Of a stretch of DNA of 64,000 nt, positions 1-64,000 are shown one piece after another. Position numbers and translations under genes: made by a program. Numbering within the stretch: position 1 is the stretch's first letter; every line of letters begins with the position of its first letter. The stretch comes from an uncultured Candidatus Saccharibacteria bacterium (GTDB lineage: Bacteria; Patescibacteriota; Minisyncoccia; Phycocordibacterales; PALSA-1337), in NCBI GenBank assembly GCA_964596595.1, contig CAZQUI010000003.1:979-64978 (forward strand). Direction: 5' to 3'. The notes beneath the pieces are model-generated. The model was not told the origin of the DNA and searched no databases. It saw only the letters and a list, made by a program, of their open reading frames with translations.

Positions 1-1587
1 AATGAGTTATCCAAACATAAGAATTTATACTGTCATTACCTGAACTAGAGGTAACCAAAAAACCGTGTGAACGTTTTGTGTTTTTTACTTCACAATTACT
101 AAATTTTATATATCGAGAAGTGCCAGTTACTTTGATAACTGGAGTTGTATTTGTAAAATTGACTCCATCAAATATTATTCCATCAAACGTTATATACTCT
201 CCCGAATTTAATCTGACGACTGAAATAAAATTATCAACCTCAGGACGAATAATCACTTGTTCTCCAGGATAAGCCTTGATTGTCGTTGAATTTGACCAAG
301 AAGTTCCCGAAGGAATAACCATTGAGAATTTGTCATTATAAACCCCCTCACGAATATACAACGTATTACCAGGTTTTAATAAGCCAACGGCTTTTGTAAA
401 TGTTAAACAGGGCAATATTTCGGTGCAAGGATTTGTATCTGAACCATTTTTACTTACATAAAATGTATTTGTATTACTTTGATTTATTGGGATAGATTGA
501 GTGGTAGCTGAAACTGAAGAACTTTGAGTGGAATTATTGTTTGCCGCATCATATGCTAAAACCGCATAAGTATACTGAGTAGAAGCGGACAATCCTGTAT
601 CAGAATAAGTAGTGTTTGTGGTGTCGATAATTTCACTGCCATTTCTATATAGTTTATAACCAACTACTCCTATATTATCGGTCGAAGCACTCCAAGAAAT
701 ATTTATTTGAGTTTGAGAAATTACAGAAGCCGATAGACTACTTGGAACCGAAGGCGACTCTGTGTCAGAGGTATTTTGAGTACCACTTGGTTCTGTATAA
801 TTATATATATCAGAAATATCTTGAGAATCTAGAGCTCTGTTATAAATTCGAACATCATCAATTGAACCATTAACGTTCCAACCAGCAGTTCCGCCAGCAA
901 TAAGGTTATTCGTGTTAGCCTTAAATGTTAAACCGGTCATATCTATTGTACCAACAGCTGATCCATCTATATAACCAGTCGCAATTTTTGTTTGATTATC
1001 ATAAACCAAAGTTGCTAAATACCATGTATCTAGAGGCACCGAATAACTTATTACTTTTTGTCCGGCTGTAGTTGTCCATAATGAAAATTGTCTTTCTAAA
1101 ATACCGACATTTAATCCTAGTTTACCAAATATTATTTTTGAGACATGAACATTTGCATTCTTTTTTGCCCAAACAGATATAGAAAAACTCGACATATTTT
1201 CTGCAGCAGTATCGGTGGAAGGGCCAATGTATTGAGAAAAATTACTACCAAAATTTACATAATCATCCGAACCATCAAATTGTAATGCTCCATTTCCTAC
1301 TTTACCGGTAATCCAAGTCGGACCGTTTGTAAGTACTCCAGAACTATTACCAGCAGAGTAATTTGCCGATGTTCCGGTTCCTTCATCAAATTTCCACCAA
1401 CCAATTAAGCCAGAGTTAGCACCAGAAATTGTGGCTGTTTGCGATATTTTTGGAACTGTGCGAACAATATTTTTAAATGTAGTATCAAATTTTATAGCAG
1501 ACCAAGTTATCGTAGAAATACTTATGATGAAAAAAAATATAATAAAAATTAATCCATTATTATTTTCAATATTTTTTTTATTCATTA
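1..1587 (-). CDS. secreted LamG (concanavalin-like) / fibronectin type III / parallel beta-helix (pectate-lyase fold) protein; N-terminal part only, the C-terminus runs off the window start
   Basis: My own minus-strand translation from the ATG near 1585: MNKKNIENNNGLIFIIFFFIISISTITW signal/TM. Then LamG_3-like GLIGWWKFDEGTG...GALQFDGSDDYVNFG...DDVRIYNRALD. Then an Fn3-like segment SPSVPSSLSASVISQTQINISWSAS...GYKLYRNG. Then beta-helix-like repeats NTFYVSKNGSD...ITFDGIIFDG. The supplied ORF track does not list it, presumably because it reaches the window edge. Confidence 0.55.
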
Positions 1588-1598
1588 ATATATTTTAA

Positions 1599-3431
1599 TT
1601 AACTTAAAATAGCTTTTATTCTTCTAATTCCTTGAGCCACAGCTTCTTCTTTTTGAATTTTAAATCGCCACGTACCTTCTGGACCACTTAATTCAAAAGT
1701 ATTTTTTACATGAGGACCACCACAATATTCTTTGGAATAAGCTGTCTCTATTGTATCACCAATAAAGTAAATAGATATTTCTTCTCCATACTTTTCTCCA
1801 AAAAAGTGTCGAGCGCCGGTTTTTTCTGCCTTTCCTTTTGGTAAAGTAATCTGATTCATGGGAAGCTTTGCTTCAATTTTAGCATTAACGATCTCTTCCA
1901 CCTTTTTCTTTTGCTCATCCGTTAATTTTTGACCAGTAAAATCAAAACGTAAACGTTCGGCGGTAATATTTGAACCTTTTTGATTGCCTTCATTTTCGCC
2001 TAAAACATCATGTAACGCTTGATGTAATAAATGTGTAGCCGTGTGATAACGAATAACCATCGGATCCTGAGCATCTGCGAGACCGCCTTTAAATTTCTGT
2101 TCGGCTCCTACTCGAGAAAGATCTTGGTGCTTTTTAAATTCTTCGGTAAAAGTAGTTCGATTGATGCTAATACCCTTTTCTTTTAACAACTCTTCTGTTA
2201 ATTCCAGTGGAAATCCATACGATGCATACAGTTTAAAGGCATCTGCAGCTGTTACCGTCTGTAATTTGTTAAATTCTTTAAGTCCATTGGTTAAAGCTTC
2301 AGCAAATTTATTAGATTCTTCAAGGATAACTTTTTTAATGTGATCTTTTTTAGTATCTAATTCTGGATAGGTAACTTTATAAATATTTACCAAAGTATCT
2401 ACAAAATAATTTATTCTTTTTTCGTCGAGCTTCTTATCGGTCATACTGATCACGCTACGACGAATGAGACGACGCAGAATGTACCCTCGATCCGTATTAG
2501 AAGGAGTGACTCCATCAGCAATCAAGAAACTACTGGAACGGAGATGGTCAGCGATAATACGCTTTTTAGGAATTGTTTGTTCCGGATTTTTCATGAGATC
2601 CATAACTGGTTTCAACAGATCAGTCTCATAAATATTATCTACCAATTGTAAAACCATAGTGAGACGTTCGAGACCTGCACCCGTATCAACTGATGGTTTT
2701 GGTAATTTACCGATAATCTTGCCGTCTTTTTTCTCATATTGCATGAAGACATCATTCCAAATTTCTACAACTTCTCTCTTATTATCTGCTTCATCAAACT
2801 GTAATTGGGTCAACACTTTACCGCCATAGGTATTGGAAACATCATAGAACATTTCAGTATCCGGACCACACGGACCACTATCACCTGCTTCCCACCAATT
2901 ATTTTTTGCGGGCAAATAGAAAATACGTCCACTTTCTCCTTGTGAAGTATCTCCTCCAAAATCAATGTTATTTTTACGGAAAATTTCCTGCCAAATGCTT
3001 GCGGCTTCTTCATCACGCGGAGCATTTTCATCACCAGCAAAGACAGTGACGTAGAGTCTCTTAGGGTCGAGACCGAAGCCTTCTTCAGAAGAAGTCAGTA
3101 ATTCATAACTCCAGTTAATAGCCTCTTTTTTGAAATAATCACCTAAAGACCAGTTACCCAGCATCTCAAAAAAGGTAGCATGGGTATTATCTCCAATATC
3201 ATCAATGTCAACCGTTCGAAGACATTTTTGCACGTTCGCCAAACGTTTTCCTAAGGGATGCGGTTTCCCAAGTAAATAAGGAACTAATGGTTGCATGCCA
3301 GCAGTGTTAAAAAGTGTTGCGTTAGTGAGACCTTTTTCATCTGAAGTAACGAGTGAGGCAGAAGGCAAGATAGCATGGCCTCTTTTTTCAAAAAATTTAA
3401 GGAATCGAGTACGAATCTCAGCAGATGTCAT
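1599..3431 (-). CDS. alaS: alanyl-tRNA synthetase (catalytic and editing core, short form)
   Basis: N-terminus MTSAEIRTRFLKFFEKRGHAILPSASLV...FTNAGM matches the AlaRS class II start. The HxxxH editing motif HTATHLLHQALHDVLG is present. At 610 aa it is shorter than E. coli AlaRS. Confidence 0.9.
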   Translation of the reverse strand: MTSAEIRTRFLKFFEKRGHAILPSASLVTSDEKGLTNATLFNTAGMQPLVPYLLGKPHPLGKRLANVQKCLRTVDIDDIGDNTHATFFEMLGNWSLGDYFKKEAINWSYELLTSSEEGFGLDPKRLYVTVFAGDENAPRDEEAASIWQEIFRKNNIDFGGDTSQGESGRIFYLPAKNNWWEAGDSGPCGPDTEMFYDVSNTYGGKVLTQLQFDEADNKREVVEIWNDVFMQYEKKDGKIIGKLPKPSVDTGAGLERLTMVLQLVDNIYETDLLKPVMDLMKNPEQTIPKKRIIADHLRSSSFLIADGVTPSNTDRGYILRRLIRRSVISMTDKKLDEKRINYFVDTLVNIYKVTYPELDTKKDHIKKVILEESNKFAEALTNGLKEFNKLQTVTAADAFKLYASYGFPLELTEELLKEKGISINRTTFTEEFKKHQDLSRVGAEQKFKGGLADAQDPMVIRYHTATHLLHQALHDVLGENEGNQKGSNITAERLRFDFTGQKLTDEQKKKVEEIVNAKIEAKLPMNQITLPKGKAEKTGARHFFGEKYGEEISIYFIGDTIETAYSKEYCGGPHVKNTFELSGPEGTWRFKIQKEEAVAQGIRRIKAILS

Positions 3432-3475
3432 ACGGCAAACTTTATCATAGCTCAGGCCTATTTCGCTAGTCGTCT

Positions 3476-5299
3476 TTATTTTGTTAGTTTTTCCAATTTA
3501 AGTATATTTTCCTCTATTTCTTTCAGGCCTTCTTCCCAAAAGCCAGCATGGGAAACATCAATACCGATACTTTTCAATATATTTTCTGGAGAATCCTTGC
3601 CACCTGATGACAAGAAAACTTCTACTGAAGACCAGAAAGAAGGATCCTGCTTATAACGACGCAAGAATGCTTTGGTAACCAATTGTCCAAAAGCATAGGA
3701 ATAGACATAAAAGAAACGGCGAATATGGCTCCACGTTACAAAGAAATATCCATCATCTTCTTCTATTTTGAAAACAGGGCCCAAGTAAGCTTTCATATTT
3801 TTATTATGAATCTGTGCAATAACTTCTTTGGCAAGATGACCTTTACTGCGAATCTCCTGATGTAAATTATTTTCAAAATTAAAACATGCTACTTGGCGAA
3901 ATATCGTTGAGATATCATCATTAATCTTATCGTGCAAAAGAATAATTTTTTCTTTATCAGAAAGAGAATCAAAGATCTTTTCCATAAGGATCGATTCGAA
4001 TAAGGTACTCGCTGTTTCAGCAAGTGACATTGAATAATTGGAATATATCGGCCCTTGATGACGAGAAAATTCACTGTGATATGCATGACCCATTTCATGA
4101 GCAAATGTAGAAAGAGAATTCAGATCATTGTTATGGTTTAATAAAACAAATGTCGGATTCAGAAATGAAGAAGAACAATAAGCCCCAGCTGTTTTTCCAA
4201 TACGAGGTGCGACATCTATTTGTCTCTTTTTTACATAACTATCCAATATGCTTTCGAATTTAGGATTAAGTTTTCCGAATGTTTCTTTGAGCAATGTTAA
4301 TGATTGCTCAAAATTACTTTTAATTTTCACTTCTCCAATAGAAACTCCTCGATCACAATAATTAAGAGTTTTTTGTTTTAATAATTTAGCTTTAAGTCTA
4401 TAAAAACGATGAGCAATAGCAACATGCTTATTCACGGTCTCAATGAGAGTATCGACGGTTTGGGGATTATTATCATTTTGTAAAACCGTATAGGCATACG
4501 GAGTCGCATATCCCCGTAGTTCATCATTAATCTTTTTATTGGTAAATATCGCGTTTATTTCCCATTCAGCAAAAGCGGCTTGTTCTTTAAGTACTTTATT
4601 GACCAGAAGGGATAATTTTTTACGATCAGCAGCTTGTGGTGTATTCAACATAAGTTGTGTTGCCTGTGAGAGGGGCATTTGTTTCCCTTTCCAGACAATA
4701 CTTCTGACATTCATGAGCGCTTCATTTGCTGATGACCACATTTCATGGGAAGGAAGAGTTTTTAAATTGAGAATTCGCTCTTCGGGAACCGAAAGGTCGT
4801 GACGGGCACTCTGAAAAACTCGACGGAGAAAAACATGAAAGTGAGCAAGCATAGAATCTTGGAGGAATTTTTCTCTCATTTCAGGGCCAATCTTTCCTAA
4901 AGAATTTTCAAAAAATACTACTTTATTCTGCGCTTTAGCTAATCGATTTTCAATAAGGGCAATACGAGCTGCCGCTTCTTTATTGGTAGATTCGATATCA
5001 CGGAGATAATAGAAATATATATGCGCTTTAAGCGTAAATTCTCCAATTAATTTTTCATATTCAATAAGCGCCTGAAGCAAAGTTGTAGGTTCTTGTAAAA
5101 ATTTTTTCTCAGGAACATCGTAGGTCATCGCGAAAGAATCAACATTTCTTTCAAAAGCACGAATATCGGTCTCCATACGAGGATCGTGCGGAGAGTTGTA
5201 TAACAATTTTAAGTTCCATTGGGGAGATAAGATTTTTGAACCTCGAGATTTTCTATTTTTAGATAATGATTTCTTCTTTTTCATATATTTATACAACAT
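3476..5299 (-). CDS. pepF: M3 family oligoendopeptidase F
   Basis: HEMGH zinc motif (FAHEMGHAYHSEF) in a roughly 600 aa protein with M3B-like overall layout. Confidence 0.8.
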   Translation of the reverse strand: MLYKYMKKKKSLSKNRKSRGSKILSPQWNLKLLYNSPHDPRMETDIRAFERNVDSFAMTYDVPEKKFLQEPTTLLQALIEYEKLIGEFTLKAHIYFYYLRDIESTNKEAAARIALIENRLAKAQNKVVFFENSLGKIGPEMREKFLQDSMLAHFHVFLRRVFQSARHDLSVPEERILNLKTLPSHEMWSSANEALMNVRSIVWKGKQMPLSQATQLMLNTPQAADRKKLSLLVNKVLKEQAAFAEWEINAIFTNKKINDELRGYATPYAYTVLQNDNNPQTVDTLIETVNKHVAIAHRFYRLKAKLLKQKTLNYCDRGVSIGEVKIKSNFEQSLTLLKETFGKLNPKFESILDSYVKKRQIDVAPRIGKTAGAYCSSSFLNPTFVLLNHNNDLNSLSTFAHEMGHAYHSEFSRHQGPIYSNYSMSLAETASTLFESILMEKIFDSLSDKEKIILLHDKINDDISTIFRQVACFNFENNLHQEIRSKGHLAKEVIAQIHNKNMKAYLGPVFKIEEDDGYFFVTWSHIRRFFYVYSYAFGQLVTKAFLRRYKQDPSFWSSVEVFLSSGGKDSPENILKSIGIDVSHAGFWEEGLKEIEENILKLEKLTK

Positions 5300-5885
5300 A
5301 GTTTTTTAATATTTGTATGTCTTTCTTGAGATTATCGAGGTTATGCGGATTATATACTGCCACACAGGGATGATATAAGGCAACAATATCTATTTCTCCG
5401 TACGAAGCCTGAGCTTGGTAAGCTTTACCATGTGCTTTACCAATTGGTTCAATTTGCTCTTTCAAATTAAACCGCTCCATAATATACCCCATAGCGTATC
5501 TCCCAAGAGTGACAATTACCTGGGGCTGAATAATATCAATCTGTCTATCCAAAAAAGGTCCGTAGACTTTTATTTCACTTGGTAATGGATCTCTATTTTG
5601 TGGTGGACGATCTTTTACGATATTCGTGATGTATACCGACTTTCTTTCAATACCAACATGCACCAACAAGGTATCTAAAACTTTTCCAGCAGCTCCACAA
5701 AAAGGTTTTCCTGTTTTAGCTTCATTCTTACCTGGTGCTTCCCCAATAAGCATAATATGTGCATCGTGACTGCCCTCTCCAATTACCGGAAAATATTTAT
5801 TTTTAATTCGATACTCATATATAGGAGAGACGGTAAGTTCCAATACCTCATCTCTAATCTTTCTGAGCGCATCAGTTTTACTCAT
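5289..5885 (-). CDS. uracil-DNA glycosylase, family 4
   Basis: GEAPG...E...G.PFCGAAGKVLD motif typical of family 4 UDG; about 200 aa. Confidence 0.8.
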   Translation of the reverse strand: MSKTDALRKIRDEVLELTVSPIYEYRIKNKYFPVIGEGSHDAHIMLIGEAPGKNEAKTGKPFCGAAGKVLDTLLVHVGIERKSVYITNIVKDRPPQNRDPLPSEIKVYGPFLDRQIDIIQPQVIVTLGRYAMGYIMERFNLKEQIEPIGKAHGKAYQAQASYGEIDIVALYHPCVAVYNPHNLDNLKKDIQILKNYVV

Positions 5886-5916
5886 AACAGAAAATCAGTT
5901 AGTCCTTTGAATAATA

Positions 5917-6762
5917 TTATTTTACGGTTTCAATAATAGTTTGAGCTTCAGTTAAAATCGTGTGTGCTAATTCTCCTTTTATACCTATTACCTCGAGTAT
6001 TTCAGGCTTTTTAACAAGATCAACGCACGCCAATATTCCTTGCAAGATCAAATCTTTCCGTGCCATGGATGAGAGACTCGGAATCGTGGTAATCGGATGT
6101 AAACCATTTTGCTCAATAATCTCATGCAAGTTATTTTTGTCGGGATAGTTCCATCCTACCATTTTGAGATTATTACATTCTCCATAATGGATTGCTTGCT
6201 GACTAAACTTGGTATTGGTAATAAGCCATCGTTCAGAAAGTTTTCTTTTCTTATTTCCATAATCAAAATCATTTACTGCAATATCATCAAATCGAGCTTT
6301 GACATAGAGTGCCACTTTGACATCAGACTTCATACCTAAGGTGTTATGAAATTTTGCCTCTACCATAGCGAGCTCATTATCTTTCCAGGCAACCACATCG
6401 ACTTCATGAGAAACACAATGACCCATTACGGTTTGATCGGTCACCGTATCATACCCCCACATCTGAAACACTCGAGCTACAAATTTTTCAAAAGGAAAAC
6501 CATCGGGACCCAATTCGAACAATGCTCTACGAATAGAATATTTTATAGCAACCGGAGAAGAGTGTTTTTTGAGTAGTTCAAAGGCTCGCTTATAGATCTC
6601 TTGTGTAGTCACACCTTCGCGCATGTCTTTTTCTACTGTTTCCACAATCTCATCAATCATTTCCACCGAAGTACCAACGCGATGTAAAGATTGACGAAGT
6701 TTTTCTTCTTCAAAAAGCTCTCTGGTACCGTCTGATTTTGTTATTTGTATTACGTGATTCAT
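5917..6762 (-). CDS. ATP-cone domain fused to a PD-(D/E)xK restriction-endonuclease-like (Mrr-like) domain
   Basis: ATP-cone signature VIQITKSDGTRELFEEEKLRQSL...TTQEI. Downstream is a nuclease-like core HEVDVVAW...ELAMVEAKFH (D...ExK). The start is placed at the internal MNHVIQIT (6762) to avoid overlap with mnmA; the track ORF extends to 6840. Confidence 0.55.
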   Translation of the reverse strand: MNHVIQITKSDGTRELFEEEKLRQSLHRVGTSVEMIDEIVETVEKDMREGVTTQEIYKRAFELLKKHSSPVAIKYSIRRALFELGPDGFPFEKFVARVFQMWGYDTVTDQTVMGHCVSHEVDVVAWKDNELAMVEAKFHNTLGMKSDVKVALYVKARFDDIAVNDFDYGNKKRKLSERWLITNTKFSQQAIHYGECNNLKMVGWNYPDKNNLHEIIEQNGLHPITTIPSLSSMARKDLILQGILACVDLVKKPEILEVIGIKGELAHTILTEAQTIIETVK

Positions 6763-6794
6763 ATATATTTGTAGAATCAGTATACAATAAAAAA

Positions 6795-7928
6795 TTATGG
6801 TTCGATATAATGAGAAGTGATTATTCCCCCTCCAACACATTTTTCTCCATCATATATTACCAATGATTGACCCGGCGTTATGGTTTCTTGTTTGGTCTCA
6901 AATATAACCATCGCTTCGGTTTCATTAATTTTTTCTATATAGATAGGTACTAATTCTTGTCGATATCTCCCTCGAGCCTGGAGTCGTTCACCTTTTTGCG
7001 GAGGAAAATTAACCCAACTACATTTTGACAAATGAACAGGAATATTTTGTGTTTGATTTCTTTTATCAATATCAGCATTATGATCAGATACGATAAGCGT
7101 ATTTTGTTTTATATCTTTAGCGATAACATAGTACGGACAATCAAAGGGAGTCTTTTTGGTAATCTGAAATCCATGTCTTTCACCAATGGTAAATAAAAGT
7201 GCTCCGGGATGAGTACCTATTTTTTCACCTTTTTCATTTAGAACATCACCTGGTTTTGTCTCTATATAGTGAGTTAAGAATTTTTTTACATCTACTTTGC
7301 CAATAAAACAAAGTCCCTGGCTATCTTTTCTGTAAGCATTTGGTAATTTAAATTTTTCTGCCAGTTTTCTAACTTTTGGTTTTGTTATACCACCAACTGG
7401 AAATAAAACATGTTCAAGATCAGTCTTTTTTAATGTCCATAAAAAATAACTCTGATCTTTGTTTTTATCCTTCGCCATATGAAGTTCAAAGTTTTTGTTT
7501 TGACAATAATGACCAGTTGCCACATAGTTAGCGCCATTATTTTTTGCCCAATTCCAGAAAGCTCCAAATTTTACCTCACGATTACACATCACATCAGGAT
7601 TTGGTGTTCTACCAGCAGAATATTCGGCAATCATATAGTCAATTACACCTTCTTTATATTCTTTTTCTAAATCAAGAGTAATAAATGGTATACCTAAATG
7701 TGCTGATACCCGCATTGCTTCACGTCGATCTTCTTTCCAAGAGCACTCTATCCAATCAGGTTGCCAAACTTTTATAAATACCCCAGTTACATCATATCCA
7801 GCTTTTTTTAGCAAAGCAGCCGAAACAGCACTATCGACGCCTCCAGATATACCAACAAAAATTTTTATTTTCTTTTTATCTAAACCAAGAGGCTTAGTAA
7901 GATATTGACTTATCATGATTTTTATCAT
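6795..7928 (-). CDS. mnmA: tRNA-specific 2-thiouridylase
   Basis: PP-loop SGGVDSAV near the N-terminus; MnmA-like length and C-terminal region. Confidence 0.9.
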   Translation of the reverse strand: MIKIMISQYLTKPLGLDKKKIKIFVGISGGVDSAVSAALLKKAGYDVTGVFIKVWQPDWIECSWKEDRREAMRVSAHLGIPFITLDLEKEYKEGVIDYMIAEYSAGRTPNPDVMCNREVKFGAFWNWAKNNGANYVATGHYCQNKNFELHMAKDKNKDQSYFLWTLKKTDLEHVLFPVGGITKPKVRKLAEKFKLPNAYRKDSQGLCFIGKVDVKKFLTHYIETKPGDVLNEKGEKIGTHPGALLFTIGERHGFQITKKTPFDCPYYVIAKDIKQNTLIVSDHNADIDKRNQTQNIPVHLSKCSWVNFPPQKGERLQARGRYRQELVPIYIEKINETEAMVIFETKQETITPGQSLVIYDGEKCVGGGIITSHYIEP

Positions 7929-7999
7929 AATATAATATTAGATTTTGTGCAAACAAATTACCTGCCAACAGGTATCTTTGCGCTAAAAATAGATGAATT

Positions 8000-8419
8000 A
8001 TGTCAAAAATACTAATAGAAGTTCTGATAGAAATTCTCATTGTTGTTATTCTCGGGGGAAGTATGTACTATATTTTTTTTCTTACACCAGATCGAAGGTA
8101 TGAACAAAAATTAAAACTGGGAAGAAAATTTCAAATCCAAGAACTCTGTCCTGGAAAATATGAATACTTGGATGTTTGGATAATGTGTGGTAAGGAAATA
8201 GTTGTTGCGCGCCTTGTGCAACCAAGCATTCCCTTTAATGGTCCACTAGACGGTAATCAAAAACATAAAATAAATCATGTAAATGAGTGGATTATCATCA
8301 CATGGAAAAGCAATAAAGTTTTATTTTCTAAAAAAACTGGATGTTTTACAGGTAACTTTGAAATCTCTACGAATCCCAAAAAACCACCGGGTCAGAATAG
8401 AGAGATAACTTGGAGATAA
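8000..8419 (+). CDS. hypothetical membrane-anchored protein
   Basis: N-terminal hydrophobic helix (ILIEVLIEILIVVILGGSMYYIFFL). It is one of the few plus-strand ORFs and is followed by a clean terminator. Confidence 0.5.
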   Translation: MSKILIEVLIEILIVVILGGSMYYIFFLTPDRRYEQKLKLGRKFQIQELCPGKYEYLDVWIMCGKEIVVARLVQPSIPFNGPLDGNQKHKINHVNEWIIITWKSNKVLFSKKTGCFTGNFEISTNPKKPPGQNREITWR

Positions 8420-8423
8420 CCAC

Positions 8424-8446
8424 GAGCCTTCGGGCTCTTTTTTTTA
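8424..8446 (+). terminator. rho-independent terminator
   Basis: gagcc-ttcg-ggctc hairpin followed by a T8 run, immediately after the 8000-8419 stop. Confidence 0.7.
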
Positions 8447-9427
8447 TCTCAAATATTTATCTTTATTTGCTACATGATCATCATGATCAATAGCATAATG
8501 AGTCTGACCTTCTTTGTCTGAAAGATAAAACCAGTATATAGATTCCTTTGGTTCAATTGCAGCAAGTATAGAATCTAAGCTCGGGTTACTAATTGGAGCA
8601 ATAGGTAAACCTTTATTTTTATATGTATTATATGGAGAAGATGAAGCTAAGTCTTCTTTAGAAATTTGGCTCGAACCTTTACCGTAAAGATAATAAAATG
8701 GCGCATCTACTTGAAGAGGCATACCAGCTTTTATTCTTTTCCAAAGAATTCCAGAAATAATACTACGATCTTCAGAATTATTTTCTTCCTCTTCTAAAAT
8801 TGAAGCCATGATAATAATATCTTTTAGATTTTTGCCCGAACGATGAATTTTTTCTTGGATTGCAGATATTTTTTCATCAAAAATTTTTGTCATTGCTTCC
8901 ACAACCTCATCTGGAGTTGTACTTTGATCAAAAAAATAAGTTTCTGGAAAAAGATAACCTTCGCTATTTTTCGCTAAACTTACAAAAGTTTCCTTATCAA
9001 AATCTTTTATTTTTTTAGCTAAAATCTCAGCAATTTCTATCGAGTTTGACCCTTCGGGTATAGTGATACTTATTTTTTCTAAACCTTCTTTTCCGAAGGC
9101 TGTTCGATAAGCAACCGTCAAAGCTGTTTGCGGAGAATCAAAAAGATATTTACCAGCCTGAATACCTTTGCCATCATGAAGTAAAACTACAAATAATTTA
9201 TACAAAAATGGAGAGCGAATCATGTTGGCACTGGCAAGATTTTGAGCCGTTTCTCCTACTGTAGAATTTTTATTTATCAAAAATATCTTACCTCGCGGAA
9301 AATTCATTGGAGCTGAAATTTGAAACAAAATAATCACTAAAAAAATAAAAGCAATAAATACCATGATTCCAAGATAGAACCAATTTTTCTTTATAAATCT
9401 CTTTATCTTAAAAAATATGAATTTCAT
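8444..9427 (-). CDS. mltG: endolytic murein transglycosylase MltG (YceG family)
   Basis: YceG motifs: PRGKIFLINKNSTVGE, NSEGYLFPETYFF, ASILEEE, LQVDAPFYY, YNTYKNKGLPIAPISNP. The start is placed at the internal MKFIFF (9427) to avoid overlap with the upstream gene. Confidence 0.75.
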   Translation of the reverse strand: MKFIFFKIKRFIKKNWFYLGIMVFIAFIFLVIILFQISAPMNFPRGKIFLINKNSTVGETAQNLASANMIRSPFLYKLFVVLLHDGKGIQAGKYLFDSPQTALTVAYRTAFGKEGLEKISITIPEGSNSIEIAEILAKKIKDFDKETFVSLAKNSEGYLFPETYFFDQSTTPDEVVEAMTKIFDEKISAIQEKIHRSGKNLKDIIIMASILEEEENNSEDRSIISGILWKRIKAGMPLQVDAPFYYLYGKGSSQISKEDLASSSPYNTYKNKGLPIAPISNPSLDSILAAIEPKESIYWFYLSDKEGQTHYAIDHDDHVANKDKYLR

Positions 9428-9428
9428 C

Positions 9429-10703
9429 CTAAAGTGGCAAATTAACTGGTGCCTCAGCTTTTTTAGATGAAACACGTTCTAATCCTGGTGTAGCAGCCAC
9501 AGATCCTGGTAGATGATATAAAGTAGCCAATTCTTCAGCGTTAAGTATCATTGGTTTACTTTTGTAAGGTTCATAAAAATACCCTCGACGTTTATAAGCT
9601 TTCAAAAATTGAATTGAAGCAAAATTTTTACGTTTACCTTTGTAATCTTCCCAAGGGTAACCCTTAAAACCTGACGGCCCAGCACTTCCCGGTTTAAAAC
9701 CATTTAGATTCTCCGTTGAAAATTGTTTAAAACTAGCAATAACACCACCAACTCCAAATGGTGTATTAAAAACATCTTTTTTTGCTAAATACATTGTTCT
9801 AATACCCACATCAAATGCCACTTTACTTAAGCTTCGTTCTATTGCCGCTATAGTATCTTGTTCTCCTTTTGAAAGAGTTGGTTGAATAGTTATTCCAGAT
9901 TTTTCATCTTTTTTTCCCGCAACTTTAGTTTTAGGATCACGTTTCATCATTTCGTTAACTATTTTCTCTGCGCTATCTTTCCAAACATCAGTTTTTTTCC
10001 ATAGATGACCTGGTTTAATTTGATCTTTTTTGTGAGCTCGAACAATAAACTGGAACCAGACTTGTTGATTTGGACCAACACTTCCTAAAAATTCTAATAC
10101 CGGAACTAAAGGATCGACTTTGTATTCTTCTTTTGGATCTCTGTCTAAACCATAATCTACATAAGTTTTAATTGGATAAGCATCATTTTTTACTAATTCA
10201 AATTCTGTTCCCCACATTTTCATTGTTTCAGGATCAAAGTGAACTGATTTTGCATAATCTTCTTTATCGATAATTTCTATGCCAGGAAATTGAGAATATA
10301 AAGCGGACATTACTCCTCCTTTGCGGCGATCTTCACACCAAATAAAAAATTTAACTTGCCCTTCAATTGAAATTAATTCCAGAGAATAATATGGTCGATA
10401 TTCTCCCTTCCAAAATTGAGTATAGAGACTACCATCTGCTGTATTGTGAATTGCATGAAGAAAAGTCTCCATGGCAAGAGGAGATTTGAAAGTATCTTTT
10501 GGAAGACGTAGTTCCAAAGTGGCATATTTTAGAGAAAGATAAAATTTTGATCTAACATAGCGAACCCATAGTCCAGCCAAAATACTGGCCAAAATAAGAG
10601 TCAGTATGACCGGTGATACATAGATCACAAATTGAATAACTTGAGGTAATAGATCCGTTTGAAATTCTTTTATTAGAGTAGCGATAGACTGTTCAATAGT
10701 CAT
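9429..10703 (-). CDS. hypothetical membrane protein (one N-terminal TM helix, large soluble domain)
   Basis: TM segment VIYVSPVILTLILASILAGLWV and no Walker motif. The C-terminal motif ...LNAEELATLYHLPGS looks family-like but I cannot name it. Confidence 0.45.
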   Translation of the reverse strand: MTIEQSIATLIKEFQTDLLPQVIQFVIYVSPVILTLILASILAGLWVRYVRSKFYLSLKYATLELRLPKDTFKSPLAMETFLHAIHNTADGSLYTQFWKGEYRPYYSLELISIEGQVKFFIWCEDRRKGGVMSALYSQFPGIEIIDKEDYAKSVHFDPETMKMWGTEFELVKNDAYPIKTYVDYGLDRDPKEEYKVDPLVPVLEFLGSVGPNQQVWFQFIVRAHKKDQIKPGHLWKKTDVWKDSAEKIVNEMMKRDPKTKVAGKKDEKSGITIQPTLSKGEQDTIAAIERSLSKVAFDVGIRTMYLAKKDVFNTPFGVGGVIASFKQFSTENLNGFKPGSAGPSGFKGYPWEDYKGKRKNFASIQFLKAYKRRGYFYEPYKSKPMILNAEELATLYHLPGSVAATPGLERVSSKKAEAPVNLPL

Positions 10704-10802
10704 ACTAGATTATTATAGCAAATAATAAAAACCTGAGATATGGAGAATACTTATTCAAAAAAACAAAAAATGAAACAGTTGAGTGTTTCATTTTTTGTAC
10801 TT

Positions 10803-11849
10803 TTACTTATTTTCTACTGGGTAATATTTACCATCCTTATCTCGTCTAAAGTGTTTTGGATTTTGAAGATTTACAATAATAGTATTTTCTTTTACGTAGC
10901 GTTCTTTCATAACCTTATCGATAATTTCTTCTTTTGTCATTGGACCATTTTTATCAATAACTGAACGAATTACGTCTCTAACTACCCCTGGGGCATATCC
11001 CCATTCAGCCAAGGCATACAATCCTCGACCGACTAAAACAAATCGAGGATCTTTAATGAGTTCGTTATGGGTTGTGGCAATGTGAGCCTTTTTGTTAAAA
11101 ATTTCAGTAATTTGCTTTGCCACATCACGAAAGTGAATTGGTGAACCATGTTTACGAACTACCAAGAATGCATAATCACGCATTCCTTTTGTTTTAATGT
11201 TTGAAGATTGAGAAATACCCCAGTCACCAAGAGCATTTTTACCAACAATTTTTGAAAGATGCAGCCAACGACGAACAACCTCCTGATTTTTATGTCGTTC
11301 AGAAACTTCTTCAAGATGACGAAGGAAACGGCTAACCATTTCTGATTCAGGTAAAAGTTCCTGATTACTAAGATTGCTATATAGTTTAGTCAAAGCGTCT
11401 TCGACTTTATGGGAGAGTTCTTCATTTACATGCCATCGATGACGGAAATTATCATCTTCTTTTTTCTTACGAAATGGTTCACCAACAACCAAAAGAAAGT
11501 AAATGTGATTTTGTAAACTTTTATCTTTTGATATTGATCCGAGAAAATCATCTTCAACAACAATACCTCCCAAAGAATGAAGTAAGGTTTCAATTTCGGC
11601 AAAAGCACTTTTTTCCTGTTTATACTCTTCTGATTTACGAATATTCATTATTCCATAGTTCTCGATTTGTCGAACTCGTTCACGAGTAATACCGTATTTT
11701 TTACCAATAGCATCGAGAGTCATACGCTTAGAATCCTTTCCTAAACCATAACGAAAAACCAAGATATCATATGCCCTTTCTGGTAAAGAAGAGAGCAGAC
11801 GTTTTACAACTTGCTTAGGCTTAAATGAAATTGATATTGAAGTGGCCAT
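10803..11849 (-). CDS. DNA-binding protein with an N-terminal sigma-70 region-4-like HTH and a C-terminal HARE-HTH-like domain
   Basis: N-terminal LPERAYDILVFRYGL...MTLDAIGKKYGITRERVRQIE resembles sigma-70 region 4. C-terminal MRDYAFLVVRKHGSPIHFRDVAKQITEIF resembles the RpoE-delta / HARE-HTH module. Confidence 0.5.
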   Translation of the reverse strand: MATSISISFKPKQVVKRLLSSLPERAYDILVFRYGLGKDSKRMTLDAIGKKYGITRERVRQIENYGIMNIRKSEEYKQEKSAFAEIETLLHSLGGIVVEDDFLGSISKDKSLQNHIYFLLVVGEPFRKKKEDDNFRHRWHVNEELSHKVEDALTKLYSNLSNQELLPESEMVSRFLRHLEEVSERHKNQEVVRRWLHLSKIVGKNALGDWGISQSSNIKTKGMRDYAFLVVRKHGSPIHFRDVAKQITEIFNKKAHIATTHNELIKDPRFVLVGRGLYALAEWGYAPGVVRDVIRSVIDKNGPMTKEEIIDKVMKERYVKENTIIVNLQNPKHFRRDKDGKYYPVENK

Positions 11850-11908
11850 ATAATTGAATGCTTATAAGTATTACTTTTTTATCATTATTTTGTAAATAAG
11901 TCAATTTT

Positions 11909-14905
11909 TTAGGATTTATCGACAACCACGAAATTAACCAATCTATCTGGAACCACGATCACTTTCTTAATAACCTTGTCATTGAGCCATTTTTCAATAT
12001 CTTTAAGATTTTTTGCTTTTTCTTCTAATTCTTGACGAGATAATCCTTTTAAGACCTCAAATGTAGCTCTGGTTTTACCATTTACCTGAATAACAATTTC
12101 AATCTTATTCTCAATAATTTGATTGGGGTCATATTTAGGCCACAGAGAAATATGAATTGATTTTTTATTTCCCAAATTTATCCAAATTTCTTCTGCAACA
12201 TGGGGTGCAAATGGAGCAATAAGTTTTAATATCGTTTCAAATTGTTCTCGAGTAATACTACCGATTTTTTCTATTTCATTAACAGTAATCATAAGAGAAC
12301 TAATTGCGGTATTAAATCTCAAATTTTCAATGTCCTCAGTAACTTTTTTTATAGACTTATTAATAATTGTATTAACACTGACTTTCAAATCTTCACTTTC
12401 AAAATTCTTTTTCAAAATCGTAGTTAACCTCCAAATTTTTTCTATAAATCGTCTAGATCCAACTATTCCTGATGTGCTCCATGCAATTTGTTGATCAAAC
12501 GGACCCATGAACATCTCATAAATTCTCAAAGTATCTGCACCATATAATTTTACAATCTCATCTGGGTTCACAACATTTCCATATCTTTTTGACATTTTAC
12601 GTCCATCTTCTCCCATAATCAGTCCAACATGCTGTAGTTTCGTAAATGGCTCAATATCAGTAACGACACCGAGGTCGTATAAAAACTTATGCCAAAATCT
12701 AGCATAAATAAGATGACGAGTGGCATGTTCAGCCCCACCAACATACAGATTAACTGAAGACCAATATTTTTCTTTTTTCTGATCCACCAAAACTTTTGAA
12801 TTTTTTGGATCCATATAACGAAGATAGTACCACGATGAACCTGCCCATTGAGGCATGGTATTAGTTTCACGTTTAGCAGGACTTTTACACCTTGGACACT
12901 TAACATTTACCCATTTTGAAATTGCAGCAAGTGGAGACTCGCCTGTTCCCGTTGGCTCATATGATTTTACTTTTGGAAGTTTTACAGGCAAATCCTTATC
13001 AGGAACAGCCACAACCCCACAATCGCGACAATGAATGACTGGAATTGGTTCTCCCCAATAACGCTGACGAGAAAATACCCAGTCACGTAATTTATAATTT
13101 ACCGTTCGAACTCCAAAACCTTTATGAACAATATGATCAATTATCTCTGTACGTGCTTCTCCCCACTTTCTACCTTTAAATTTTGTCGGCTCAATTAAAA
13201 CACCATTTATATCTCGCGCATAGCAATACTCTAGATTTCTAACTTTTTCTGCTTCAATTTGATTCTCAGGAAAACAAACAGGGTGCAGAGGTATATTATA
13301 TTTTTTAGCAAAAGCAAAATCTCTAACATCGTGAGCACTGGCATTTACTATTCCAGTACCATAATCCGCGACCACATATGAGGCTATCCAAATTGGCAAA
13401 TCTCTCCCAGTATCAGCAAACTGTTCGATATATCTTCCTGTAAAAATTCCTTCCATATCTTTTTCAATATCAAAACGATTTGCAGCTTTTCGAGCTTTTA
13501 ATTCCTCAACAAAAGCCATAACTTCTTTTTCTTTTGGTGTACCTTTGACCAATTTCTCAACCAAAGGGTGCTCAGCAGCAATAACAGTAAAAGTTTCAGC
13601 GTGGTATGACTGGGGCACAGAATTATACATTTCAACAGGAATATTCAGATCTTTTACGTTACATTTAAAATTAACTCCTTCACTTTTACCAATCCAATTT
13701 TTTTGAAGCTCTTTTATGGAAAAAGGCCAATCAAGTATAGGCTTTAATGGTTCTTCTTTTGTTCCATCTTTAATTCTTTCTAACCAAATAGATAATTCAG
13801 AATTAACCATTTTTCCCGGAATGTAATCTTTTTCGTCGACCCAAAGAACTTCATCGTCTTTGTTTTCGTCAGCAGATATCGGAACCCGCGCATTACTTTT
13901 GAGTTCAAAATATACCGCCTGAGCAATTGCTATCCTATTTTCTCCTTTGTGTTTTGTATAATAATGAGCCTCAGTAGGACCACCTAAAATACGCTTAAAC
14001 TCTAAATCTGTATAACCCGTTTCTTCTCGTAATTCACGACGAGCAGCCTCAATAGGACTTTCACCATTTTCTATACCTCCAATAACCGTTGTGTCCCAAC
14101 CAAATTTTTTATTACGAATAATTAAATATTTTTTGGTACTTGGATCAAAAACAATAGCGTGAACAACCATTCTTTTTACGATCGGTTTACCTGCCTGATG
14201 AGGATTTTTCCAATCGACGATCCGAGGCATGACATATTTTTTTGTAGCATCAAGATCCTTTAGGAGTCTTTCGGCGTAATCGGTAATTCTCAATACCCAT
14301 TGTCGCATTGGCTTTTTCTCCACTGGGGTACCACAACGTTCACAACGACCATTTTCAATATCTTCATTTGCCAAACCAGTTTTATCTACAGGACACCAGT
14401 TAATTGGTTCGTAAGATTCGTAAGCCAAACCTTTTTTAAAAAGTTGGAGAAAAATCCATTGAGTCCATTTGTAATATTTTGGATCTGTAGTATTTACTTC
14501 CCTAGACCAATCGTAATCAAAACCAAGAATTTCTAATTGTTTTTTGTAACGTTCAACATTTTTTTTGACGGCTTTTTCTGGATGAGTTTTTGTTTTTAAA
14601 GCATAATTTTCTGCAGGTAAACCAAATGCGTCGAAACCCATTGGATGCAAAACGCTTTTACCTTGCATACGTTTCATTCTGGAAATAATATCTGTTGCAA
14701 TATAACCTTTTGGATGACCAACATGTAAACCATCCCCCGAAGGATATGGGAACATATCTAAAACATAAAATTTTTCTTTTTTAGAATCTTCTTCAGTCTT
14801 GTAAATTTTTGATGTAGCCCATTTCTTTTGCCACTTTTTTTCGATCTTATTATGGTCATAAGTCTGGAACTTGGTAATTTTTGGTAAAGACTTTTTCATG
14901 TACAT
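11909..14905 (-). CDS. leuS: leucyl-tRNA synthetase carrying an inserted NUDIX hydrolase domain
   Basis: HVGHPKGY (HIGH) and KMSKR (KMSKS) motifs, the RLRDWVFSRQRYWGEPIP block and a C-terminal anticodon-binding region are all present. The start is placed at MYMKKSLP (14905 or 14899) rather than the upstream extension. Residues about 266-405 form a NUDIX fold with a perfect Nudix box GGIENGESPIEAARRELREETGY. Confidence 0.9.
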   Translation of the reverse strand: MYMKKSLPKITKFQTYDHNKIEKKWQKKWATSKIYKTEEDSKKEKFYVLDMFPYPSGDGLHVGHPKGYIATDIISRMKRMQGKSVLHPMGFDAFGLPAENYALKTKTHPEKAVKKNVERYKKQLEILGFDYDWSREVNTTDPKYYKWTQWIFLQLFKKGLAYESYEPINWCPVDKTGLANEDIENGRCERCGTPVEKKPMRQWVLRITDYAERLLKDLDATKKYVMPRIVDWKNPHQAGKPIVKRMVVHAIVFDPSTKKYLIIRNKKFGWDTTVIGGIENGESPIEAARRELREETGYTDLEFKRILGGPTEAHYYTKHKGENRIAIAQAVYFELKSNARVPISADENKDDEVLWVDEKDYIPGKMVNSELSIWLERIKDGTKEEPLKPILDWPFSIKELQKNWIGKSEGVNFKCNVKDLNIPVEMYNSVPQSYHAETFTVIAAEHPLVEKLVKGTPKEKEVMAFVEELKARKAANRFDIEKDMEGIFTGRYIEQFADTGRDLPIWIASYVVADYGTGIVNASAHDVRDFAFAKKYNIPLHPVCFPENQIEAEKVRNLEYCYARDINGVLIEPTKFKGRKWGEARTEIIDHIVHKGFGVRTVNYKLRDWVFSRQRYWGEPIPVIHCRDCGVVAVPDKDLPVKLPKVKSYEPTGTGESPLAAISKWVNVKCPRCKSPAKRETNTMPQWAGSSWYYLRYMDPKNSKVLVDQKKEKYWSSVNLYVGGAEHATRHLIYARFWHKFLYDLGVVTDIEPFTKLQHVGLIMGEDGRKMSKRYGNVVNPDEIVKLYGADTLRIYEMFMGPFDQQIAWSTSGIVGSRRFIEKIWRLTTILKKNFESEDLKVSVNTIINKSIKKVTEDIENLRFNTAISSLMITVNEIEKIGSITREQFETILKLIAPFAPHVAEEIWINLGNKKSIHISLWPKYDPNQIIENKIEIVIQVNGKTRATFEVLKGLSRQELEEKAKNLKDIEKWLNDKVIKKVIVVPDRLVNFVVVDKS
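13769..14188 (-). other. NUDIX hydrolase domain inserted in LeuRS between ...ITDYAERLLKDLD and DWPFSIKELQKNWIG
   Basis: GX5EX7REUXEEXGU box at residues about 302-324 (DNA about 14012-14080). The flanking LeuRS sequence aligns to E. coli LeuRS [24 protein letters not shown] with no gap, apart from the roughly 170-residue insert. Confidence 0.8.
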
Positions 14906-14935
14906 GACATCATATATCAAAACTCGGCAAGACAC

Positions 14936-14976
14936 AAAAAAAGACCCTCTCTCGGTCGCACTTCCGAGAGGGGTCT
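14936..14976 (-). terminator. hairpin plus U-run 30 nt upstream of the leuS start; terminator of the small upstream ORF or a leader attenuator
   Basis: On the minus strand: agacccctctcgg-aagtgcgac-cgagagagggtct followed by T7. Confidence 0.6.
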
Positions 14977-15005
14977 GTACCAACTTGTTGTGTTTAGGAT
15001 TTAAA

Positions 15006-15182
15006 CTAAAACAAGCCTACCGTATTAAAATTCTTACTTACTACCCAAACAACAAGAACCAAAAATCCTACAAATGCCATGAAACCCAAACTCTTTTTCT
15101 CCAAAAAAGAGGGTACACGGCTAAAAGTTTGATCGAATTCATGATTCCGTACCCAACTTGAACGCCTGATCCTTCTTCTCAT
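15006..15182 (-). CDS. small ORF (58 aa) with a C-terminal hydrophobic helix, in the leuS upstream region
   Basis: My own translation: MRRRIRRSSWVRNHEFDQTFSRVPSFLEKKSLGFMAFVGFLVLVVWVVSKNFNTVGLF. It is preceded by a good SD (AGAAGGAAAATATG) and falls below the 60 aa ORF-track cutoff. Confidence 0.4.
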   Translation of the reverse strand: MRRRIRRSSWVRNHEFDQTFSRVPSFLEKKSLGFMAFVGFLVLVVWVVSKNFNTVGLF

Positions 15183-15215
15183 ATTTTCCTTCTTATGTTC
15201 AGTTTACTAATTAAT

Positions 15216-15243
15216 ATTGTAACATAGTTTAAGAATAAATCAA
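15216..15243 (-). promoter_or_regulatory. sigma-70-like promoter (TTGATT, 16 nt spacer, TACAAT) reading toward the small ORF and leuS
   Basis: Read on the minus strand directly downstream of the 15248-15271 terminator. Confidence 0.45.
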
Positions 15244-15247
15244 TAGC

Positions 15248-15271
15248 AAAAAAGCACCCTTTCGAGTGCTT
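15248..15271 (-). terminator. rho-independent terminator after the 15297-16160 gene
   Basis: On the minus strand: aagcac-tcgaaagg-gtgctt followed by TTTTTT. Confidence 0.6.
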
Positions 15272-15296
15272 ATGATTTTAGAAAAATAGAGTTCTG

Positions 15297-16160
15297 TTAC
15301 CACGGTCTTTCAAAACCAATGATTAAGCGACCCTTATCTTCTTTCGGTCTTTCTTTAACGGTTAGACCTACAAAAAACCTCCCTCCATCAATCTTGTGGT
15401 AAACCTTGACACTCCACCTTCTGTCCCAATCTGGAGGATCAATGCTTTGAATAATTCCACCCGAAAGAAATGTTTTGTCACTTACGGGTACCGAGAGTAA
15501 AGCTTCAATATCACTGGCCATAATATCCCCAGAAATAAGATCTCCATAATGATAACGAATATCTCCAAAGATTATCGTTTCTTTATGCTTAGTAACTGTA
15601 AATGCAGCATAAGCATAATCCAACCTTATCCCGTATCGAGGTTCAATGTGACCAGTAATTCTTTTCCAATAAGAAACCTCTTCTGTTGTGTATAAAGTTT
15701 TTTTAGCATCAATTTCCTCTTCTCTGGTGTTACCGATAGAATTTCGAAATAATCTAGCCAAAAAAGAATCTTGATTCGAAGCTCGATAGATAAACGGCAC
15801 GTCTTTTAAAACTTCTCTACTGGCGTTTAAAGTCGTTTTTTTGACTAAATTTTTACCAATTGAAGCTTTTCTTTCATCAAACTCTTCAATACTTTTTGAA
15901 GATAAAACCTCAAACATGGTATTGAATGGATGCAAACTTCTAACCGAGAGACTTTCAGAACGTTCTTTAAAATAAAAACGAAAACGTTCTGAAATATTTT
16001 CTGGGAGTTTTGATTGCTCCAAATGAATCCGACGAACATCAACAACAAGTGTTGATTGGTTGGTTTTTTGTAAACGAGACTGGTTTACAGTGTTTGTAAC
16101 ACTCTCTTGAGCCAGCAAACGAAATACTAAGCACAAGAGTATAAAGAATATTTTTTTCAA
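15297..16160 (-). CDS. hypothetical secreted protein
   Basis: N-terminal signal peptide MKKIFFILLCLVFRLLAQ; no recognised domain. Confidence 0.55.
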   Translation of the reverse strand: MKKIFFILLCLVFRLLAQESVTNTVNQSRLQKTNQSTLVVDVRRIHLEQSKLPENISERFRFYFKERSESLSVRSLHPFNTMFEVLSSKSIEEFDERKASIGKNLVKKTTLNASREVLKDVPFIYRASNQDSFLARLFRNSIGNTREEEIDAKKTLYTTEEVSYWKRITGHIEPRYGIRLDYAYAAFTVTKHKETIIFGDIRYHYGDLISGDIMASDIEALLSVPVSDKTFLSGGIIQSIDPPDWDRRWSVKVYHKIDGGRFFVGLTVKERPKEDKGRLIIGFERPW

Positions 16161-16561
16161 AATACCTCCTATTTTGGGCCTTTATTTAAGGCTTATTAAA
16201 GATCTGCTGGAGGTATGTTACACCCCCTTAAAAACTTAGCAATAGATGATGTTTTGATTACTTTATTTTTTATAACTCTATAAAATATCCGGCTCATAAA
16301 AATCAAAACCCCACTTTCGCTTACGCTAATCATGAGGGTTCGGATCAGTGAAAAATCAAGAATATTTAATTTGAATGTTGAAGACGTCTGGGTTCTGCCA
16401 GATGAGGTTTCCAATCGCTTCATCTGCAGTTTTTCCAGAACCCCATATGTCAGGCCGATCTTCCAAACAGACGTGATAGTCGTTGCTTCTCCGAGTAACA
16501 ATGATTTTCATAAGGCATTTCCGTTAAAGGTTTACCTTAATGAGGATTGGGTGTCAAGGTT

Positions 16562-16725
16562 TTAAATCTTAAACTCGATCGCACCACCGTCTTCTTCCAA
16601 CAGAAAACCCACCTCTCGTACATGGATTTTCCATGTTGAGATGGTGGGTTTAGAAGTTTCTGATGATTTCAATTTCGAGCCGACTATCTTTGATAAGACA
16701 CCCAATTGCAACTAAGTCATGAACT
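16562..16725 (-). pseudogene. decayed duplicate of the ychF 3-prime end (TGS-domain-like remnant)
   Basis: The 16-nt string tttaaatcttaaactc occurs both here (16562) and at the true ychF stop (16912). The minus-strand translation ends ...REVGFLLEEDGGAIEFKI*, compared with the true YchF end ...EGKEYIVKDGDVVEFKI*. The frame is closed by two TAG codons upstream, with no start. Confidence 0.4.
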
Positions 16726-16856
16726 CAACCCGCTACAACTTTTTCCATTTCCCCGTATCGTTCACGATTGATTTCAGGGAGACCTTGAACGTGAGCATCG
16801 TATGCTTCACTGTACTTAGGATCTCGACACCTTTCGACAAGAATCGTATATTTCAT
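16725..16856 (-). CDS. small ORF (43 aa), unknown function
   Basis: My own translation: MKYTILVERCRDPKYSEAYDAHVQGLPEINRERYGEMEKVVAG. It is preceded by the SD GAAAGGATTTGAGTGATG. Confidence 0.3.
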   Translation of the reverse strand: MKYTILVERCRDPKYSEAYDAHVQGLPEINRERYGEMEKVVAG

Positions 16857-16913
16857 CACTCAAATCCTTTCTAAACAGATAGTAACATGAAATATACATA
16901 CTGTCTATAGTAT

Positions 16914-18011
16914 TTAAATCTTAAACTCCACCACATCTCCATCCTTCACAATATATTCTTTCCCTTCTGTACGTATCAATCCTTTTTCACGAGCAGCCGC
17001 AAAAGAACCGGCTGACAAAAGTTTGTCCCATTCAATAATCTCGGCACGAACGAATTTGTCTTTAAAATCAGTATGAATAGCAGTGCCAGCCATAGGTGCA
17101 GTCCAACCACGACCAATAGTCCAAGCACGGGTTTCATCTTGGCCAGTGGTAAAGTAAGTCACTAGATCCAATAATTCATAACCTTTTTTGATAAGGTTAT
17201 CTATACCATCATCTTTAGCCCCTAAACTTTCTCGAAACTCTTTCTTTTCAGCAGCCTCGAGATCTTTGAGTTCATGTTCTATACCTGCATCAACAATGAC
17301 CCATTTAGCATTATTTCCTTTAAAGAAATTCACCAGAGCCTGATATCGCTCATCATTTAATTCATCCAAATTTTTACCTCCAGCCTTTTTATTAAGTACA
17401 TACATAAATGGTTTTGAGGTTAGCAAATGAAGTGATTTCAAAAACGGAGCTTCAAATTCATTTGGCGTTATCGAAGAAGCAAGTTTTTCAGCTTCTAGGG
17501 CAGATTTTATACGCTCCAACAGTCCATGTTCTACCAGAGCCTCTTTCTTCCCTGCCCTCACTTCTTTGCCAAGATTATTTAATCTTTTTGTGACAGTTTG
17601 AAGATCAGCGAGTATAAGTTCTAGATTTATAACACCGATATCTTGAAGCGGATTGATCTTGCCATCGACGTGAATAATATTGTCATCTTCAAATATCCGA
17701 ACCACCTGAGCAATAGCATCAGTCTCACGAATATTAGAGAGAAATTGATTTCCTAAACCTTCACCATCGGAAGCCCCTTTTACTAAACCTGCTATATCTA
17801 CAAACTCTATAGCTGCAGGAACAGTTTTGGCTGATTGAGAAAATTCTGAGAGTTTCCATAGACGATTATCCGGCACAGCTACCACACCAACCGATGGGTC
17901 AATAGTTGCAAAAGGATAATTAGCTACCAAAACACTCTTTCGGGTAAGAGCATTAAAAAGTGTTGATTTACCGACGTTGGGAAGGCCGACTATACCTATA
18001 GATAAAGACAT
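16914..18011 (-). CDS. ychF: ribosome-binding ATPase YchF (Obg-family GTPase)
   Basis: MSLSIGIVGLPNVGKSTLFNALT G1 motif; TGS-like C-terminus ending DGDVVEFKI. Confidence 0.9.
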   Translation of the reverse strand: MSLSIGIVGLPNVGKSTLFNALTRKSVLVANYPFATIDPSVGVVAVPDNRLWKLSEFSQSAKTVPAAIEFVDIAGLVKGASDGEGLGNQFLSNIRETDAIAQVVRIFEDDNIIHVDGKINPLQDIGVINLELILADLQTVTKRLNNLGKEVRAGKKEALVEHGLLERIKSALEAEKLASSITPNEFEAPFLKSLHLLTSKPFMYVLNKKAGGKNLDELNDERYQALVNFFKGNNAKWVIVDAGIEHELKDLEAAEKKEFRESLGAKDDGIDNLIKKGYELLDLVTYFTTGQDETRAWTIGRGWTAPMAGTAIHTDFKDKFVRAEIIEWDKLLSAGSFAAAREKGLIRTEGKEYIVKDGDVVEFKI

Positions 18012-18066
18012 GAAAGATAGCTTAACACGATGGATGTTTAGGAGCTACTTTTTGAAAAAATCCTAA

Positions 18067-18294
18067 TTACGAACTACTCTTCATTATTTCTGCAAGTTCA
18101 CTCTGATGAGCTTTCATAACAACCATAGCTGCATCTTGTTGACCCATACCAGCATCTACTTTTACTTTTATTTCATCTGCAATTTTTTTAAATAAAACAG
18201 GATTCTTTTCGATCATATTGATAAACATTTCAATCTGATCATCCGGCACGCCTTTAAGTTGTTTCTTTACGAGAGCCTTAAGGAAAAAATTCAT
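18067..18294 (-). CDS. hypothetical small protein (75 aa)
   Basis: Clean ORF with typical local codon usage; no recognised motif. Confidence 0.4.
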   Translation of the reverse strand: MNFFLKALVKKQLKGVPDDQIEMFINMIEKNPVLFKKIADEIKVKVDAGMGQQDAAMVVMKAHQSELAEIMKSSS

Positions 18295-18342
18295 ATTTTT
18301 ATATTATTTATTTAGAAAAGAATATCATGATTCTGGAAATAT

Positions 18343-18381
18343 AAAAACCGCCTGAATATCTCAATTCAAGCGGTTGTTTTT
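18343..18381. terminator. bidirectional hairpin (aaccgc ... gcggtt) flanked by an A-run and a T-run
   Basis: 6-bp GC-rich stem with an 18-nt loop; A5 before it and T5 after it. Confidence 0.4.
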
Positions 18382-18402
18382 GTCACCATCAAACTACTAA
18401 AT

Positions 18403-18711
18403 TCACCTGTACAAGGAGTGAGCAAATATTTGAGGTCTTCTTTTCTCCTGAATTTTCTTTTTGAGTAAGTGAGGATGATTCAGATAGAATTGCCGATTAT
18501 GATTTTTTCGCTGCTGGATTTGTCTAATATAACTTTCCGCAGGAAGCCATAAACCCTCTCCTTCTACTTGAGGACAAAAATAAATCATAGCTTCACGACT
18601 ACTTGATTCTGTTTCTTTCCAGCCAGTTGCACCATGTTTGTGGGCAGCCAGAGTTTGACCTTCTTTTGAAGAATAAATTCCTTCAGTAGTTTGCAGGCGC
18701 ATAGCACTCAT
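18403..18711 (-). CDS. hypothetical protein (102 aa) with atypical composition
   Basis: ORF only. It is Q/H/E-rich and the local GC looks higher than in neighbouring genes; it may not be coding. Confidence 0.3.
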   Translation of the reverse strand: MSAMRLQTTEGIYSSKEGQTLAAHKHGATGWKETESSSREAMIYFCPQVEGEGLWLPAESYIRQIQQRKNHNRQFYLNHPHLLKKKIQEKRRPQIFAHSLYR

Positions 18712-18762
18712 GTTTGATATATTGGTTTTTCAATGAACTAACTTTGTTTTGACCACTCAGTC

Positions 18763-18800
18763 AAAACAAAAGCGAGCCTCTTTTCTTCGAGGCTCGCTTT
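18763..18800 (-). terminator. rho-independent terminator downstream of zwf
   Basis: Perfect 12-bp stem aaagcgagcctc / gaggctcgcttt with an 8-nt loop; a T-rich run follows on the minus strand. Confidence 0.6.
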
Positions 18801-18970
18801 TGAAATCTTCTTTTCCTGATTTAGGATTTTTGAATATTACAAAAGCCAACCTCGGAGAAATTACTCCAGGCACAGAGATGAGTGACCTTAATAAAATATA
18901 AAATTCCATTCATGTAAATAAGATTAACATACTTAAACAAAACTATGCAACCTACAAAATTTTATAACTT

Positions 18971-20386
18971 TTACTCTACTTCCTTAGAACCCCTTTCGTA
19001 TTTTTTGAGGGGGAGATTTTCTAAATTTTCTTGAATGGGAGTAATAAATTTCCAAGAAGACATTATCTCTTGAGTAGAAGCAAACAAAGTTTGATCACCA
19101 TGAAAGACGTCATGAATGAGGCGTTCATAGTCGGTTATTGAACCTAAAGCAGGCATAGATTCACTATAAGAAAAGCGCAAGGTCTTTGCTTCAGTTTCAA
19201 AGCCATATCCAGGAGTTTTAACAAAAAATCTTATTTTTATACCCTCATCTGGCTGAATACGAAAAGTTAAAATATTTTGTTTATCTTCATCTTTACTTGT
19301 ATTTTTAAAGTAAATATCAATAGCAGTTTTTGATTCTGACATAGCTTTTCCACTCTCAAGATAAATGGGAACCCCTTTCCAACGAGGATTATTTATAAAA
19401 GCTTTGATACGAAAATAAGTCTCTGTTTGAGAATCTCTACCCACACCTTGTTCTACGTTATACCCTTCGTATTGTCCACGAACAACATATTTATCCATAT
19501 TACGAGGTTGAACTTTAATTAACTTTGAAAGAACTTTTGCTCTTTCCAAACGAATCGCATCTGCTTTAAAAGATTTTGGCTTATCCATACTAATAAGGGC
19601 CAACATCATTAACATATGATTTTGACCAACGTCTCGTAAGGCTCCAACTGGATCGTAAAATGCTCCTCGGCCTTCCATAGCCGCTTTTTCAAAAAGACGA
19701 ATATGAATTTTTTCAATGCATTTATTGTTCCATAAAGGTTCGAACATGCTATTGGAAAAACGAAAAGCCAAAATATTTTGTAAACTTTCTTTTGCCAAAT
19801 AATGATCGATACGGAAAATTTGTTCTTCTTTAAACTTTTTACCTAAAATAGCATCAAGATTTTGGGCAGTTTCAGTATTATTTCCAAAAGGTTTCTCTAT
19901 AAGTATCCTTGTCCAACCTGTATCGTCAGCACAAGGAATAGTTAAGCCAGATTGAGCTAAACGTTCCAAGATGCCTTCATATAAAACTGGTGGAACTGAA
20001 AGATGAAATAATTTATTTGAACACTGGCCCCATCTAGCATCTATTTCATTTAATCTATTTGCTAATCGGGAATAAGCTCGAGGATCATCAAATAATCCTT
20101 GTTCATATGTCATATGATCAAAAAAATGCTTTATATCTTCTTCTCGGTATTGACCAGGTTTAACTTTTAATCTCTCGCGAATATACTCACGAAATTCTTC
20201 ACGTAGCATTGGTCGACGAGAAAACCCAATGATGGTAAACCTCTGAGGTAAAAGTTTTTTTGTATATAAATTAAGTAATGCTGGTATAAGTTTACGCGCG
20301 GCCAAATCACCCGTAATACCGAATATTACAAAGATTGTTGGTATTAGTGCATTATCACTTTTCAGAGAGAGATCAGCAGTATTCAT
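18971..20386 (-). CDS. zwf: glucose-6-phosphate 1-dehydrogenase
   Basis: NADP-binding N-terminus IFGITGDLAARKLIPAL; RIDHYLAKE active-site motif. Confidence 0.9.
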   Translation of the reverse strand: MNTADLSLKSDNALIPTIFVIFGITGDLAARKLIPALLNLYTKKLLPQRFTIIGFSRRPMLREEFREYIRERLKVKPGQYREEDIKHFFDHMTYEQGLFDDPRAYSRLANRLNEIDARWGQCSNKLFHLSVPPVLYEGILERLAQSGLTIPCADDTGWTRILIEKPFGNNTETAQNLDAILGKKFKEEQIFRIDHYLAKESLQNILAFRFSNSMFEPLWNNKCIEKIHIRLFEKAAMEGRGAFYDPVGALRDVGQNHMLMMLALISMDKPKSFKADAIRLERAKVLSKLIKVQPRNMDKYVVRGQYEGYNVEQGVGRDSQTETYFRIKAFINNPRWKGVPIYLESGKAMSESKTAIDIYFKNTSKDEDKQNILTFRIQPDEGIKIRFFVKTPGYGFETEAKTLRFSYSESMPALGSITDYERLIHDVFHGDQTLFASTQEIMSSWKFITPIQENLENLPLKKYERGSKEVE

Positions 20387-20418
20387 TGGACTTAAAGTTT
20401 ATAAAATAAAAAATAGAA

Positions 20419-20547
20419 ATTAAAATCCTTCTCCCCATTCTGTCCACCAAGGATAAAGATGATTCGCAACAAAAACACAAGGAATGATGATTATAGCCGT
20501 CAAAACCCACATCGTAAATGAGAATATTTTACTTATTGTTTCCATGA
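20419..20547 (-). CDS. possible small membrane peptide (42 aa)
   Basis: My own translation: METISKIFSFTMWVLTAIIIIPCVFVANHLYPWWTEWGEGF. The SD is weak. Confidence 0.2.
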
Positions 20548-20605
20548 CTTTTAGACTAACTCATTAACAATCAACATTCAAGGATAATTGATTTAACTTA
20601 AAATT

Positions 20606-21760
20606 CTAGATTTGCTTTGGGTCTATTTTAATTATCTTATCATCATCAGTCACAGGAGAGCCTCGACCATCACGATTACTTGTCGTGATATATATAAATC
20701 CATCAGGACCAATCTTAACTGTACGAATTCTGCCAAATTCTTTAAAAAAGTGTGATTTTAAATCTATAACGTTATCACCAGATAACACTGCTTCATATAA
20801 AGTCTTGCCTGCTAAACCGCCATACAACAAATTATTGTTAAAATAAACCGCACTCGCTGGCGCCCATGTTGTTTTGGCACCAGAGTGTCTAATAGGAGCA
20901 ATGGTATTTGGTTTGACTGTATCTCCTTCACTATCTGGCCAGCCATAGTTACCACCCTTCACAATCAAATTAATTTCATCTAGCCCCGAAGAAACTCCCG
21001 ATCTTCCGTGTTCAGTACTCCACAATCTTCCCTCCTTATCCCAAGCTAAACCTTGAGGATTACGATGGCCATAAGAATAAACCTCTGTTCCAAATGGATT
21101 ATCATTTGGTATTGTCCCGTCATCATTCAGACGCAATATTTTTCCACCCAAGGATTTTAGATCCTGAGCAATTTTTGGAGTAGTTGCATCACCAGTTGTT
21201 ATATATAGATAACCATCTGGACCAAAAGCCATTCGTCCACCGTCGTGATATATTGCTCCCGGAATACCTTTTATAATAACTTTTTTATCAAAAAGCTGAT
21301 CATTTTCAAATCTATATCTCTCGATTCGATTCTCAGTATTACCATTGAGACCAGGTGCTGACATATATAAGTACACAAATTGATTGTTACTGAACTGGGG
21401 ATGCAGAACTACACCCAATAATCCCGCTTCACCTTTATGTATTCCAGTTTCCTCTTTTATAACTTTTTTGTTTCCTTCTTTATCGATTATCAATAAATTT
21501 CCTACGCGTTCAGTGACCAACATTCGACCGTCTGGTAAAAATTCTAAATCCCAAGGAATATTTAAATTTTTAGCTATAACCGTAATAGCTTGAATACTAT
21601 CTTTGATTGATGATGTTGAAGTGGCGACTGATTGAGGAATTTGCTGTACTGGAATATTGGTATTTTGAATTTCAGCAACTGGTTTATTTTTTATTTTAAA
21701 AATAAAAAAACCTGCCAATATTATTAGGACAACCACCAGCAAAAAGATTATTCTTTTCAT
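20606..21760 (-). CDS. PQQ-dependent soluble sugar (glucose/sorbosone) dehydrogenase family beta-propeller protein, membrane-anchored or secreted
   Basis: N-terminal TM/signal. NPWDLEFLPDGRMLVTER and GLLGVVLHPQFSNNQFVYLYMS are typical of the YliI/GSDH family. Confidence 0.75.
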   Translation of the reverse strand: MKRIIFLLVVVLIILAGFFIFKIKNKPVAEIQNTNIPVQQIPQSVATSTSSIKDSIQAITVIAKNLNIPWDLEFLPDGRMLVTERVGNLLIIDKEGNKKVIKEETGIHKGEAGLLGVVLHPQFSNNQFVYLYMSAPGLNGNTENRIERYRFENDQLFDKKVIIKGIPGAIYHDGGRMAFGPDGYLYITTGDATTPKIAQDLKSLGGKILRLNDDGTIPNDNPFGTEVYSYGHRNPQGLAWDKEGRLWSTEHGRSGVSSGLDEINLIVKGGNYGWPDSEGDTVKPNTIAPIRHSGAKTTWAPASAVYFNNNLLYGGLAGKTLYEAVLSGDNVIDLKSHFFKEFGRIRTVKIGPDGFIYITTSNRDGRGSPVTDDDKIIKIDPKQI

Positions 21761-21817
21761 AAATTAATATTAAGTATTATAAAACACACAAAAATTTACA
21801 TTCATAGTTTATCAGGT

Positions 21818-21838
21818 AAAAAAAGCTTTCGCGAGCTT
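21818..21838 (-). terminator. short hairpin plus T-run on the minus strand
   Basis: aagct-ttcgcg-agctt, with A7 on the plus strand (T7 on the minus strand) adjacent. Confidence 0.35.
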
Positions 21839-21867
21839 AACTGCTATGCTATATTCATCAATGAATT

Positions 21868-21940
21868 GGGCCATTAGCTCATCTGGTAGAGCGCACCCAT
21901 GGCATGGGTGAGGTGAGCGGTTCGAGTCCGCTATGGTCCA
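21868..21940 (+). tRNA. tRNA-Ala (anticodon GGC)
   Basis: Hand-folded cloverleaf: acceptor GGGCCAT/ATGGTCC with G3:U70; anticodon loop AT-GGC-AT; T-loop TTCGAGT; 73 nt; no encoded CCA. Confidence 0.9.
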
Positions 21941-22013
21941 CTTGTGCATAACTCATATCAGTAATTTGTTATACTAGTATCAGGGTAACGTTTTATTAAT
22001 TAAGTCAAAAAAT

Positions 22014-22232
22014 ATGAAAGCTATACATTCAATCGCATTTATCCTTCTTGTCGTTGGTGGTCTTAACTGGCTACTAATCGGTCTATTCAATTGGGGTGTT
22101 GCTGATTTAGTTGGCATGACACTTGCCAAAATTATTTATATTGTTGTTGGTCTCTCTGCAATCTATCTTATCTTCTCACACAAGAAAGATTGCAAGATGT
22201 GTGAAAAGTCTTCCTCTTCTGCATCAATGTAA
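22014..22232 (+). CDS. DUF378-family small membrane protein
   Basis: GGLNWLLIGLFNWGV motif and two TM helices. Confidence 0.7.
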   Translation: MKAIHSIAFILLVVGGLNWLLIGLFNWGVADLVGMTLAKIIYIVVGLSAIYLIFSHKKDCKMCEKSSSSASM

Positions 22233-22246
22233 ATTTGATTCACATA

Positions 22247-22280
22247 AAAAACATCCCGACTTTTATCGGGATGTTTTTTA
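22247..22280 (+). terminator. rho-independent terminator
   Basis: aacatcccga ... tcgggatgtt stem followed by T6. Confidence 0.75.
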
Positions 22281-22912
22281 TGTATGGTGATAAATTATTA
22301 CTGTTGTTTGGACGTACATCCACAACTACATGTTTTATCGGCATTGGTATGTGTATGTCCACAATCTACGCATGTATCTTCTTCTGGCATAGGAATTATA
22401 AATTTGTACCATTAAAAGCCGACCTTTCAATGTACAATTATAGCAAATATAAAAAATGGTCCATACCCCTGTATAGACCAATAAACAAACAATATAGGGA
22501 AAAGACTTTCACTTCTCCTCATTACCTCATGAGAGATAACCCTAGCCAAAGGTACCAATACCTTCTCGCAGCTGTTAGCTGAATAAATACGCAAAAGTGA
22601 TCCAGCAACGTATTGCCCCGCACACTCAAGCATATTTACCTACCATTGTCGCTGTCATAATAAAACAATGAAGCGAAGAACCCGCGGAGACTGAGTCTCG
22701 ATCCAAGGGTAAACGGAACTCCACAAGGACCAGCATGGGACCAGATATCTGATACATTGTTTGTCTATTGTTTATTTTAGCAAAATTACGGATATTTTAC
22801 TTAATTGATTTCTAAATTACAAGACTCTAACTGGAAATTTATCCTGAATTTTAAACTTTAAGTTATGCCTACGTATATTTAAAAAAATATCAACAATTTC
22901 AAACTATTTTTG

Positions 22913-22985
22913 TGGACCTGCGCGGACTCGAACCGCGTGCCTCCGCTTTGCAAAAGCGGCGCTCTACCAGATGAGCTACAGGCCC
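22913..22985 (-). tRNA. tRNA-Ala (anticodon UGC)
   Basis: Minus-strand cloverleaf: acceptor GGGCCTG/CAGGTCC with G3:U70; anticodon loop TT-TGC-AA; T-loop TTCGAGT; 73 nt. Confidence 0.9.
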
Positions 22986-23068
22986 ATTTATTCATGTTTA
23001 TCAATGAGAATTTTCTCATTATAACTCATTTCCCACATCTTTCAATGCGGCTTTTGATATTACACGCT

Positions 23069-24055
23069 CTATATCTTATGAGCAAGTGATAAGATGTGAC
23101 CAACAAACTCATGAATACTACTACCAACAGAACGGAGAGCTTTTGGTAACAATGACTCATTTGTTAAACCAGGTAGAGTATTAGCCTCCAAAACATAAAT
23201 TCCTCGACGAGGATGAATAATAAAATCTGAACGAGAATAATGCTTTAGATCTAGAATTTTGTGAACTGCCAAAGCTAGTTCCTCGAGCTTTTTCTTGGTC
23301 TCATGAGGAAAAGTTGCGGGAACAATTTCTTCAGACTTGCCGTTATATTTTGCTTCGTAATCAAAAAGTTGGTCATTATGTGGACGAATTTCAATAGGAG
23401 GTAAACAATATAATTCTTGACCACGAAAACCTTCTACCACGGCACAGGTAGCTTCCCTTCCTTGGATAAATTCTTCCATTATGATATCTCCGTGGGTAGC
23501 AGCATGTTTGAGGGCTGCAGGTAATTCTGTATATTTACGTACAATACTTACAGCCACCGACGAACCCCCAGAAACTGGTTTTATAATTACCGGTAAATGC
23601 CATGTATGAAATATCTCTCGTACCAAACCATCGAGATCATTTTTTACAATGTCTGCTGGTATTTCTTTCCAACGAGGAGTCAATATATTATGAGTTTTGA
23701 AAATCCTTTTAGCTAAAGATTTATTCATTGCAATAGCAGAAGCCAATGAACCAGAGCCAGTAAAAGTTACACCATAAGATTCCAGTAAGTTTTGAATTTT
23801 TCCATCTTCTCCATATCCACCATGAAGAGCATTAAAAATTACATCGAATTTAGAAATCGCTTGAGCTGGATTTACAGGAATACCATCTATATGCCAAACA
23901 CCTTCACGATCAATAAAGACATCATGTGGATGATAACGATCTACCCAATGATTTCGTAAGGCAGCCAAAACTTCTTTGCCTGTATTAAGTGAGACTTCGT
24001 ATTCACTACTTGGTCCGCCGCGAACGACGCCAACACGAATATGATTAGATAACAT
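23069..24055 (-). CDS. ddl: D-alanine--D-alanine ligase
   Basis: ATP-grasp layout with a Ddl-like N-terminus VGVVRGGPSSEYEVSL. Confidence 0.9.
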   Translation of the reverse strand: MLSNHIRVGVVRGGPSSEYEVSLNTGKEVLAALRNHWVDRYHPHDVFIDREGVWHIDGIPVNPAQAISKFDVIFNALHGGYGEDGKIQNLLESYGVTFTGSGSLASAIAMNKSLAKRIFKTHNILTPRWKEIPADIVKNDLDGLVREIFHTWHLPVIIKPVSGGSSVAVSIVRKYTELPAALKHAATHGDIIMEEFIQGREATCAVVEGFRGQELYCLPPIEIRPHNDQLFDYEAKYNGKSEEIVPATFPHETKKKLEELALAVHKILDLKHYSRSDFIIHPRRGIYVLEANTLPGLTNESLLPKALRSVGSSIHEFVGHILSLAHKI

Positions 24056-24082
24056 GATATAAGTATATCATTCGTAACACTA

Positions 24083-25303
24083 TTAATACCATTTCATACT
24101 TCTTCTCTTTCGATGATAAGCAATTGTATAACGATGAACTTCAGCATTGATTGAAATAATATCTTTTTTGTACTTTGAAATAAGATCTGGATGACCAACA
24201 AAAGAATTTGCCTTATGTTTATCATCTTTAGTAACTCCAATCACAGGAATATTGATTCTTCTCGACTTTAAAACATCTTCTGCTCGATTTACCTGTAGAG
24301 AATTACCGTCAACAACAATAATATCTGGATATGGCCACTCTGAATGATTGAGACGACGAGAAAGTATTTCTTCCAAACCAGCCAAATCATTATTCGTATT
24401 TTTGGAAATTTTAAATTTGCGATATTCATTTGGTTGTAATTGACCATTTTCCAAAACAACCATTCCACCTACAGTTTCCATTCCTCCAAGATGAGCAATG
24501 TCATAAGCTTCAATCCGAAAATTTCTACTGATTTTAGTAACATCCACTTTTATGAGTGCCATGTCATTGATATGATCCAATGCAAATAAAAGATGTTTAA
24601 GTCTTCCAGATTCTTCGAATTCAAGATTCTTAGCACTATCCATCATCTGTTTTTCAATTTCTTTTCTGAGTTGTTTTTTCTTACCACGAAAAAATAAAGT
24701 TAAATATTCGATTGTCGATAGGTAATGTTTGTGAGCATTTTGATCATTTTCTTTAGGTGATCTACCAATTGACTGATAAAAAATTGCATGACGATTATCT
24801 AAAGATTTTTTATCTCGAAACGGAAACATCTTTCGAAGAATTTTTAATGCTTCTTTGATAAGTCCAGTGTGAGGATACGGTCCAAATTTTTCTTTTATTT
24901 TATATGGCAAAATACCATCTTTCAATTGCTGATCAAGGTCTCTTGCGCGGGCAAGAAATACACGTGGCCAAAGCTCATCAGTTATAATGACGTATTGTGC
25001 ACTCTTATCGTCACGTTCATCAACATTATAGTGCGGTTGATAACGTTTGATTAATTCACTCTCAAGTAATATGGCTTCTAAAACCGAATCCGTATCTTGC
25101 CAAGTAACTGTAGCTGCTTTTGTAACCATATCTACGATACGCGGTCCACGAGTAACAATAATATCTGTAGAAAAATAACTTTTTACACGATCAGCTAATG
25201 ACGTTGCACGACCAATATACAAAGGTCTTTTTAATCGATCTCGAAATATATAAACTCCTGGATTATCAGGTAAAGCTAATTTTGATAATTTTTTACTTAT
25301 CAT
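24083..25303 (-). CDS. uvrC: excinuclease ABC subunit C, short form
   Basis: N-terminal GIY-YIG domain (PGVYIFRD...LYIGRATSLADRVKSYF). C-terminal UvrC endonuclease-like block IIVVDGNSLQVNRAEDVL...IPVIGVTKDD. At 406 aa it apparently lacks the C-terminal (HhH)2 domain. Confidence 0.8.
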   Translation of the reverse strand: MISKKLSKLALPDNPGVYIFRDRLKRPLYIGRATSLADRVKSYFSTDIIVTRGPRIVDMVTKAATVTWQDTDSVLEAILLESELIKRYQPHYNVDERDDKSAQYVIITDELWPRVFLARARDLDQQLKDGILPYKIKEKFGPYPHTGLIKEALKILRKMFPFRDKKSLDNRHAIFYQSIGRSPKENDQNAHKHYLSTIEYLTLFFRGKKKQLRKEIEKQMMDSAKNLEFEESGRLKHLLFALDHINDMALIKVDVTKISRNFRIEAYDIAHLGGMETVGGMVVLENGQLQPNEYRKFKISKNTNNDLAGLEEILSRRLNHSEWPYPDIIVVDGNSLQVNRAEDVLKSRRINIPVIGVTKDDKHKANSFVGHPDLISKYKKDIISINAEVHRYTIAYHRKRRSMKWY

Positions 25304-25342
25304 TTAATTAAATATATCTTAACTCAAAAATTTTATAGAAAG

Positions 25343-27964
25343 TTATTTTTTTAAGACCTTCTTTAGATATTTACCCGTATAAGACGCTTCATTTTTTGCT
25401 ACATCTTCAGGAGTCCCTTTGGCTACAATTGTACCACCTCGTTCTCCACCTTCTGGACCAATATCAATTATATAATCTGCCGATTTGATGAGGTCTAAAT
25501 TGTGTTCAATTACGACAACCGTATTACCTTTATCAACTAATTTTTGTAAAATATCTATCAATTTTTTAACATCTTCATAGTGCAGACCCACTGTTGGTTC
25601 ATCCAAAAGATAAATAGTTTTTTGAACATGCGCTCTGTATAATTCTGAAGAAATTTTTACACGTTGAGCTTCACCTCCAGAAAGCGTCGTAGCCGATTGA
25701 CCCAATTTAATATAACCCAAACCTACTTCGGAAAGAGTTTTTAGTCTATCTGAAACTGCAGGAATTTCTTCAAAAAATTCCATCGCCTCTTCGATAGTCA
25801 TTTGCAAAATATCGTGAATATTTTTTTTACGATAGGTAATTTCAAGGGTCTCTTTCATAAACCTTTTTCCTCCACAAATATCACAAACAACATAAACTGT
25901 TGGCAAAAAATGCATTTCAACAGCAATTTCTCCATTTCCTTCACAAGCTTCACAACGTCCCCCGGGACGATTAAATGAAAATCTTCCTGGACCCCACCCG
26001 CGAGCACGCGCTTCTGGTTCAGCGGCAAAGAGATCTCTAACATGAGTCCATGCACCTGTGTAAGTCATAGGGTTTGAACGAGGAGTACGACCAATTGGTG
26101 ACTGATCTATAAGAACAACTCGACCAGCATATTCTGTACCTTCAATTGATTTACAATTAAATACCTCGGTAGTACGAATACGTGATTCAAAACGAGCCTG
26201 TAAATTACGATGAAGAATTTCGTACATAAAAGATGATTTTCCAGAACCCGATACACCCGTAATAACATTCATTACTCCCAACGGTAAATCTACATTCATG
26301 TTTTTTATATTAAAAACATTACCTCCACGAATCATGATTTTACCTTTCGGTTCACGACGATAACCTGGGACTTCAACTTTCTTTTCTCCGCGAAGATAGG
26401 CCAAAGTTAAAGAATTAGAAGTATTCTTTTTTGCAGTTAAAAGTTCATCTAAATAACCAGAGACAACAACTTTACCACCATGCACACCCGCACCTGGTCC
26501 AATATCAACAATATAATCCGAAGCAAACATGGTATCCTCATCGTGTTCCACAACTAAAATAGTATTTCCCAAATCTCGCAAATTTAAAAGAGTTTTAATT
26601 AAGCGATCGTTATCTCTTTGATGCAAACCAATAGTTGGTTCATCGAGTACATATAACGCTCCAACCAAACCAGATCCTAATTGTGAAGCTAAACGTATAC
26701 GCTGAGCTTCTCCACCAGAAAGAGTATTAGCTCTACGATCGAGTGTAATGTATTCAATGCCTACATTTAACATGAAAACTAATCTTGATTCTATTTCTTT
26801 GAGAACAACTTTAGCAATCTCTTTTTCTACATCACTTAACTTTATACTTTTAAAATATTCCAAGGCTTTCTCAATTGAAAAATTAGTTATTTGAACAATA
26901 TTTTTATCTGCAATAAAAACATGCAAAGCTTCTTCCCGAAGACGGGCACCTTTACACAAAGGACATGGCTTATCACTAAATATACTCTCTGTTCCTAAAC
27001 CATTACAGGTTGCACATGCACCATAAGGTGAATTAAAAGAAAACAAACGTGGTTCAATTTCAGGATAAGAAAATCCATCATATGGACACATGAATTTTAC
27101 AGACATTAACTGCTCATTGCTTTTGTTTTCTTCAGCTCCAGGATAATTAATCTTTATCAAACCATCAGCTTCTTGAATTGCCCTCTCTAAAGCTTCAGAT
27201 AAACGTTCTCGAGCATTTTCGATTTTTGTCTTATCCTTAAATTCACTAACATAAATCTCATCAATTAATAAATCGATATCGTGTTTTTTGTTTTTTTCTA
27301 AAATTATTTGATCTCGCAAACGGTGTGGAACTCCCCCAATAAGCACTTTTTCATATCCTTTACCTAAAAAATCATAGAGCATTTGATAGTATTCACCTTT
27401 TCGGCCAACCACGACTGGAGCATAAATAGAAACTTTTGCATTTGTTATATCAACTCCAAAAACTTTTCGAGCTTTTTCCGAACGAGATTCTATAGATTTT
27501 AAAACATTATCTAAGATCTCTTCTTTGGAAACACGATGTATTGGACGATTACAAACTAAACAATGAGGTTTGCCGACACGAGCAAATAATATACGCAAAT
27601 AATCATAAATTTCTGTAATTGTTGCAACCGTTGAACGTGGATTATTTGAGCGAGATTTTTGATCAATAGCAATCGCCGGAGAAAGACCACTAATCTCATC
27701 TACGTCTGGCTTTTGCATTTTATGCAAAAATTGACGCGCATAAGCTGATAAAGATTCAACATATCTTCTTTGTCCTTCGGCAAAAATTGTATCAAAAGCC
27801 AACGAAGACTTACCTGAACCAGAAAGCCCAGTAACAGCAATCATTGTGTTGCGAGGCATTTCAACGGTAATATTTTTCAAATTATGCGTACGTGCACCTT
27901 TTACAACAATAGTATCTTCACCTACAACACCTCCTCTTGAATTGGTTTTTCGTGAAGCCTTCAT
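25343..27964 (-). CDS. uvrA: excinuclease ABC subunit A
   Basis: [13 protein letters not shown]...[35 protein letters not shown]; two ABC ATPase modules; zinc-finger cysteines. The start is placed at MKASRK, whereas the track ORF begins 21 nt upstream. Confidence 0.9.
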
Positions 27965-28024
27965 GGTGCGCGGATAATAGCACATTTTTTACACAACAGC
28001 AAATAAGATACACCAAAAACTATA

Positions 28025-28813
28025 TTACTTTTTGGCTCCTTTTATCTCCGAAACAATTTGATCAAGAGAAGTTGCGGCTTTGACTAAAAACTTTTGAGCC
28101 CCAAGCATTTTTGCTTTATCTATATCACTAGGTTTACTAAGGTTAGAAAGTATAATAACTGGGACATTTTTTAATTTTTCATCCATCCGAATTTGTTGAA
28201 GAATATCAAAACCACTCATACCTGGAAGTAACAAGTCTAAAACGACAACATCTGGTATTTTTTGTTTTAGAGAAGACAATGCTTCTTCACCATTTTTAGC
28301 ATGAGATAAATCAAAACCTGATGCAATTAATTTTTTTGCAAGAATTGTTCCAATGAGCTTGTCATCTTCAACCCAAAGCAGCTTCTTTTTTGCTTCATTT
28401 TTTGCATCTAATTCTTTTATATCCATAACATCATTACCAAAATGTTTGTCTACTTTTTCTACAATATCAGAAGGATTCGAATGTAGAGCCATTAAAAACT
28501 CCACGACACTACCCGGTGGTACACGTTGCATATTTATTGGCACTCCTTGTGAAGACATAAGAAAAACTGGAATCTTTGCAAGTAGTGGTTCAGCTTGTTT
28601 TTTCTCTAGCACTTCATATCCATCCATCCCTTCGAGACTAACATCAACCAAAACAAGATGTGGCATAGTGTCCATGAGACTCCTAAGTCCTTCTGCTCCG
28701 TTTTTTACCAAAGAAACAGGATATCCGTCATTTTTTAACGCTTCAACAACTTGTTCACCAAATTTGGTATCGCTTTCAATAATCAAGATTTTTTCTTTTT
28801 TGGTTTGGTTCAT
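28025..28813 (-). CDS. tandem-receiver (REC-REC) response regulator with no output domain
   Basis: Two CheY-like receiver domains: ILIIESD...LVLVDVSLEGMDG...K and LLWVEDD...VVVLDLLLPGMSG...ILSN...K. It lies between uvrB and uvrA. Confidence 0.75.
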   Translation of the reverse strand: MNQTKKEKILIIESDTKFGEQVVEALKNDGYPVSLVKNGAEGLRSLMDTMPHLVLVDVSLEGMDGYEVLEKKQAEPLLAKIPVFLMSSQGVPINMQRVPPGSVVEFLMALHSNPSDIVEKVDKHFGNDVMDIKELDAKNEAKKKLLWVEDDKLIGTILAKKLIASGFDLSHAKNGEEALSSLKQKIPDVVVLDLLLPGMSGFDILQQIRMDEKLKNVPVIILSNLSKPSDIDKAKMLGAQKFLVKAATSLDQIVSEIKGAKK

Positions 28814-28884
28814 ACGATACATTATAGCAATAATAAGAAAAACTAGTCTAGGATCGATATTCACAATAAATATTGAGTAAATTA

Positions 28885-30939
28885 TTACTTTTTAGCCTTA
28901 TTTTTTTTATCATTCTTATTAATTCCCATTTTTTCTTGTAAGACAAATAGCTCATCTCGAATTAGGGCTGCAGTTTCAAAATCTAAATTCTTAACAGCTT
29001 CAGACATAGCCTCTTCTTTTTGTTTTAATAACTTTTCCGGATCTGTGCGAGCCATTTCTTCATCAATTTTAACTAATTCATTTACAGCTTTATCATGATC
29101 ACTTTTTAGATGATCAGTAATATCATGTATAACTTTTTTAATTGTTGCCGGAGTAATATTGTGTTTAATATTATAAGCAATTTGCATACTACGACGACGA
29201 TCAGTTTCTCTAATAGCCCTATCAATAGAACCGGTTATATTATCAGCATAAAGTATAACTCTACCAGCTGCATTACGTGCCGCGCGACCGATAGTTTGGA
29301 TAAGAGCTGTTTCAGAACGAAGAAAACCTTCTTTATCGGCATCTAAAATACCGATCAAAGAAACTTCTGGAAGATCCAAACCTTCACGGAGCAAGTTAAC
29401 TCCAACCAAGCAATCATAAACACCTTTACGAAAATCAGTCAGAATAGAAATTCTCTCCATGATTTTTATATCTGAATGTAAATAAGCCGATTTCATACCC
29501 TTTTCTTTTAGAAATTCAGTCAAATCTTCAGCCATCTTTTTTGTGAGAGTAGTAGCCAAAACACGATCACCTTTTTTTATGGTTTCAACTGCTTCATCAA
29601 TAAAATCAAATATTTGACCTTTATATTTACCTTTTTCAACAACAGGTTTTATATCTACAATTGGATCAATTAGTCCTGTGGGTCTGATAACTTGTTCAAC
29701 TGTTTGTTTACTAGTCTCTCGTTCATAGTTACCTGGTGTAGCTGAGGTATATATCATTGGTCCAATACGTTCCAGAAATTCATTAAATTTTAGTGGTCGA
29801 TTATCTTTTGCTGAAGGTAATCTAAAACCATGTTCCACCAAAGTATCTTTTCTCGAAGCGTCACCAGCATACATCCCATTAAGTTGTGGAATTGTCACAT
29901 GAGATTCATCAACAATTGTCAAAAAATCTGCCTTACCGTCGGGTGTATGTGGAAAATAAGCCAAAAGCGAATCGGGCGGATCACCAGGCATTTTTCCCGA
30001 AAAATGACGCGAGTAATTTTCAATACCATTGGTATAACCAATTTCTCTAATCATAGATAAATCATATTTAACCCTGCGCTTTAAACGTTCCGCCTCCAGT
30101 ATTTTACCGGCTTTCTCTAATTCTTTTAATCTTTCGGTTAATTCAGCTTGAATAGTTTTTACAGCCCGTTCACTTTGTTCGTCAGAACTAATAAAATGTT
30201 TGGCAGGAAAAATAAATATTGTCTCATGACTTCCTCGTACTCCGCGAGTAACGGGATCAAGCTCGGTAATATTTCCAATACCGCTGCCTTCATATTCGAT
30301 ACGATATATCGTTTTTTCATTCACCGGCATGAGCTCGAGCATATTTCCCAGTGCACGAAATTGACCAGGATTTATATCTGCGGTGGTTCTCTCGAAGTGA
30401 ATATCGATTAACTTACGAATAAGCTCAGCTCGAGAAAGTTCCATTTTTACCGATAATTTCAAATTAACTTTTTCATATTCTTCAGGACTACCTAAACCGT
30501 ATATACACGATACAGAAGCAACAATAATCACGTCTTTTCTAGTAAGCAAGGCCTGAGTAGAAGCGTGACGCAACCGTTCGATCTCTTCATTGATCATAGC
30601 TTCTTTTTCTATGTACGTATCTGAAGAAGGAATGTACGCTTCTGGCTGATAATAATCATAATAAGAAACAAAATAGTGCACGGCATTTTCAGGGAAAAAT
30701 TCACGATATTCTTGAGCCAGTTGAGCAGCAAGGGTTTTATTGTGGGCAATAACCAGCGTTGGTTTTCCATACTGAGCAATGACATTGGCCATAGTAAAAG
30801 TTTTACCCGATCCAGTAACACCCAGCAAAGTTTGTCTATCTAGTTTTTTTTCTAGACCCTTAACCAAAGCTTCAATAGCCTTAGGTTGATCGCCAGCAGG
30901 CTTCAGAGTCGTGGCTATTTTAAAAAATAACTTGGCCAT
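28885..30939 (-). CDS. uvrB: excinuclease ABC subunit B
   Basis: QTLLGVTGSGKTFTMANVI Walker A; helicase motifs; C-terminal UVR domain (LIRDELFVLQEKM). Confidence 0.95.
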   Translation of the reverse strand: MAKLFFKIATTLKPAGDQPKAIEALVKGLEKKLDRQTLLGVTGSGKTFTMANVIAQYGKPTLVIAHNKTLAAQLAQEYREFFPENAVHYFVSYYDYYQPEAYIPSSDTYIEKEAMINEEIERLRHASTQALLTRKDVIIVASVSCIYGLGSPEEYEKVNLKLSVKMELSRAELIRKLIDIHFERTTADINPGQFRALGNMLELMPVNEKTIYRIEYEGSGIGNITELDPVTRGVRGSHETIFIFPAKHFISSDEQSERAVKTIQAELTERLKELEKAGKILEAERLKRRVKYDLSMIREIGYTNGIENYSRHFSGKMPGDPPDSLLAYFPHTPDGKADFLTIVDESHVTIPQLNGMYAGDASRKDTLVEHGFRLPSAKDNRPLKFNEFLERIGPMIYTSATPGNYERETSKQTVEQVIRPTGLIDPIVDIKPVVEKGKYKGQIFDFIDEAVETIKKGDRVLATTLTKKMAEDLTEFLKEKGMKSAYLHSDIKIMERISILTDFRKGVYDCLVGVNLLREGLDLPEVSLIGILDADKEGFLRSETALIQTIGRAARNAAGRVILYADNITGSIDRAIRETDRRRSMQIAYNIKHNITPATIKKVIHDITDHLKSDHDKAVNELVKIDEEMARTDPEKLLKQKEEAMSEAVKNLDFETAALIRDELFVLQEKMGINKNDKKNKAKK

Positions 30940-31007
30940 ATTATTAGGTTACCATGTGATATAAGATTGAGCGAGGACTTAATTAATTATTTTTATAATT
31001 AAAAAAA

Positions 31008-31020
31008 CCGCCATAGGCGG
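31008..31020. terminator. weak bidirectional hairpin (ccgcc-ata-ggcgg) flanked by A-runs
   Basis: 5-bp stem with A7 upstream and A6 downstream; between the small ORF / tkt genes and uvrB. Confidence 0.3.
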
Positions 31021-31058
31021 GTGAAAAAACATCATCATCTGATCAAAAATTTAATTTT

Positions 31059-31229
31059 CGTCATTTTCTCCAGAAATTTCTTCTGGAATAATGCGCGAGG
31101 TTAAATCTAATGGAGTGTATCGAGACAATTTGGGACTTTCTTTCGATCCGTATCCTTCATAATCCCCTCCATCTGGTTGAGGTTCTTCGAGCACGGTGCG
31201 AATATTTAAGGATGACATACGTATTTCCT
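31059..31229 (-). CDS. possible small acidic protein (56 aa)
   Basis: My own translation: MSSLNIRTVLEEPQPDGGDYEGYGSKESPKLSRYTPLDLTSRIIPEEISGENDEN. The SD is weak. Confidence 0.25.
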
Positions 31230-31293
31230 AGATGTATCCGTCAGTCCAGATAATAGTATATCAAAATCAAGAATAATGAGGAAAGCGAATAGT

Positions 31294-32325
31294 TCAGTTT
31301 TTTCGCATCATCACTTTACTCACGGCAGCGTGAATATGCTTTTCACCCATACCATAATGTTCAATAAGTTCATCGGGCTTGCCTGATTGCCCAAATTGAT
31401 CTTTTACCCCAATGAATTCTATGGGTACCGGAAAATGAGCCGCTAAACATTCAGCAACTGCTGAGCCCATACCTCCGGCTATTTGGTGTTCTTCGACAGT
31501 AACAATAGCTCGACTGGCGTGTGCAAGTGCCAATATCGCGTGTTCATCAAGGGGTTTTATAGTGGAAAGATTAATGACTGCAACTTTTTTTCCATGAGTA
31601 TCAAGTTCGTGAGCCACTCGTAAGGCTTTGTGTAGGAGTGCTCCGGTAGCAATAATTCCTACATCAAGGATAGAAATATTTGGATCTTTATTTACTTCAC
31701 TTTTATTCAACCGTGAATCAAAAACAATCTGTGCTTTCCCTATTTCAAAAGGCGTATCTTCAGTGGTCATGATAGGAGTCTTTTCTCGAGCTAAGCGAAT
31801 ATAGGTAGGATCAGTAATTTGAGCTGCAGCAAGAGTTGCTTTTCGAGCTTCAATAGAATCACATGGAGAAATCACCACCATTCTCGGTATAACCCGAGTA
31901 ATAGTAATGTCCTCTATAGCCTGATGAGTGCCACCATCTGGACCAACTGATATACCAGCATGTGAACCGGCAATTTTTACCGGTTGATTGTTATAACAAA
32001 TAGTGGTACGAATCTGTTCCCAATTACGTCCTGGACTAAACATGGCATATGAAGTCATAAATGGAATTTTACCCATTGCCGCCATACCAGAAGCTACCGC
32101 TGCCAAATTTTGTTCAGCCACGCCGATTTCGATAAATCTCTCAGGAAACTTTTCTTTAAACTTGAGCATTTGGGTAGACTCTGTAAGATCGGCACACAGT
32201 CCCACTACTCGCACGTCTGCTTCGGCTGCTTTGAGTAATCCTTCTCCAAAACCTTTACGAATAGGAATCTGTTCGACATCTGCATCGAACATTTTTTGAT
32301 TGAGTTTTAGGGATTGGTTAAGCAT
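31294..32325 (-). CDS. tkt: transketolase, C-terminal (pyrimidine-binding) subunit of a split transketolase
   Basis: FIEIGVAEQNLAAVASGMAAMGKIPF...SHAGISVGPDGGTHQAIEDI. The start is placed at the internal MLNQSL. Confidence 0.85.
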   Translation of the reverse strand: MLNQSLKLNQKMFDADVEQIPIRKGFGEGLLKAAEADVRVVGLCADLTESTQMLKFKEKFPERFIEIGVAEQNLAAVASGMAAMGKIPFMTSYAMFSPGRNWEQIRTTICYNNQPVKIAGSHAGISVGPDGGTHQAIEDITITRVIPRMVVISPCDSIEARKATLAAAQITDPTYIRLAREKTPIMTTEDTPFEIGKAQIVFDSRLNKSEVNKDPNISILDVGIIATGALLHKALRVAHELDTHGKKVAVINLSTIKPLDEHAILALAHASRAIVTVEEHQIAGGMGSAVAECLAAHFPVPIEFIGVKDQFGQSGKPDELIEHYGMGEKHIHAAVSKVMMRKN

Positions 32326-32333
32326 TATATTTT

Positions 32334-32594
32334 CTATTTTATATACAAAGCAGCAAAGACTGAAGTTAAAACAAAAACTAATAAAATCCATCCCTCCACC
32401 TGACGAATAGCCAAATCTCTTTTTGTTTGTCTAAAATTATAACTAGCTTTTTTATTAAAAATAAGAGTTATTCCCAAAGTTAAACAAATAAGTAAAAAGA
32501 TAGCGGTACACCAGAATGTATTGGGCTGATTAATATACAAATATCCCGCTCCGATAATAAAGGCAAATTTTAAAATTATTTCAAAGTGTCGCAT
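32334..32594 (-). CDS. small two-TM membrane protein (86 aa) between the transketolase halves
   Basis: Two hydrophobic helices; it fits exactly between the tkt N-subunit and C-subunit genes. Confidence 0.4.
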   Translation of the reverse strand: MRHFEIILKFAFIIGAGYLYINQPNTFWCTAIFLLICLTLGITLIFNKKASYNFRQTKRDLAIRQVEGWILLVFVLTSVFAALYIK

Positions 32595-32604
32595 ATTTTT
32601 TAAA

Positions 32605-33486
32605 TTAATTACTATGTCCCGCCTCCACCTTTCCGCCCATTGTCCTTATATTCTTTAACGCATTTCTAGCGGTCTCTATTTCTTGCGGCGTTGTAGGTGG
32701 TTTACCGTGCCATTCATATTGTCGTTCAAATTCTGGAATACCTTTTGATGGAATAGTATTTGCAATAATAACTGTTGGTCTATCAAAAACAGCATGCGCC
32801 TCGCCAACTGCTCGGTCAATATCTCGAAAATTATGACCATCGATCTCTACTACATGCCAGTTCCAACTACGCCATTTATCTGCCAAAGGATTAAGCGGCA
32901 TAATATCTTCGGTAAAACCATCAATTTGGATATTATTACGATCAATTATGGCTGTAACGTTTTGTAATTTTTCTTTACCGGCAAGCATTGCTGCTTCCCA
33001 ATTGTTACCCGCATTAAGTTCCCCATCACCCATAAGACAGTAAAATTGTTTACCCGACATACGACCACTATCGATACGATCGGCCAATGCCATGCCGACT
33101 GTTTGTGACAATCCTGAACCCAAAGGTCCAGAAGAAGTTTCGAGTGAGGACAAAAAATCACGATGTGGGTGACCCTGAAGAATAGAACCGAATTTTCTTA
33201 ACGTTTGTAATTTTTCTAAAGGAAAATAGCCAGCATGAGCCATAGTGGCATACAATACGGGACAAATATGACCATTGGAAAGTATCAGGCGATCACGATA
33301 TTCCCAAGCAGGATTTTTTGGATCATGCTTAAGAGCATGAAAATACAAATAGGTAAAAATATCAGCCATATCCAATGGACCAGCTGTATGACCGCTCTTT
33401 GCTTCAATCAAAGATTCAATAATAGATTTACGGATTTCAAGAGCTTTATTTTCTAGGAAAGCAACTTTTTCATCAGTGAGAGACAT
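32605..33486 (-). CDS. tkt: transketolase, N-terminal (TPP-binding) subunit
   Basis: GHTAGPLDMADIF...GHICPVLYA...GDGELNAGNNWEAAMLAG (GDG-X-N TPP motif). Confidence 0.85.
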   Translation of the reverse strand: MSLTDEKVAFLENKALEIRKSIIESLIEAKSGHTAGPLDMADIFTYLYFHALKHDPKNPAWEYRDRLILSNGHICPVLYATMAHAGYFPLEKLQTLRKFGSILQGHPHRDFLSSLETSSGPLGSGLSQTVGMALADRIDSGRMSGKQFYCLMGDGELNAGNNWEAAMLAGKEKLQNVTAIIDRNNIQIDGFTEDIMPLNPLADKWRSWNWHVVEIDGHNFRDIDRAVGEAHAVFDRPTVIIANTIPSKGIPEFERQYEWHGKPPTTPQEIETARNALKNIRTMGGKVEAGHSN

Positions 33487-33525
33487 TACTCAAATTATAC
33501 CATAACAAAAAAATACAAACTTCAA

Positions 33526-34212
33526 CTAAGAATTTAACTTCTTAAATTTTTGCAAAGCCTCGATCGGATTATCACTACCAAATATAGTTGAACCTACCAC
33601 CAAGCGATCTACACCAGCTTCAATAAGTAAAGGGGCTGTTTCTAGAGAAACTCCACCGTCTACTGAGATAGAAAGGTCGGGATACTTTGACTTCACTTCC
33701 CTGACTCGCTCTATAACTTTTTCATTAAAATGTTGACCCTGAAAACCAATATGATCTATTCCCATAAGTTGAACGCACTGGATTTTATCTTGATATGATT
33801 CAATCAAATCCAAAGAAGTTTCCATGGCTAAGGCCAAACCAATTTCTACTCTTCCATTTAAACTAGAGATTGCACCAGCCACATCGCCCCTAGCTTCAGC
33901 GTGAATAATAATTCTCTGAGCCCCCGCTATCACCCAATCTTCGATAACTTTTTCAGGATGATTGACCATGAGATCGATCTCAAAATTTGTTTTTTCCCAA
34001 CCCGGTAAGCCAATTTCTTCACGAAGAATTTTTTCAAATGAATCATCTTGTTTTTTATAAGGCCAAGTAGCATTTTGAACAAACTGACCATCACAAATAT
34101 CTATCTGCACATTTTTGGTCAGACCTTGGACAAGACCCATTTTTTCTTCAACTTCAGCAAAATCTTTTGGTAATATTGCGGGTATAATTTCTATTTTCAT
34201 ATTTTTACTCAA
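33526..34212 (-). CDS. rpe: ribulose-phosphate 3-epimerase-like (divergent)
   Basis: IIPAILPKDF, VQIDICDGQFVQN, GIDHIGFQGQ and VVGSTIF align with Rpe motifs IAPSILSADF, HxDVMDGHFVPN, NPGFGGQ and VAGSAIF. Confidence 0.65.
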   Translation of the reverse strand: MSKNMKIEIIPAILPKDFAEVEEKMGLVQGLTKNVQIDICDGQFVQNATWPYKKQDDSFEKILREEIGLPGWEKTNFEIDLMVNHPEKVIEDWVIAGAQRIIIHAEARGDVAGAISSLNGRVEIGLALAMETSLDLIESYQDKIQCVQLMGIDHIGFQGQHFNEKVIERVREVKSKYPDLSISVDGGVSLETAPLLIEAGVDRLVVGSTIFGSDNPIEALQKFKKLNS

Positions 34213-34663
34213 TACTATCTATCTGTTTATTTCTTCTTTCATGTCTTTCATCTCCACTAAAATTTGTACCCAGCCACATCTCGACTGCATTTTTTGCTTC
34301 TTCTTCACTGACAAAACGAGCACCGATAGATAAGACATTTGCATCATTATGTTCACGAGAAAGTTTTATAATATCCATATTTCCACCATACCAAACTGTA
34401 GCACGCACTCCGGGAAAACGATTGGCAACTATAGCTTCCCCTTGTCCTGATCCTCCAAAAATAACAGCTTTTGTCCCTCCCTCCATGTCTTGGGCAACTT
34501 TGAGAGCTGCGTCAGCCATATACGTTGGATAATCATCTCCTTCGGTCAGTTTGTGAGCACCAACATCGAGAATTTTGTGACCATTTTTTTCTAGAAATGA
34601 CTTTATATTTTCTTTGAGGTTAAAGCCTGCATGATCGGCAGCCAGAATGATTTTTTGCTTCAT
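34205..34663 (-). CDS. rpiB: ribose-5-phosphate isomerase B
   Basis: RpiB/LacAB family: ILAADHAGFNLKE...GGSGQGEAIVANRFPGVRA. Confidence 0.85.
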   Translation of the reverse strand: MKQKIILAADHAGFNLKENIKSFLEKNGHKILDVGAHKLTEGDDYPTYMADAALKVAQDMEGGTKAVIFGGSGQGEAIVANRFPGVRATVWYGGNMDIIKLSREHNDANVLSIGARFVSEEEAKNAVEMWLGTNFSGDERHERRNKQIDSIE

Positions 34664-34690
34664 AATGAAAGTCTATCACTTTTTGAATAT

Positions 34691-35020
34691 TTATGCAGTT
34701 TTGATACCAAGATGGTTGATAATCAAATGTAACATTGATTCTATTGTGCCCATCTTTGATTCAAGTTTATCAATTCGATCATTAATCTTAGCGAACTCAC
34801 TATATACATTATCAAACTTAGCATCTATTTCATAAAACTTTGTATATATTTCATCAAACTTAGCATCTATTTCATTAAACTTAGCATAAACTTTATCAAA
34901 CTGACTCAACATAATCTCTGTGAGATTCTCAAATTTCTGATCATTAGCAATAATGAAACGATTAAACTCATCGTAAGTTACGTATCTATGTTGTTTATTT
35001 TCTATAGTCATAATTGGCAT
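34691..35020 (-). CDS. heptad-repeat coiled-coil protein
   Basis: Six consecutive 7-residue repeats (AKFNEID AKFDEIY TKFYEID AKFDNVY SEFAKIN DRIDKLE), encoded by 21-nt tandem DNA repeats. Confidence 0.5.
   Translation of the reverse strand: MPIMTIENKQHRYVTYDEFNRFIIANDQKFENLTEIMLSQFDKVYAKFNEIDAKFDEIYTKFYEIDAKFDNVYSEFAKINDRIDKLESKMGTIESMLHLIINHLGIKTA
34811..34896. repeat. four imperfect 21-nt tandem repeats (unit about caaacttagcatctatttcat)
   Basis: Visible directly in the DNA inside the 34691-35020 ORF. Confidence 0.7.
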
Positions 35021-35331
35021 AAATTAATTATATTATTTATTAATCTAAATTGTTTTTCAGCCGGCAAGCATATAAAACATATTTGAAGAAATACAATATA
35101 TGATAATTATAGTATACATGCAAAAATAATCACAACTTCCACAGTTGAGTATTTTGTTTTGGAGTAATAAAAATTGTTTCTTATACCAACCAGCACTCAC
35201 ATTTTCTAAACTCTATAATTCAAGTGTAAAAGAGGTGGCGTGTTGGTGTTCTTATTTGGATATAAAAATACTGCTAAATCACAAGCCTATTACTGACGAA
35301 TAGTAAAGACATCTAACATATGAGATCTAAT

Positions 35332-35664
35332 CTATTGAGTAACAACTTTATCTTTATCCCTAATTTTCTCGTATAACCAACCCAAGATTGAACCGAGAAT
35401 GAAGTAAAAAATAATTTCTATAAAATAAATCAGAAATGGAATTTGTACTAAACCTTGAAGAAGTGGACTTACAGGCACCAAATAATTTAATGGGAATGAC
35501 ACTAACCAATTTAATAGACTGCTAATCAGATGAATTGAGGGTGGATATTGTATCTGATAAATAATAATCGTAGCGAAATCAAATATGCTCCCTAAAATAG
35601 CTACTGAAAGATATACAACCGCAAACTTCTTTCCCATTCTAGACAAATGTATTTTTTGATTCAT
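35332..35664 (-). CDS. hypothetical integral membrane protein (110 aa, 3-4 TM)
   Basis: Hydrophobic helices throughout. Confidence 0.5.
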   Translation of the reverse strand: MNQKIHLSRMGKKFAVVYLSVAILGSIFDFATIIIYQIQYPPSIHLISSLLNWLVSFPLNYLVPVSPLLQGLVQIPFLIYFIEIIFYFILGSILGWLYEKIRDKDKVVTQ

Positions 35665-35677
35665 AAATTTAAACTAT

Positions 35678-36703
35678 TTAAACCAATCTCCCTACCTTAA
35701 TAACATGCCTCACGAGTGTATTCGTATACCCCATCTCATTGTCATACCATGACATAACCTTGACGAGATTACCATCTACCACACGTGTCATTTCTAGATC
35801 TGCAATAGAAGCATGAGGATTGCCAACAATGTCATGAGAAACTAATGGTTCTTCGGTAACAGTAAAAATACCCTTCCAACGAGGTTCATTGGCAGCTTTT
35901 TTGAGGATAGTATTTACTTCTTCTGCAGATGTATTTTTCTTAGAAAGAAATGTGACGTCGACGATAGAGCCGGTGACTACTGGTACACGAATAGATATAC
36001 CATCGAACTTACCAGCAAGCTGGGTAGCAACTTTTGTAACTGCAATAGCGGCACCAGTAGAAGAAGGAACTATGTTCATGGCAGCTGCACGACCTTCACG
36101 TAAATCTTTTTTGGAAGGACCATCGACGAGAGACTGCGAAGCCGTGTATCCATGAACGGTATTTAAAACAGCTTTTTCTATACCCAAAGCTTCATCTAAG
36201 ATAGCGATAAGTGGTGAACCAGCATTGGTTGTACAAGAGGCATTGGAACTGATCTGACTATTACCCAGCTTATCTTCATTCATACCCATAAGTACGGTGA
36301 CACCTTGTACCGTTGATGTTGGATCATCTTTGATAGGCGCAGAAACGACTACTCTTTTAGCACCCGCTACGATATGAGCTTGAGCTTTCTCACTTGAGGT
36401 GAATAAACCCGTAGATTCGACAACAACGTCAATGTCTAAATCCTTCCACGGGAGTTTGGTTGGATCTTTTTCACTAATAAACTTTATTTCATGACCATCA
36501 ACAACTAGAGAGCTGCCATTTACTGATATATCAAAAGAACTAACACCATAGGCTGTGTCGTATTTCAGAAGATAGGCGAAATTTTGGATATTTCCTAAAT
36601 CATTAACAGCTATTACTTCTACTTCTGGATTTTCTCGAGCCACTTTTACAAAAGCTCTACCGATGCGACCGAAACCATTTATTGCTACGCGGATTTTTTT
36701 CAT
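35678..36703 (-). CDS. gap: glyceraldehyde-3-phosphate dehydrogenase
   Basis: INGFGRIGR Rossmann N-terminus; ASCTTN active-site motif. Confidence 0.95.
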   Translation of the reverse strand: MKKIRVAINGFGRIGRAFVKVARENPEVEVIAVNDLGNIQNFAYLLKYDTAYGVSSFDISVNGSSLVVDGHEIKFISEKDPTKLPWKDLDIDVVVESTGLFTSSEKAQAHIVAGAKRVVVSAPIKDDPTSTVQGVTVLMGMNEDKLGNSQISSNASCTTNAGSPLIAILDEALGIEKAVLNTVHGYTASQSLVDGPSKKDLREGRAAAMNIVPSSTGAAIAVTKVATQLAGKFDGISIRVPVVTGSIVDVTFLSKKNTSAEEVNTILKKAANEPRWKGIFTVTEEPLVSHDIVGNPHASIADLEMTRVVDGNLVKVMSWYDNEMGYTNTLVRHVIKVGRLV

Positions 36704-36792
36704 ATTATTTTCTATCTATAAATATGTGAGATATTGTACCATGTTCAAGCCTTAAAAAAGAACAAGCCATAGACTTGTTCTTTTTTAATTAT

Positions 36793-37341
36793 TTATTTCT
36801 TTATTATCTTGAAAGTAAATTTGTAATCTTCTTTTTTAATCTGAACTATAGAAACAGTACCGGGTATAACTGATACTAGCTCAATATTATAAGAACCAAT
36901 AGTTACCGATTGACCAAGTGTAAAATTTTGTTCAACTGGAACATTAGAAGTGTTAATGTTCGTACGCAATCGAACTGTACCCGCCTGAATACAAACTACA
37001 TCACGGGGACAACGACTATCTTCTAAAACTTCAATTGGGGTAATAGAAACTGAACCAATCGTTACTGTTTTGTTGATACTGGTTTGAATTGTAGTTGTAG
37101 CCAAAACTGGATCACCTACTGGACAAGCAGCAAATTCACAATGAGGACCTTGGCGACCAACATAAGAACCATCCGGACACATTTTTGCATCCATAGTACA
37201 AGCAACAGGTTCATCAACTAAAGGTATATTTGGTGTCTCAGCTGTAGGTACACCTAGGATGTTTCTAATACTTCCAGTAAGTGTAACCGCAATAAACAAT
37301 AAAACTATTAATCCAACTAAAACAAATATGCGTGATTTCAT
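36793..37341 (-). CDS. hypothetical secreted Cys-containing protein
   Basis: Signal peptide MKSRIFVLVGLIVLLFIAVTL; six or more Cys in the mature part. Confidence 0.5.
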   Translation of the reverse strand: MKSRIFVLVGLIVLLFIAVTLTGSIRNILGVPTAETPNIPLVDEPVACTMDAKMCPDGSYVGRQGPHCEFAACPVGDPVLATTTIQTSINKTVTIGSVSITPIEVLEDSRCPRDVVCIQAGTVRLRTNINTSNVPVEQNFTLGQSVTIGSYNIELVSVIPGTVSIVQIKKEDYKFTFKIIKK

Positions 37342-37409
37342 GTAAGTATAATAAACAGTAATATACTACTTATATTACCTTGCACGAACTCTTGCGTCTA
37401 TGTTTTATT

Positions 37410-38687
37410 TTATTCCAAAAATGTAAGAGCTTTACCTTTCTTACTTCCACGACCAGTACGACCAATGCGATGTACATAGTCTTCATAGGTGGCTGGTAAT
37501 TCAAAGTTGATAACATGACTCACATCGGCAATATCAAGACCACGAGCAGCCACATCGGTAGCAACAAGAATTTGAACGTTACCTTCTTTGAACAGACGCA
37601 GTGCTTGCTGACGTTTTGAATGGTTTTTATTACCATGGATTGATTCAGCTTTGAAACCTTTTTCAAGTAAGGTTTTACTCAGTTTTTCAACCCCATGTTT
37701 CGTACGACCAAAGATCAAAACCCTACTAAAGTCTTTTTGATTCAAAAGGTCATGCAACACATCCATCTTACTTTTACCCGGTACCATTTTCACAACATCT
37801 TGTTCGACGTTTTTCGATGTTTCACTGGTTTTGACAGAAATGCGAATAGGATTTTTGAGGAACTCTCCGATCAGACGTTCAATGTCAGCCGAAAGAGTGG
37901 CAGAAAAGAAGAGCGTGTGACGATCGGTTGGCATGAGGGACATGATAAAGCGCATGTCATTAACAAAGCCCATATCAAGCATACGATCAGCTTCATCGAG
38001 AACAATTGATTTGAAATCAACTGGCTTCAAAATTTTTCGATCAATAAGATCTTTGAGACGACCAGGAGTACCAATTACGAAATTATTTTTATAGCGTAAA
38101 GTAGCAATCTGTCTGCCGATTGGCATACCTCCAACACAACACGCGGAAAAGATGCCCATGCCTTTAACAAAAGCTTTAAGTTCTTGATCAATTTGTATTG
38201 CCAATTCTCGCGTTGGTACAATGATCAAAACATTTTCTTTTGGATTAACTAAAACTTTTTGAATAAGAGGGATAAGAAAAGCTGCAGTTTTACCAGTGCC
38301 CGTATTAGCAATCCCAACCAAGTCTAATCCTTTAAGAATGTGAGGAATAGTTTTGTCTTGGATAGGGGTTGGATCTTTGTAACCTTTTGCTGTAATGGTA
38401 GCCTTGAGACGTGGATCAATCGCAAAGTCTGTAAAGGCATGTTCTGGTTTAAAAACAGGAGCTTCTTCAGTGATAGTGGTCACCTTATTAATGAAACGTG
38501 ACGGATCAATATATTGACCCATACTGCCATTGCGACGACCACGATTACCGAATCGAGATTTATTTCTGTAACCAAAACCACCTCTTCCTGAAGAGATGTG
38601 GGAAGGACGAGGATGTTTGCCGAAACGAGATTTCCCGCCAAATGAACTGTGTGGTTTTGATGAACCACTTCTAAAATTATTATGCAT
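37410..38687 (-). CDS. DEAD-box ATP-dependent RNA helicase with a Gly/Arg-rich N-terminal tail
   Basis: Q-motif; GTGKTAAF Walker A; VLDEADRML (DEAD); SAT; HRIGRTGR. Confidence 0.9.
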   Translation of the reverse strand: MHNNFRSGSSKPHSSFGGKSRFGKHPRPSHISSGRGGFGYRNKSRFGNRGRRNGSMGQYIDPSRFINKVTTITEEAPVFKPEHAFTDFAIDPRLKATITAKGYKDPTPIQDKTIPHILKGLDLVGIANTGTGKTAAFLIPLIQKVLVNPKENVLIIVPTRELAIQIDQELKAFVKGMGIFSACCVGGMPIGRQIATLRYKNNFVIGTPGRLKDLIDRKILKPVDFKSIVLDEADRMLDMGFVNDMRFIMSLMPTDRHTLFFSATLSADIERLIGEFLKNPIRISVKTSETSKNVEQDVVKMVPGKSKMDVLHDLLNQKDFSRVLIFGRTKHGVEKLSKTLLEKGFKAESIHGNKNHSKRQQALRLFKEGNVQILVATDVAARGLDIADVSHVINFELPATYEDYVHRIGRTGRGSKKGKALTFLE

Positions 38688-38840
38688 AACTATCTAAAAA
38701 GAGAGAAAAACTCCCTAACCTTCTGCCTTTAAAATAATAGAGAATGGCAGTAGTCTCGTGAGTTTTTAGATACAAACTAGAAAACCAAGAGATATGAGGT
38801 TATACATATAATAATTCATTATAAAGAAAATGTCAAATGT

Positions 38841-39473
38841 GTGTACAGCCTCTCATTTCACAATGCTATAATTAGCACGAATCACAGTTCCTTACATATG
38901 AATACACTAACCATAATCGGCTTCACGTTGGTGAGTCTATTCTACATTTCAACCGTAGAATGGAGCCTGCATCGGTTTGTCATGCATAAACCATTAGGTA
39001 ACTTCACCTATGCGTTTAAGGCGCATGCGCTGGTGCACCACAGTATTTTCAAAGCAGATCACAGCTATCATCTGCAAAACGACGGAGACAAGAAAAAGAT
39101 TCCGATGGCCTGGTGGAATGGACCATTACTCATTTTACTCGGTTCCATACCTCCGACTATTATTTTGGCACTCACTTCTCTTTCGTGGTATTTCCTCATT
39201 GAGTTTGTTGTACTCTGTACCTTGTACTATGGAGCTTATGAAAGACTTCACTGGTGCATGCATTTGCCTAAAAAACGGCGCTTGGAGATGTCTTCACTCT
39301 TTCGGAAATTGAATGGACACCACCTATTGCACCATCGTTACATGCACAAAAACTTCAATGTTGTTTTGCCGCTTGCAGACCTTATTTTGGGAACCTTACT
39401 CTTGCGATCAAAAGTTCCCTTTCTTCAGGCGCAAGGACCGGCAGTACCAAACGTTCAACCTCGTGCTGCTTAA
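38841..39473 (+). CDS. fatty-acid hydroxylase superfamily (histidine-box di-iron membrane enzyme)-like protein
   Basis: Four histidine clusters (HRFVMH, HALVHH, HWCMH, HHLLHH) interleaved with TM helices. The likely start is the internal MNTLTIIG at 38898. Confidence 0.5.
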   Translation: MYSLSFHNAIISTNHSSLHMNTLTIIGFTLVSLFYISTVEWSLHRFVMHKPLGNFTYAFKAHALVHHSIFKADHSYHLQNDGDKKKIPMAWWNGPLLILLGSIPPTIILALTSLSWYFLIEFVVLCTLYYGAYERLHWCMHLPKKRRLEMSSLFRKLNGHHLLHHRYMHKNFNVVLPLADLILGTLLLRSKVPFLQAQGPAVPNVQPRAA

Positions 39474-39488
39474 GTGGTTGGGGAAACA

Positions 39489-39520
39489 AACCGCGGACGA
39501 TCGTTTTGTCCGCGGTTTTT
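39489..39520 (+). terminator. rho-independent terminator
   Basis: aaccgcggac ... gtccgcggtt 10-bp stem followed by T5. Confidence 0.75.
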
Positions 39521-39594
39521 AATTGTAGACAAAGCATCTTGACTAATAACGACAGTGTAATAAGCTGGCGGTAGAAGCTAACCAAAGGAATCAT

Positions 39595-40182
39595 ATGCAA
39601 ATCATTGTTGATTATGAACAGCCATTGCAGGAATTAATCAAAGGACGATGGGTACGGTATCAAGAAGAAAAGTGGTTACCTGTCTCTTGTACAGGACAAG
39701 TAAGTTTCGATTCGAATCGTGTGGTTCTCACGCCAACTCCCGTTAATCGGAATAGCTCCGAAATGCGCGAACCTTCTGTTTCTTCTAGTTCGATGATAGT
39801 GGCTTTACGGAAAGGTCTCGCGGGACACACCGAAGGGGATCTTTTTCTTCTCAATTCTTTGATAAGAAGAACCGCCATCGTTGCACTTGATTTTCCAGTA
39901 CCCGATCACTACAAGTTTATCTTTTTTCCTGATGCTATCACTCAGCAAGAAAATCCTATTTTTTACAAAGAAAAAGATACCTGGATGACTCGAGAAAACA
40001 AACGAGTTTTAATTCCAGGAAAACAAACTTCTCGTCCAGCTTTTAACCGAATCATTCACGGTTTAAGAAGGACGGGAGAGAGATCGAGGAATTGGGTACT
40101 TTACAGCTTCACTTTTCAACGCCAAGATGAATTTATCGGATGTTTTGGTGAAGATTGCAGTTGGGCTTTTATTGGGCCATAA
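39595..40182 (+). CDS. hypothetical protein (195 aa)
   Basis: ORF with upstream spacing and its own terminator; no recognised motif. Confidence 0.45.
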   Translation: MQIIVDYEQPLQELIKGRWVRYQEEKWLPVSCTGQVSFDSNRVVLTPTPVNRNSSEMREPSVSSSSMIVALRKGLAGHTEGDLFLLNSLIRRTAIVALDFPVPDHYKFIFFPDAITQQENPIFYKEKDTWMTRENKRVLIPGKQTSRPAFNRIIHGLRRTGERSRNWVLYSFTFQRQDEFIGCFGEDCSWAFIGP

Positions 40183-40212
40183 TTTACCCTTTGTTCAGCC
40201 ACAAGACCACCC

Positions 40213-40239
40213 TCACGGTGGTCTTTTTATGTGTCAGAT
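40213..40239 (+). terminator. rho-independent terminator
   Basis: aagaccacc-ctcac-ggtggtctt followed by T5. Confidence 0.75.
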
Positions 40240-40246
40240 AGACGAG

Positions 40247-42022
40247 CTACGCATGTAACCCGATCTGTAACTCATATAACCTTCGATATTCCCCACCATC
40301 TTTCTTGAGTAATTGATCGTGAGTGCCGGATTCGATAATAGTTCCTTCCTTAAAAACTAAAATTTGATTGGCTTTTCTCACGGTACTCAAGCGATGTGCA
40401 ATGATGAAGGTAGTTTTACCCTGCATAAGTTCATCGAGAGATTCGGTAATTATTTTTTCTGATCCAGCATCCAAAGCTGAAGTTGGTTCATCGAGTACCA
40501 AGATGCGTGGATTACGCAAGATGGCTCGAGCGATAGCCACACGTTGCTTTTGACCCACAGAAAGCTTGACTCCCCTCTCTCCAACAACCTGATCCCATTT
40601 TTGAGGAAACTTTTCGATAAAGTCGACCGCATGTGCCTTTTTGGCTGCAGTAGTAACTGCTTCGTCAGTAGCTTTGAAGTTGCCATATTTGATATTGGTT
40701 TTGATCGTATCATTGAAGAGAACAACTTCTTGAGGCACCACAGCGATCTGCTGACGTAATTTACGGAGATTAAGATCGTGAATATTGTGTCCATCAATTT
40801 TCACTTCTCCTGATGAAGCAAAATGATAACCAGAGATGAGATCAATCAGAGTACTTTTACCAACTCCCGACTCTCCTACGAGGGCGATCACCTCACCAGT
40901 TTTGGCTGAGAAAGAGATATTTTGTAAGACCTGTTTACCTTCTTCGTATTGAAAAGAAACATTTTTGAGTTCAATGTTACCTTTGAGATCGATGGCAATA
41001 GAATCTTTTTTTTCATACGGTTCCGGAGGTAAACTCAAAATCTTTTCTGTTTCTTGGATACCGACAACACCATTTTGAATCGTTTGCCAATTACGGCCAA
41101 TAGTTATAAAAGGACCGAAGACCATGGCAGCGTAGGCATTGAAGGCGATTAATTCTCCAATTGTCATACTGCCTTTTTGGATATAAAAAGCAGACAAAAT
41201 GAAAATGATAATTTGGGTAATCAGAATAATAAGTTTTTGATACAACGTGAGTGTAGCCCATACACTGGTTAAACGCATCCATAGAGGCACTGCGCTCTTC
41301 ATTTTGGAAGAAAGTTTGTTACGCTCGTATTCTTCGGCAGTGGCTTGTTTAACAGCAAGCGTATTTCCTACCACATCATATGATTCTCCCCAAATAAAAC
41401 CGAGAACGTCATAGTATTCTTTTTGATATTGAGCTAGTGGTTTAATTTTTCGTACCAAGGTAAATATATAAACCAAAACTCCGGCAACTAATAAGCCAGC
41501 GAGGAATGGATTCAGATAGAAAGCAATAATAAAAGCAATGATAATACTCAAGATTTGTGGACTTAAATCAATAACAATTCTTCCGGCTATGGTTTCCAGT
41601 GAACTTGCCGCCATATTTATTTTACTACCTATTTCTCCAATTTTATTTTGTTTATGAAAAGCCATTGGTAACACCAAGAGATAACTAAAGCCATTTGCCA
41701 AATAGTCTAACCAAATAATGTTAGAGAACTTTTCACTGAGAATATTGATACGCCAATCCAAAAGATACGTGATAAGTTGCACAATAGCCCACAGAATGAG
41801 TAGAGCTATAAATAATGGAACTGTCCACGATAAAATCTGAGTAGTTTCGGTACTGGTAATAACATCAAAAAACCTTCCTGCAATGTATGGAATAGTACCG
41901 TTACCGAGAGCTGAAAACACGCCCATAATACTGAGGATAATTATTTCTCGACGATATTGGCCAATGTATTTAAAAAGGACCTTAAACCCTGTATAAAGGT
42001 TTTCTTTAGTAATTTTTTCCAT
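40247..42022 (-). CDS. ABC exporter, fused permease-ATPase (MsbA/multidrug type)
   Basis: Six-TM N-terminal half; GESGVGKST Walker A; LSVGQKQRVAIARAIL signature; ILVLDEPTSALD. Confidence 0.9.
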   Translation of the reverse strand: MEKITKENLYTGFKVLFKYIGQYRREIIILSIMGVFSALGNGTIPYIAGRFFDVITSTETTQILSWTVPLFIALLILWAIVQLITYLLDWRINILSEKFSNIIWLDYLANGFSYLLVLPMAFHKQNKIGEIGSKINMAASSLETIAGRIVIDLSPQILSIIIAFIIAFYLNPFLAGLLVAGVLVYIFTLVRKIKPLAQYQKEYYDVLGFIWGESYDVVGNTLAVKQATAEEYERNKLSSKMKSAVPLWMRLTSVWATLTLYQKLIILITQIIIFILSAFYIQKGSMTIGELIAFNAYAAMVFGPFITIGRNWQTIQNGVVGIQETEKILSLPPEPYEKKDSIAIDLKGNIELKNVSFQYEEGKQVLQNISFSAKTGEVIALVGESGVGKSTLIDLISGYHFASSGEVKIDGHNIHDLNLRKLRQQIAVVPQEVVLFNDTIKTNIKYGNFKATDEAVTTAAKKAHAVDFIEKFPQKWDQVVGERGVKLSVGQKQRVAIARAILRNPRILVLDEPTSALDAGSEKIITESLDELMQGKTTFIIAHRLSTVRKANQILVFKEGTIIESGTHDQLLKKDGGEYRRLYELQIGLHA

Positions 42023-42038
42023 AATTTTTAGGTTACTG

Positions 42039-42950
42039 TTAGTTAGTATTTTCTCCTTGGATCAATTGCGGTAAACCTGAAGTATCAATAACCGGAGGTG
42101 GAATAAATGGTGGATTTGAATTTATATCATTAAGATTATTATTGTTGTTAGAAGAATTTTGATTATTGTTGTTATTTTGATTATTGTTGCTATTTTCTGT
42201 CGCCGTGTTTAATTCTTCCTCTAATTCCTCAACATTATTTTCCAAATTATTTACAACTTCAGGATTTGGTTGAATATTATTTATCTGATTGTTTGCCTGA
42301 TTAACCGTATTTGTAACCTGTTCAACAACTTGTTCTTGAGCGGCGATTTGTGTATCGGTTAGATTTGAATTTTGAGGAGTCAAATTTTGTACCGCCTGTT
42401 CTAAAGTAGAAGCATACTGTTGAGCAGCTTCAATAACAGCTGATGCTGCCATTCCAACATTTTGCTGACTACTACCTGCTGTTTCTAAAACTTTTTTCCA
42501 TTCATTAATTAACGATAATAATTCTTGTCTTTCTTGAGTTAATTTTGTCTTTACAGCAATATCAATACTTGAATTATTAACTAATTTATAAATATCATCC
42601 GTTCGGCTAATTACAGAATCTGATAACTCTTTTTCAATAGTCAAAAGAGCCAGGCCATACGAAGATGCTGGATTAAATCCACTTTCCCGGAATATTTGTA
42701 ATCTATCAATTTCAGTCTGAAGTTTACTTTTAGCAAGTTCCAATTCAGCAGCAATTTCGGCAATTGGTCGAGAAGACCGCTCGAGTGATAGACGTGCTGA
42801 TTTTACTAATTCATCAGATTCTTTTTCTTTTTTATATAATTTTGAATAACTATACGAACCAGCCAATAGCATTGTTAGTGCGACGACAATTATTAGAGCA
42901 GGAGTTGCAATACCACGATGAGTATTATTCATACAGCTATGATACAACAA
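42039..42950 (-). CDS. membrane-anchored extracytoplasmic protein with a coiled-coil region and an N/Q-rich low-complexity C-terminus
   Basis: N-terminal TM ALIIVVALTMLLAGSY. The C-terminus contains NNQNNNNNQNSSNNNNNLNDINSN. Confidence 0.5.
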   Translation of the reverse strand: MLYHSCMNNTHRGIATPALIIVVALTMLLAGSYSYSKLYKKEKESDELVKSARLSLERSSRPIAEIAAELELAKSKLQTEIDRLQIFRESGFNPASSYGLALLTIEKELSDSVISRTDDIYKLVNNSSIDIAVKTKLTQERQELLSLINEWKKVLETAGSSQQNVGMAASAVIEAAQQYASTLEQAVQNLTPQNSNLTDTQIAAQEQVVEQVTNTVNQANNQINNIQPNPEVVNNLENNVEELEEELNTATENSNNNQNNNNNQNSSNNNNNLNDINSNPPFIPPPVIDTSGLPQLIQGENTN

Positions 42951-42998
42951 AATAAATAAAATTAAAAATAAGTTATAATATGTTAATAAATATATCCT

Positions 42999-43610
42999 AT
43001 GTCAAAAAGAATTACTTTGATAATTTTACTGACTTTCTTTGGTTTTTCTATATTATTTTTTATTGATAAACAACAAATTAAAAACCGTCATTCAAAAAAT
43101 ACAAATATTGTTGCTTTTGGAGACAGCCTGACCTACGGAGTTGGTTCTACGACTGGAAATGATTTTATTTCTATTCTTTCAAAAAGAATAAATCAACCAA
43201 TAATAAACTTAGGCGTAAGTGGTGACACTACGAGCAAGGCCTTGGAAAGAATAGACAAAGTCACTTCTTTGAATCCGAAACTAGTAATTGTTTTACTTGG
43301 CGGAAATGATTATCTCCAAAAAGTTTCTCCTGAAAAAACTTTTAACAATCTCAGCAAGATTATTGATCAAATACACGCAACAGGATCTGCTGTTCTATTG
43401 CTTGGTATTCGAGGAGGTCTACTTCGTGATATTTATGCTTCAAATTTTAAAGAATTAGCTAAAGAAAAAAAAGTGGGTTTTGTTCCAAATGTTTTAGATG
43501 GGCTTATCGGCAATAGTACACTCATGTCAGATGCTGTACATCCAAACGATCAAGGATACTTACTTATTGCTCAAAAAGTTGAGCCCCAAATTAAACGAAT
43601 CTTGGAATAA
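42999..43610 (+). CDS. SGNH/GDSL hydrolase (lipase/acylesterase family)
   Basis: IVAFGDSLTYG (GDSL block I); GGNDY (block III); DAVHPNDQG (block V, DxxH). Confidence 0.75.
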   Translation: MSKRITLIILLTFFGFSILFFIDKQQIKNRHSKNTNIVAFGDSLTYGVGSTTGNDFISILSKRINQPIINLGVSGDTTSKALERIDKVTSLNPKLVIVLLGGNDYLQKVSPEKTFNNLSKIIDQIHATGSAVLLLGIRGGLLRDIYASNFKELAKEKKVGFVPNVLDGLIGNSTLMSDAVHPNDQGYLLIAQKVEPQIKRILE

Positions 43611-43612
43611 AT

Positions 43613-44596
43613 TTATTTATTAACTTTATTTAACGGTTCTTTACCTTCCAAAACATCTATAACATTTTGAGCTGCAATTCTGGCCATTTCATTGCGAGCA
43701 TTTTCGCGAGCAGAAGCAATATGAGGAGTTAACACAACATTCGGAAGATCTACCAAACCCGGAGTAAGAGCTGGTTCAAATTCAAAGACATCAAGAGCAG
43801 CTCCGGCAATGATCTTTTTTTGCAAAGCTTCAACTAAAGCTTTTTCATCAATTACTGGTCCTCTTGAAGTATTAATCAAAAAGGCAGTCTTCTTCATTTT
43901 TTCCAAACGTTCTGCATTTATGAGATGGTGGGTAGTTTCAATAAGTGGAACATGTAAACTTACAATATCAGATAGTGATAAAACTTTTTCAACAGAATCA
44001 TAGTATGTAGCACTGTAATCTTTTTCAAGTTTTTCATTACGCATGATATCGTAATAAATAATTTTTGCATTAAAACCCCGAACAGCAACGTGAGCAACTT
44101 CAGTTCCTATACTTCCAACACCAATAAGACCCAAAGTTTTTTCAGAAAAATCAGTACCGATAAAATTCATTGGCGCCCATCCTTTGTATTTACCAGCTCG
44201 AGTAAAAGCGTCTGCTTCAACCGTTCGAGTAGTCAAAGCCATAATGAGAGCAATAGCATGTTCTGCCACAGCCCGACTAGAAACTCCGGGTGTATTTGTA
44301 ACAGCAATTCCTCTTTTTTTTGCTTCAGCTAAATCGATATTATTGAAACCGACCGCATAGTTTGCATAAATTTTAACCGTTGGAGCAATCTCCATAATTG
44401 AAACATCGATAATATCTGTCAAAAGAGAAATAACCGCATCGTATTTATCATTTTTTAGAAGAGTTATTAATTCATTTTTTGACAAAGGAGGATCTCCTGC
44501 TCCACCTGGACAAACGGTAATATCAAACCCTTTCGTTTTTAACATATCGATCCCAACCTGAGGAATCTCTCTCGTTATAAGAATTTTTTTGGACAT
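43613..44596 (-). CDS. D-isomer-specific 2-hydroxyacid dehydrogenase (glycerate/phosphoglycerate dehydrogenase-like)
   Basis: GLIGVGSIGTEVA NAD-binding motif and the catalytic R/E/H region (TPHIASA). Confidence 0.8.
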   Translation of the reverse strand: MSKKILITREIPQVGIDMLKTKGFDITVCPGGAGDPPLSKNELITLLKNDKYDAVISLLTDIIDVSIMEIAPTVKIYANYAVGFNNIDLAEAKKRGIAVTNTPGVSSRAVAEHAIALIMALTTRTVEADAFTRAGKYKGWAPMNFIGTDFSEKTLGLIGVGSIGTEVAHVAVRGFNAKIIYYDIMRNEKLEKDYSATYYDSVEKVLSLSDIVSLHVPLIETTHHLINAERLEKMKKTAFLINTSRGPVIDEKALVEALQKKIIAGAALDVFEFEPALTPGLVDLPNVVLTPHIASARENARNEMARIAAQNVIDVLEGKEPLNKVNK

Positions 44597-44644
44597 AATA
44601 AATCAATAATAACATAAACTAAGCTCAAATCGACTAAGGCTAAT

Positions 44645-45415
44645 TTAGACTTTTTCAAGAACATCTTTTTTAAAATGTTTAAGATAAGCCACAATAATAA
44701 AACTTATTATTACCATCAAAAACCAAGAACTGACTTTATTTGTAGAAACTACACTCCACGCATGAATTTGATCTGGATATTTCCAAGCCCCCAAATAAGT
44801 CGAAATGTTTTCAGCTATCCAGATAAAAAACGCAATCAGAAGAAAACTTATATTTAGTGGCATCCAATATTTTCTATCGGTAACAACAAAGTACACTCGC
44901 GTTTTCCAAAAATAAATAAAAATAAAGACAATAATAAACCACCGAATATCATAAATATAATGATTAGTAAAAAAATTGAGATAAATCAAAATTCCAATAA
45001 TAATGCTAATAGTATATGTGTGATAATTTTTCAATTCCAATTTAAAAATCTTCCAAGCCTGACTAATATAACTACCAACAGCGGCATACATAAAACCACT
45101 ATACAACGGTACTGTTCCCAACTTAAAAAAAGCTTCTTCGGGATAACTCCAAGATCCAATCATTGGGCTAGTTTTGTATAATTCCAAAACCAAACCAATT
45201 ATGTGAAATAAAAAGATAACTTTTACTTCATCTTTTGTTTCTAACTTAGTTACATAAAGTACAATTTGGATTAATACAGCAGAAATAAATAAAAAATCAT
45301 ACCTAGCTAAACCAAAAAGGTTTATATGATTTGAAACAAATAAGAGCAGAAAAAATAGACCAGCGAAAATTGATGCTTGGGCTTGTTTGAGACCAAAAAT
45401 AATAAATTTTCGCAT
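44645..45415 (-). CDS. polytopic membrane protein (possibly DUF817-like)
   Basis: Eight or more hydrophobic helices. The start is placed at the internal MRKFIIFG to avoid overlap with the DoxX gene. Confidence 0.45.
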   Translation of the reverse strand: MRKFIIFGLKQAQASIFAGLFFLLLFVSNHINLFGLARYDFLFISAVLIQIVLYVTKLETKDEVKVIFLFHIIGLVLELYKTSPMIGSWSYPEEAFFKLGTVPLYSGFMYAAVGSYISQAWKIFKLELKNYHTYTISIIIGILIYLNFFTNHYIYDIRWFIIVFIFIYFWKTRVYFVVTDRKYWMPLNISFLLIAFFIWIAENISTYLGAWKYPDQIHAWSVVSTNKVSSWFLMVIISFIIVAYLKHFKKDVLEKV

Positions 45416-45431
45416 ATTTATACTTATCTGT

Positions 45432-45854
45432 TTATCTTTTCTTATGCTCAATTGCAAGTACTGCCAAGACTGCAATATAAACAATATGATCGTCTATCAA
45501 AGGATTGTTCTCTGGCGGAAAAGTAGCTAGCCACATCAAGATCATCATTATACTTCCAAATATTGCTCCCCATTTTACATATCGATTGAACAACAATGTT
45601 AGTCCAACACCCAAAAGACCGAGCATGAATAACCAATCCACAATGGCACTACCAGCTAAGGATTGAAATATTTGTGCAAAAGGACCTTCTGTACCATGTA
45701 ACAAAAAACCAGTCGTTGGCGAACCGCCATTTATCCAAGAAGCTTCTGGTTTTGTGGCGAAGCCAAGACCAAATGTTTTATCAAAGAAAGCCCAAAGAAA
45801 AATAAGAGCCATAATAATTCGGAGCTTAACCCAAACAAGATTATGTATTTTCAT
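45432..45854 (-). CDS. DoxX-family membrane protein
   Basis: DoxX-like four-TM layout with LIFLWAFFDKTFGLGF. Confidence 0.65.
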   Translation of the reverse strand: MKIHNLVWVKLRIIMALIFLWAFFDKTFGLGFATKPEASWINGGSPTTGFLLHGTEGPFAQIFQSLAGSAIVDWLFMLGLLGVGLTLLFNRYVKWGAIFGSIMMILMWLATFPPENNPLIDDHIVYIAVLAVLAIEHKKR

Positions 45855-45909
45855 ATTTATATAATATCACTCCTAATTAAATCTTAAACATAGATTTGTG
45901 GATAAAATT

Positions 45910-46221
45910 TTATACAACCATACGTTTATGTCTAAGGTTGTGTAAAATCTTACAAGGAGCAACTATTCTTGGATCGACAATTCTATAAAAAATATTTAGA
46001 CCTTTGCGTCTAGTCTGAACCAGTCCATTATGTCTCAAAAGAGCTAAATGTTGAGATAGATTTGCTTTAGAAAGTTTTGTGATTTTGAGAAGTTCTTCAA
46101 CTCCACGCTCTCCTATCTTGAGATTATTGAGTATCTCCAAGCGTTTAGAATTGGCTAAAATTTTGTATATGTGAGCATTTTTATCAAATGCCTCTTGAGG
46201 TAATGGTGATTTTAGTTTCAT
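45910..46221 (-). CDS. ArsR/SmtB-family transcriptional regulator
   Basis: ILANSKRLEILNNLKIGERGVEELLKITKLSKANLSQHLALLRHNGLVQTRRKG winged HTH. Confidence 0.75.
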   Translation of the reverse strand: MKLKSPLPQEAFDKNAHIYKILANSKRLEILNNLKIGERGVEELLKITKLSKANLSQHLALLRHNGLVQTRRKGLNIFYRIVDPRIVAPCKILHNLRHKRMVV

Positions 46222-46393
46222 TGTTTCAATATTATGAATATAAGTATACGCTAGTCTGATCTATTTTCTCAAATTGACACCAGATAATTATTTATGTCAC
46301 AAGACTAATTTTATTAGTTATCCCCTTTAAAAGGCCAAATGGTGATTGATATACTAATTTAGTAATTCATTAACTAATTAACTATATACATCC

Positions 46394-48706
46394 ATGTCTA
46401 CCAAAAAAAGATTTTCGATAAAAAATTTAATTCGAAGTATTCAGAAAAGAGATGGTTCGATCGTTCCATTTGATCTCAAAAAAATTACCGCTGCTGTAAA
46501 CAAGGCAATGATAGCCTCAAAAGAAGGATCCGCAAAAGAGGCCAATATTATTGCCCAAAAAGTCTTAGCTGATGTGATCAGAATAACAAAAAAATACAAA
46601 AATTTTATTCCCAATGTCGAAGGTATACAAGACAGTGTCGAAAAAGAACTAATTCTTGGTGAATACGTAAAAACAGCCAAAGCCTACATTCTCTATCGTG
46701 AAGAACGTGCCAAAATACGCGCTCACGGACTTCGAGTTCCGCCGAGAATAAAAAAGCTAGCTGAGGAAAGTAAAAAATATTTTCGTAACCCACTTGGTGA
46801 ATTTGTCTATTATCGAACATATTCAAGATGGATGAGCCAAGAAGGTAGACGCGAGACTTGGATAGAGACCGTTGATAGATACATCTCATTTATGAAAGAA
46901 AATCTTGGTACAAAACTCAAAGAGTCAGAATATCAAGAACTAAAAGACGGTATCCTCAACCACGAAGCGATGCCCTCGATGAGGTTGTTACAATTTTCTG
47001 GTCCAGCTGCTCGTACTACAAACGTTTGTGCTTACAATTGTTCTTATATTGCACCAGAAAGTTTTCAAGACTTGGCAGAAATTATGTATGTCTCTATGTG
47101 TGGTACCGGAGTTGGCTGGTCAGCAGAAAGTCAAAATGTCCAAAAATTTCCGCAAATAAATATTCAAACGGGAATCAAATTACCAAAACATATTATTCCT
47201 GACAGCAAAGAAGGTTGGGCTGATTCTCTAAAATTTGCCATGAAGACATGGGCCGAAGGAAATGATATTGAATTTGATTATTCCTTACTTCGGCCCGCTG
47301 GAGCAAGACTAAAAACTATGGGAGGTAAAGCCTCGGGACCAGAACCGTTAATTAGACTTCTAACTTTTACTAGAGAAAAAATCCTAGCTCGACAAGGAAA
47401 ACGTCTACGAAATATAGATATTCACGATATTATTTGCATGATTGGCGATTGTGTTGTTTCTGGTGGAGTCCGCAGGAGCGCTATGATTTCTTTATCTGAT
47501 CTCGATGACATAGAAATCAGAGATGCCAAGAAAGGAGTATTTTATATCAACGAACCACAGAGAATGTTAGCCAATAACTCAGCAGTTTACATTAGCAAAC
47601 CAACAAACACTGAATTTATTGAAGAATGGACTGCTCTCATGAAATCTGGTTCCGGAGAAAGAGGTATATTTAATCGCGGATCACTTGCAGTTACACTTCC
47701 TGAGAGGAGAATTAAAATCTTAAAAGAATATAAAGGATATTTTGATGCTACAGGAAAAAGAATTATTGGATCAATTGGTACAAATCCTTGCGGTGAAATA
47801 ATTTTACAATCAAAACAATTTTGTAATCTTTCAGAAGTTGTAGCTAGAGCCGAAGACGATGAAAAATCGTTACTCAAAAAAATCCGCCTCGCTACAATCT
47901 TGGGAACATACCAAGCAAGCCTTACCCATTTTCCTTATCTTTCCAAAGAATGGAGCGAGAGATGTAAAAAAGAACGTCTTTTAGGGGTTTCTATTACTGG
48001 TCAATGGGATTGTCCAGCAACACGAGACCCGATAACCCTAAATAAACTCAAAAAAGAAGTAATCAAAATCAACCAAATTTACGCTAAAAGATTTGAAATA
48101 AATCCGTCAACTTGCACAACAGCCGTAAAACCATCTGGAACTTTGTCTCAAACTGTCGATTGTTCTTCAGGTATGCACCCTCGTCATGCTCCATTTTATA
48201 TTCGGCGCATAAGAATTGCAGCTACTGATTCTCTTTTTAAAATGCTCAAAGATCAAGGTGTGCCATATCACCCAGAAGTTGGACAATCCGCAGAAAACGC
48301 TACAACGTACGTCTTAGAATTCCCCATCAAATCTCCACCTGGTTCTATATATAAAAATGATTTAACGGCCATTGATCAACTGGAGCATTGGAAATTAGTT
48401 AAGCTTAATTACACTGAACACAACCCTTCAGTAACTATTTCTATTGGAGAAAATGAATGGATCGAAGTGGCAAATTGGATATACAATAATTGGGACATTG
48501 TTGGTGGTTTATCTTTCCTTCCGAGAGATAACCACATTTACCAACTTGCTCCTTATGAAGCCATAGATGAGCAAACTTATCTAAAGTTATCCGAACGACT
48601 CAAGCATATCGACTATTCAAAAATAATTACCTATGAAAAAACAGATGAACTTGATGTCAAAAAAGAACTTGCTTGTGTCGCTGGTGTATGTGAAATAGTT
48701 GTTTAG
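46394..48706 (+). CDS. nrdJ: class II (adenosylcobalamin-dependent) ribonucleotide reductase with an N-terminal ATP cone
   Basis: ATP cone IQKRDGSIVPFDLKKITAAV; active-site NPCGEI. Confidence 0.9.
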   Translation: MSTKKRFSIKNLIRSIQKRDGSIVPFDLKKITAAVNKAMIASKEGSAKEANIIAQKVLADVIRITKKYKNFIPNVEGIQDSVEKELILGEYVKTAKAYILYREERAKIRAHGLRVPPRIKKLAEESKKYFRNPLGEFVYYRTYSRWMSQEGRRETWIETVDRYISFMKENLGTKLKESEYQELKDGILNHEAMPSMRLLQFSGPAARTTNVCAYNCSYIAPESFQDLAEIMYVSMCGTGVGWSAESQNVQKFPQINIQTGIKLPKHIIPDSKEGWADSLKFAMKTWAEGNDIEFDYSLLRPAGARLKTMGGKASGPEPLIRLLTFTREKILARQGKRLRNIDIHDIICMIGDCVVSGGVRRSAMISLSDLDDIEIRDAKKGVFYINEPQRMLANNSAVYISKPTNTEFIEEWTALMKSGSGERGIFNRGSLAVTLPERRIKILKEYKGYFDATGKRIIGSIGTNPCGEIILQSKQFCNLSEVVARAEDDEKSLLKKIRLATILGTYQASLTHFPYLSKEWSERCKKERLLGVSITGQWDCPATRDPITLNKLKKEVIKINQIYAKRFEINPSTCTTAVKPSGTLSQTVDCSSGMHPRHAPFYIRRIRIAATDSLFKMLKDQGVPYHPEVGQSAENATTYVLEFPIKSPPGSIYKNDLTAIDQLEHWKLVKLNYTEHNPSVTISIGENEWIEVANWIYNNWDIVGGLSFLPRDNHIYQLAPYEAIDEQTYLKLSERLKHIDYSKIITYEKTDELDVKKELACVAGVCEIVV

Positions 48707-48741
48707 AGAAAAAATAATAATCTGATAAATTAAACTAAAAA

Positions 48742-49593
48742 CTACTTACGTAAAGAATCTTTTTTTAGAGTAAAACAATCCGAACAACACAAAATCTTAC
48801 GAGAAGGTCTAAAGGAATCATCGTTACAGTATTGTTCGGTCTCAATATTACAAAACATACAACGGCCAATAACTATTTTTTCTGGTATGGAAACTACATC
48901 TGTAGTCATCCGATTATCAAAAACAAATAAAGTGCCTTTGAAATGCTTACCTGGTGACTTTTTCATGTAGGTATGAATACCATCTTTGAGCTGATACACA
49001 TCACTAAATCCTTCACGCTTAAGTAAACAGGTAGCTTTTTCACATCTAATACCGCCCGTGCAAACCGTGAGTACTTTTTTATTTTTTAAATCCTTTAAGG
49101 CAGAAATCTTTGCCGGTAAATCACGAAAATTTGTAAGACCAGGATCAATTGTTTTATCAAATTTACCACAAGCAATCTCATAATCATTTCGTAAATCCAA
49201 AACGACAAAATCCTCATTTTCTTCATACCAACGATCGAGCTCTTCTGGTTGTAATTCCGCGGCCGTTTCTCGAGCAACATCAAAAGACCCAGCACCAAGT
49301 GTTACCACCTCTTTACGAACCACAATCTTGAGTTTAGGAAAAGCAGAACCTGTTCCCTCACTTTCTTTGACCAACATTCCATCAAAATATGGATCTTTCT
49401 TTAGAAAATCTTTATAAGAGTTTATAGAAGCCTGAGTCCCTTCGAAGGTGGCATTTATCCCCTCTTCAGCCACAATCATACGGCCTTTAAGGCCCAATTC
49501 TTCACACTTTGCCCGATGAGCATTGGCCACAGCCTGAGGATTGGTTATAGGAGAGAAACGATAGAATAAGATAACTGTATAATCATTTTTCAT
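48742..49593 (-). CDS. trhO: rhodanese-domain tRNA U34 hydroxylase TrhO (YceA/UPF0176)
   Basis: ILFYRFSPITNP...LGLKGRMIVAEEGINATF. Rhodanese Cys loop CTGGIRC; C-terminal Cys cluster. Confidence 0.8.
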   Translation of the reverse strand: MKNDYTVILFYRFSPITNPQAVANAHRAKCEELGLKGRMIVAEEGINATFEGTQASINSYKDFLKKDPYFDGMLVKESEGTGSAFPKLKIVVRKEVVTLGAGSFDVARETAAELQPEELDRWYEENEDFVVLDLRNDYEIACGKFDKTIDPGLTNFRDLPAKISALKDLKNKKVLTVCTGGIRCEKATCLLKREGFSDVYQLKDGIHTYMKKSPGKHFKGTLFVFDNRMTTDVVSIPEKIVIGRCMFCNIETEQYCNDDSFRPSRKILCCSDCFTLKKDSLRK

Positions 49594-49767
49594 ATGTGCA
49601 GTTTATACTAAAATTTAGAGAAAGAAAATGAGGTTATTTTCATCATATAAATAAATTCACAATCAATCTCAATATATCTAAAATAAAATCAATAAATATT
49701 CATTGCGAGAGATGATAATTGATTCAGGACTTTTAAAACATGATAATTATAAGTATAATATAAATCA

Positions 49768-50163
49768 ATGAAAAAATACTTTCAAAAATGGCACGATAAA
49801 AAATCCGTAATTGACCAAATCGAGAAACGTCCCTTTTTCCACGAAGGTGAGATTTGGTGGTGCACTCTTGGGGTGAATATAGGATTTGAGCAAGACGGCG
49901 GAGGCGATGATTATCTTCGTCCGGTAATTATCTATAAGAAATTCAATAATGAGGTCTTCTGGGCTATTCCACTTACTCATACTAATAAGAAGACCAAATA
50001 TTACTTCCAGCTCACAAAAGAAAGTGATGCTCCAACGAGTTCGGCTATTTTGTCCCAAATACGCTTAGTAGATGCAAGGCGCTTGAGCCACAAGCTTAAG
50101 GTTAATGTTAGTAAAGATGATTTTTCTGCCTTAACAAAAAAATTCAAGACATTGCTACCTTGA
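49768..50163 (+). CDS. MazF/PemK-like endoribonuclease toxin-fold protein, with no adjacent antitoxin ORF
   Basis: GEIWWCTLGVNIGFEQDG...RPVIIYKKF...VFWAIPLTHT...IRLVDARRL matches the PemK/MazF pattern (RPvlV...v.P.TS...R). Confidence 0.5.
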   Translation: MKKYFQKWHDKKSVIDQIEKRPFFHEGEIWWCTLGVNIGFEQDGGGDDYLRPVIIYKKFNNEVFWAIPLTHTNKKTKYYFQLTKESDAPTSSAILSQIRLVDARRLSHKLKVNVSKDDFSALTKKFKTLLP

Positions 50164-50295
50164 ATCTTTCTTGTTACCCCTACCTTGCGGTAGAGTCGGG
50201 CCGAAGCCGTTTGTATCTATAGACTATCATAATTGCAGAAAATTACAAAGGGTTGGAGATTGTATAAGAAATTGATAATATATAGGTATTCAGAC

Positions 50296-50342
50296 AAAAA
50301 GGGGTCCAAACGGCTAACTATCTAAGGCACCCTTTTCTTTTT
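50296..50342. terminator. imperfect bidirectional hairpin plus T-runs between convergent genes
   Basis: aaaaggggtcc ... ggcaccctttt imperfect stem with T-runs on both strands. Confidence 0.35.
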
Positions 50343-50427
50343 GTCAAAATATCTTTCTTTTACAATAAGAATTTTCTAACTGTTTTAATTCTACATTTTT
50401 TTAAAATTTTAAAACTCCTCGGAATGT

Positions 50428-50943
50428 TTAAAAATTGAGTTTAACGTTTTTTCCACGATATACTAAATAGATTCCCTTCCAACAATTACAAAGATTAACA
50501 TTTTGAACTGCCCAAGCGGACAGTTCCTTGTCTAAAGTCTCCCAATCACGTCCACCAGTGCTCAGCACATCAATAAGTAGAACTGTGTTGGAATCAGAAC
50601 GAATTGATTTTTTATCAAGCGTGCCTCTTAACAAAATTTCAGCGACGTTACTAATGTCTCGTATTATGAAATAAAGAACACTCTTAGAAGTAACTTGGAG
50701 ACGTTCTTGGGCTGCTTCCTTGTCTCCTTCAGTAATTTGATAATTAATGCCGTTATATCTTATATCTGTTGGCTCTTTTTTATTTAAATCAATGAGTGTT
50801 TCGTTAAAAATAACTGATTTATTATCAAGAAACTTTTTCAGTGTCTCCAATTCTACATCGTCTTGTGTAACTATTTTTGAATGATTCATATACCACTTGA
50901 AGTCCAACCCTATTTCAACCACTCCTCGCATTAGCTCGAGCAC
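50428..50943 (-). CDS. hypothetical cytosolic protein (171 aa)
   Basis: ORF only. It starts at GTG (50943) or at the internal ATG (50931). A long imperfect inverted repeat overlaps the start. Confidence 0.45.
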   Translation of the reverse strand: MLELMRGVVEIGLDFKWYMNHSKIVTQDDVELETLKKFLDNKSVIFNETLIDLNKKEPTDIRYNGINYQITEGDKEAAQERLQVTSKSVLYFIIRDISNVAEILLRGTLDKKSIRSDSNTVLLIDVLSTGGRDWETLDKELSAWAVQNVNLCNCWKGIYLVYRGKNVKLNF

Positions 50944-50999
50944 TGAAATTTTATAGTCACTTCGTTATTATGTACTTCTCGCAGTGCTCTGCTCGAAGC
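50934..50999. promoter_or_regulatory. imperfect inverted repeat overlapping the start codon of the 171-aa ORF
   Basis: gctcgagcactg ... (36 nt) ... cagtgctctgctcgaagc. Confidence 0.35.
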
Positions 51000-51134
51000 A
51001 AATTTTTACGCTTAAAAATTTGGCTGGAGGCACTGGACCAAGTCAGAACTATTATCTTAGAAGGCCGAACGCACTTTGCTTTCAGAAAAGATTTAGCTCT
51101 TATTTGACCCCACCCCGTATATAACTATATTCTC

Positions 51135-51767
51135 TCAAACTTTCTCTAAATAAGAAATGATTACGTCTGTACCCTCCTGAAGGACTCTTACTAACATACG
51201 AGCATTTAGAGACCTTATTTCTTTTTTCTTACCCCTATCCTCAACCCAAGGAACATTTGATATTGAAACATGGTCGAGATTTGATCCTTTACGCCAAACC
51301 ATAGTCCATTCCGTATTACTATCCTTTTCGTGTAGCACATGATTTCTATATCTAAAGGTCTCATGTACATGAATTATCTTTTCCCCGCATGAAGACCAGA
51401 ACTTCTTAAAATCATCAGGCTGGTTCTCTAGGTTTTCCGAAACTGTTTTTACAAAAACACCTATCTTTGTCCAATCTATTTTAGGTGTCGCAGGAATAAA
51501 TAAGGAAGCTATATAAAGCAGCGACTCAGAAAACACTCTACCAAACACATACATAGATTTTAAGTCCAAACCAAGTTGGGTTATATCTTTATCCAAATCA
51601 GCCTTTTCTATTCTTTTCCAGATTATCTCTAAATAATGCCAATCTTTTAGGAGCACACTAAACTGCTTATTAAATTTATTTTCTTTATGAACCCTGTGGT
51701 CCTTAATGGTATTTATGTGTGCCTCAAATTTTCTTATTCTGTCATACAGAGTAGTAATTTCATTCAT
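51135..51767 (-). CDS. hypothetical cytosolic protein (210 aa)
   Basis: ORF only. It contains RNHVLH, a weak Rx4H HEPN-like string, near the C-terminus; this is speculative. Confidence 0.5.
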   Translation of the reverse strand: MNEITTLYDRIRKFEAHINTIKDHRVHKENKFNKQFSVLLKDWHYLEIIWKRIEKADLDKDITQLGLDLKSMYVFGRVFSESLLYIASLFIPATPKIDWTKIGVFVKTVSENLENQPDDFKKFWSSCGEKIIHVHETFRYRNHVLHEKDSNTEWTMVWRKGSNLDHVSISNVPWVEDRGKKKEIRSLNARMLVRVLQEGTDVIISYLEKV

Positions 51768-51782
51768 AAGTTTAGTAACTAA

Positions 51783-52670
51783 TCAGCGAAAGGTTCCAGT
51801 GATATAGCTCGTAACTTCTTGTGACGTATCACCCAATAATTCTCCTGAGTTAGTGTTGTGATCAAGAGTGAAAATGCCATGACCAGTTTTCTCCATAAGC
51901 ATTATAAGAAGTGCGATTGATGCGGCTGAATCGGTATACTGACTTTTAAGTTTAAGCAGTCGGTCTATGTCTTTTGTTCGTATAACCTCCAACGTCACCT
52001 TATCCCTCTCTGAGGCTTCTTCTGCAGTAAGGTGATGAGAGAAATCTACAGGAGCAATTACCACAGCACCATCGCTTACGTACTTCTCAAGCGCATTTGC
52101 GAGCTCCTCTAACTCAGGTTTAGTAATGAGAGCGCTTAGCACCAAGGGAACAACTTTTGCCTGAGGAGTAAAGTAACTTACATAAGGCATCATGCCCTGA
52201 GTAGAATGTTCTTCTACCATAACCTCGTTGTTAAAAGAAACCAGGTTCTTTTGATGTAGGCTATCAAGAATTTGCCGATCAGTTTTCACAACTCCGAATT
52301 TTGTCTCCCAATCATTTGGACTAGAAATTACGAGTGCATTACCTTTCTCATAATGGTTTGGTCCTATTAAGATGATTGTTTGAGGACTTTGTTTAGCGAG
52401 GCGAGCAAACAACTCTCCAATAAGTGATCCTGCGACTAAGTGATGTGGAATAATACCACCCACAAACGGTACTTCGGTCCCTATCGTTCCTGGAACTGGT
52501 AACCCATCGTAAAAAGCCTTTTCTTCCCAGAATTTTACTGGCAAAGGACTGCCTACGGGTTCATTGGAGATGTTTCTTGTAGGAGAAGTCTGTTGATTAC
52601 GAGAAACAAGAACAATGAGAACTAGAAGGATGACAACCGCTCCTGAAATAATTGTATATCGTGACCACAT
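51783..52670 (-). CDS. MEMO1-family (AmmeMemoRadiSam system protein B-like; class III extradiol dioxygenase fold) protein with an N-terminal TM anchor
   Basis: GGIIPHHLVAGSLIG aligns with the MEMO block IIAPHAGYTYCG. LIGPNHY aligns with ILGPSHH. IAPVDFSHHL aligns with VVSSDFCHWG. The C-terminal Gly-rich end is similar to MEMO. N-terminal TM ISGAVVILLVLIVLV. Confidence 0.6.
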   Translation of the reverse strand: MWSRYTIISGAVVILLVLIVLVSRNQQTSPTRNISNEPVGSPLPVKFWEEKAFYDGLPVPGTIGTEVPFVGGIIPHHLVAGSLIGELFARLAKQSPQTIILIGPNHYEKGNALVISSPNDWETKFGVVKTDRQILDSLHQKNLVSFNNEVMVEEHSTQGMMPYVSYFTPQAKVVPLVLSALITKPELEELANALEKYVSDGAVVIAPVDFSHHLTAEEASERDKVTLEVIRTKDIDRLLKLKSQYTDSAASIALLIMLMEKTGHGIFTLDHNTNSGELLGDTSQEVTSYITGTFR

Positions 52671-52673
52671 TCT

Positions 52674-55600
52674 TTATTGAGGTAAATTAGGAGGAGTTAT
52701 TTGTTGCTTTTGTTTATATCGACGTACTCCGATAAATGCTCCGGCTGCTGCAAAAATAACTACGATAGCAATAAGAATGTTACTTCCATTTGAACTTGAA
52801 GATGAACCTTCAACAGCAGCTGTTCTTGGGTTATCATCGATAGTGACTTTTGTTGCACCGGTTCGTCCGTATACATCTGGATCGTACATTAGGAATGCAG
52901 TTGCAGGTGGAGTGTTATATACACCTCGACTTATAACCCGAGCTTTATAAGTAAATTCGACTATTCCATCATCCACATAATCAAATGATGTGATCATACC
53001 TTCCTTAGTAATCTCTTGAGCAGAAGGATAATCTCGTCCATCATAATAATTTCCATAGAAATCATTTGTAGACGAATATTCATTCTTGAACATTGGATTT
53101 ATTGGAACTAATCCCGCAGGCAATACATCTTCAATGACTAAGTATCGGCTACCAGCAGGTAGGCCGCTAACTTTCAGTCTTACTTCAACTGTTTGTCCTA
53201 CAAGGAAATCACCTTTGTAGTTTCGTTCCATTTTTAGATTATCCGCAACAGGCTTTGGCTCTCGATTTGTTTTGAATTCATCTACAACAAGAGTAGAGTA
53301 GAGTTCTCCTTGACCTGACTTTCCAATTGAAAGTTGCTGGCTTCCTGAAGTAATAGAGGTTATTGGAATAGAAATAGTTATCTCCTGGGTTAATGAATTG
53401 ATTTTACCCTGAGCAATATCTTTGTCTCCTAAACGGACCTGGTAATCGACATTCGGAGTTGTGCCACTGTAAATTTTTGAGAAGTCAGTAAGTGCCTCTA
53501 TTACCTGCGCAGTTGCAAAACTATTTCTCCAATATTCACGTGGTCGATTTTGATATAAATAACGAGCCGCTTGCTCAGCTTCATCTTTTTCACCAGCTAA
53601 GGTTAAAGCTCTAAGAGCTAGGGCAGTTGAAGCTTCAACTGATGGGAAAAACTCGCTATGTCCAGCTGTCCAATGGATCGTATTTTCAGAACGTTCAGCT
53701 TTGTTGATTAGTTCATTGACACCATTTTTTGAATTATCAGTGTAGCCATTTCTAATGTTTGAGATAATAGCAAGAGAAAGAATGTCTGGAGTAACATTTC
53801 TGAAATCTGTAAGCATTACTTTGCCCTTATCTGACCCAAGAAGGGAGAGTGTATAGATTTTAGCAATGCGAATTGAAGGGTCTGTTTCTTTGTCGATTTC
53901 ATACTCAAATCTTTGTTTTGTTCTATTGAGAATTGCTGCATCGACATCATACCCAAGACTTCTAGCTCGTACTAAATACTCAGTCGCATAAGCTGTGACA
54001 AAAGGATTGATCTCTCCCCATTGCCACCAGGTCCATCCACCTCCTGGTTGCGCTAGATCAGTCAATCTTTCTATTCCTTTCTCTACCATCTCATCCAAAT
54101 CGTTACGTTGTATAAATGATCCGAAAAGATCAGAATGTTCTTTCGCTAGAACAGCAGGAATAAATCGACTTGTTGTTTGTTCAATGCAACCATAAGGATA
54201 GTTGACCAAGTACTCCATCGCAGTTGGTAGTGTTCCTAAGAATGAAGAAGCTAAAGACAATGTCGCTTTCGATTTTGTTGGGCTGGCACCTTCACTAAGA
54301 GCTAAGGGGAACATTGCAGAATCCCGACCTACTTTTGCATACTTTTCAAAGAAGCCAAACTCCTCAACAGGTAGAGGTACCGTTACGGAATCTCTTTCAC
54401 CTGAGCCTTGTTTTTCAACTGATACATTCACTGTGGCAGCAGGATCAGGTGTTGTTGGGGTAACTTTCCAGAGAAGATTTTTTAGACCTCTTATTGGCAG
54501 ATCAAAGGCTTGAGTTGAGGAACCAAATGCTGTGAAGTTGAAAGAAGCTAGGAAATTTCCAGGCGAATCAGTAAAGTTGTGAGCAATTGATGCTAGTTCA
54601 AAAGTATCTCCCGCTCGCAAGAAATTAGGTAATGCTGGACGTACTATTACTGGTTTGGTAACCACGATTTCAGTTCTAGTTTCACCTACCTGAGTAAGAT
54701 TAGTAACGGCCACCGCATTCATAACCCAAGTCGTTAGATTATCCGGTAGTGTAAAGGTGACAGAGGCGCGACCATTAACATCTGTACGAACTGATGGATT
54801 CCAGTATGCTGTGTCCTTAAAAAGGGTCCTGCTCTCACCATCACCTTTATCATTATGTACCCAAATATTTCCAGCAAAGTAAGTGTGGTAACGTTCAATC
54901 TCAAGATTGTATACAGGCGTAACTCCTCTTTGCCATTCGATTGAACCAATAGCTAATTCCTCTCCTTTAGATGTAGTTACCTTATCTCCAATTTGAATAT
55001 CGCCAGCTACAGTCCATTTGTCATTTACCCAGAGTACATGTTCTGGAGTCACTTTCAAATCATGGTTGAGAATCAAGTAACCTGGAACAGTTGTCTCGTG
55101 AACAGCTTTTATTTTCGCACGAACTAATGTTGAGCTGTCATTACTTTCTTTGGTAAGAACAGTGTCTCCAACTTTTAAATCTTTTATAGGTACAGACCCA
55201 TTAGGAGTAAGAACTAGAGTGTCTCCAACAAAGCATCCTTTTTCAGCACCATTTGAAGAAATACCTTCAAATGAATGTGCGAAAGAAGTGGAGTTATAAC
55301 GACGATACCAAAAGGCATCGAATATAGGCTGACGAACTTCATTCATGAGCTCATAGAGGGATTTATCTACAGTCCATACTGCTACATCTGCCGACAAAGG
55401 ATTACCATTTACATCCGTAGTTGTTAAATCAAGCGTTACCTTTTCACCTGGAGCATACTTAGTGACATCTTCACGTAATTTAAGTGCAACAGCGACTTTT
55501 TTACTATCAGCCGAGACGGTTAGATCTTGAGTATTGTAATCAAAACTTTCTCCTGAAAAACTTGAAGCAGTAACAATGATATTTGGGATGTCTGTTGATA

Positions 55601-57752
55601 TTATTGGAACGGCCACTTGAGCAGATTTCCCCTTAAGTACTGCAATTTGGTAGCGATGAACACCATCACGTTCCAGCGACACAAAGACGTCTCTATCTGA
55701 AACTTCTGAAGTAATAGTGAACTGTGCTACTTCCCCTGGTTTATATTCTTTCTTATCAGCAGTGAGTGAAATTTTCTTCTGATATTGATTGTCATAGACT
55801 AATTCATTTTCTGATACTACCCATATTGAAAATTCTCGCTCAACCCGATTACCCCTACTATCAATATAAGAAACTTTGAAGATATGAGAGCCTGGATTAT
55901 TTGGAACGAAATTAATAACTGCTTCACCATTGGCATTACTTGTAACAGTAAAATTCTTTAATGACTCCGTATGGTCCTCATAGACAAAGAGAGGGCTGTA
56001 CTTACCTGGTTTACGGTCTGGATTTATTTTTCTTGTCCACCAATGTCTGCGTGGTTCAACTGAAAGTTGGACTCCTGACACAGAAGCGTTCGAATTAGCT
56101 AGAAGCTTTAATGGGAGAGAAATAGGTTCTCCAACTCTTGAACCGTAGCGATAAGATGATCGATAAACCGAATATTCACCAGCATGAACCAGTACATTTT
56201 TCTTGGTAACAGATGGGTTTCCGCTCTCATCAATGTAGCTGGCCTCGAAAACAAGAACGTGATCCTTACCATCAGATAATGCAGGGAGATTACGAGTGTC
56301 TAATTCGACAGAGGTCATGCCTTTTTCATCGAGCACAACACTATCTTCTTTGATTCTTTGCCCTCCCCAATACCCGTATTGGTATCTATCATCAAGATTA
56401 GTGCTAGAAGATGGAGAAAGGTAATAGTCACTTTCATAAAAATCAGCTGATGACACTGTGTACTTAACAGTTTGATTTGAAATAGGCTGACCAAAGAAAT
56501 ATTGACCAGAGATTGTATATTGAGCTTTATCACCTCTGATAATCTCCGGTGTATTCGTATCAACATTTATACTGTATTCAGGTTTTCTATAATGCTCCAC
56601 ATAAAAGGTAGTCAGACCACGCAACCATTGTGTGCGTTCTATTTCTTGATTTGTTGCAACCTCAACCTGATAGAAGCCAGTCGGTGAGGATTCTGGTAGA
56701 ACATATGATCCAGAAACTGTTCCCTCTGGGGATATTGGAATGTCACGTTCATATACGGCCTCATTCGTATCGTAATTTCGCAATACTCGTACATGTGCTG
56801 TTCCTGAAGGGATGGTGTAAGTAGCGTCATTATCATTTCTGACAATTGCTTTGAAATATACAGTATCGCCTGGCTTATAAAGAGGGCGATCGGTAAAAAG
56901 ATAATATTTTCGAGAAATAGTATCTGGACCAAAATCTTCGTACCTATATGAACTTGGCAAATTCAAGACCAGTAAAGCTAAATCATTGCCAGAACTTATT
57001 AAAGCAATGTCTCCTGCTTTATTAACCGGAAGACGAGCAACGCCTGTAGCATCAAAATTAGCTGAGCCGATTGTTGTCGGTGTATTTTCTAGATTGTAGA
57101 CGGCTATAGAACCCGAACCGACACTTTTTCCTGTACGTAATGATTGCTGCCAAACAATCAAATCATTATTACCTTCTCTTATTAGTCCTCCGATGTTTGA
57201 TCGGAGAATCACTGCATCGTTATAGGAATTATCATCCATCGTTGCACGTACCAACCAGAGACCAGTATCACTTATCGGAAGACTGACTTTTTGTTCTGCA
57301 GCTCCAGCATATGAAAGTTCAGTTACAAACTCCAAACCAGCAATGTCGAATGGTTTGGTATTGTAGTTTTCATACCCATTCTGATTCTTTTCTTTTGTAT
57401 ACGTTAAAAATTTAAGTAGATCTTCTTTATCAATACGATATAACGAAACTTTTAGTTGCTTGTGGAGTACTAGTCCATTGTAGTACTTCGAAATATTTAC
57501 AGCGGGTTCTTCGCTCGGTCCAAGAACGATGACTGACTGCGAACCATAATTGTTCTCTTTGTTTGCATTTGTAATTCGAATTTCTCCTGATCGCGACAAA
57601 CCCTGTGCGTATGGAGCCAAACTTACAAAAGCTATTACTGCTAGTACAAAAAAGCCAGCTAAAGAAACTCGACCTTTGCTGGTTTGAAACTGCTTTTTTA
57701 ATAAAAAACCTATCTGACTTAAGCGCTGGACCAGGCGATGACCATTTTTCAT
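52674..57752 (-). CDS. bacterial alpha-2-macroglobulin-family protein with a thioester (CIEQ), an embedded Hint/BIL domain and a C-terminal TM anchor
   Basis: Thioester-domain signature LVNYPYGCIEQTTSRF (Cys codon at 54186-54188). GGWTWWQW and the alpha/alpha-toroid region lie downstream. The N-terminal half is long and beta-rich (MG-like). Signal/TM at the N-terminus. C-terminal ILIAIVVIFAAAGAFIGV followed by RRYKQKQ. The start is placed at MKNGHRLVQ; the track ORF begins 57 nt upstream at 57809. Confidence 0.8.
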   Translation of the reverse strand: MKNGHRLVQRLSQIGFLLKKQFQTSKGRVSLAGFFVLAVIAFVSLAPYAQGLSRSGEIRITNANKENNYGSQSVIVLGPSEEPAVNISKYYNGLVLHKQLKVSLYRIDKEDLLKFLTYTKEKNQNGYENYNTKPFDIAGLEFVTELSYAGAAEQKVSLPISDTGLWLVRATMDDNSYNDAVILRSNIGGLIREGNNDLIVWQQSLRTGKSVGSGSIAVYNLENTPTTIGSANFDATGVARLPVNKAGDIALISSGNDLALLVLNLPSSYRYEDFGPDTISRKYYLFTDRPLYKPGDTVYFKAIVRNDNDATYTIPSGTAHVRVLRNYDTNEAVYERDIPISPEGTVSGSYVLPESSPTGFYQVEVATNQEIERTQWLRGLTTFYVEHYRKPEYSINVDTNTPEIIRGDKAQYTISGQYFFGQPISNQTVKYTVSSADFYESDYYLSPSSSTNLDDRYQYGYWGGQRIKEDSVVLDEKGMTSVELDTRNLPALSDGKDHVLVFEASYIDESGNPSVTKKNVLVHAGEYSVYRSSYRYGSRVGEPISLPLKLLANSNASVSGVQLSVEPRRHWWTRKINPDRKPGKYSPLFVYEDHTESLKNFTVTSNANGEAVINFVPNNPGSHIFKVSYIDSRGNRVEREFSIWVVSENELVYDNQYQKKISLTADKKEYKPGEVAQFTITSEVSDRDVFVSLERDGVHRYQIAVLKGKSAQVAVPIISTDIPNIIVTASSFSGESFDYNTQDLTVSADSKKVAVALKLREDVTKYAPGEKVTLDLTTTDVNGNPLSADVAVWTVDKSLYELMNEVRQPIFDAFWYRRYNSTSFAHSFEGISSNGAEKGCFVGDTLVLTPNGSVPIKDLKVGDTVLTKESNDSSTLVRAKIKAVHETTVPGYLILNHDLKVTPEHVLWVNDKWTVAGDIQIGDKVTTSKGEELAIGSIEWQRGVTPVYNLEIERYHTYFAGNIWVHNDKGDGESRTLFKDTAYWNPSVRTDVNGRASVTFTLPDNLTTWVMNAVAVTNLTQVGETRTEIVVTKPVIVRPALPNFLRAGDTFELASIAHNFTDSPGNFLASFNFTAFGSSTQAFDLPIRGLKNLLWKVTPTTPDPAATVNVSVEKQGSGERDSVTVPLPVEEFGFFEKYAKVGRDSAMFPLALSEGASPTKSKATLSLASSFLGTLPTAMEYLVNYPYGCIEQTTSRFIPAVLAKEHSDLFGSFIQRNDLDEMVEKGIERLTDLAQPGGGWTWWQWGEINPFVTAYATEYLVRARSLGYDVDAAILNRTKQRFEYEIDKETDPSIRIAKIYTLSLLGSDKGKVMLTDFRNVTPDILSLAIISNIRNGYTDNSKNGVNELINKAERSENTIHWTAGHSEFFPSVEASTALALRALTLAGEKDEAEQAARYLYQNRPREYWRNSFATAQVIEALTDFSKIYSGTTPNVDYQVRLGDKDIAQGKINSLTQEITISIPITSITSGSQQLSIGKSGQGELYSTLVVDEFKTNREPKPVADNLKMERNYKGDFLVGQTVEVRLKVSGLPAGSRYLVIEDVLPAGLVPINPMFKNEYSSTNDFYGNYYDGRDYPSAQEITKEGMITSFDYVDDGIVEFTYKARVISRGVYNTPPATAFLMYDPDVYGRTGATKVTIDDNPRTAAVEGSSSSSNGSNILIAIVVIFAAAGAFIGVRRYKQKQQITPPNLPQ
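54852..55235 (-). other. Hint (intein-like / BIL) domain of about 128 aa inside the A2M-like protein (residues about 859-986 of the track ORF)
   Basis: Block A is CFVGDTLVLTPNGSVPIKDLKVGD. Block B is LKVTPEHVLWV (TxxH). The C-terminal blocks are VYNLEIERYHTYFAGNIWVHN, ending His-Asn. The next residue is Asp rather than a Cys/Ser/Thr nucleophile, and there is no homing-endonuclease insert. Confidence 0.7.
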
Positions 57753-57789
57753 TTTAATTGTAATTAATAATTGAGAACAATTTATAATT

Positions 57790-58906
57790 CGATGGCTAAA
57801 CTGTAGCACAAAAACGTTTTACATGTCGAAATATTACTAGCCCAAAATATGTCAAAATGTCTCAAAACAAACAGCTCGACCCAAGAACAAGACAACGACT
57901 TCGCTGGATTGAACACTATAAGGAAATAACCAAACAAGTCTCTCTAACCTGCCGGTATTTCGGTATCAGTCGTGGCACGTTCTGCATCTGGTATCATCGT
58001 TACCTGTCGCTTGGGATTGAAGGTCTCAAAAACAAATCCTCAAGACCCCACAAGATCCACCCTTGGATACCAAAGGATGTGAGAGATACTATCATTGAAC
58101 TGCGCCTACAACGTAAATATGGTCCAATTAGGATGTCTTCGTATATCAAACAGAAATATAACTGGTTTGTCTCTGCCAGAACGATCTGGAGACTCTACAA
58201 GGAGCATGGGTTGAATCGTCTGAAATACAAGAAAAATTGGCAGAGGTATCCTCAGCACTACGCCAAACCTAATCCAGGCGACAGAGTCCAAATAGACGTT
58301 AAATTCCTTGATAGATTGGAAAATGGCAAACGATACTATCAGTTCACTGCCATTGATGACTGTACTAGATACCGAGTGCTAAGGATCTATGACCACAACA
58401 CTGTTCAAAATGCTTCCGACTTCATCGACAAAGTAAAGAATGCTCTACCGTTTGCGATCAAGCAGGTGCAGACTGACAATGGTAGCGAGTTTTCCGAGAA
58501 ATTCAGTTGGCATATGGATGACCTGGGCATTACACACAGGAAAACGAAGATTTGTTCGCAAGAAGAGAATGGAAAAGTTGAACGCAGTCACAAAACTGAT
58601 CAGGCAGAGTTCTACGGCATTAATCGTTTTGTTTCGATTGATCACTGTATGAAGCTTCTCAAACAGTGGGAGAAAGAATACAATGAGTACAGGCCTCACA
58701 TGGCACTCAAAGGAAAAACTCCTAGAGAATTTCTCGAAGAAAAACTACGAGGTCATGTGTCAAATCAGGCACTTACAGTGCCACTCAAAAGTGTTCAAGA
58801 GGTACGGAGAATTCTACATAGGGTCTGTGAATGACTTTTTGGGAAGTTCGAGCCCATGACTGGTTCTCAAAACTTCTTGATCGAAACGGCATTTTTAGCC
58901 GTCTCG
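57790..58906 (+). mobile_element. IS481-family insertion sequence
   Basis: Single rve/DDE transposase ORF. Candidate terminal inverted repeats are TCGATGGCTAAACTGTA (left, about 57791) and the reverse complement of CATTTTTAGCCGTCTCGA (right, about 58888-58906), which share TCGA.(C/T)GGCTAAA. The ends are approximate. Confidence 0.6.
57857..58834 (+). CDS. IS481-family transposase (integrase catalytic core, DDE)
   Basis: N-terminal HTH; catalytic D (QIDVKF), D (FTAIDDCTRY) and E (NGKVERSHKT); C-terminal YNEYRPHMALKGKTP typical of IS481/IS3-group integrase cores. Confidence 0.85.
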   Translation: MSQNKQLDPRTRQRLRWIEHYKEITKQVSLTCRYFGISRGTFCIWYHRYLSLGIEGLKNKSSRPHKIHPWIPKDVRDTIIELRLQRKYGPIRMSSYIKQKYNWFVSARTIWRLYKEHGLNRLKYKKNWQRYPQHYAKPNPGDRVQIDVKFLDRLENGKRYYQFTAIDDCTRYRVLRIYDHNTVQNASDFIDKVKNALPFAIKQVQTDNGSEFSEKFSWHMDDLGITHRKTKICSQEENGKVERSHKTDQAEFYGINRFVSIDHCMKLLKQWEKEYNEYRPHMALKGKTPREFLEEKLRGHVSNQALTVPLKSVQEVRRILHRVCE

Positions 58907-58923
58907 ATAGGTCTCACATGACT

Positions 58924-58994
58924 GCTGCGGGACTTGGATTCGAACCAAGATAAACGGCTTCAAAGGCCGCTGTCCTACCATTAGACGATCCCGC
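58924..58994 (-). tRNA. tRNA-Gln (anticodon UUG)
   Basis: Minus-strand cloverleaf: acceptor TGCGGGA/TCCCGCA; anticodon loop CT-TTG-AA; T-loop TTCGAAT; discriminator G; 71 nt. Confidence 0.85.
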
Positions 58995-59052
58995 AAAGAT
59001 GTGGTAATAGCTTATAGTTTTTATGACTTAAAGTAAATACACCACTTATTTA

Positions 59053-60087
59053 CTAAGTCTTACTACAAACTTTCACCACAGCCATCTCCAGTGGCAAAAT
59101 TTCTATATGGGCACGGCCGATGGCTTCGGCAGCTTCTAGAAAAACAGATAATATAATTGGGCTAAGGACTTTTTTATTTGCTTGCTCTGATACAAAATCA
59201 AAGTCATCTGCTGATATGCGATCTTTGATATATTCTTTTGAAGAAGGAGAATGTTGGACTAGCAATATATATCTCATTTTTTCTAAAAGCAAAGTTGCAA
59301 AAGTATTCATGGCAATGTTCATTTTATCTGCTTCCCCAAGAAGCTTTAGAGCACTGTCAGAATCACCAGAAATAACAGCGGCAATAAAACGATTGATCAA
59401 ATCTGCTCGAGGAGCGCCAGTGATCTTTTCAACTTCTTCCCGACTAATTTTTTTATCCCGAGCTCTGTCGAGGGAAACTGAAATAACTTTTTGCAAAGTA
59501 CCCAAAGCATCACGAAATGATCCATCACCCAAAAGAGCAATGAGATCTCCTGCTCCGGCGTCCAAGGTAAAGCCCTCTTTCTTTGCAATTGCGGTAACTT
59601 CTTTACGCAAAATCTCTCGAGTTGGCTTTCGAAAAGAAAAAGTCTGACAACGAGAAATAATAGTGTCTGGAACTTTATCGAGTTCGGTAGTCGCTAAAAT
59701 AAAGATCACATGTTGTGGTGGTTCTTCTAGAGTTTTAAGAAGAGCATTCCAAGCATCTTTGGAAAGCATGTGAACTTCATCGATAATATAAACTTTGTAG
59801 ACTGATGAAAAAGGCAAAGTAGAGACATGCTCACGAAGGTGTCGAATGTCGTCTATACCTCTATTTGAGGCAGCATCTATCTCATAGACATCCTCATCAG
59901 CTGTACCGATAGCTTTAGCAAATATCCGAGCGGTTGTAGTCTTGCCTGTTCCTCGAGACCCTGAAAACAAATAAGCATGAGCAAGCCTTTTGCCGGTAAT
60001 TGCATCTGATAAACCAGAGACAATATGGTCCTGACCAACAACTTCACTCCATTTTTGCGGACGATAGGTTCGATATAGTACTGACAT
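59053..60087 (-). CDS. dnaX: DNA polymerase III subunit gamma/tau, short form
   Basis: YRPQKWSEVVGQDHIV...LFSGSRGTGKTTTARIFAKAI; AAA+ clamp-loader motifs; 344 aa. Confidence 0.85.
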   Translation of the reverse strand: MSVLYRTYRPQKWSEVVGQDHIVSGLSDAITGKRLAHAYLFSGSRGTGKTTTARIFAKAIGTADEDVYEIDAASNRGIDDIRHLREHVSTLPFSSVYKVYIIDEVHMLSKDAWNALLKTLEEPPQHVIFILATTELDKVPDTIISRCQTFSFRKPTREILRKEVTAIAKKEGFTLDAGAGDLIALLGDGSFRDALGTLQKVISVSLDRARDKKISREEVEKITGAPRADLINRFIAAVISGDSDSALKLLGEADKMNIAMNTFATLLLEKMRYILLVQHSPSSKEYIKDRISADDFDFVSEQANKKVLSPIILSVFLEAAEAIGRAHIEILPLEMAVVKVCSKT

Positions 60088-60628
60088 GGCATTAGTTTAA
60101 CTCAAAAAACCAAGACTCGCTATTTATTTTTAATTTAACAAAAAATGGGACACATTCCCAAAGGAACATGCCCCATACACTACATTCTCTGAAGTTGACC
60201 CCGAAGAGTCATCGGGTATAGCTAAACTTTACCCTATTCAATTCAATGACGGAGGAAGCTTCTGCAAAACTTCCATTTTACTTGCCAGGCAACCTGACAA
60301 GCCTCAACTATTACTTTTATTTGGCTCCATAGATCATAAGTAGCACTAATCTACTTCAAAGCCTACAAAAAATAATAATTGACTACCTGAGTTAAAAACT
60401 CAAATAAATCATTTTCTTCAAAGAACTGCTGCAGGTTTCCACAGGCGCAATTACCAACCAACGACGGCCACCGAGACAGGCGCCCCACGACAGGGCACGG
60501 TATGGTTCTTCATTGATGTATTCCTTTTGCTAAGGTTTACGTGATGTTCCCATCGTTGACTCTGTACTTAGGTGCCCGAAGCATCCCTAAAACAGACCTC
60601 TTAACTGCCCAAAATAATACTAACAAAA

Positions 60629-61669
60629 TTAATTATTTTGTCTACCAATATATGCTCGAATAATTTTTCTAACTTCTTTGGCACTATTTGTTTCCATTAG
60701 TTGATTTCTCAATTCCTTTGCCCCATCCCAACCAGAAACGTAAGCTTTAAAATGTTTTTTCATAACCGCAAAACTCTTTATTCCTTTGAATTTCTTTTCA
60801 AATAAAGTTGTATGCTCAGCCAAAATATTTAATCTTTCTTCTGGATTTTTTGCTCTGTTTTCCATCTTTGATTTTTGATCTTTGATCTTTGATCTTTCAA
60901 AAAGCCATGGCGTACCAAATATTCCCCTCCCTATCATCACCCCATCACAACCACTTTCTTTTATCTTTTGATATCCATCGATAACATCTTTTACATCACC
61001 ATTACCGATAATTAGAGTGCGTTTTTCTGGCAATAAATTTGCTTGAATATGATCTCTTAATTTAACTATCTCAGGCATAATTTCCCAATGAGCCGGAACA
61101 TCAGACATTTCTTTACGGGTACGTAAATGAACAGTTAAAACAGGTAGATTTAATTTTAGTAATGTTTCTATCCAAGACAAATCAACTTTGTTATAACCGA
61201 TTCTAGTTTTGACTGTAACAGGAATAGCGTGGCCAACACCTTCTTGTGCAGCCCTTATAACCTCTATCGCCAGTTTTGGATTTTTGATCATCGAAGCTCC
61301 ACCGCCCTGTTTTTCGACAGCTCTATCGGGACAGCCCATATTTATATCCAAACCATTAAAACCTAATTCTTTCACCAATTTCGCTGCTCCTTTCATTGCT
61401 TCTGGATGACCAGTAAAAAGTTGAGCAACAATAGGTCGTTCTTGCTTTGAATATGCCAAATCTATTAAAAGTTTTTCTTTACCGGGAGACATGAGACCAT
61501 CGGCCGAAACAAACTCTGTCCAAACAACATCCGGCTTACCATATTTAACTATTATTTTACGAAATGCAGCGTCAGTAACATTGGCCATTGGAGCCAAAAC
61601 AAAAATAGGCCTTTTTAAAGACTCCCAAAAATTAGTTTTATTTTGCTTTTTCTTTATAACCATGTTCAA
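60629..61669 (-). CDS. dus: tRNA-dihydrouridine synthase
   Basis: FVLAPMANVTDAAFR...; catalytic Cys/Lys region NMGCP; TIM-barrel Dus layout. Confidence 0.85.
   Translation of the reverse strand: MNMVIKKKQNKTNFWESLKRPIFVLAPMANVTDAAFRKIIVKYGKPDVVWTEFVSADGLMSPGKEKLLIDLAYSKQERPIVAQLFTGHPEAMKGAAKLVKELGFNGLDINMGCPDRAVEKQGGGASMIKNPKLAIEVIRAAQEGVGHAIPVTVKTRIGYNKVDLSWIETLLKLNLPVLTVHLRTRKEMSDVPAHWEIMPEIVKLRDHIQANLLPEKRTLIIGNGDVKDVIDGYQKIKESGCDGVMIGRGIFGTPWLFERSKIKDQKSKMENRAKNPEERLNILAEHTTLFEKKFKGIKSFAVMKKHFKAYVSGWDGAKELRNQLMETNSAKEVRKIIRAYIGRQNN
60864..60898. repeat. five imperfect copies of a 7-nt tandem repeat (atctttg) inside dus
   Basis: ctttgatttttgatctttgatctttgatctttc, encoding KIKDQKSKMEN. 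Confidence 0.6.
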
Positions 61670-61724
61670 TCAAACTACAATAAAAATTGCAATCTGTAAA
61701 TATTGAGCTCGATCATCCCCAATC

Positions 61725-62699
61725 TTATTCTATTCTTCCTAAAATTTTAGCTACGTCCTCATCACGTGTTTTACTACCCAAAACCACAACAGCATAAAGG
61801 TCTTTATTTTGACCAATTTCAAAAAGAGATACCGCGGTGCGACCAGCTTCAGGAGTATAACCATTTTTGCCACCCAAATAATAAGACCAACTTAAAAAGT
61901 GAGTTGGATTTATCCAGGTATGAGCTCTAAGTGTCTTTGATTTCATATTGGTTATAGAAATAATTTCAGGATCATTTTTTCTAATCCAATCAATAATAAC
62001 CAAAAAATCATTTGCACTAGATACATTGTGAGGAGAAAGCCCAGAAGGATCAGCAAAATAAGTCCGGTAAGCACCAATTTCCTGAGTAAAATCATTCATC
62101 TCTTTAATAAACTTCTTACGACCATAATCGGCCGCAAAAGCTTCAGCTGCATCATTTGAAGAAACCATCAGTAATGGATACAGAAGATCATCAGCTCGAA
62201 AAGTTTCCCCTTCTTTGAAACCAGCAGTATTTCCGTAAATAGAAATTATTTCATCACTTATAACAATATGTTTATGAGGTTCTATTTTACGTCGAGCAAT
62301 AACAGCCGTAACTAATTTTGTGATTGAAGCAATCGGCAAAATAGTATCGGCACCATATTCGGTCAAAACTGTTCCTGTACTTAAATTTTTTAAAACATAT
62401 GAATTGGCCGTTATGTTCCCATTTAAGGAACCAGAAAATACCGGTATCAAAACTTTATTTTGTTTATCCTCTTCATCATGAGCAGAAAAACGAACCGTAT
62501 GAGTCAGGCCCGATAATAAAGTACTCGCTCTAGCCTCTTCAACCATGTTTGTAATACTACGAGAAATAGAAAAACTGTCTTTATCAAATCCAAAATGTGG
62601 TGCTACTTTTTGCCAGACAAAAATACCACCAGAGGCCAAAATAAGACCACAGCCTACTGCAGAAAATCCACAAAATAATAAATAGAAAAAATATTTCAT
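61725..62699 (-). CDS. D-alanyl-D-alanine carboxypeptidase (S11 serine peptidase, PBP5/6-like)
   Basis: Signal peptide; SITK (SxxK); SSND (SxN); KTG-like region. Confidence 0.75.
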   Translation of the reverse strand: MKYFFYLLFCGFSAVGCGLILASGGIFVWQKVAPHFGFDKDSFSISRSITNMVEEARASTLLSGLTHTVRFSAHDEEDKQNKVLIPVFSGSLNGNITANSYVLKNLSTGTVLTEYGADTILPIASITKLVTAVIARRKIEPHKHIVISDEIISIYGNTAGFKEGETFRADDLLYPLLMVSSNDAAEAFAADYGRKKFIKEMNDFTQEIGAYRTYFADPSGLSPHNVSSANDFLVIIDWIRKNDPEIISITNMKSKTLRAHTWINPTHFLSWSYYLGGKNGYTPEAGRTAVSLFEIGQNKDLYAVVVLGSKTRDEDVAKILGRIE

Positions 62700-63622
62700 T
62701 AATTATTTAGACGATAAAAAACATTTGAACCATACCTAACGTCAATTGAATCAAAGACCGGCATTTTACCCGATGAACGACCTACAGATAATTGATTTGT
62801 CCAAAAAGATACTAAATTCGCAAGCTGATCTTCTAATGATGACTTAGAGTCTAAATATACCACAGCTGTACTACTCACATCTTCGCTATTATTTACAATT
62901 TGAGTCGGATTACTTATGTACAATTCATATTCTCCATCCAGTTTAATTAATATAGCTTGAGCGGTAATTCTTGCTTGCCTTACAGCATCATAAAAAATCT
63001 CAACTTTCTTGAATTTAACAGAATCGAGAACTTGACTTCCGATTAAATTTGGACTGCTGGTAGCAATTTGTATATCTGGAACATAATAACGTTTATAGGC
63101 CGCCCCCGAAAAAACAGGAGCCTCAGAAAAAATAATTCCATTTTGATCGACAAAATAACAAGCATCAGATTTTTCCAAATTAATTTTATTTTCCAGAAAT
63201 TCTGGTAAACCATTACAAACAATTGCTTGACCTGCTTTTTCTTTTATAGAAACAGTCAGAATATCGCGATCTTTTAGATTTATATTTACCTGATCAATTC
63301 GTGGAGTTATAGCTTGAATCGCTGTAGCAATTTTGTCTTTTGGATACAGAAAAATATTAGATTTAGAAAACAATCCAAAATATTTACCGTCGATCGTCTC
63401 ATTTACTTTTTGACGTATCAATTTTGTTGTCTCAGTATCAATTCCGTAAACTTCAGTTGAAGAAATATTGACGCTCTTTAAATTTACAATAAACGAAGCG
63501 GCCCAAACTACTATAATCAATATAATTGAACTCAAACCATACCGTAAAATAGCCTGCTCACGCTTTTTTTTAGCAAAATAATTAGATTGTTTTGATAAAG
63601 TACGACTACGGCGAATATTCAT
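62699..63622 (-). CDS. FtsQ/DivIB-like cell-division protein (POTRA domain)
   Basis: Short cytoplasmic tail, one TM helix and a POTRA-like pattern (VNISSTEVYGIDTETTKLIRQKV...NIFLYPKDKIATAIQAITPRIDQVNINLKDRDILTVSIKEK). Confidence 0.45.
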   Translation of the reverse strand: MNIRRSRTLSKQSNYFAKKKREQAILRYGLSSIILIIVVWAASFIVNLKSVNISSTEVYGIDTETTKLIRQKVNETIDGKYFGLFSKSNIFLYPKDKIATAIQAITPRIDQVNINLKDRDILTVSIKEKAGQAIVCNGLPEFLENKINLEKSDACYFVDQNGIIFSEAPVFSGAAYKRYYVPDIQIATSSPNLIGSQVLDSVKFKKVEIFYDAVRQARITAQAILIKLDGEYELYISNPTQIVNNSEDVSSTAVVYLDSKSSLEDQLANLVSFWTNQLSVGRSSGKMPVFDSIDVRYGSNVFYRLNN

Positions 63623-63644
63623 ACTGTGAAAAATCTAGGATTTT

Positions 63645-64000
63645 TTAATAGATTCTGAACCAAAGTATTTTACCAAGACTTCAGGGAGCCGAATCGACCC
63701 ATCGGCTTGTTGAAAATTTTCTATCAATGAAACCAGAATTCGAGGTGTTGGTATGGCGGTAGAATTTAAAGAATGAGCATAACGAAGCTTACCTTCGATA
63801 TCTTTGTAACGAATATTAAGACGACGACACTGGAAATCATGGAAATAAGAAGCGGAAGAAATTTCTCGATACGTATTTTCTTTGGGAACCCATAATTCAA
63901 TATCATATTTTTTGACTTGACCAAGACCAAGATCACCCCCACAATTGATAACCGTATGATATGGGATACCTAAACTTTCAATAAATTCTTCCGTATTACG
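63645..64000 (-). CDS. serS: seryl-tRNA synthetase, C-terminal part (the N-terminus lies beyond the window end)
   Basis: My own translation: ...DFQCRRLNIRYKDIEGKLRYAHSLNSTAIPTPRILVSLIENFQQADGSIRLPEVLVKYFG*. This matches the SerRS motif 3 / C-terminus (E. coli ...FQARRLNIRYR...[40 protein letters not shown]). Confidence 0.8.

Follow-up and report, generated by a model that had tools for sequence, protein, structure and literature searches.

The question raised by this locus is why the gene for an A2M-like macroglobulin is followed by a Memo-family gene, and whether the genes around the two belong with them. Bacterial macroglobulins are known from two operon types, one PBP1c-linked and one Mag-linked, both studied in Gram-negatives (PMC5764988). 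Within the window, which is the whole 64,000-nucleotide stretch of DNA that was analysed, the A2M-like gene, the Memo gene, and ORFs of 210 and 171 aa lie in a row with gaps of 3, 15, and 191 nt; ORF coordinates and gaps uphold the gene positions given by an earlier sequence-only reading. That reading proposed the block as an undescribed system. The proposal holds for the A2M-Memo pair, which is conserved and for which no description was found in the literature, and fails for the 210-aa and 171-aa genes, the MazF-like gene, the insertion sequence (IS), and the tRNA.

The A2M-like protein runs from an N-terminal signal/TM segment through MG2, bMG3, A2M_BRD, Hint, A2M (MG7), TED with thioester, and bMG10 to a C-terminal TM segment, with hydrophobic stretches at both termini. 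Pfam matches cover MG2, bMG3, A2M_BRD, A2M, TED_complement, and bMG10. The whole protein contains exactly two cysteines, C840 and C1189, and it has no lipobox because neither lies in the N-terminal region. The thioester is kept as GC[VIMT]EQ among Patescibacteria-type A2M partners and is absent from those of Bacillota and Dehalococcoidia; the C-terminal TM anchor is conserved among thioester-type partners. In some Peptococcia A2Ms, an anti-sigma-like N-terminus is fused on. The mechanical ORF (1711 aa; 52674..57809, minus strand) reaches a GTG at 57809, yet this extension probably lies inside the end of an IS481-family element, and the ATG at 57752, 19 nt from that end, is probably the start. 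The element, with candidate terminal inverted repeats at 57771-57785 and 58856-58870, is merely local context of the A2M gene.

Table 1. Features of the A2M-Memo locus and its flanks, in window coordinates
Feature	Position	Strand	Details and basis
A2M-like macroglobulin, likely ATG start	52674..57752	-	1692 aa; Pfam matches, start codon and IS end
Thioester motif C1189-I-E-Q, inside YPYGCIEQTTSRF	54177..54188	-	
Hint (PT-HINT / bacterial-intein-like), C840-N967	54852..55235	-	inserted between A2M_BRD and MG7
C-terminal TM anchor of A2M-like protein, ILIAIVVIFAAAGAFIGV then RRYKQKQQ	52725..52781	-	KD19 = 2.59, residue 1658
Memo-family protein	51783..52670	-	295 aa; Pfam, NCBIfam, alignment, topology, neighbourhoods
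Signal-anchor helix of Memo, residues 5-23	52602..52658	-	KD19 = 2.74
210-aa protein, predicted helical bundle	51135..51767	-	invariant R141-N-x3-H146; same orientation as the pair, not a member
171-aa ORF, mechanical GTG start	50428..50943	-	PD-(D/E)XK / PA4535-like fold; outside the conserved pair
IS481-family insertion sequence	57771..58870	+	transposase 57857..58834; Pfam rve/HTH/LZ_Tnp_IS481

The downstream gene encodes a member of the MEMO1 family, and profile searches bear out that assignment from the sequence-only reading. The protein matches Pfam PF01875 at E = 7.8e-29 and 101.1 bits (cut-off 27) over residues 75-289 (profile positions 39-265 of 269), and TIGR04336 AmmeMemoSam_B, a 'hypoth_equivalog' model with a low cut-off, at E = 9e-34 and 116.9 bits (cut-off 26). 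Its PHH, GPNH, and VDFSHH blocks align with the MEMO1 blocks APH, GPSHH, and DFCHW. Residues H76, N105/H106, D209, and H212 are invariant across 29 homologues, and of these H76, H106, D209, and H212 match His49, His81, Asp189, and His192, the residues that MEMO1 and AmmeMemoRadiSam protein B have in common with the window Memo. The metal-site set, together with H155, D247, and others, is invariant with either type of A2M partner (thioester/Hint or neither). A Cys ligand equivalent to MEMO1 Cys244 was not found, the window translation having no Cys in its Memo domain, and Cys after residue 40, in the mature part, is absent from 112 of 120 homologues. An Asp-Ser pair (D247-S248) is invariant in the Cys244 region, where the alignment is uncertain.

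MEMO1 and protein B are cytosolic, whereas the window Memo is predicted by hydropathy to be exported or anchored. Its N-terminal TM helix, described earlier, is real, and an N-terminal hydrophobic segment with about two K/R ahead of it occurs in 108 of 120 homologues. Hydropathy and charge statistics predict that the Memo domain is extracytoplasmic.

The A2M-Memo pair occurs in hundreds of mostly single-membrane bacteria. Among 85 non-redundant loci from Patescibacteria, Bacillota, and Dehalococcoidia, 83 have the A2M gene upstream, one has no upstream DNA, and one is a true exception (L060); Memo is thus directly downstream of a co-oriented A2M-like gene of about 1,650 aa in 83 of 84 informative loci. 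In six of six distinct Memo-homologue contexts (40-69% identity), A2M is directly upstream while the other flanks differ, and across the 85 loci no other family recurs in a fixed place beside Memo. A 4-nt overlap joins the two ORFs in 47 of 83 loci, and in 81 of 83 they overlap or lie no more than 30 nt apart. When loci were fetched by A2M alone, Memo was downstream in 29 of 31 close relatives of the window A2M, as against 0 of about 40 classical A2Ms that served as a negative control. A PBP1c-like gene with the GT51 motif is downstream of three distant classical A2Ms and in no other A2M loci. These counts establish, in both directions, the co-occurrence elsewhere on which the sequence-only reading had made its proposal depend, and agree with its remark that this A2M gene has Memo in place of its usual pbpC partner. 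The adjacency is supported as a strongly conserved, translationally coupled two-gene cassette, and is no accident of this genome.

The same data bear on the name given to these genes. Public records call the Memo homologues 'AmmeMemoRadiSam system protein B', and the TIGR04336 score fits an ordinary protein B whose partners are encoded elsewhere in the genome and whose adjacency to A2M has no functional meaning. Such an account is highly improbable. AMMECR1 or an AmmeMemoRadiSam-type radical-SAM partner is missing from the window, as first noted (no ORF of at least 120 aa contains an AMMECR1-type LxGC[IV]G or a CxxxCxxC motif), and neither recurs across the 85 loci; the window Memo, which also lacks the Cys244 equivalent, is accompanied instead by A2M and its clade at times by a CapA-like domain. 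Judged by its signal anchor and lack of Cys, the domain would lie outside the cell, separated from a radical-SAM partner in the cytosol. Canonical amrB genes, which are also the only and distant matches in a phage/plasmid search with Memo, are 24-26% identical, compared with 33-45% inside this clade across phyla. The A2M adjacency itself, nearly without exception, argues in the same direction, and the public label on genes of this clade is likely misleading. A candidate radical-SAM link was rejected: the gene downstream in five related Clostridia loci, the only such gene that recurs among the 85, is a pyruvate-formate-lyase activase beside PFL.

The neighbouring small genes are a separate matter. 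A single surface-defence or stress system would comprise A2M, Memo, both small ORFs (210 and 171 aa), and perhaps MazF as well. In its favour, the first four of these genes are on one strand, the first three are closely spaced, and the three small proteins look nuclease-like (a HEPN-like motif, a PD-(D/E)XK-like fold, and MazF). That the block forms one such system is nevertheless barely conceivable. The 210-aa and 171-aa families, which had been presented as operon partners, are found in 0 of about 165 A2M/Memo loci, and their homologues, even at 87-93% identity, lie in unrelated contexts (L011-L016, L097-L100, L181-L185). One of these loci (L014) shares synteny with the window on the dus-dnaX side and contains a 171-aa homologue but neither A2M nor Memo. 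GC content is 0.40-0.42 in A2M and Memo and 0.34-0.35 in the 210-aa and 171-aa genes, and the longest gap precedes the 171-aa ORF. Thus the 210-aa and 171-aa genes are passengers, unrelated to the pair. The MazF-like gene, the IS, and the tRNA, also put forward as possible members, are not conserved with the pair and are local context. A promoter/terminator scan performed at chance (24 found, 27 expected) and was set aside for operon structure.

In the bait region, A2M_BRD and MG7 are joined by a short linker, whose 'AE' dipeptide is invariant in 22 of 22 partners with an overall identity of only 17-20%. The conserved linker site, G-A-E-x-G-G, is the exact insertion point of the Hint domain (junctions GAEKG/CF...VHN/DKG), and in orthologues without Hint the linker continues seamlessly across it. 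The domain matches PF07591 (PT-HINT) at E = 1.1e-12 and 48.9 bits (cut-off 27.7) over residues 865-987 of the 1711-aa ORF, and a PT-HINT match also appears in precomputed annotations of A2M orthologues. Cys1 (C840), the TxxH block (VTPEH), and the terminal HN (VHN) are conserved in 26 Hint-bearing orthologues, whose +1 residue is D, Q, G, E, or A in 26 of 26 and never C, S, or T. Canonical splicing inteins have Cys1, TxxH, and C-terminal His-Asn, all found here, and a nucleophilic +1 residue, which is not. Judged from their sequences, the A2Ms of Patescibacteria carry a Hint with intact catalytic residues exactly in the bait region; no description of an A2M with a Hint insert was found in the literature.

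The G/CF N-terminal junction, TxxH, and C-terminal HN are common to the window Hint and the BIL, pretoxin, and Hedgehog-type Hint domains, and the lack of a +1 nucleophile with PT-HINT as best Pfam match is as in the BIL/pretoxin group. A-type BIL domains reportedly cleave or splice without a +1 nucleophile. The window Hint differs from those of BIL and pretoxin proteins in its host protein and site, the bait region of a thioester macroglobulin. Cleavage of the chain in a macroglobulin bait region normally triggers the trap. In complement C3, C4, and C5, the position equivalent to the bait holds an anaphylatoxin domain, whose removal by proteolysis activates the thioester. The window protein likewise has an extra domain in the bait position, by analogy only; unlike the anaphylatoxin domain, the inserted Hint is in principle self-cleaving, so no external convertase would be needed.

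Two known systems offer comparisons for the pair. Type I A2M (E. coli ECAM/YfhM, Salmonella SaA2M) has the same architecture of MG, bait-region, A2M/MG7, TED with CxEQ, and MG10 domains, and, like the window A2M, shares a two-gene operon with a single partner that faces the envelope. That partner is the peptidoglycan synthase PBP1c, whereas the partner of the window A2M is Memo. Type I A2M is a lipoprotein of the diderm periplasm, while the window A2M has a C-terminal TM helix without a lipobox Cys, and the hosts of the A2M-Memo pair are mostly monoderm. The bait linker also differs from type I in being short, conserved, and, in Patescibacteria, Hint-bearing. Type II MagD (magABCDEF, Pseudomonas aeruginosa; PMC5764988, PMC3735191) is also a macroglobulin that depends on operon-encoded partners. 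Single-pass MagB anchors and stabilises MagD, and processing of MagD to a 100-kDa form requires this membrane partner (PMC5764988). MagD has five Mag partners, whereas A2M-Memo has one, with a Memo/LigB-like fold and a conserved metal site; by neighbour families, no multi-gene set like MagA/B/C/E/F recurs at A2M-Memo loci. MagD has no thioester, as is true of the Bacillota and Dehalococcoidia A2Ms of the Memo pair, but the window A2M has one, and the lineages differ.

We favour, at about even chances, a surface complex in which Memo is a dedicated accessory subunit of a bait-triggered macroglobulin and the flanking genes are unrelated. Both proteins would be Sec-exported to the outer face of the cytoplasmic membrane, with a C-terminal helix holding A2M there and an N-terminal helix holding Memo, and would be produced in a fixed ratio and act jointly as a membrane-bound complex. 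What points to complex formation is solely the coupling and co-localisation of the two. The Memo-like metalloprotein may serve in stabilisation, maturation, or activation of the macroglobulin, analogous to MagB for MagD; the strict conservation of its metal site counts against a part as structural as that of MagB and favours a catalytic one. The macroglobulin would act on the cell surface as a bait-triggered trap or sensor, and that of the window would combine a thioester warhead with a self-cleaving Hint filling the bait.

A narrower and unlikely proposal is that Memo is the processing or triggering enzyme for the bait linker, acting on G-A-E-x-G-G or controlling the Hint cysteine, so that activation would be endogenous and regulated and not caused by foreign proteases. 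It would account for the invariant 'AE' in divergent partners, with Hint exactly there. Classical baits are a variable protease-recognition region (PMC5764988), whereas this linker is conserved. The reliance of MagD processing on MagB offers a parallel. The LigB/Memo fold, which in SCOP falls in the same fold class as several metal-dependent hydrolases, would suit such a role. However, no peptidase is known in the Memo family, and conservation of 'AE' could be structural. Memo is also kept equally where the self-cleaving Hint is present, which speaks against this proposal and means that Memo is not simply replaced by Hint.

The dedicated-subunit reading must also be weighed against loci in which Memo has another partner. 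The pair has a recurrent third partner, a CapA-like (PGA_cap) protein, which is fused to Memo in some loci. Three loci (L181-L183) encode a 592-aa Memo-PGA_cap fusion (Pfam 6.3e-26 and 1.4e-54) with no A2M; further fusions or neighbours are found in L025, L132, L138, L007, L103, L109, L112, and L113, and one locus (L134) has A2M followed by PGA_cap with no Memo. Because L181-L183 and L060 have Memo without A2M, Memo seems able to work outside an A2M complex. On a less likely account, Memo would be a metal-dependent enzyme in its own right that acts, by itself or together with the CapA-like protein, on an envelope component (wall, lipid, or polymer), just co-expressed with the macroglobulin and neither binding nor modifying it. 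Its invariant metal site and the recurrent adjacent or fused domain of metallophosphoesterase fold favour this account, as do the fusion and the Memo that occur without A2M. The literature model for type I A2M and PBP1c is of the same 'defence plus repair' type (PMC5764988). The near-obligate two-way adjacency and the 4-nt overlaps are nevertheless tighter than mere co-regulation predicts, PGA_cap, which the window lacks, is found at only some 15 of about 118 loci, and no envelope-synthesis genes recur with the pair in the 85 loci.

To the two known operon types the pair adds a third and widespread one, in lineages whose A2Ms have received little attention. Among these is the Candidate Phyla Radiation, in which surface proteins are considered to serve both in attaching to host cells and in defending against them (PMC8080830). 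More speculatively, and with low confidence, it would be a third bacterial macroglobulin class of mostly single-membrane lineages, especially the episymbiotic Patescibacteria, with an extracytoplasmic Memo/LigB-fold metalloenzyme, at times fused to a CapA-like enzyme, as obligate partner. In Patescibacteria, a self-cleaving Hint would replace the protease bait, and the chemistry of the cell itself, with Memo as trigger or maturation factor, would fire the thioester 'harpoon' in place of a foreign protease; the possible outcomes would be a covalent link to a host cell or to the bacterium's own wall. In some Peptococcia, the module would be coupled to an ECF sigma factor and would sense proteases or damage at the surface. 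A Hint with intact catalytic residues at the trap-trigger site could represent self-triggered covalent capture, and a Memo clade with a fixed partner and a fixed, predicted extracytoplasmic location gives a testable handle on the biochemical role of Memo. The exceptional locus L060 holds a Memo gene without A2M.

For the 210-aa protein, in which the sequence-only reading recognised no domain, and the 171-aa protein, which it called unknown, Pfam, NCBIfam, PADLOC, and PHROGs gave no match, and a PDB sequence profile gave no sequence-level match. Neither has a TM-like segment (KD19 <= 1.35), consistent with the cytosolic location assigned to them. The RNHVLH string of the 210-aa protein, offered as speculative, is real, with R141, N142, and H146 invariant among 33 homologues and R[ND]x3-5H retained at the equivalent position in the majority of distant relatives. 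R141-N-H-V-L-H146 has the form of the HEPN-type Rx4-6H motif, so a HEPN-like protein is plausible; HEPN-domain RNases (RnlA/LsoA, HEPN toxins) are the nearest known comparison. The family is rare and context-hopping: an exhaustive profile search yielded only 24 representative proteins, none with a Pfam domain, and a phage/plasmid search gave no match. A homologue at least 90% identical lies about 1.8 kb downstream of the Memo-PGA_cap fusion in L181-L183. Travel of the 210-aa protein with Memo was rejected, as two unrelated genes lie between them there and its other contexts have no Memo.

The 171-aa ORF has fold similarity to PD-(D/E)XK nucleases, such as CdiA-CT, and to PA4535 (PDB 1y0k), its nearest comparisons, with no match at the sequence level in the Pfam and PDB profile scans. 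Its family (14 members, E <= 5) has no Pfam match, one homologue (P0159) has a precomputed PF08682 match, and EPTD and QITEGDK motifs are invariant. The 'long imperfect inverted repeat' described at its start is short and unremarkable, a 17-nt, 82% hairpin 50-85 nt upstream, and the 191-nt spacer was rejected as a riboswitch or notable inverted repeat (fold z = -2.0, no Rfam match). Its GTG start is in doubt: homologues are mostly about 153 aa long and start at an internal Met (ATG 50889), the NCBI gene call uses ATG 50931, and the actual length is probably 153-167 aa.

The A2M-like (alpha-2-macroglobulin-like) gene and the gene for a 295-residue Memo-family protein form a pair that, judged from gene order and reading-frame overlap, is conserved and translationally coupled. 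On the minus strand of the window, four consecutive ORFs with intergenic gaps of 3, 15, and 191 nt encode the A2M-like protein, Memo, and two further proteins of 210 and 171 residues; this is the layout given by the sequence-only reading, which had proposed all four as one system. Six Memo homologues on long contigs (40-69% identity) all lie immediately downstream of an A2M of 1,650-1,750 residues, and the flanks of these loci are otherwise unrelated (arginase, PheRS, serpin, PGA_cap, T4SS genes, LysM).

A genome scan with one genome per species recovered 368 loci encoding relatives. The best 80 of these, together with earlier loci, gave 85 non-redundant loci, in which every ORF was clustered all against all. 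The only family recurring at a fixed position with Memo is an A2M-like ORF upstream on the same strand, present in 83 of the 85 loci; of the other two, L047 lacks upstream DNA and L060 truly departs from the pattern. A 4-nt overlap between the A2M stop and the Memo start is seen in 47 of the 83 loci, the genes overlap or lie within 30 nt in 81 of the 83, and the overlaps were reproduced by independent gene calls. For the reverse test, 80 metagenome loci were fetched by A2M alignment alone. Among cases with enough downstream sequence, Memo directly follows A2Ms at least about 33% identical to that of the window in 29 of 31, while none of about 40 more distant classical-type A2Ms in the set has a Memo; three of the latter have a downstream gene with GT51 transglycosylase motifs, as expected for PBP1c. 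The adjacency is therefore meaningful, and the conserved association is specific in both directions. Two metagenome loci show the inverted order, with Memo before a Hint-bearing thioester A2M (L127 2608-9154 and L132 920-6729), and in L132 this Memo is fused to PGA_cap.

Features of the window and of comparison loci (L numbers denote fetched genome or metagenome loci)
Feature	Sequence	Position	Strand	Basis or remark
A2M-like ORF	window	52674..57809	-	ORF call
295-aa ORF, Memo family	window	51783..52670	-	ORF call and profile matches
210-aa ORF	window	51135..51767	-	ORF call
171-aa ORF	window	50428..50943	-	ORF call
Hint domain (PT-HINT/BIL-like), 128 residues, within A2M-like gene	window	54852-55235	-	PT-HINT E = 1.1e-12
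Bait linker of A2M	window	~55236-55250 and ~54828-54851	-	alignment of Memo-paired A2Ms
IS481-family element	window	57771-58870		candidate terminal inverted repeats 57771-57785 / 58856-58870
tRNA-Gln	window	58924-58995	-	54 nt past the A2M-distal end of the IS481-family element
PGA_cap/CapA-like gene directly after Memo	L007	8880-9935		
TM-Memo-PGA_cap fusion, 592 aa	L181	3372-5150		Pfam 6.3e-26 (Memo), 1.4e-54 (PGA_cap)
PGA_cap/CapA-like gene after A2M, Memo absent	L134	10448-11383		
ECF sigma-70 gene overlapping A2M start	L008	2367-2921		also L040, L041, L085, L092, L096

Profile searches uphold the Memo assignment (PF01875, E = 7.8e-29; TIGR04336, E = 9e-34). The protein contains the PHH, GPNH, and VDFSHH blocks, and its residues H76, H106, D209, and H212 align with His49, His81, Asp189, and His192 of MEMO1. 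The MEMO1 ligand Cys244 has no counterpart in this clade, since 112 of 120 Memo homologues lack any cysteine after residue 40. The N-terminal transmembrane helix proposed from sequence corresponds to a hydrophobic helix at residues 5-23. In 108 of the 120 homologues a hydrophobic segment begins near residue 5, with roughly two basic residues and hardly any acidic ones ahead of it. Such a pattern marks Sec signal peptides and signal anchors; an outward-facing Memo domain is therefore expected, and both A2M and Memo are predicted to be co-localised on the outer face of the cytoplasmic membrane.

The sequence-only reading had noted that neither AMMECR1 nor a radical SAM enzyme is present in the window, and no window ORF of at least 120 aa contains AMMECR1-type or radical-SAM-type motifs. 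Among the 85 non-redundant loci, a recurring partner of the AmmeMemoRadiSam kind is likewise absent; the sole recurring radical-SAM gene is a pyruvate-formate-lyase activase in five Clostridia loci. Canonical amrB genes are only 24-26% identical to Memo. The label 'AmmeMemoRadiSam system protein B', usual in databases, is therefore supported by the HMM score but not at the system level.

Memo-paired A2Ms fall into two subtypes. The Patescibacteria type, to which the window A2M belongs, combines a GC[VIMT]EQ thioester with a TM anchor at the C terminus and, in most cases, a Hint domain. The second, found in Bacillota, Dehalococcoidia, and some Patescibacteria, lacks the thioester and the C-terminal anchor and has an N-terminal Big_5 domain; Pfam still finds MG2, bMG3, A2M_BRD, A2M, and bMG10. 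The metal-site residues of Memo are invariant with either subtype, so its role would depend on the core of the macroglobulin and on neither the thioester nor the Hint.

The record titles are mainly those of Patescibacteria (Woese-, Davies-, Levy-, Zambryski-, Morani-, Saccharibacteria, and others), Bacillota (Clostridia, Peptococcia, Tepidanaerobacter, Symbiobacteriaceae), and Dehalococcoidia. Bacillota carriers of the pair include Tepidanaerobacter acetatoxydans (L064) and Clostridium thermobutyricum (L028). Confinement of the pair to monoderms is a tendency and not a rule, as a few MAG titles name diderm taxa. Several MAGs with Patescibacteria- or Bacillota-type cassettes (L017, L020, L032, L036, L039, L043, L061, L078, L091) are titled Gammaproteobacteria, Nevskiaceae, Pseudomonadales, Mycobacterium leprae, or Acidobacteriota; these titles may reflect mislabelling, mis-binning, or real transfer into other phyla.

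The most likely reading, with about an even chance, is that A2M and Memo work together in a membrane-bound complex in which Memo would be an accessory subunit of the macroglobulin. MagB offers a precedent: it anchors and stabilises MagD, whose processing requires it (PMC5764988). A PGA_cap/CapA-like protein, absent from the window, is a recurrent third partner of the pair. Its gene directly follows Memo in L007/L027/L106, L103, L109, L112, and L113. Fusion to Memo occurs in L181-183 and, it appears, in L025, L132, and L138; in several further loci the gene lies nearby. In the main rival, Memo acts as an envelope enzyme in its own right, alone or together with the CapA-like enzyme, and is merely co-expressed with A2M, as has been proposed for PBP1c. 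Fusions of Memo to the CapA-like protein, and loci in which a Memo or CapA-like gene occasionally lacks the other partner, favor this model, which we consider possible but rather doubtful.

Six loci from Peptococcia/Clostridia have an ECF sigma gene that overlaps the start of A2M by 7-16 nt, and only in these does A2M contain a cytoplasmic N-terminal extension of 75-105 residues with a PAPLRxxF motif before the TM helix. This layout is that of a sigma/anti-sigma pair and suggests that A2M may serve as a surface sensor in these loci. In one Patescibacteria lineage, a gene for a second kind of protease inhibitor, a serpin, lies directly downstream of A2M-Memo (L004 10996-12237; also L005 and L006).

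The window A2M is comprised of MG2, bMG3, A2M_BRD, A2M, TED, and bMG10 domains (Pfam), with a thioester (CIEQ) and a TM anchor at the C terminus. Its 1,692 residues include exactly two cysteines, C840 (Hint Cys1) and C1189 (thioester Cys). The Hint domain occupies the bait position of this thioester macroglobulin, between A2M_BRD and MG7, with the junctions GAEKG|CF...VHN|DKG. All 26 Hint-bearing orthologues keep Cys1, the TxxH block, and the final His-Asn, and the sequence of Hint-less orthologues (L054, L070) is continuous across the insertion site. At +1, all 26 have D, Q, G, E, or A and never a nucleophile, so the domain is not a canonical splicing intein. It looks more like the Hint domains of bacterial intein-like and pretoxin proteins, whose cleavage takes place at their own junctions.

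Classical A2Ms are described as having variable protease baits, whereas Memo-paired A2Ms have a short, conserved bait linker (G-A-E-x-G-G ... G-G-x-x-R-x-x-F-x-D). Across 22 of 22 partners, which come from both subtypes and share an overall identity of only 17-20%, the 'AE' dipeptide of the linker never varies. The chain break that fires the trap in other macroglobulins may thus be endogenous or regulated here. A third reading, in which Memo processes or triggers the conserved linker, is improbable.

The protein families themselves are known. The literature searched recognises two types of bacterial A2M, one with a thioester and PBP1c and the other of the Mag type; the work on both has been done in Gram-negatives (PMC5764988). 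A2M-domain surface proteins of CPR bacteria receive only a brief mention there, as a possible shield from host proteases (PMC8080830). A literature search found no macroglobulin with an AmmeMemoRadiSam/Memo-like partner or with a Hint/bacterial intein-like domain; the conserved A2M-Memo partnership, the clade of extracytoplasmic Memo proteins, and the placing of a Hint domain in the bait seem not to have been described before.

An IS481-family element with candidate terminal inverted repeats (TTGAGAAC.../...GTTCTCAA) adjoins the A2M-like gene. One candidate repeat lies inside the GTG-started extension of the ORF, and the likely start of the gene is therefore ATG 57752, with the end of the element 19 nt upstream of it. 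A solitary MazF/PemK-like gene is located at 49768-50163 (+) (PF02452, E = 3e-9; phrog_9567, E = 2.8e-18), with no obvious antitoxin ORF adjoining it in the window ORF list.

Neither the 210-aa nor the 171-aa ORF belongs to the A2M-Memo pair, contrary to the initial proposal. The 210-aa protein had been described as having no recognisable domain apart from a speculative C-terminal HEPN-like string, and the 171-aa protein as unknown; neither has a match in Pfam, NCBIfam, PADLOC, or PHROGs. Their families are absent from all A2M/Memo loci examined, and their homologues lie in unrelated contexts. Homologues of the 210-aa protein at 87%, 82%, 67%, and 47% identity follow AIR synthase-like, CTP synthase, serine hydrolase, and DUF5677 genes, and one at least 90% identical sits in another unrelated gene string. 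In L014, synteny with the window holds on the dus-dnaX side of the 171-aa homologue, but A2M, Memo, and the 210-aa gene are all missing from that region. The GC content of the two genes (0.34-0.35) approximates the genome background; that of A2M and Memo is 0.40-0.42.

The start of the 171-aa ORF had been placed within a long imperfect inverted repeat. This feature is weak: a 17-nt hairpin at 82% lies upstream, and the spacer has a folding z of -2.0 and no match in an Rfam search. The start codon is itself doubtful, and the true one is probably further downstream, at ATG 50931 or ATG 50889, because the majority of homologues are about 153 residues long.

In the related genome of L014 (1690-7462, compared with window 50428-61669), dus-dnaX is retained, with unchanged orientation, upstream of the 171-aa homologue; the tRNA-IS-A2M-Memo-210-aa segment is replaced by BipA, a GIY-YIG fragment, and a 176-aa ORF, and an Imm5-like immunity gene lies downstream. 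In L012 (5416-7624), a gap of 8 nt separates the gene for a 525-aa DUF5677 protein from the 210-aa family member (47% identity) that follows it, and in L011 a member lies 20 nt after a 75-aa ORF; these neighbors may be cognate partners of the HEPN-like 210-aa protein.

Follow-up and report, generated by a model that had tools for sequence, protein, structure and literature searches.

Alpha-2-macroglobulins, complement C3, C4 and C5 and the insect TEPs have in common that an external protease cuts one loop to mature the protein or to fire its thioester, and cutting at that bait, or anaphylatoxin, loop leaves a multi-chain or primed thioester protein. The bacterial versions closest to the one considered here, ECAM (YfhM) of E. 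coli and SaA2M of Salmonella, are periplasmic lipoproteins in which MG domains, a bait-region domain, a further MG, a CUB/TED with CxEQ and a C-terminal MG10 follow one another in that order. For ECAM, cleavage of the bait is known to untether it and to expose the thioester (PMC4498604), and the stretch R923-L942 is disordered once elastase has cleaved the bait.

The other systems relevant for comparison are those with a Hint domain. Canonical mini-inteins need Cys, Ser or Thr at +1, hedgehog proteins have their thioester resolved by cholesterol, pretoxin-HINT domains (PF07591) precede a C-terminal toxin of ~100-140 aa, and the biological roles of bacterial intein-like (BIL) domains are poorly defined. 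Ubiquitin-like proteins, between which one of the BILs is found, end in Gly. Type A BILs splice by aminolysis (PMC4031507), and the products of the BILs that have been characterised are mostly N- and C-cleaved, not ligated (PMC4031507; PMC7664689). BIL2 of the Tetrahymena BUBL uses its Cys1 thioester and terminal Asn to attach the N-extein to a Lys epsilon-amine, and so forms a Lys isopeptide (PMC8616854). In the literature searched, A2M was not found in combination with Hint, intein or BIL domains in any paper, and papers on CPR bacteria name A2M-domain surface proteins only as a putative defence against host proteases.

The thioester protein and its Memo-like neighbour

The A2M::Hint gene is on the minus strand, at 52674..57752, of the window (the whole 64,000-nucleotide stretch of DNA that was analysed), and the strand is the same for every feature below. 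Judged from its relatives, the source lineage belongs to Patescibacteria, and an Rfam search found tRNAs only. In the ORF listing it is part of a reading frame of 1711 aa, 52674..57809, that starts at an upstream GTG at 57809. Counted from the ATG at 57752, where the first-pass annotation has the gene begin, the product is 1692 aa, and that form is 100% identical to the public protein P0020, which begins at the same ATG. The residue numbers given earlier, C859, N986 and ~1208 for the thioester, are all correct when the translation is counted from the GTG; they become C840, N967 and C1189 in the ATG numbering used here.

The protein is a bacterial alpha-2-macroglobulin of the ECAM/SaA2M type, and the original assignment to that family is upheld by profile matches and by alignment to proteins of solved structure. 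In Pfam, MG2 (residues 283-370), A2M_BRD (661-802, E 2.7e-16), the A2M domain PF00207 (981-1063, E 1.6e-19), TED_complement (24.5 bits against a cut-off of 22) and bMG10 (E 6.9e-20, 72 bits) are above their cut-offs, and a bMG3 match is under its own. With phmmer, Salmonella A2M 4u48 (E 3e-33) and ECAM were matched among PDB sequences and YPYGCIEQ was aligned onto the SaA2M thioester YPYGCLEQ, which is where the CIEQ had been supposed to belong. For a model of the body the best Foldseek matches are native ECAM 5a42 and SaA2M 4u48 (E ~2e-44, at ~14-16% identity in the fold alignment), and TEP1r, C5 and CD109 are also among the matches. The order of domains is that of ECAM and SaA2M: N-terminal MG domains including MG2 and A2M_BRD (residues 52-802, 55347..57599, from Pfam and a phmmer alignment to SaA2M 192-519), the post-bait A2M (MG) domain (54564..54812), the thioester motif GCIEQ (Cys1189 and Gln1192, 54177..54191) within the TED, and the C-terminal MG10 domain (52875..53222). 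The GCxEQ is kept in 148/148 aligned family members.

The way in which the protein is held at the membrane is a point of difference from ECAM and SaA2M. Instead of their lipobox it has an N-terminal hydrophobic segment, GRVSLAGFFVLAVIAFVSLAPYAQG (57600..57674), which by its translation is a signal peptide or signal anchor, and a C-terminal TM segment, ILIAIVVIFAAAGAFIGV (52725..52778), with the basic tail RRYKQKQ after it. The earlier description of a C-terminal TM anchor in place of an N-terminal lipobox therefore stands, the more so as there is no N-terminal Cys. A hydrophobic segment is present at the N-terminus of 134/145 family members, and the count for the C-terminus is the same. Among the family tails listed, basic residues follow the C-terminal hydrophobic segment, an uncounted observation. 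On these features the protein is predicted to be extracytoplasmic and membrane-anchored. Its only cysteines are C840 and C1189, and 114/129 Hint-positive members likewise have exactly two ectodomain cysteines, both of them thioester-forming.

E. coli yfhM adjoins pbpC (PBP1C), whereas a Memo-like gene is the neighbour both here and at 24 related loci. In the window it is 3 nt downstream of the A2M::Hint gene, at 51783..52670, and its product of 295 aa, with an N-terminal membrane anchor, matches Pfam Memo (E 7.8e-29) and scores 116.9 bits on TIGR04336. It shares with MEMO1 the His-containing motifs IIPH, GPNH and DFSH, plus EEHS, and of these residues N105-H106 and H212 are invariant among 27 Memo-like neighbours. 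The Memo-like gene is directly downstream of the A2M gene in 23 loci and upstream in 1, and it also adjoins Hint-less orthologues. Many Memo homologues come from contigs equal in length to those of the A2M matches, e.g., 6104, 115399 and 56278 bp, which suggests that the contigs are shared. By gene order and predicted anchoring, then, it is a conserved operon partner whose product would be extracytoplasmic. What of the other gene packed downstream? The coordinates bear out the spacing originally reported, 3 nt and then 15 nt for the two genes that follow, but the two differ in standing: the Memo-like gene is a conserved partner, and the 210-aa one, which is not conserved and has no Pfam match, is not taken to be a member of the system. 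No gene besides the Memo-like one is conserved beside the pair in 36 loci. An AmmeMemoRadiSam system is also discounted, as AMMECR1 and radical SAM domains were not found in the scanned adjacent ORFs and none is conserved in the 36 loci.

A Hint domain within the bait linker

In the translation the Hint runs from GAEKG/CFVGD to NIWVHN/DKG, Cys840-Asn967 (54852..55235), with KVTPEH as block B. It has 128 aa and the Hint fold without an endonuclease domain. The best Pfam model for it is PT-HINT (PF07591; residues 846-968, 48.9 bits against a cut-off of 27.7), and Hint_2 is also matched, at 29.0 bits against 28.4. The best match among PDB sequences is a Clostridium BIL, C. thermocellum 2lwy, aligned end to end with an E of 2.9e-13. 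An AF2 model of the domain has a pLDDT of 95-98 per 10-residue block over its whole length and a pTM of 0.80. In Foldseek its top fold match is Tetrahymena BIL2 (6y75/6tmm; E 3e-11, TM 0.75-0.80), 2lwy is among the top matches (TMt 0.84, rmsd 1.8), and mini-inteins and hedgehog match as well. These sequence comparisons and the model support its designation as BIL-like. The first-pass annotation had proposed a mini-Hint with Cys1, TxxH, a terminal HN and a non-nucleophilic +1 residue, all of which were found, and it had favoured a BIL over a true intein, a choice with which the solved relatives closest in sequence and in fold, both of them BIL domains, agree.

The constancy of the residues on which Hint chemistry would depend is striking. 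Gly-1, Cys1, the block-B Thr and His and the terminal His-Asn (C840, T902-x-x-H905 and H966-N967 in the window protein) are each present in 132/132 aligned sequences, and in a second set the Gly-Cys junction and [VA]HN are kept in 99/99 Hint-positive representatives. What comes after the Asn is not a splicing nucleophile. It is Asp968 in the window protein, and over the 132 sequences the +1 residue is Q in 67, D in 42, E in 15, G in 3, N in 2, and S and K in 1 each; so the Cys, Ser or Thr that a canonical mini-intein requires is met with in 1/132 and 2/99 relatives, as Ser. The residues that follow are far less free to vary, with Lys+2 in 131/132 and Gly+3 in 129/132. The original opinion that canonical splicing is unlikely holds as regards the missing +1 nucleophile, but it needs to be balanced by the published splicing of type A BILs by aminolysis. 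As type A BILs can splice in that way and BIL2 makes an isopeptide, ligation is therefore still to be considered.

Actually, the likeness to the type A BIL of C. thermocellum, BIL4 (2lwy), is close: a Hint of ~130 aa, Cys1, TxxH, His-Asn, no endonuclease, no +1 nucleophile, and a position within a secreted protein. What is new in comparison is the host protein and the site of insertion, the strong conservation of the flanks (Gly-1 and [QDE]-Lys-Gly), and an inheritance that is vertical over a deep clade and not sporadic. With BIL2, the best structural match, there is the further similarity that the A2M N-extein ends in Gly like the ubiquitin-like proteins; Gly-1 is invariant and the last two residues are often Gly-Gly. 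However, BIL2 is eukaryotic, intracellular and sited between ubiquitin-like domains, the identity is 18-19%, and use of a Lys here is putative. Pretoxin-HINT domains provide the best Pfam model, and yet a toxin cassette of that type is not a tenable description, since there is no C-terminal toxin and ~725 residues of conserved A2M come after the Hint. A Hedgehog-type Hog domain was also rejected, as the Hint has no extension past its 128 aa and always ends in His-Asn. The non-A2M relatives of the Hint have tails of ~100-140 aa after it. A Lys beside the terminal HN is also frequent where CPR and DPANN organisms carry a Hint outside A2M, and so it may be a habit of the clade. In a neighbour-joining tree of the short Hint domain, the A2M and the non-A2M CPR/DPANN Hints do not separate as a clean clade. 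As a side observation, the relatives that the Hint has among Actinobacteria, CPR and DPANN belong to the pretoxin-HINT type.

Is the Hint really in the bait? Its N-flank, RRYNSTSFAHSFEGISSNGAEKG, aligns to ECAM R923-L942, in keeping with the position first claimed. The bait of the window protein is, in contrast to that of ECAM and SaA2M, a short Gly-rich linker that carries the Hint. On the N-terminal side is YRRYNSTSFAHSFEGISSNGAEKG (55236..55307), of low pLDDT and ending in the invariant Gly-1, and on the C-terminal side DKGDGESRTL (54822..54851), which supplies the +1 Asp, Lys+2 and Gly+3; this C-flank entry is absent from Hint-less orthologues. In the AF2 model the Hint is a confident domain between low-confidence linkers. 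Linker length is 19.2 ± 1.1 residues in Hint-plus and 19.2 ± 1.2 in Hint-less proteins. An earlier proposal left it undecided whether the Hint replaces or augments the bait. On the evidence of the linker, replacement can be set aside: the Hint is set midway along a Gly-rich linker whose length is conserved, with the bait not replaced.

Retention and loss of the domain in the family

The arrangement is no peculiarity of one genome. An unbiased census of full-length relatives, taken as representatives of 50%-identity clusters, has the Hint in 99/121, and the same architecture is present in >130 homologues, a recurrence that takes it far beyond chance. Whether the insert is conserved at the bait position, a question raised at the outset, can be answered in the affirmative both from that census and from the 132 aligned sequences. 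Family members come mainly from Patescibacteria, a group in which the biology of the cell surface and the interplay with hosts are poorly understood.

The Hint is the better conserved part of the protein, with a mean pairwise identity of 0.51 against 0.425 in the remainder, which points to purifying selection on it, and its catalytic residues are all kept despite divergence to 35-40% identity. Its identity tracks that of the host protein and near-identical Hints in distant hosts were not found, a pattern that argues for vertical inheritance across a deep clade, not sporadic acquisition. A mobile intein was considered and dismissed for these reasons and for several others: there is neither an endonuclease domain nor a +1 nucleophile, the insertion is in a variable Gly-rich linker, and the GC of the Hint (0.38) equals that of the whole gene (0.395 ± 0.018).

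Hint-less orthologues are scattered over several separate lineages, and Hint-plus/Hint-less pairs can be as close as 80% and 74% identity. One such pair, P0067 (with) and P0111 (without), differs by a 387-nt indel between GGN runs. The pattern fits several independent and precise losses between runs of Gly codons. Recent gene conversion in that pair was rejected, as DNA identity beside the indel is not raised.

Possible fates of the bait

What might such a domain be doing in such a place? A deep bacterial clade seems to have built bond-breaking chemistry into the very loop that controls a trap. If the Hint is active, nature would offer a genetically encoded means by which a thioester protein is processed or triggered with no protease involved, point mutants could be used to test how opening of the bait is linked to activation of the thioester, BIL domains would gain a concrete and conserved host function, and A2M::Hint with its extracytoplasmic Memo-like partner would be a surface module widespread in Patescibacteria. 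Self-activating traps and covalent binders are conceivable engineering uses. In the first-pass annotation the domain was seen as a novel means of triggering or maturing the trap, a role that is putative.

We infer that the Hint chemistry runs, and the most likely outcome would seem to be self-excision of the Hint after export; the route by which its thioester is resolved we propose as follows. After Sec export and folding the Hint would be pendant on the bait, given that its two termini come together and that the linker is of native length. Cys840, aided by Thr902 and His905, would then promote an N-to-S acyl shift that turns the Gly839-Cys840 bond into a backbone thioester, and cyclisation at His966-Asn967 would break the Asn967-Asp968 bond. 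There being no +1 nucleophile, the proposal is that an amine from the C-flank attacks the Gly839 thioester, so re-closing the bait and freeing the Hint. The amine could be the freed alpha-amine of residue 968, which would be the type A BIL route, or the epsilon-amine of the invariant Lys969, which would be an isopeptide route of BIL2 type. The mature protein would be an armed A2M with an intact bait, equivalent to the Hint-less orthologues, and the Hint would impose a step of maturation at the site of trap control, one that is obligatory, needs no protease and may be gated by conditions. This full sequence of events, with a type A BIL-like Hint that removes itself from the bait of an armed A2M after export and amine attack that re-closes the bait, is offered tentatively and with rather less than even confidence. 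Re-joining is preferred over an outcome in which the bait stays nicked, and what would count for it is the apparent interchangeability with Hint-less orthologues, given their scattered lineages, the clean indel and the equal linker.

The preference is open to challenge on several points. By analogy with the characterised BILs and their mostly cleaved products, re-closure would not be the expected result, invariance of the flanks could serve the efficiency of cleavage and not ligation, and a need for native folding in the precursor alone would equally predict linkers of the same length. This brings in the leading alternative, somewhat unlikely, that the Gly839 thioester is hydrolysed, the Hint leaves and the bait stays cut. 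The outcome would be self-nicking maturation, with two chains held together by the MG domain to which both contribute, as in furin-processed C3/C4 and the primed TEP1cut, or else self-triggering, in which the trap fires without a protease. In either case Hint-less orthologues would need an external protease for the same cut. Every residue needed for both cleavages is invariant, the fold of the body is related to native ECAM, TEP1r, C5 and CD109, and the insertion is at the loop where the chains of C3/C4/C5 are processed and A2M is triggered. That site, inside the MG domain split by the bait/anaphylatoxin region, we take to be topologically equal to the loop cut in C3/C4/C5 and TEP1; there external proteases (furin, convertases) do the cutting, whereas here the chemistry for it would be in the polypeptide. 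Also in favour of nicking, four thioester-less relatives retain the Hint, and so an armed, intact trap is not a condition for its use. However, a constitutive cut would use up the warhead if nothing stabilised the nicked protein. Presence and absence of the Hint have alternated several times independently while all else stayed the same, a history that is less parsimonious on the assumption of two forms with different actions, and the near-invariant Lys+2 would be left without a reason.

A re-closed bait continues to be the preferred outcome, but the Gly839~Cys840 thioester invites a bolder thought. There might be two thioesters, the one pre-formed in the TED and this second one, the latter resolved by a lysine of a target or by Lys969, which would leave an isopeptide-spliced bait, the product of a reaction known so far from Tetrahymena BUBL BIL2 alone; capture would open the bait and fire the TED, giving self-firing, complement-like capture or adhesion, perhaps gated by the Memo-like protein through metal or redox. 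In that general form the idea is improbable. Candidate lysine targets, were it correct, include a host-cell surface protein or an attacking enzyme. Its strict version, in which the thioester acts as a second warhead or nucleophile-gated trigger and a lysine or other amine of a target resolves it in trans, much as BIL2 does with ubiquitin-like domains and hedgehog with cholesterol, so that the N-terminal half is joined to the target, the bait opened and the TED thioester fired in covalent capture or adhesion by an episymbiont, is more doubtful still. It draws on the top fold match, BIL2, which conjugates the C-terminus of its N-extein to Lys of other proteins, on an N-extein that ends in ubiquitin-like style with its invariant Gly, often Gly-Gly, on the restriction in most Hint-positive members to two cysteines that both form thioesters, and on the surface-anchored topology in CPR hosts with an inferred epibiotic lifestyle. 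Yet this version is wholly inferential, Asn cyclisation would not be needed for it although His-Asn is invariant, the minimal Hint of 128 aa has no adduct-recognition region, and Hint-less orthologues manage without.

A degenerate, inactive insertion, for the presence or absence of which a flexible loop would be tolerant, or a mis-assembly, is close to refuted and scarcely credible, as many assemblies have contributed independent sequences with the same insertion, 132 in one set and 99 in the other, Cys1, the block-B Thr/His and the terminal His-Asn are lost in none of them, and the Hint is more conserved than its host protein and equal to the gene in GC.

The Hint domain and its position in the bait linker

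The A2M::Hint gene can be read from a GTG as an ORF of 1711 aa (window 52674..57809, minus strand) or from an ATG at 57752 as one of 1692 aa (52674..57752, minus strand), and P0020 of the public collection matches the 1692-aa version at every residue (P-numbers denote homologous proteins and L-numbers the genomic loci carrying homologues). Numbering here is from the ATG (Cys840, Asn967, Cys1189); the positions of the first-pass annotation, Cys859, Asn986 and thioester Cys1208, are all right in GTG numbering. A promoter-like site (57800..57829, minus strand; TCGACA, 18 nt, TACAGT, with an upstream TG), of a type not enriched relative to shuffled sequence, falls within the GTG-extended ORF, 5′ of the ATG, and its position agrees with the ATG as the true start codon.

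The Pfam matches are MG2 (residues 283-370), A2M_BRD (661-802), PT-HINT (846-968; 48.9 bits versus a cut-off of 27.7), Hint_2 (29.0 bits versus 28.4), A2M (981-1063), TED_complement (1174-1274) and bMG10 (1511-1626). Searches with A2M, thioester-domain and Hint profiles were proposed at first pass, and PT-HINT, Hint_2, A2M and TED_complement all score above cut-off. Among PDB sequences the best matches of the window A2M are Salmonella A2M (SaA2M, 4u48; E 3e-33) and the E. coli protein ECAM, and the proposed thioester motif is borne out by YPYGCIEQ landing on Salmonella YPYGCLEQ in the alignment. When residues 500-1650 were modelled with AF2 (pLDDT 82.5), structure search put native ECAM and SaA2M at the top (E about 2e-44), and A2ML1, TEP1r, C5 and CD109 were lower-ranked matches of the body. 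The body has the structural features of bacterial thioester A2Ms, but lacks their lipobox and pbpC neighbour.

Where in such a molecule does the Hint lie? In the ECAM bait, residues Arg923-Leu942 are disordered once elastase has cut (PMC4498604). When E. coli K-12 yfhM was added to the family alignment for bait mapping, ECAM RYGADIYDIYGQVIEGQGRL aligned with window RRYNSTSFAHSFEGISSNGAEKG, the segment immediately N-terminal to Cys840, and, after Asn967, ECAM GGDGDELKRGG aligned with window DKGDGESRTLF. The AF2 model shows the Hint as an all-beta domain of high confidence, with linkers of low confidence on either side (model residues 322-338 and 471-482). As the alignment on both flanks and these linkers agree, the Hint is therefore within the bait linker, as claimed at the outset; architecture and insertion site are both established. 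The distance between the HSLEG and FKD anchors, Hint excluded, is 19.2 ± 1.1 residues in proteins with it and 19.2 ± 1.2 in those without.

The isolated domain matches 2lwy, the bacterial intein-like (BIL) domain from C. thermocellum, from end to end (E 2.9e-13), TxxH and the terminal VHN included. Its separate AF2 model (pLDDT 95-98 per 10-residue block throughout, pTM 0.80) is nearest in fold to Tetrahymena BUBL BIL2 (6y75/6tmm, TM 0.75-0.80) and 2lwy (TMt 0.84, rmsd 1.8), with mini-inteins and a hedgehog domain following. The window Hint contains no endonuclease domain, its +1 residue is Asp, and it has every sequence and fold character of type A BILs, in keeping with its earlier designation as BIL and not intein. 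A canonical intein is ruled out by absence of a +1 nucleophile, a PT-HINT toxin context by absence of a C-terminal toxin, and the hedgehog type by absence of an adduct-recognition region. Its GC, 0.38, is that of the gene (0.395 ± 0.018).

While the parts are familiar, their combination, the bait position and the family-wide conservation appear undescribed. Database names each reflect one half of the protein, e.g., ‘Intein C-terminal splicing domain-containing protein’, ‘alpha-2-macroglobulin family protein’ or ‘MG2 domain-containing protein’, and a full-text search found no literature linking A2M with Hint, intein or BIL domains. CPR literature mentions A2M-domain surface proteins solely as a possible defence against host proteases.

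Family-wide conservation and loss of the Hint

When one genome of each species was scanned by pattern, about 35 loci emerged with A2Ms of ~1700 aa and the Hint at the identical place, mostly in Patescibacteria (Daviesbacteria, Microgenomates, WWE3, Saccharibacteria, Parcubacteria, Moranbacteria and others), and a full-length protein search yielded about 100 further relatives. The Hint is present in 132 of 148 aligned sequences, a sample seeded with Hint and so biased towards Hint-positive members, for which reason a second census used a Hint-free query (residues 968-1692; phmmer against 1.84 billion 50%-identity cluster representatives). Among its full-length top hits 99/121 (82%) have the Hint, every one retaining G|C and [VA]HN, and the suggested homologue survey thus reveals an insert at the same place as a family trait. 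All 132 have Gly-1, Cys1, the Thr and His of block B, and a Hint ending in His-Asn; Lys+2 is found in 131 and Gly+3 in 129, with position +1 being Q in 67, D in 42, E in 15, G in 3, N in 2, S in 1 and K in 1. The predicted catalytic set for N-S acyl shift and Asn cyclisation is complete and invariant, the +1 nucleophile is absent and the flanks are conserved. GCxEQ occurs in all 148 aligned relatives; four divergent representatives (P0253, P0258, P0260, P0264) have lost CxEQ with the Hint and G|C...HN|xK intact.

Mean pairwise identity is 0.51 for the Hint versus 0.425 for the rest of the protein, and Hint divergence tracks that of its host (Hint/host identities in the window's own clade: 0.76/0.82, 0.78/0.77 and 0.68/0.66). 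The Hint is absent from 16 of the aligned relatives and 22/121 representatives, where the linker reads AE[KRMG]GGG-GGG..R.FKDTAYWNP, and in a neighbour-joining tree on identity distances, Hint columns removed, these sequences are scattered over about nine groups. Closely related pairs of which one member has the Hint include P0134/P0137 (74% identity) and P0111/P0067 (80%), the DNA of the latter two differing by a single 387-nt indel between GGN runs with no raised identity near the junction. That the P0067 Hint is nearest to those of its neighbours on the host tree suggests that the P0111 lineage lost the domain. The indel comprises C...HN[QDE]K, and therefore the [QDE]K dipeptide is part of the element. 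Judged from these comparisons, the Hint has been inherited vertically and lost repeatedly.

In Hint-less P0098-P0136 (e.g., P0111, locus L083 908..5704) the bait is essentially poly-glycine, AEKGGGGGGEG, which would be unusual as an ordinary protease's target and to which lysostaphin-type glycyl-glycine endopeptidases would be suited. At L036-L039 bigger A2Ms (1740-2285 aa, one WOR-1 MAG) have the same GGG|C...HN|[QD]K Hint farther along. In an Amesbacteria long-read MAG (L026 7688..12676) the gene is broken into at least seven ORFs, so that either the gene is a pseudogene or the assembly is rich in frameshifts. Some MAGs carry non-CPR labels, Gammaproteobacteria, Pseudomonadales, Bdellovibrionales, Nevskiaceae or Dehalococcoidia (L001-L003, L010, L015-L017, L022, L024-L025, L027, L029, L031, L033-L035, P0001, P0048); such labels are probably not to be trusted, as these A2M::Hint proteins group in one family with those from MAGs named as CPR.

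Possible fates of the bait

Hydrophobic segments are present at the N-terminus in 134/145 family members and at the C-terminus also in 134/145, with a basic stretch next in the listed tails, and the protein is firmly predicted to be extracytoplasmic. Of 129 Hint-positive proteins, 114 have exactly two ectodomain cysteines, that of the thioester and Cys1 of the Hint; most proteins without the Hint have a single one. From intein/BIL chemistry (PMC4031507), the Hint would make a Gly839~Cys840 thioester and cut after Asn967, thereby excising itself following export.

What then happens to the bait? Type A BILs are able to ligate via the freed alpha-amine, with cleavage products predominating (PMC4031507, PMC7664689), and Tetrahymena BIL2, nearest of all in fold, joins its N-extein to a Lys by an isopeptide bond (PMC8616854). 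We tentatively prefer a bait re-joined by an amine of the C-flank: in a linker that otherwise varies freely, Lys+2, Gly+3 and Gly-1 hardly change, forms with and without the Hint have swapped repeatedly with nothing else altered, and a protease trap requires an intact bait. The main rival, hydrolytic nicking, favoured by that predominance of cleavage, would give a two-chain molecule, either primed (C3/C4, TEP1cut-like) or self-triggered, and is somewhat less likely. A more radical and quite improbable reading is that a target nucleophile resolves the thioester in trans, which would turn the bait into a second warhead. A passenger Hint without activity is contradicted by the residue invariance and nearly excluded. 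Is the Hint retained as useful, or only since unprocessed precursor would be dead? Either may apply, and in favour of a useful role it lies in a deletion-tolerant linker, yet is kept in 82% of lineages.

The Memo-like partner and other neighbours

Of the co-oriented downstream genes remarked on at first pass, the Memo-like gene (51783..52670, minus strand; about 300 aa) is the sole conserved neighbour across 36 loci, and the 210-aa gene is not conserved in them. The former is immediately downstream in 23 loci, often overlapping the A2M stop codon, upstream in one, and also 3′ of Hint-less orthologues. Many Memo-like homologues are on contigs as long as those of the A2M matches, which suggests shared contigs. 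A membrane anchor is found at the N-terminus of every Memo-like protein, and the one encoded in the window is presumably membrane-anchored and extracytoplasmic. N105-H106, H212, D223 and D247 are ≥90% conserved in 27 Memo-like neighbours, N105-H106 and H212 being invariant, and the His-containing motifs IIPH, GPNH and DFSH are common to the window protein and human MEMO1. The neighbour is not part of an AmmeMemoRadiSam trio. At L022, L032 and L033 a tandem pair of Memo-like genes is downstream of the A2M gene, and at L084 a cupredoxin gene follows the Memo-like gene.

Divergently oriented, 105 nt upstream of the A2M start, is an IS481-family transposase ORF (rve + HTH; 57857..58834, plus strand), with a tRNA gene just past it (58925..58995, minus strand). 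On the other side are a MazF/PemK-like toxin ORF (49768..50163, plus strand; E 3e-9), overlapping an oppositely oriented ORF of 97 aa, and a class II ribonucleotide reductase-like ORF (46394..48706, plus strand) with an ATP-cone but only a short catalytic-barrel profile match (residues 462-510), which is either very divergent or interrupted.
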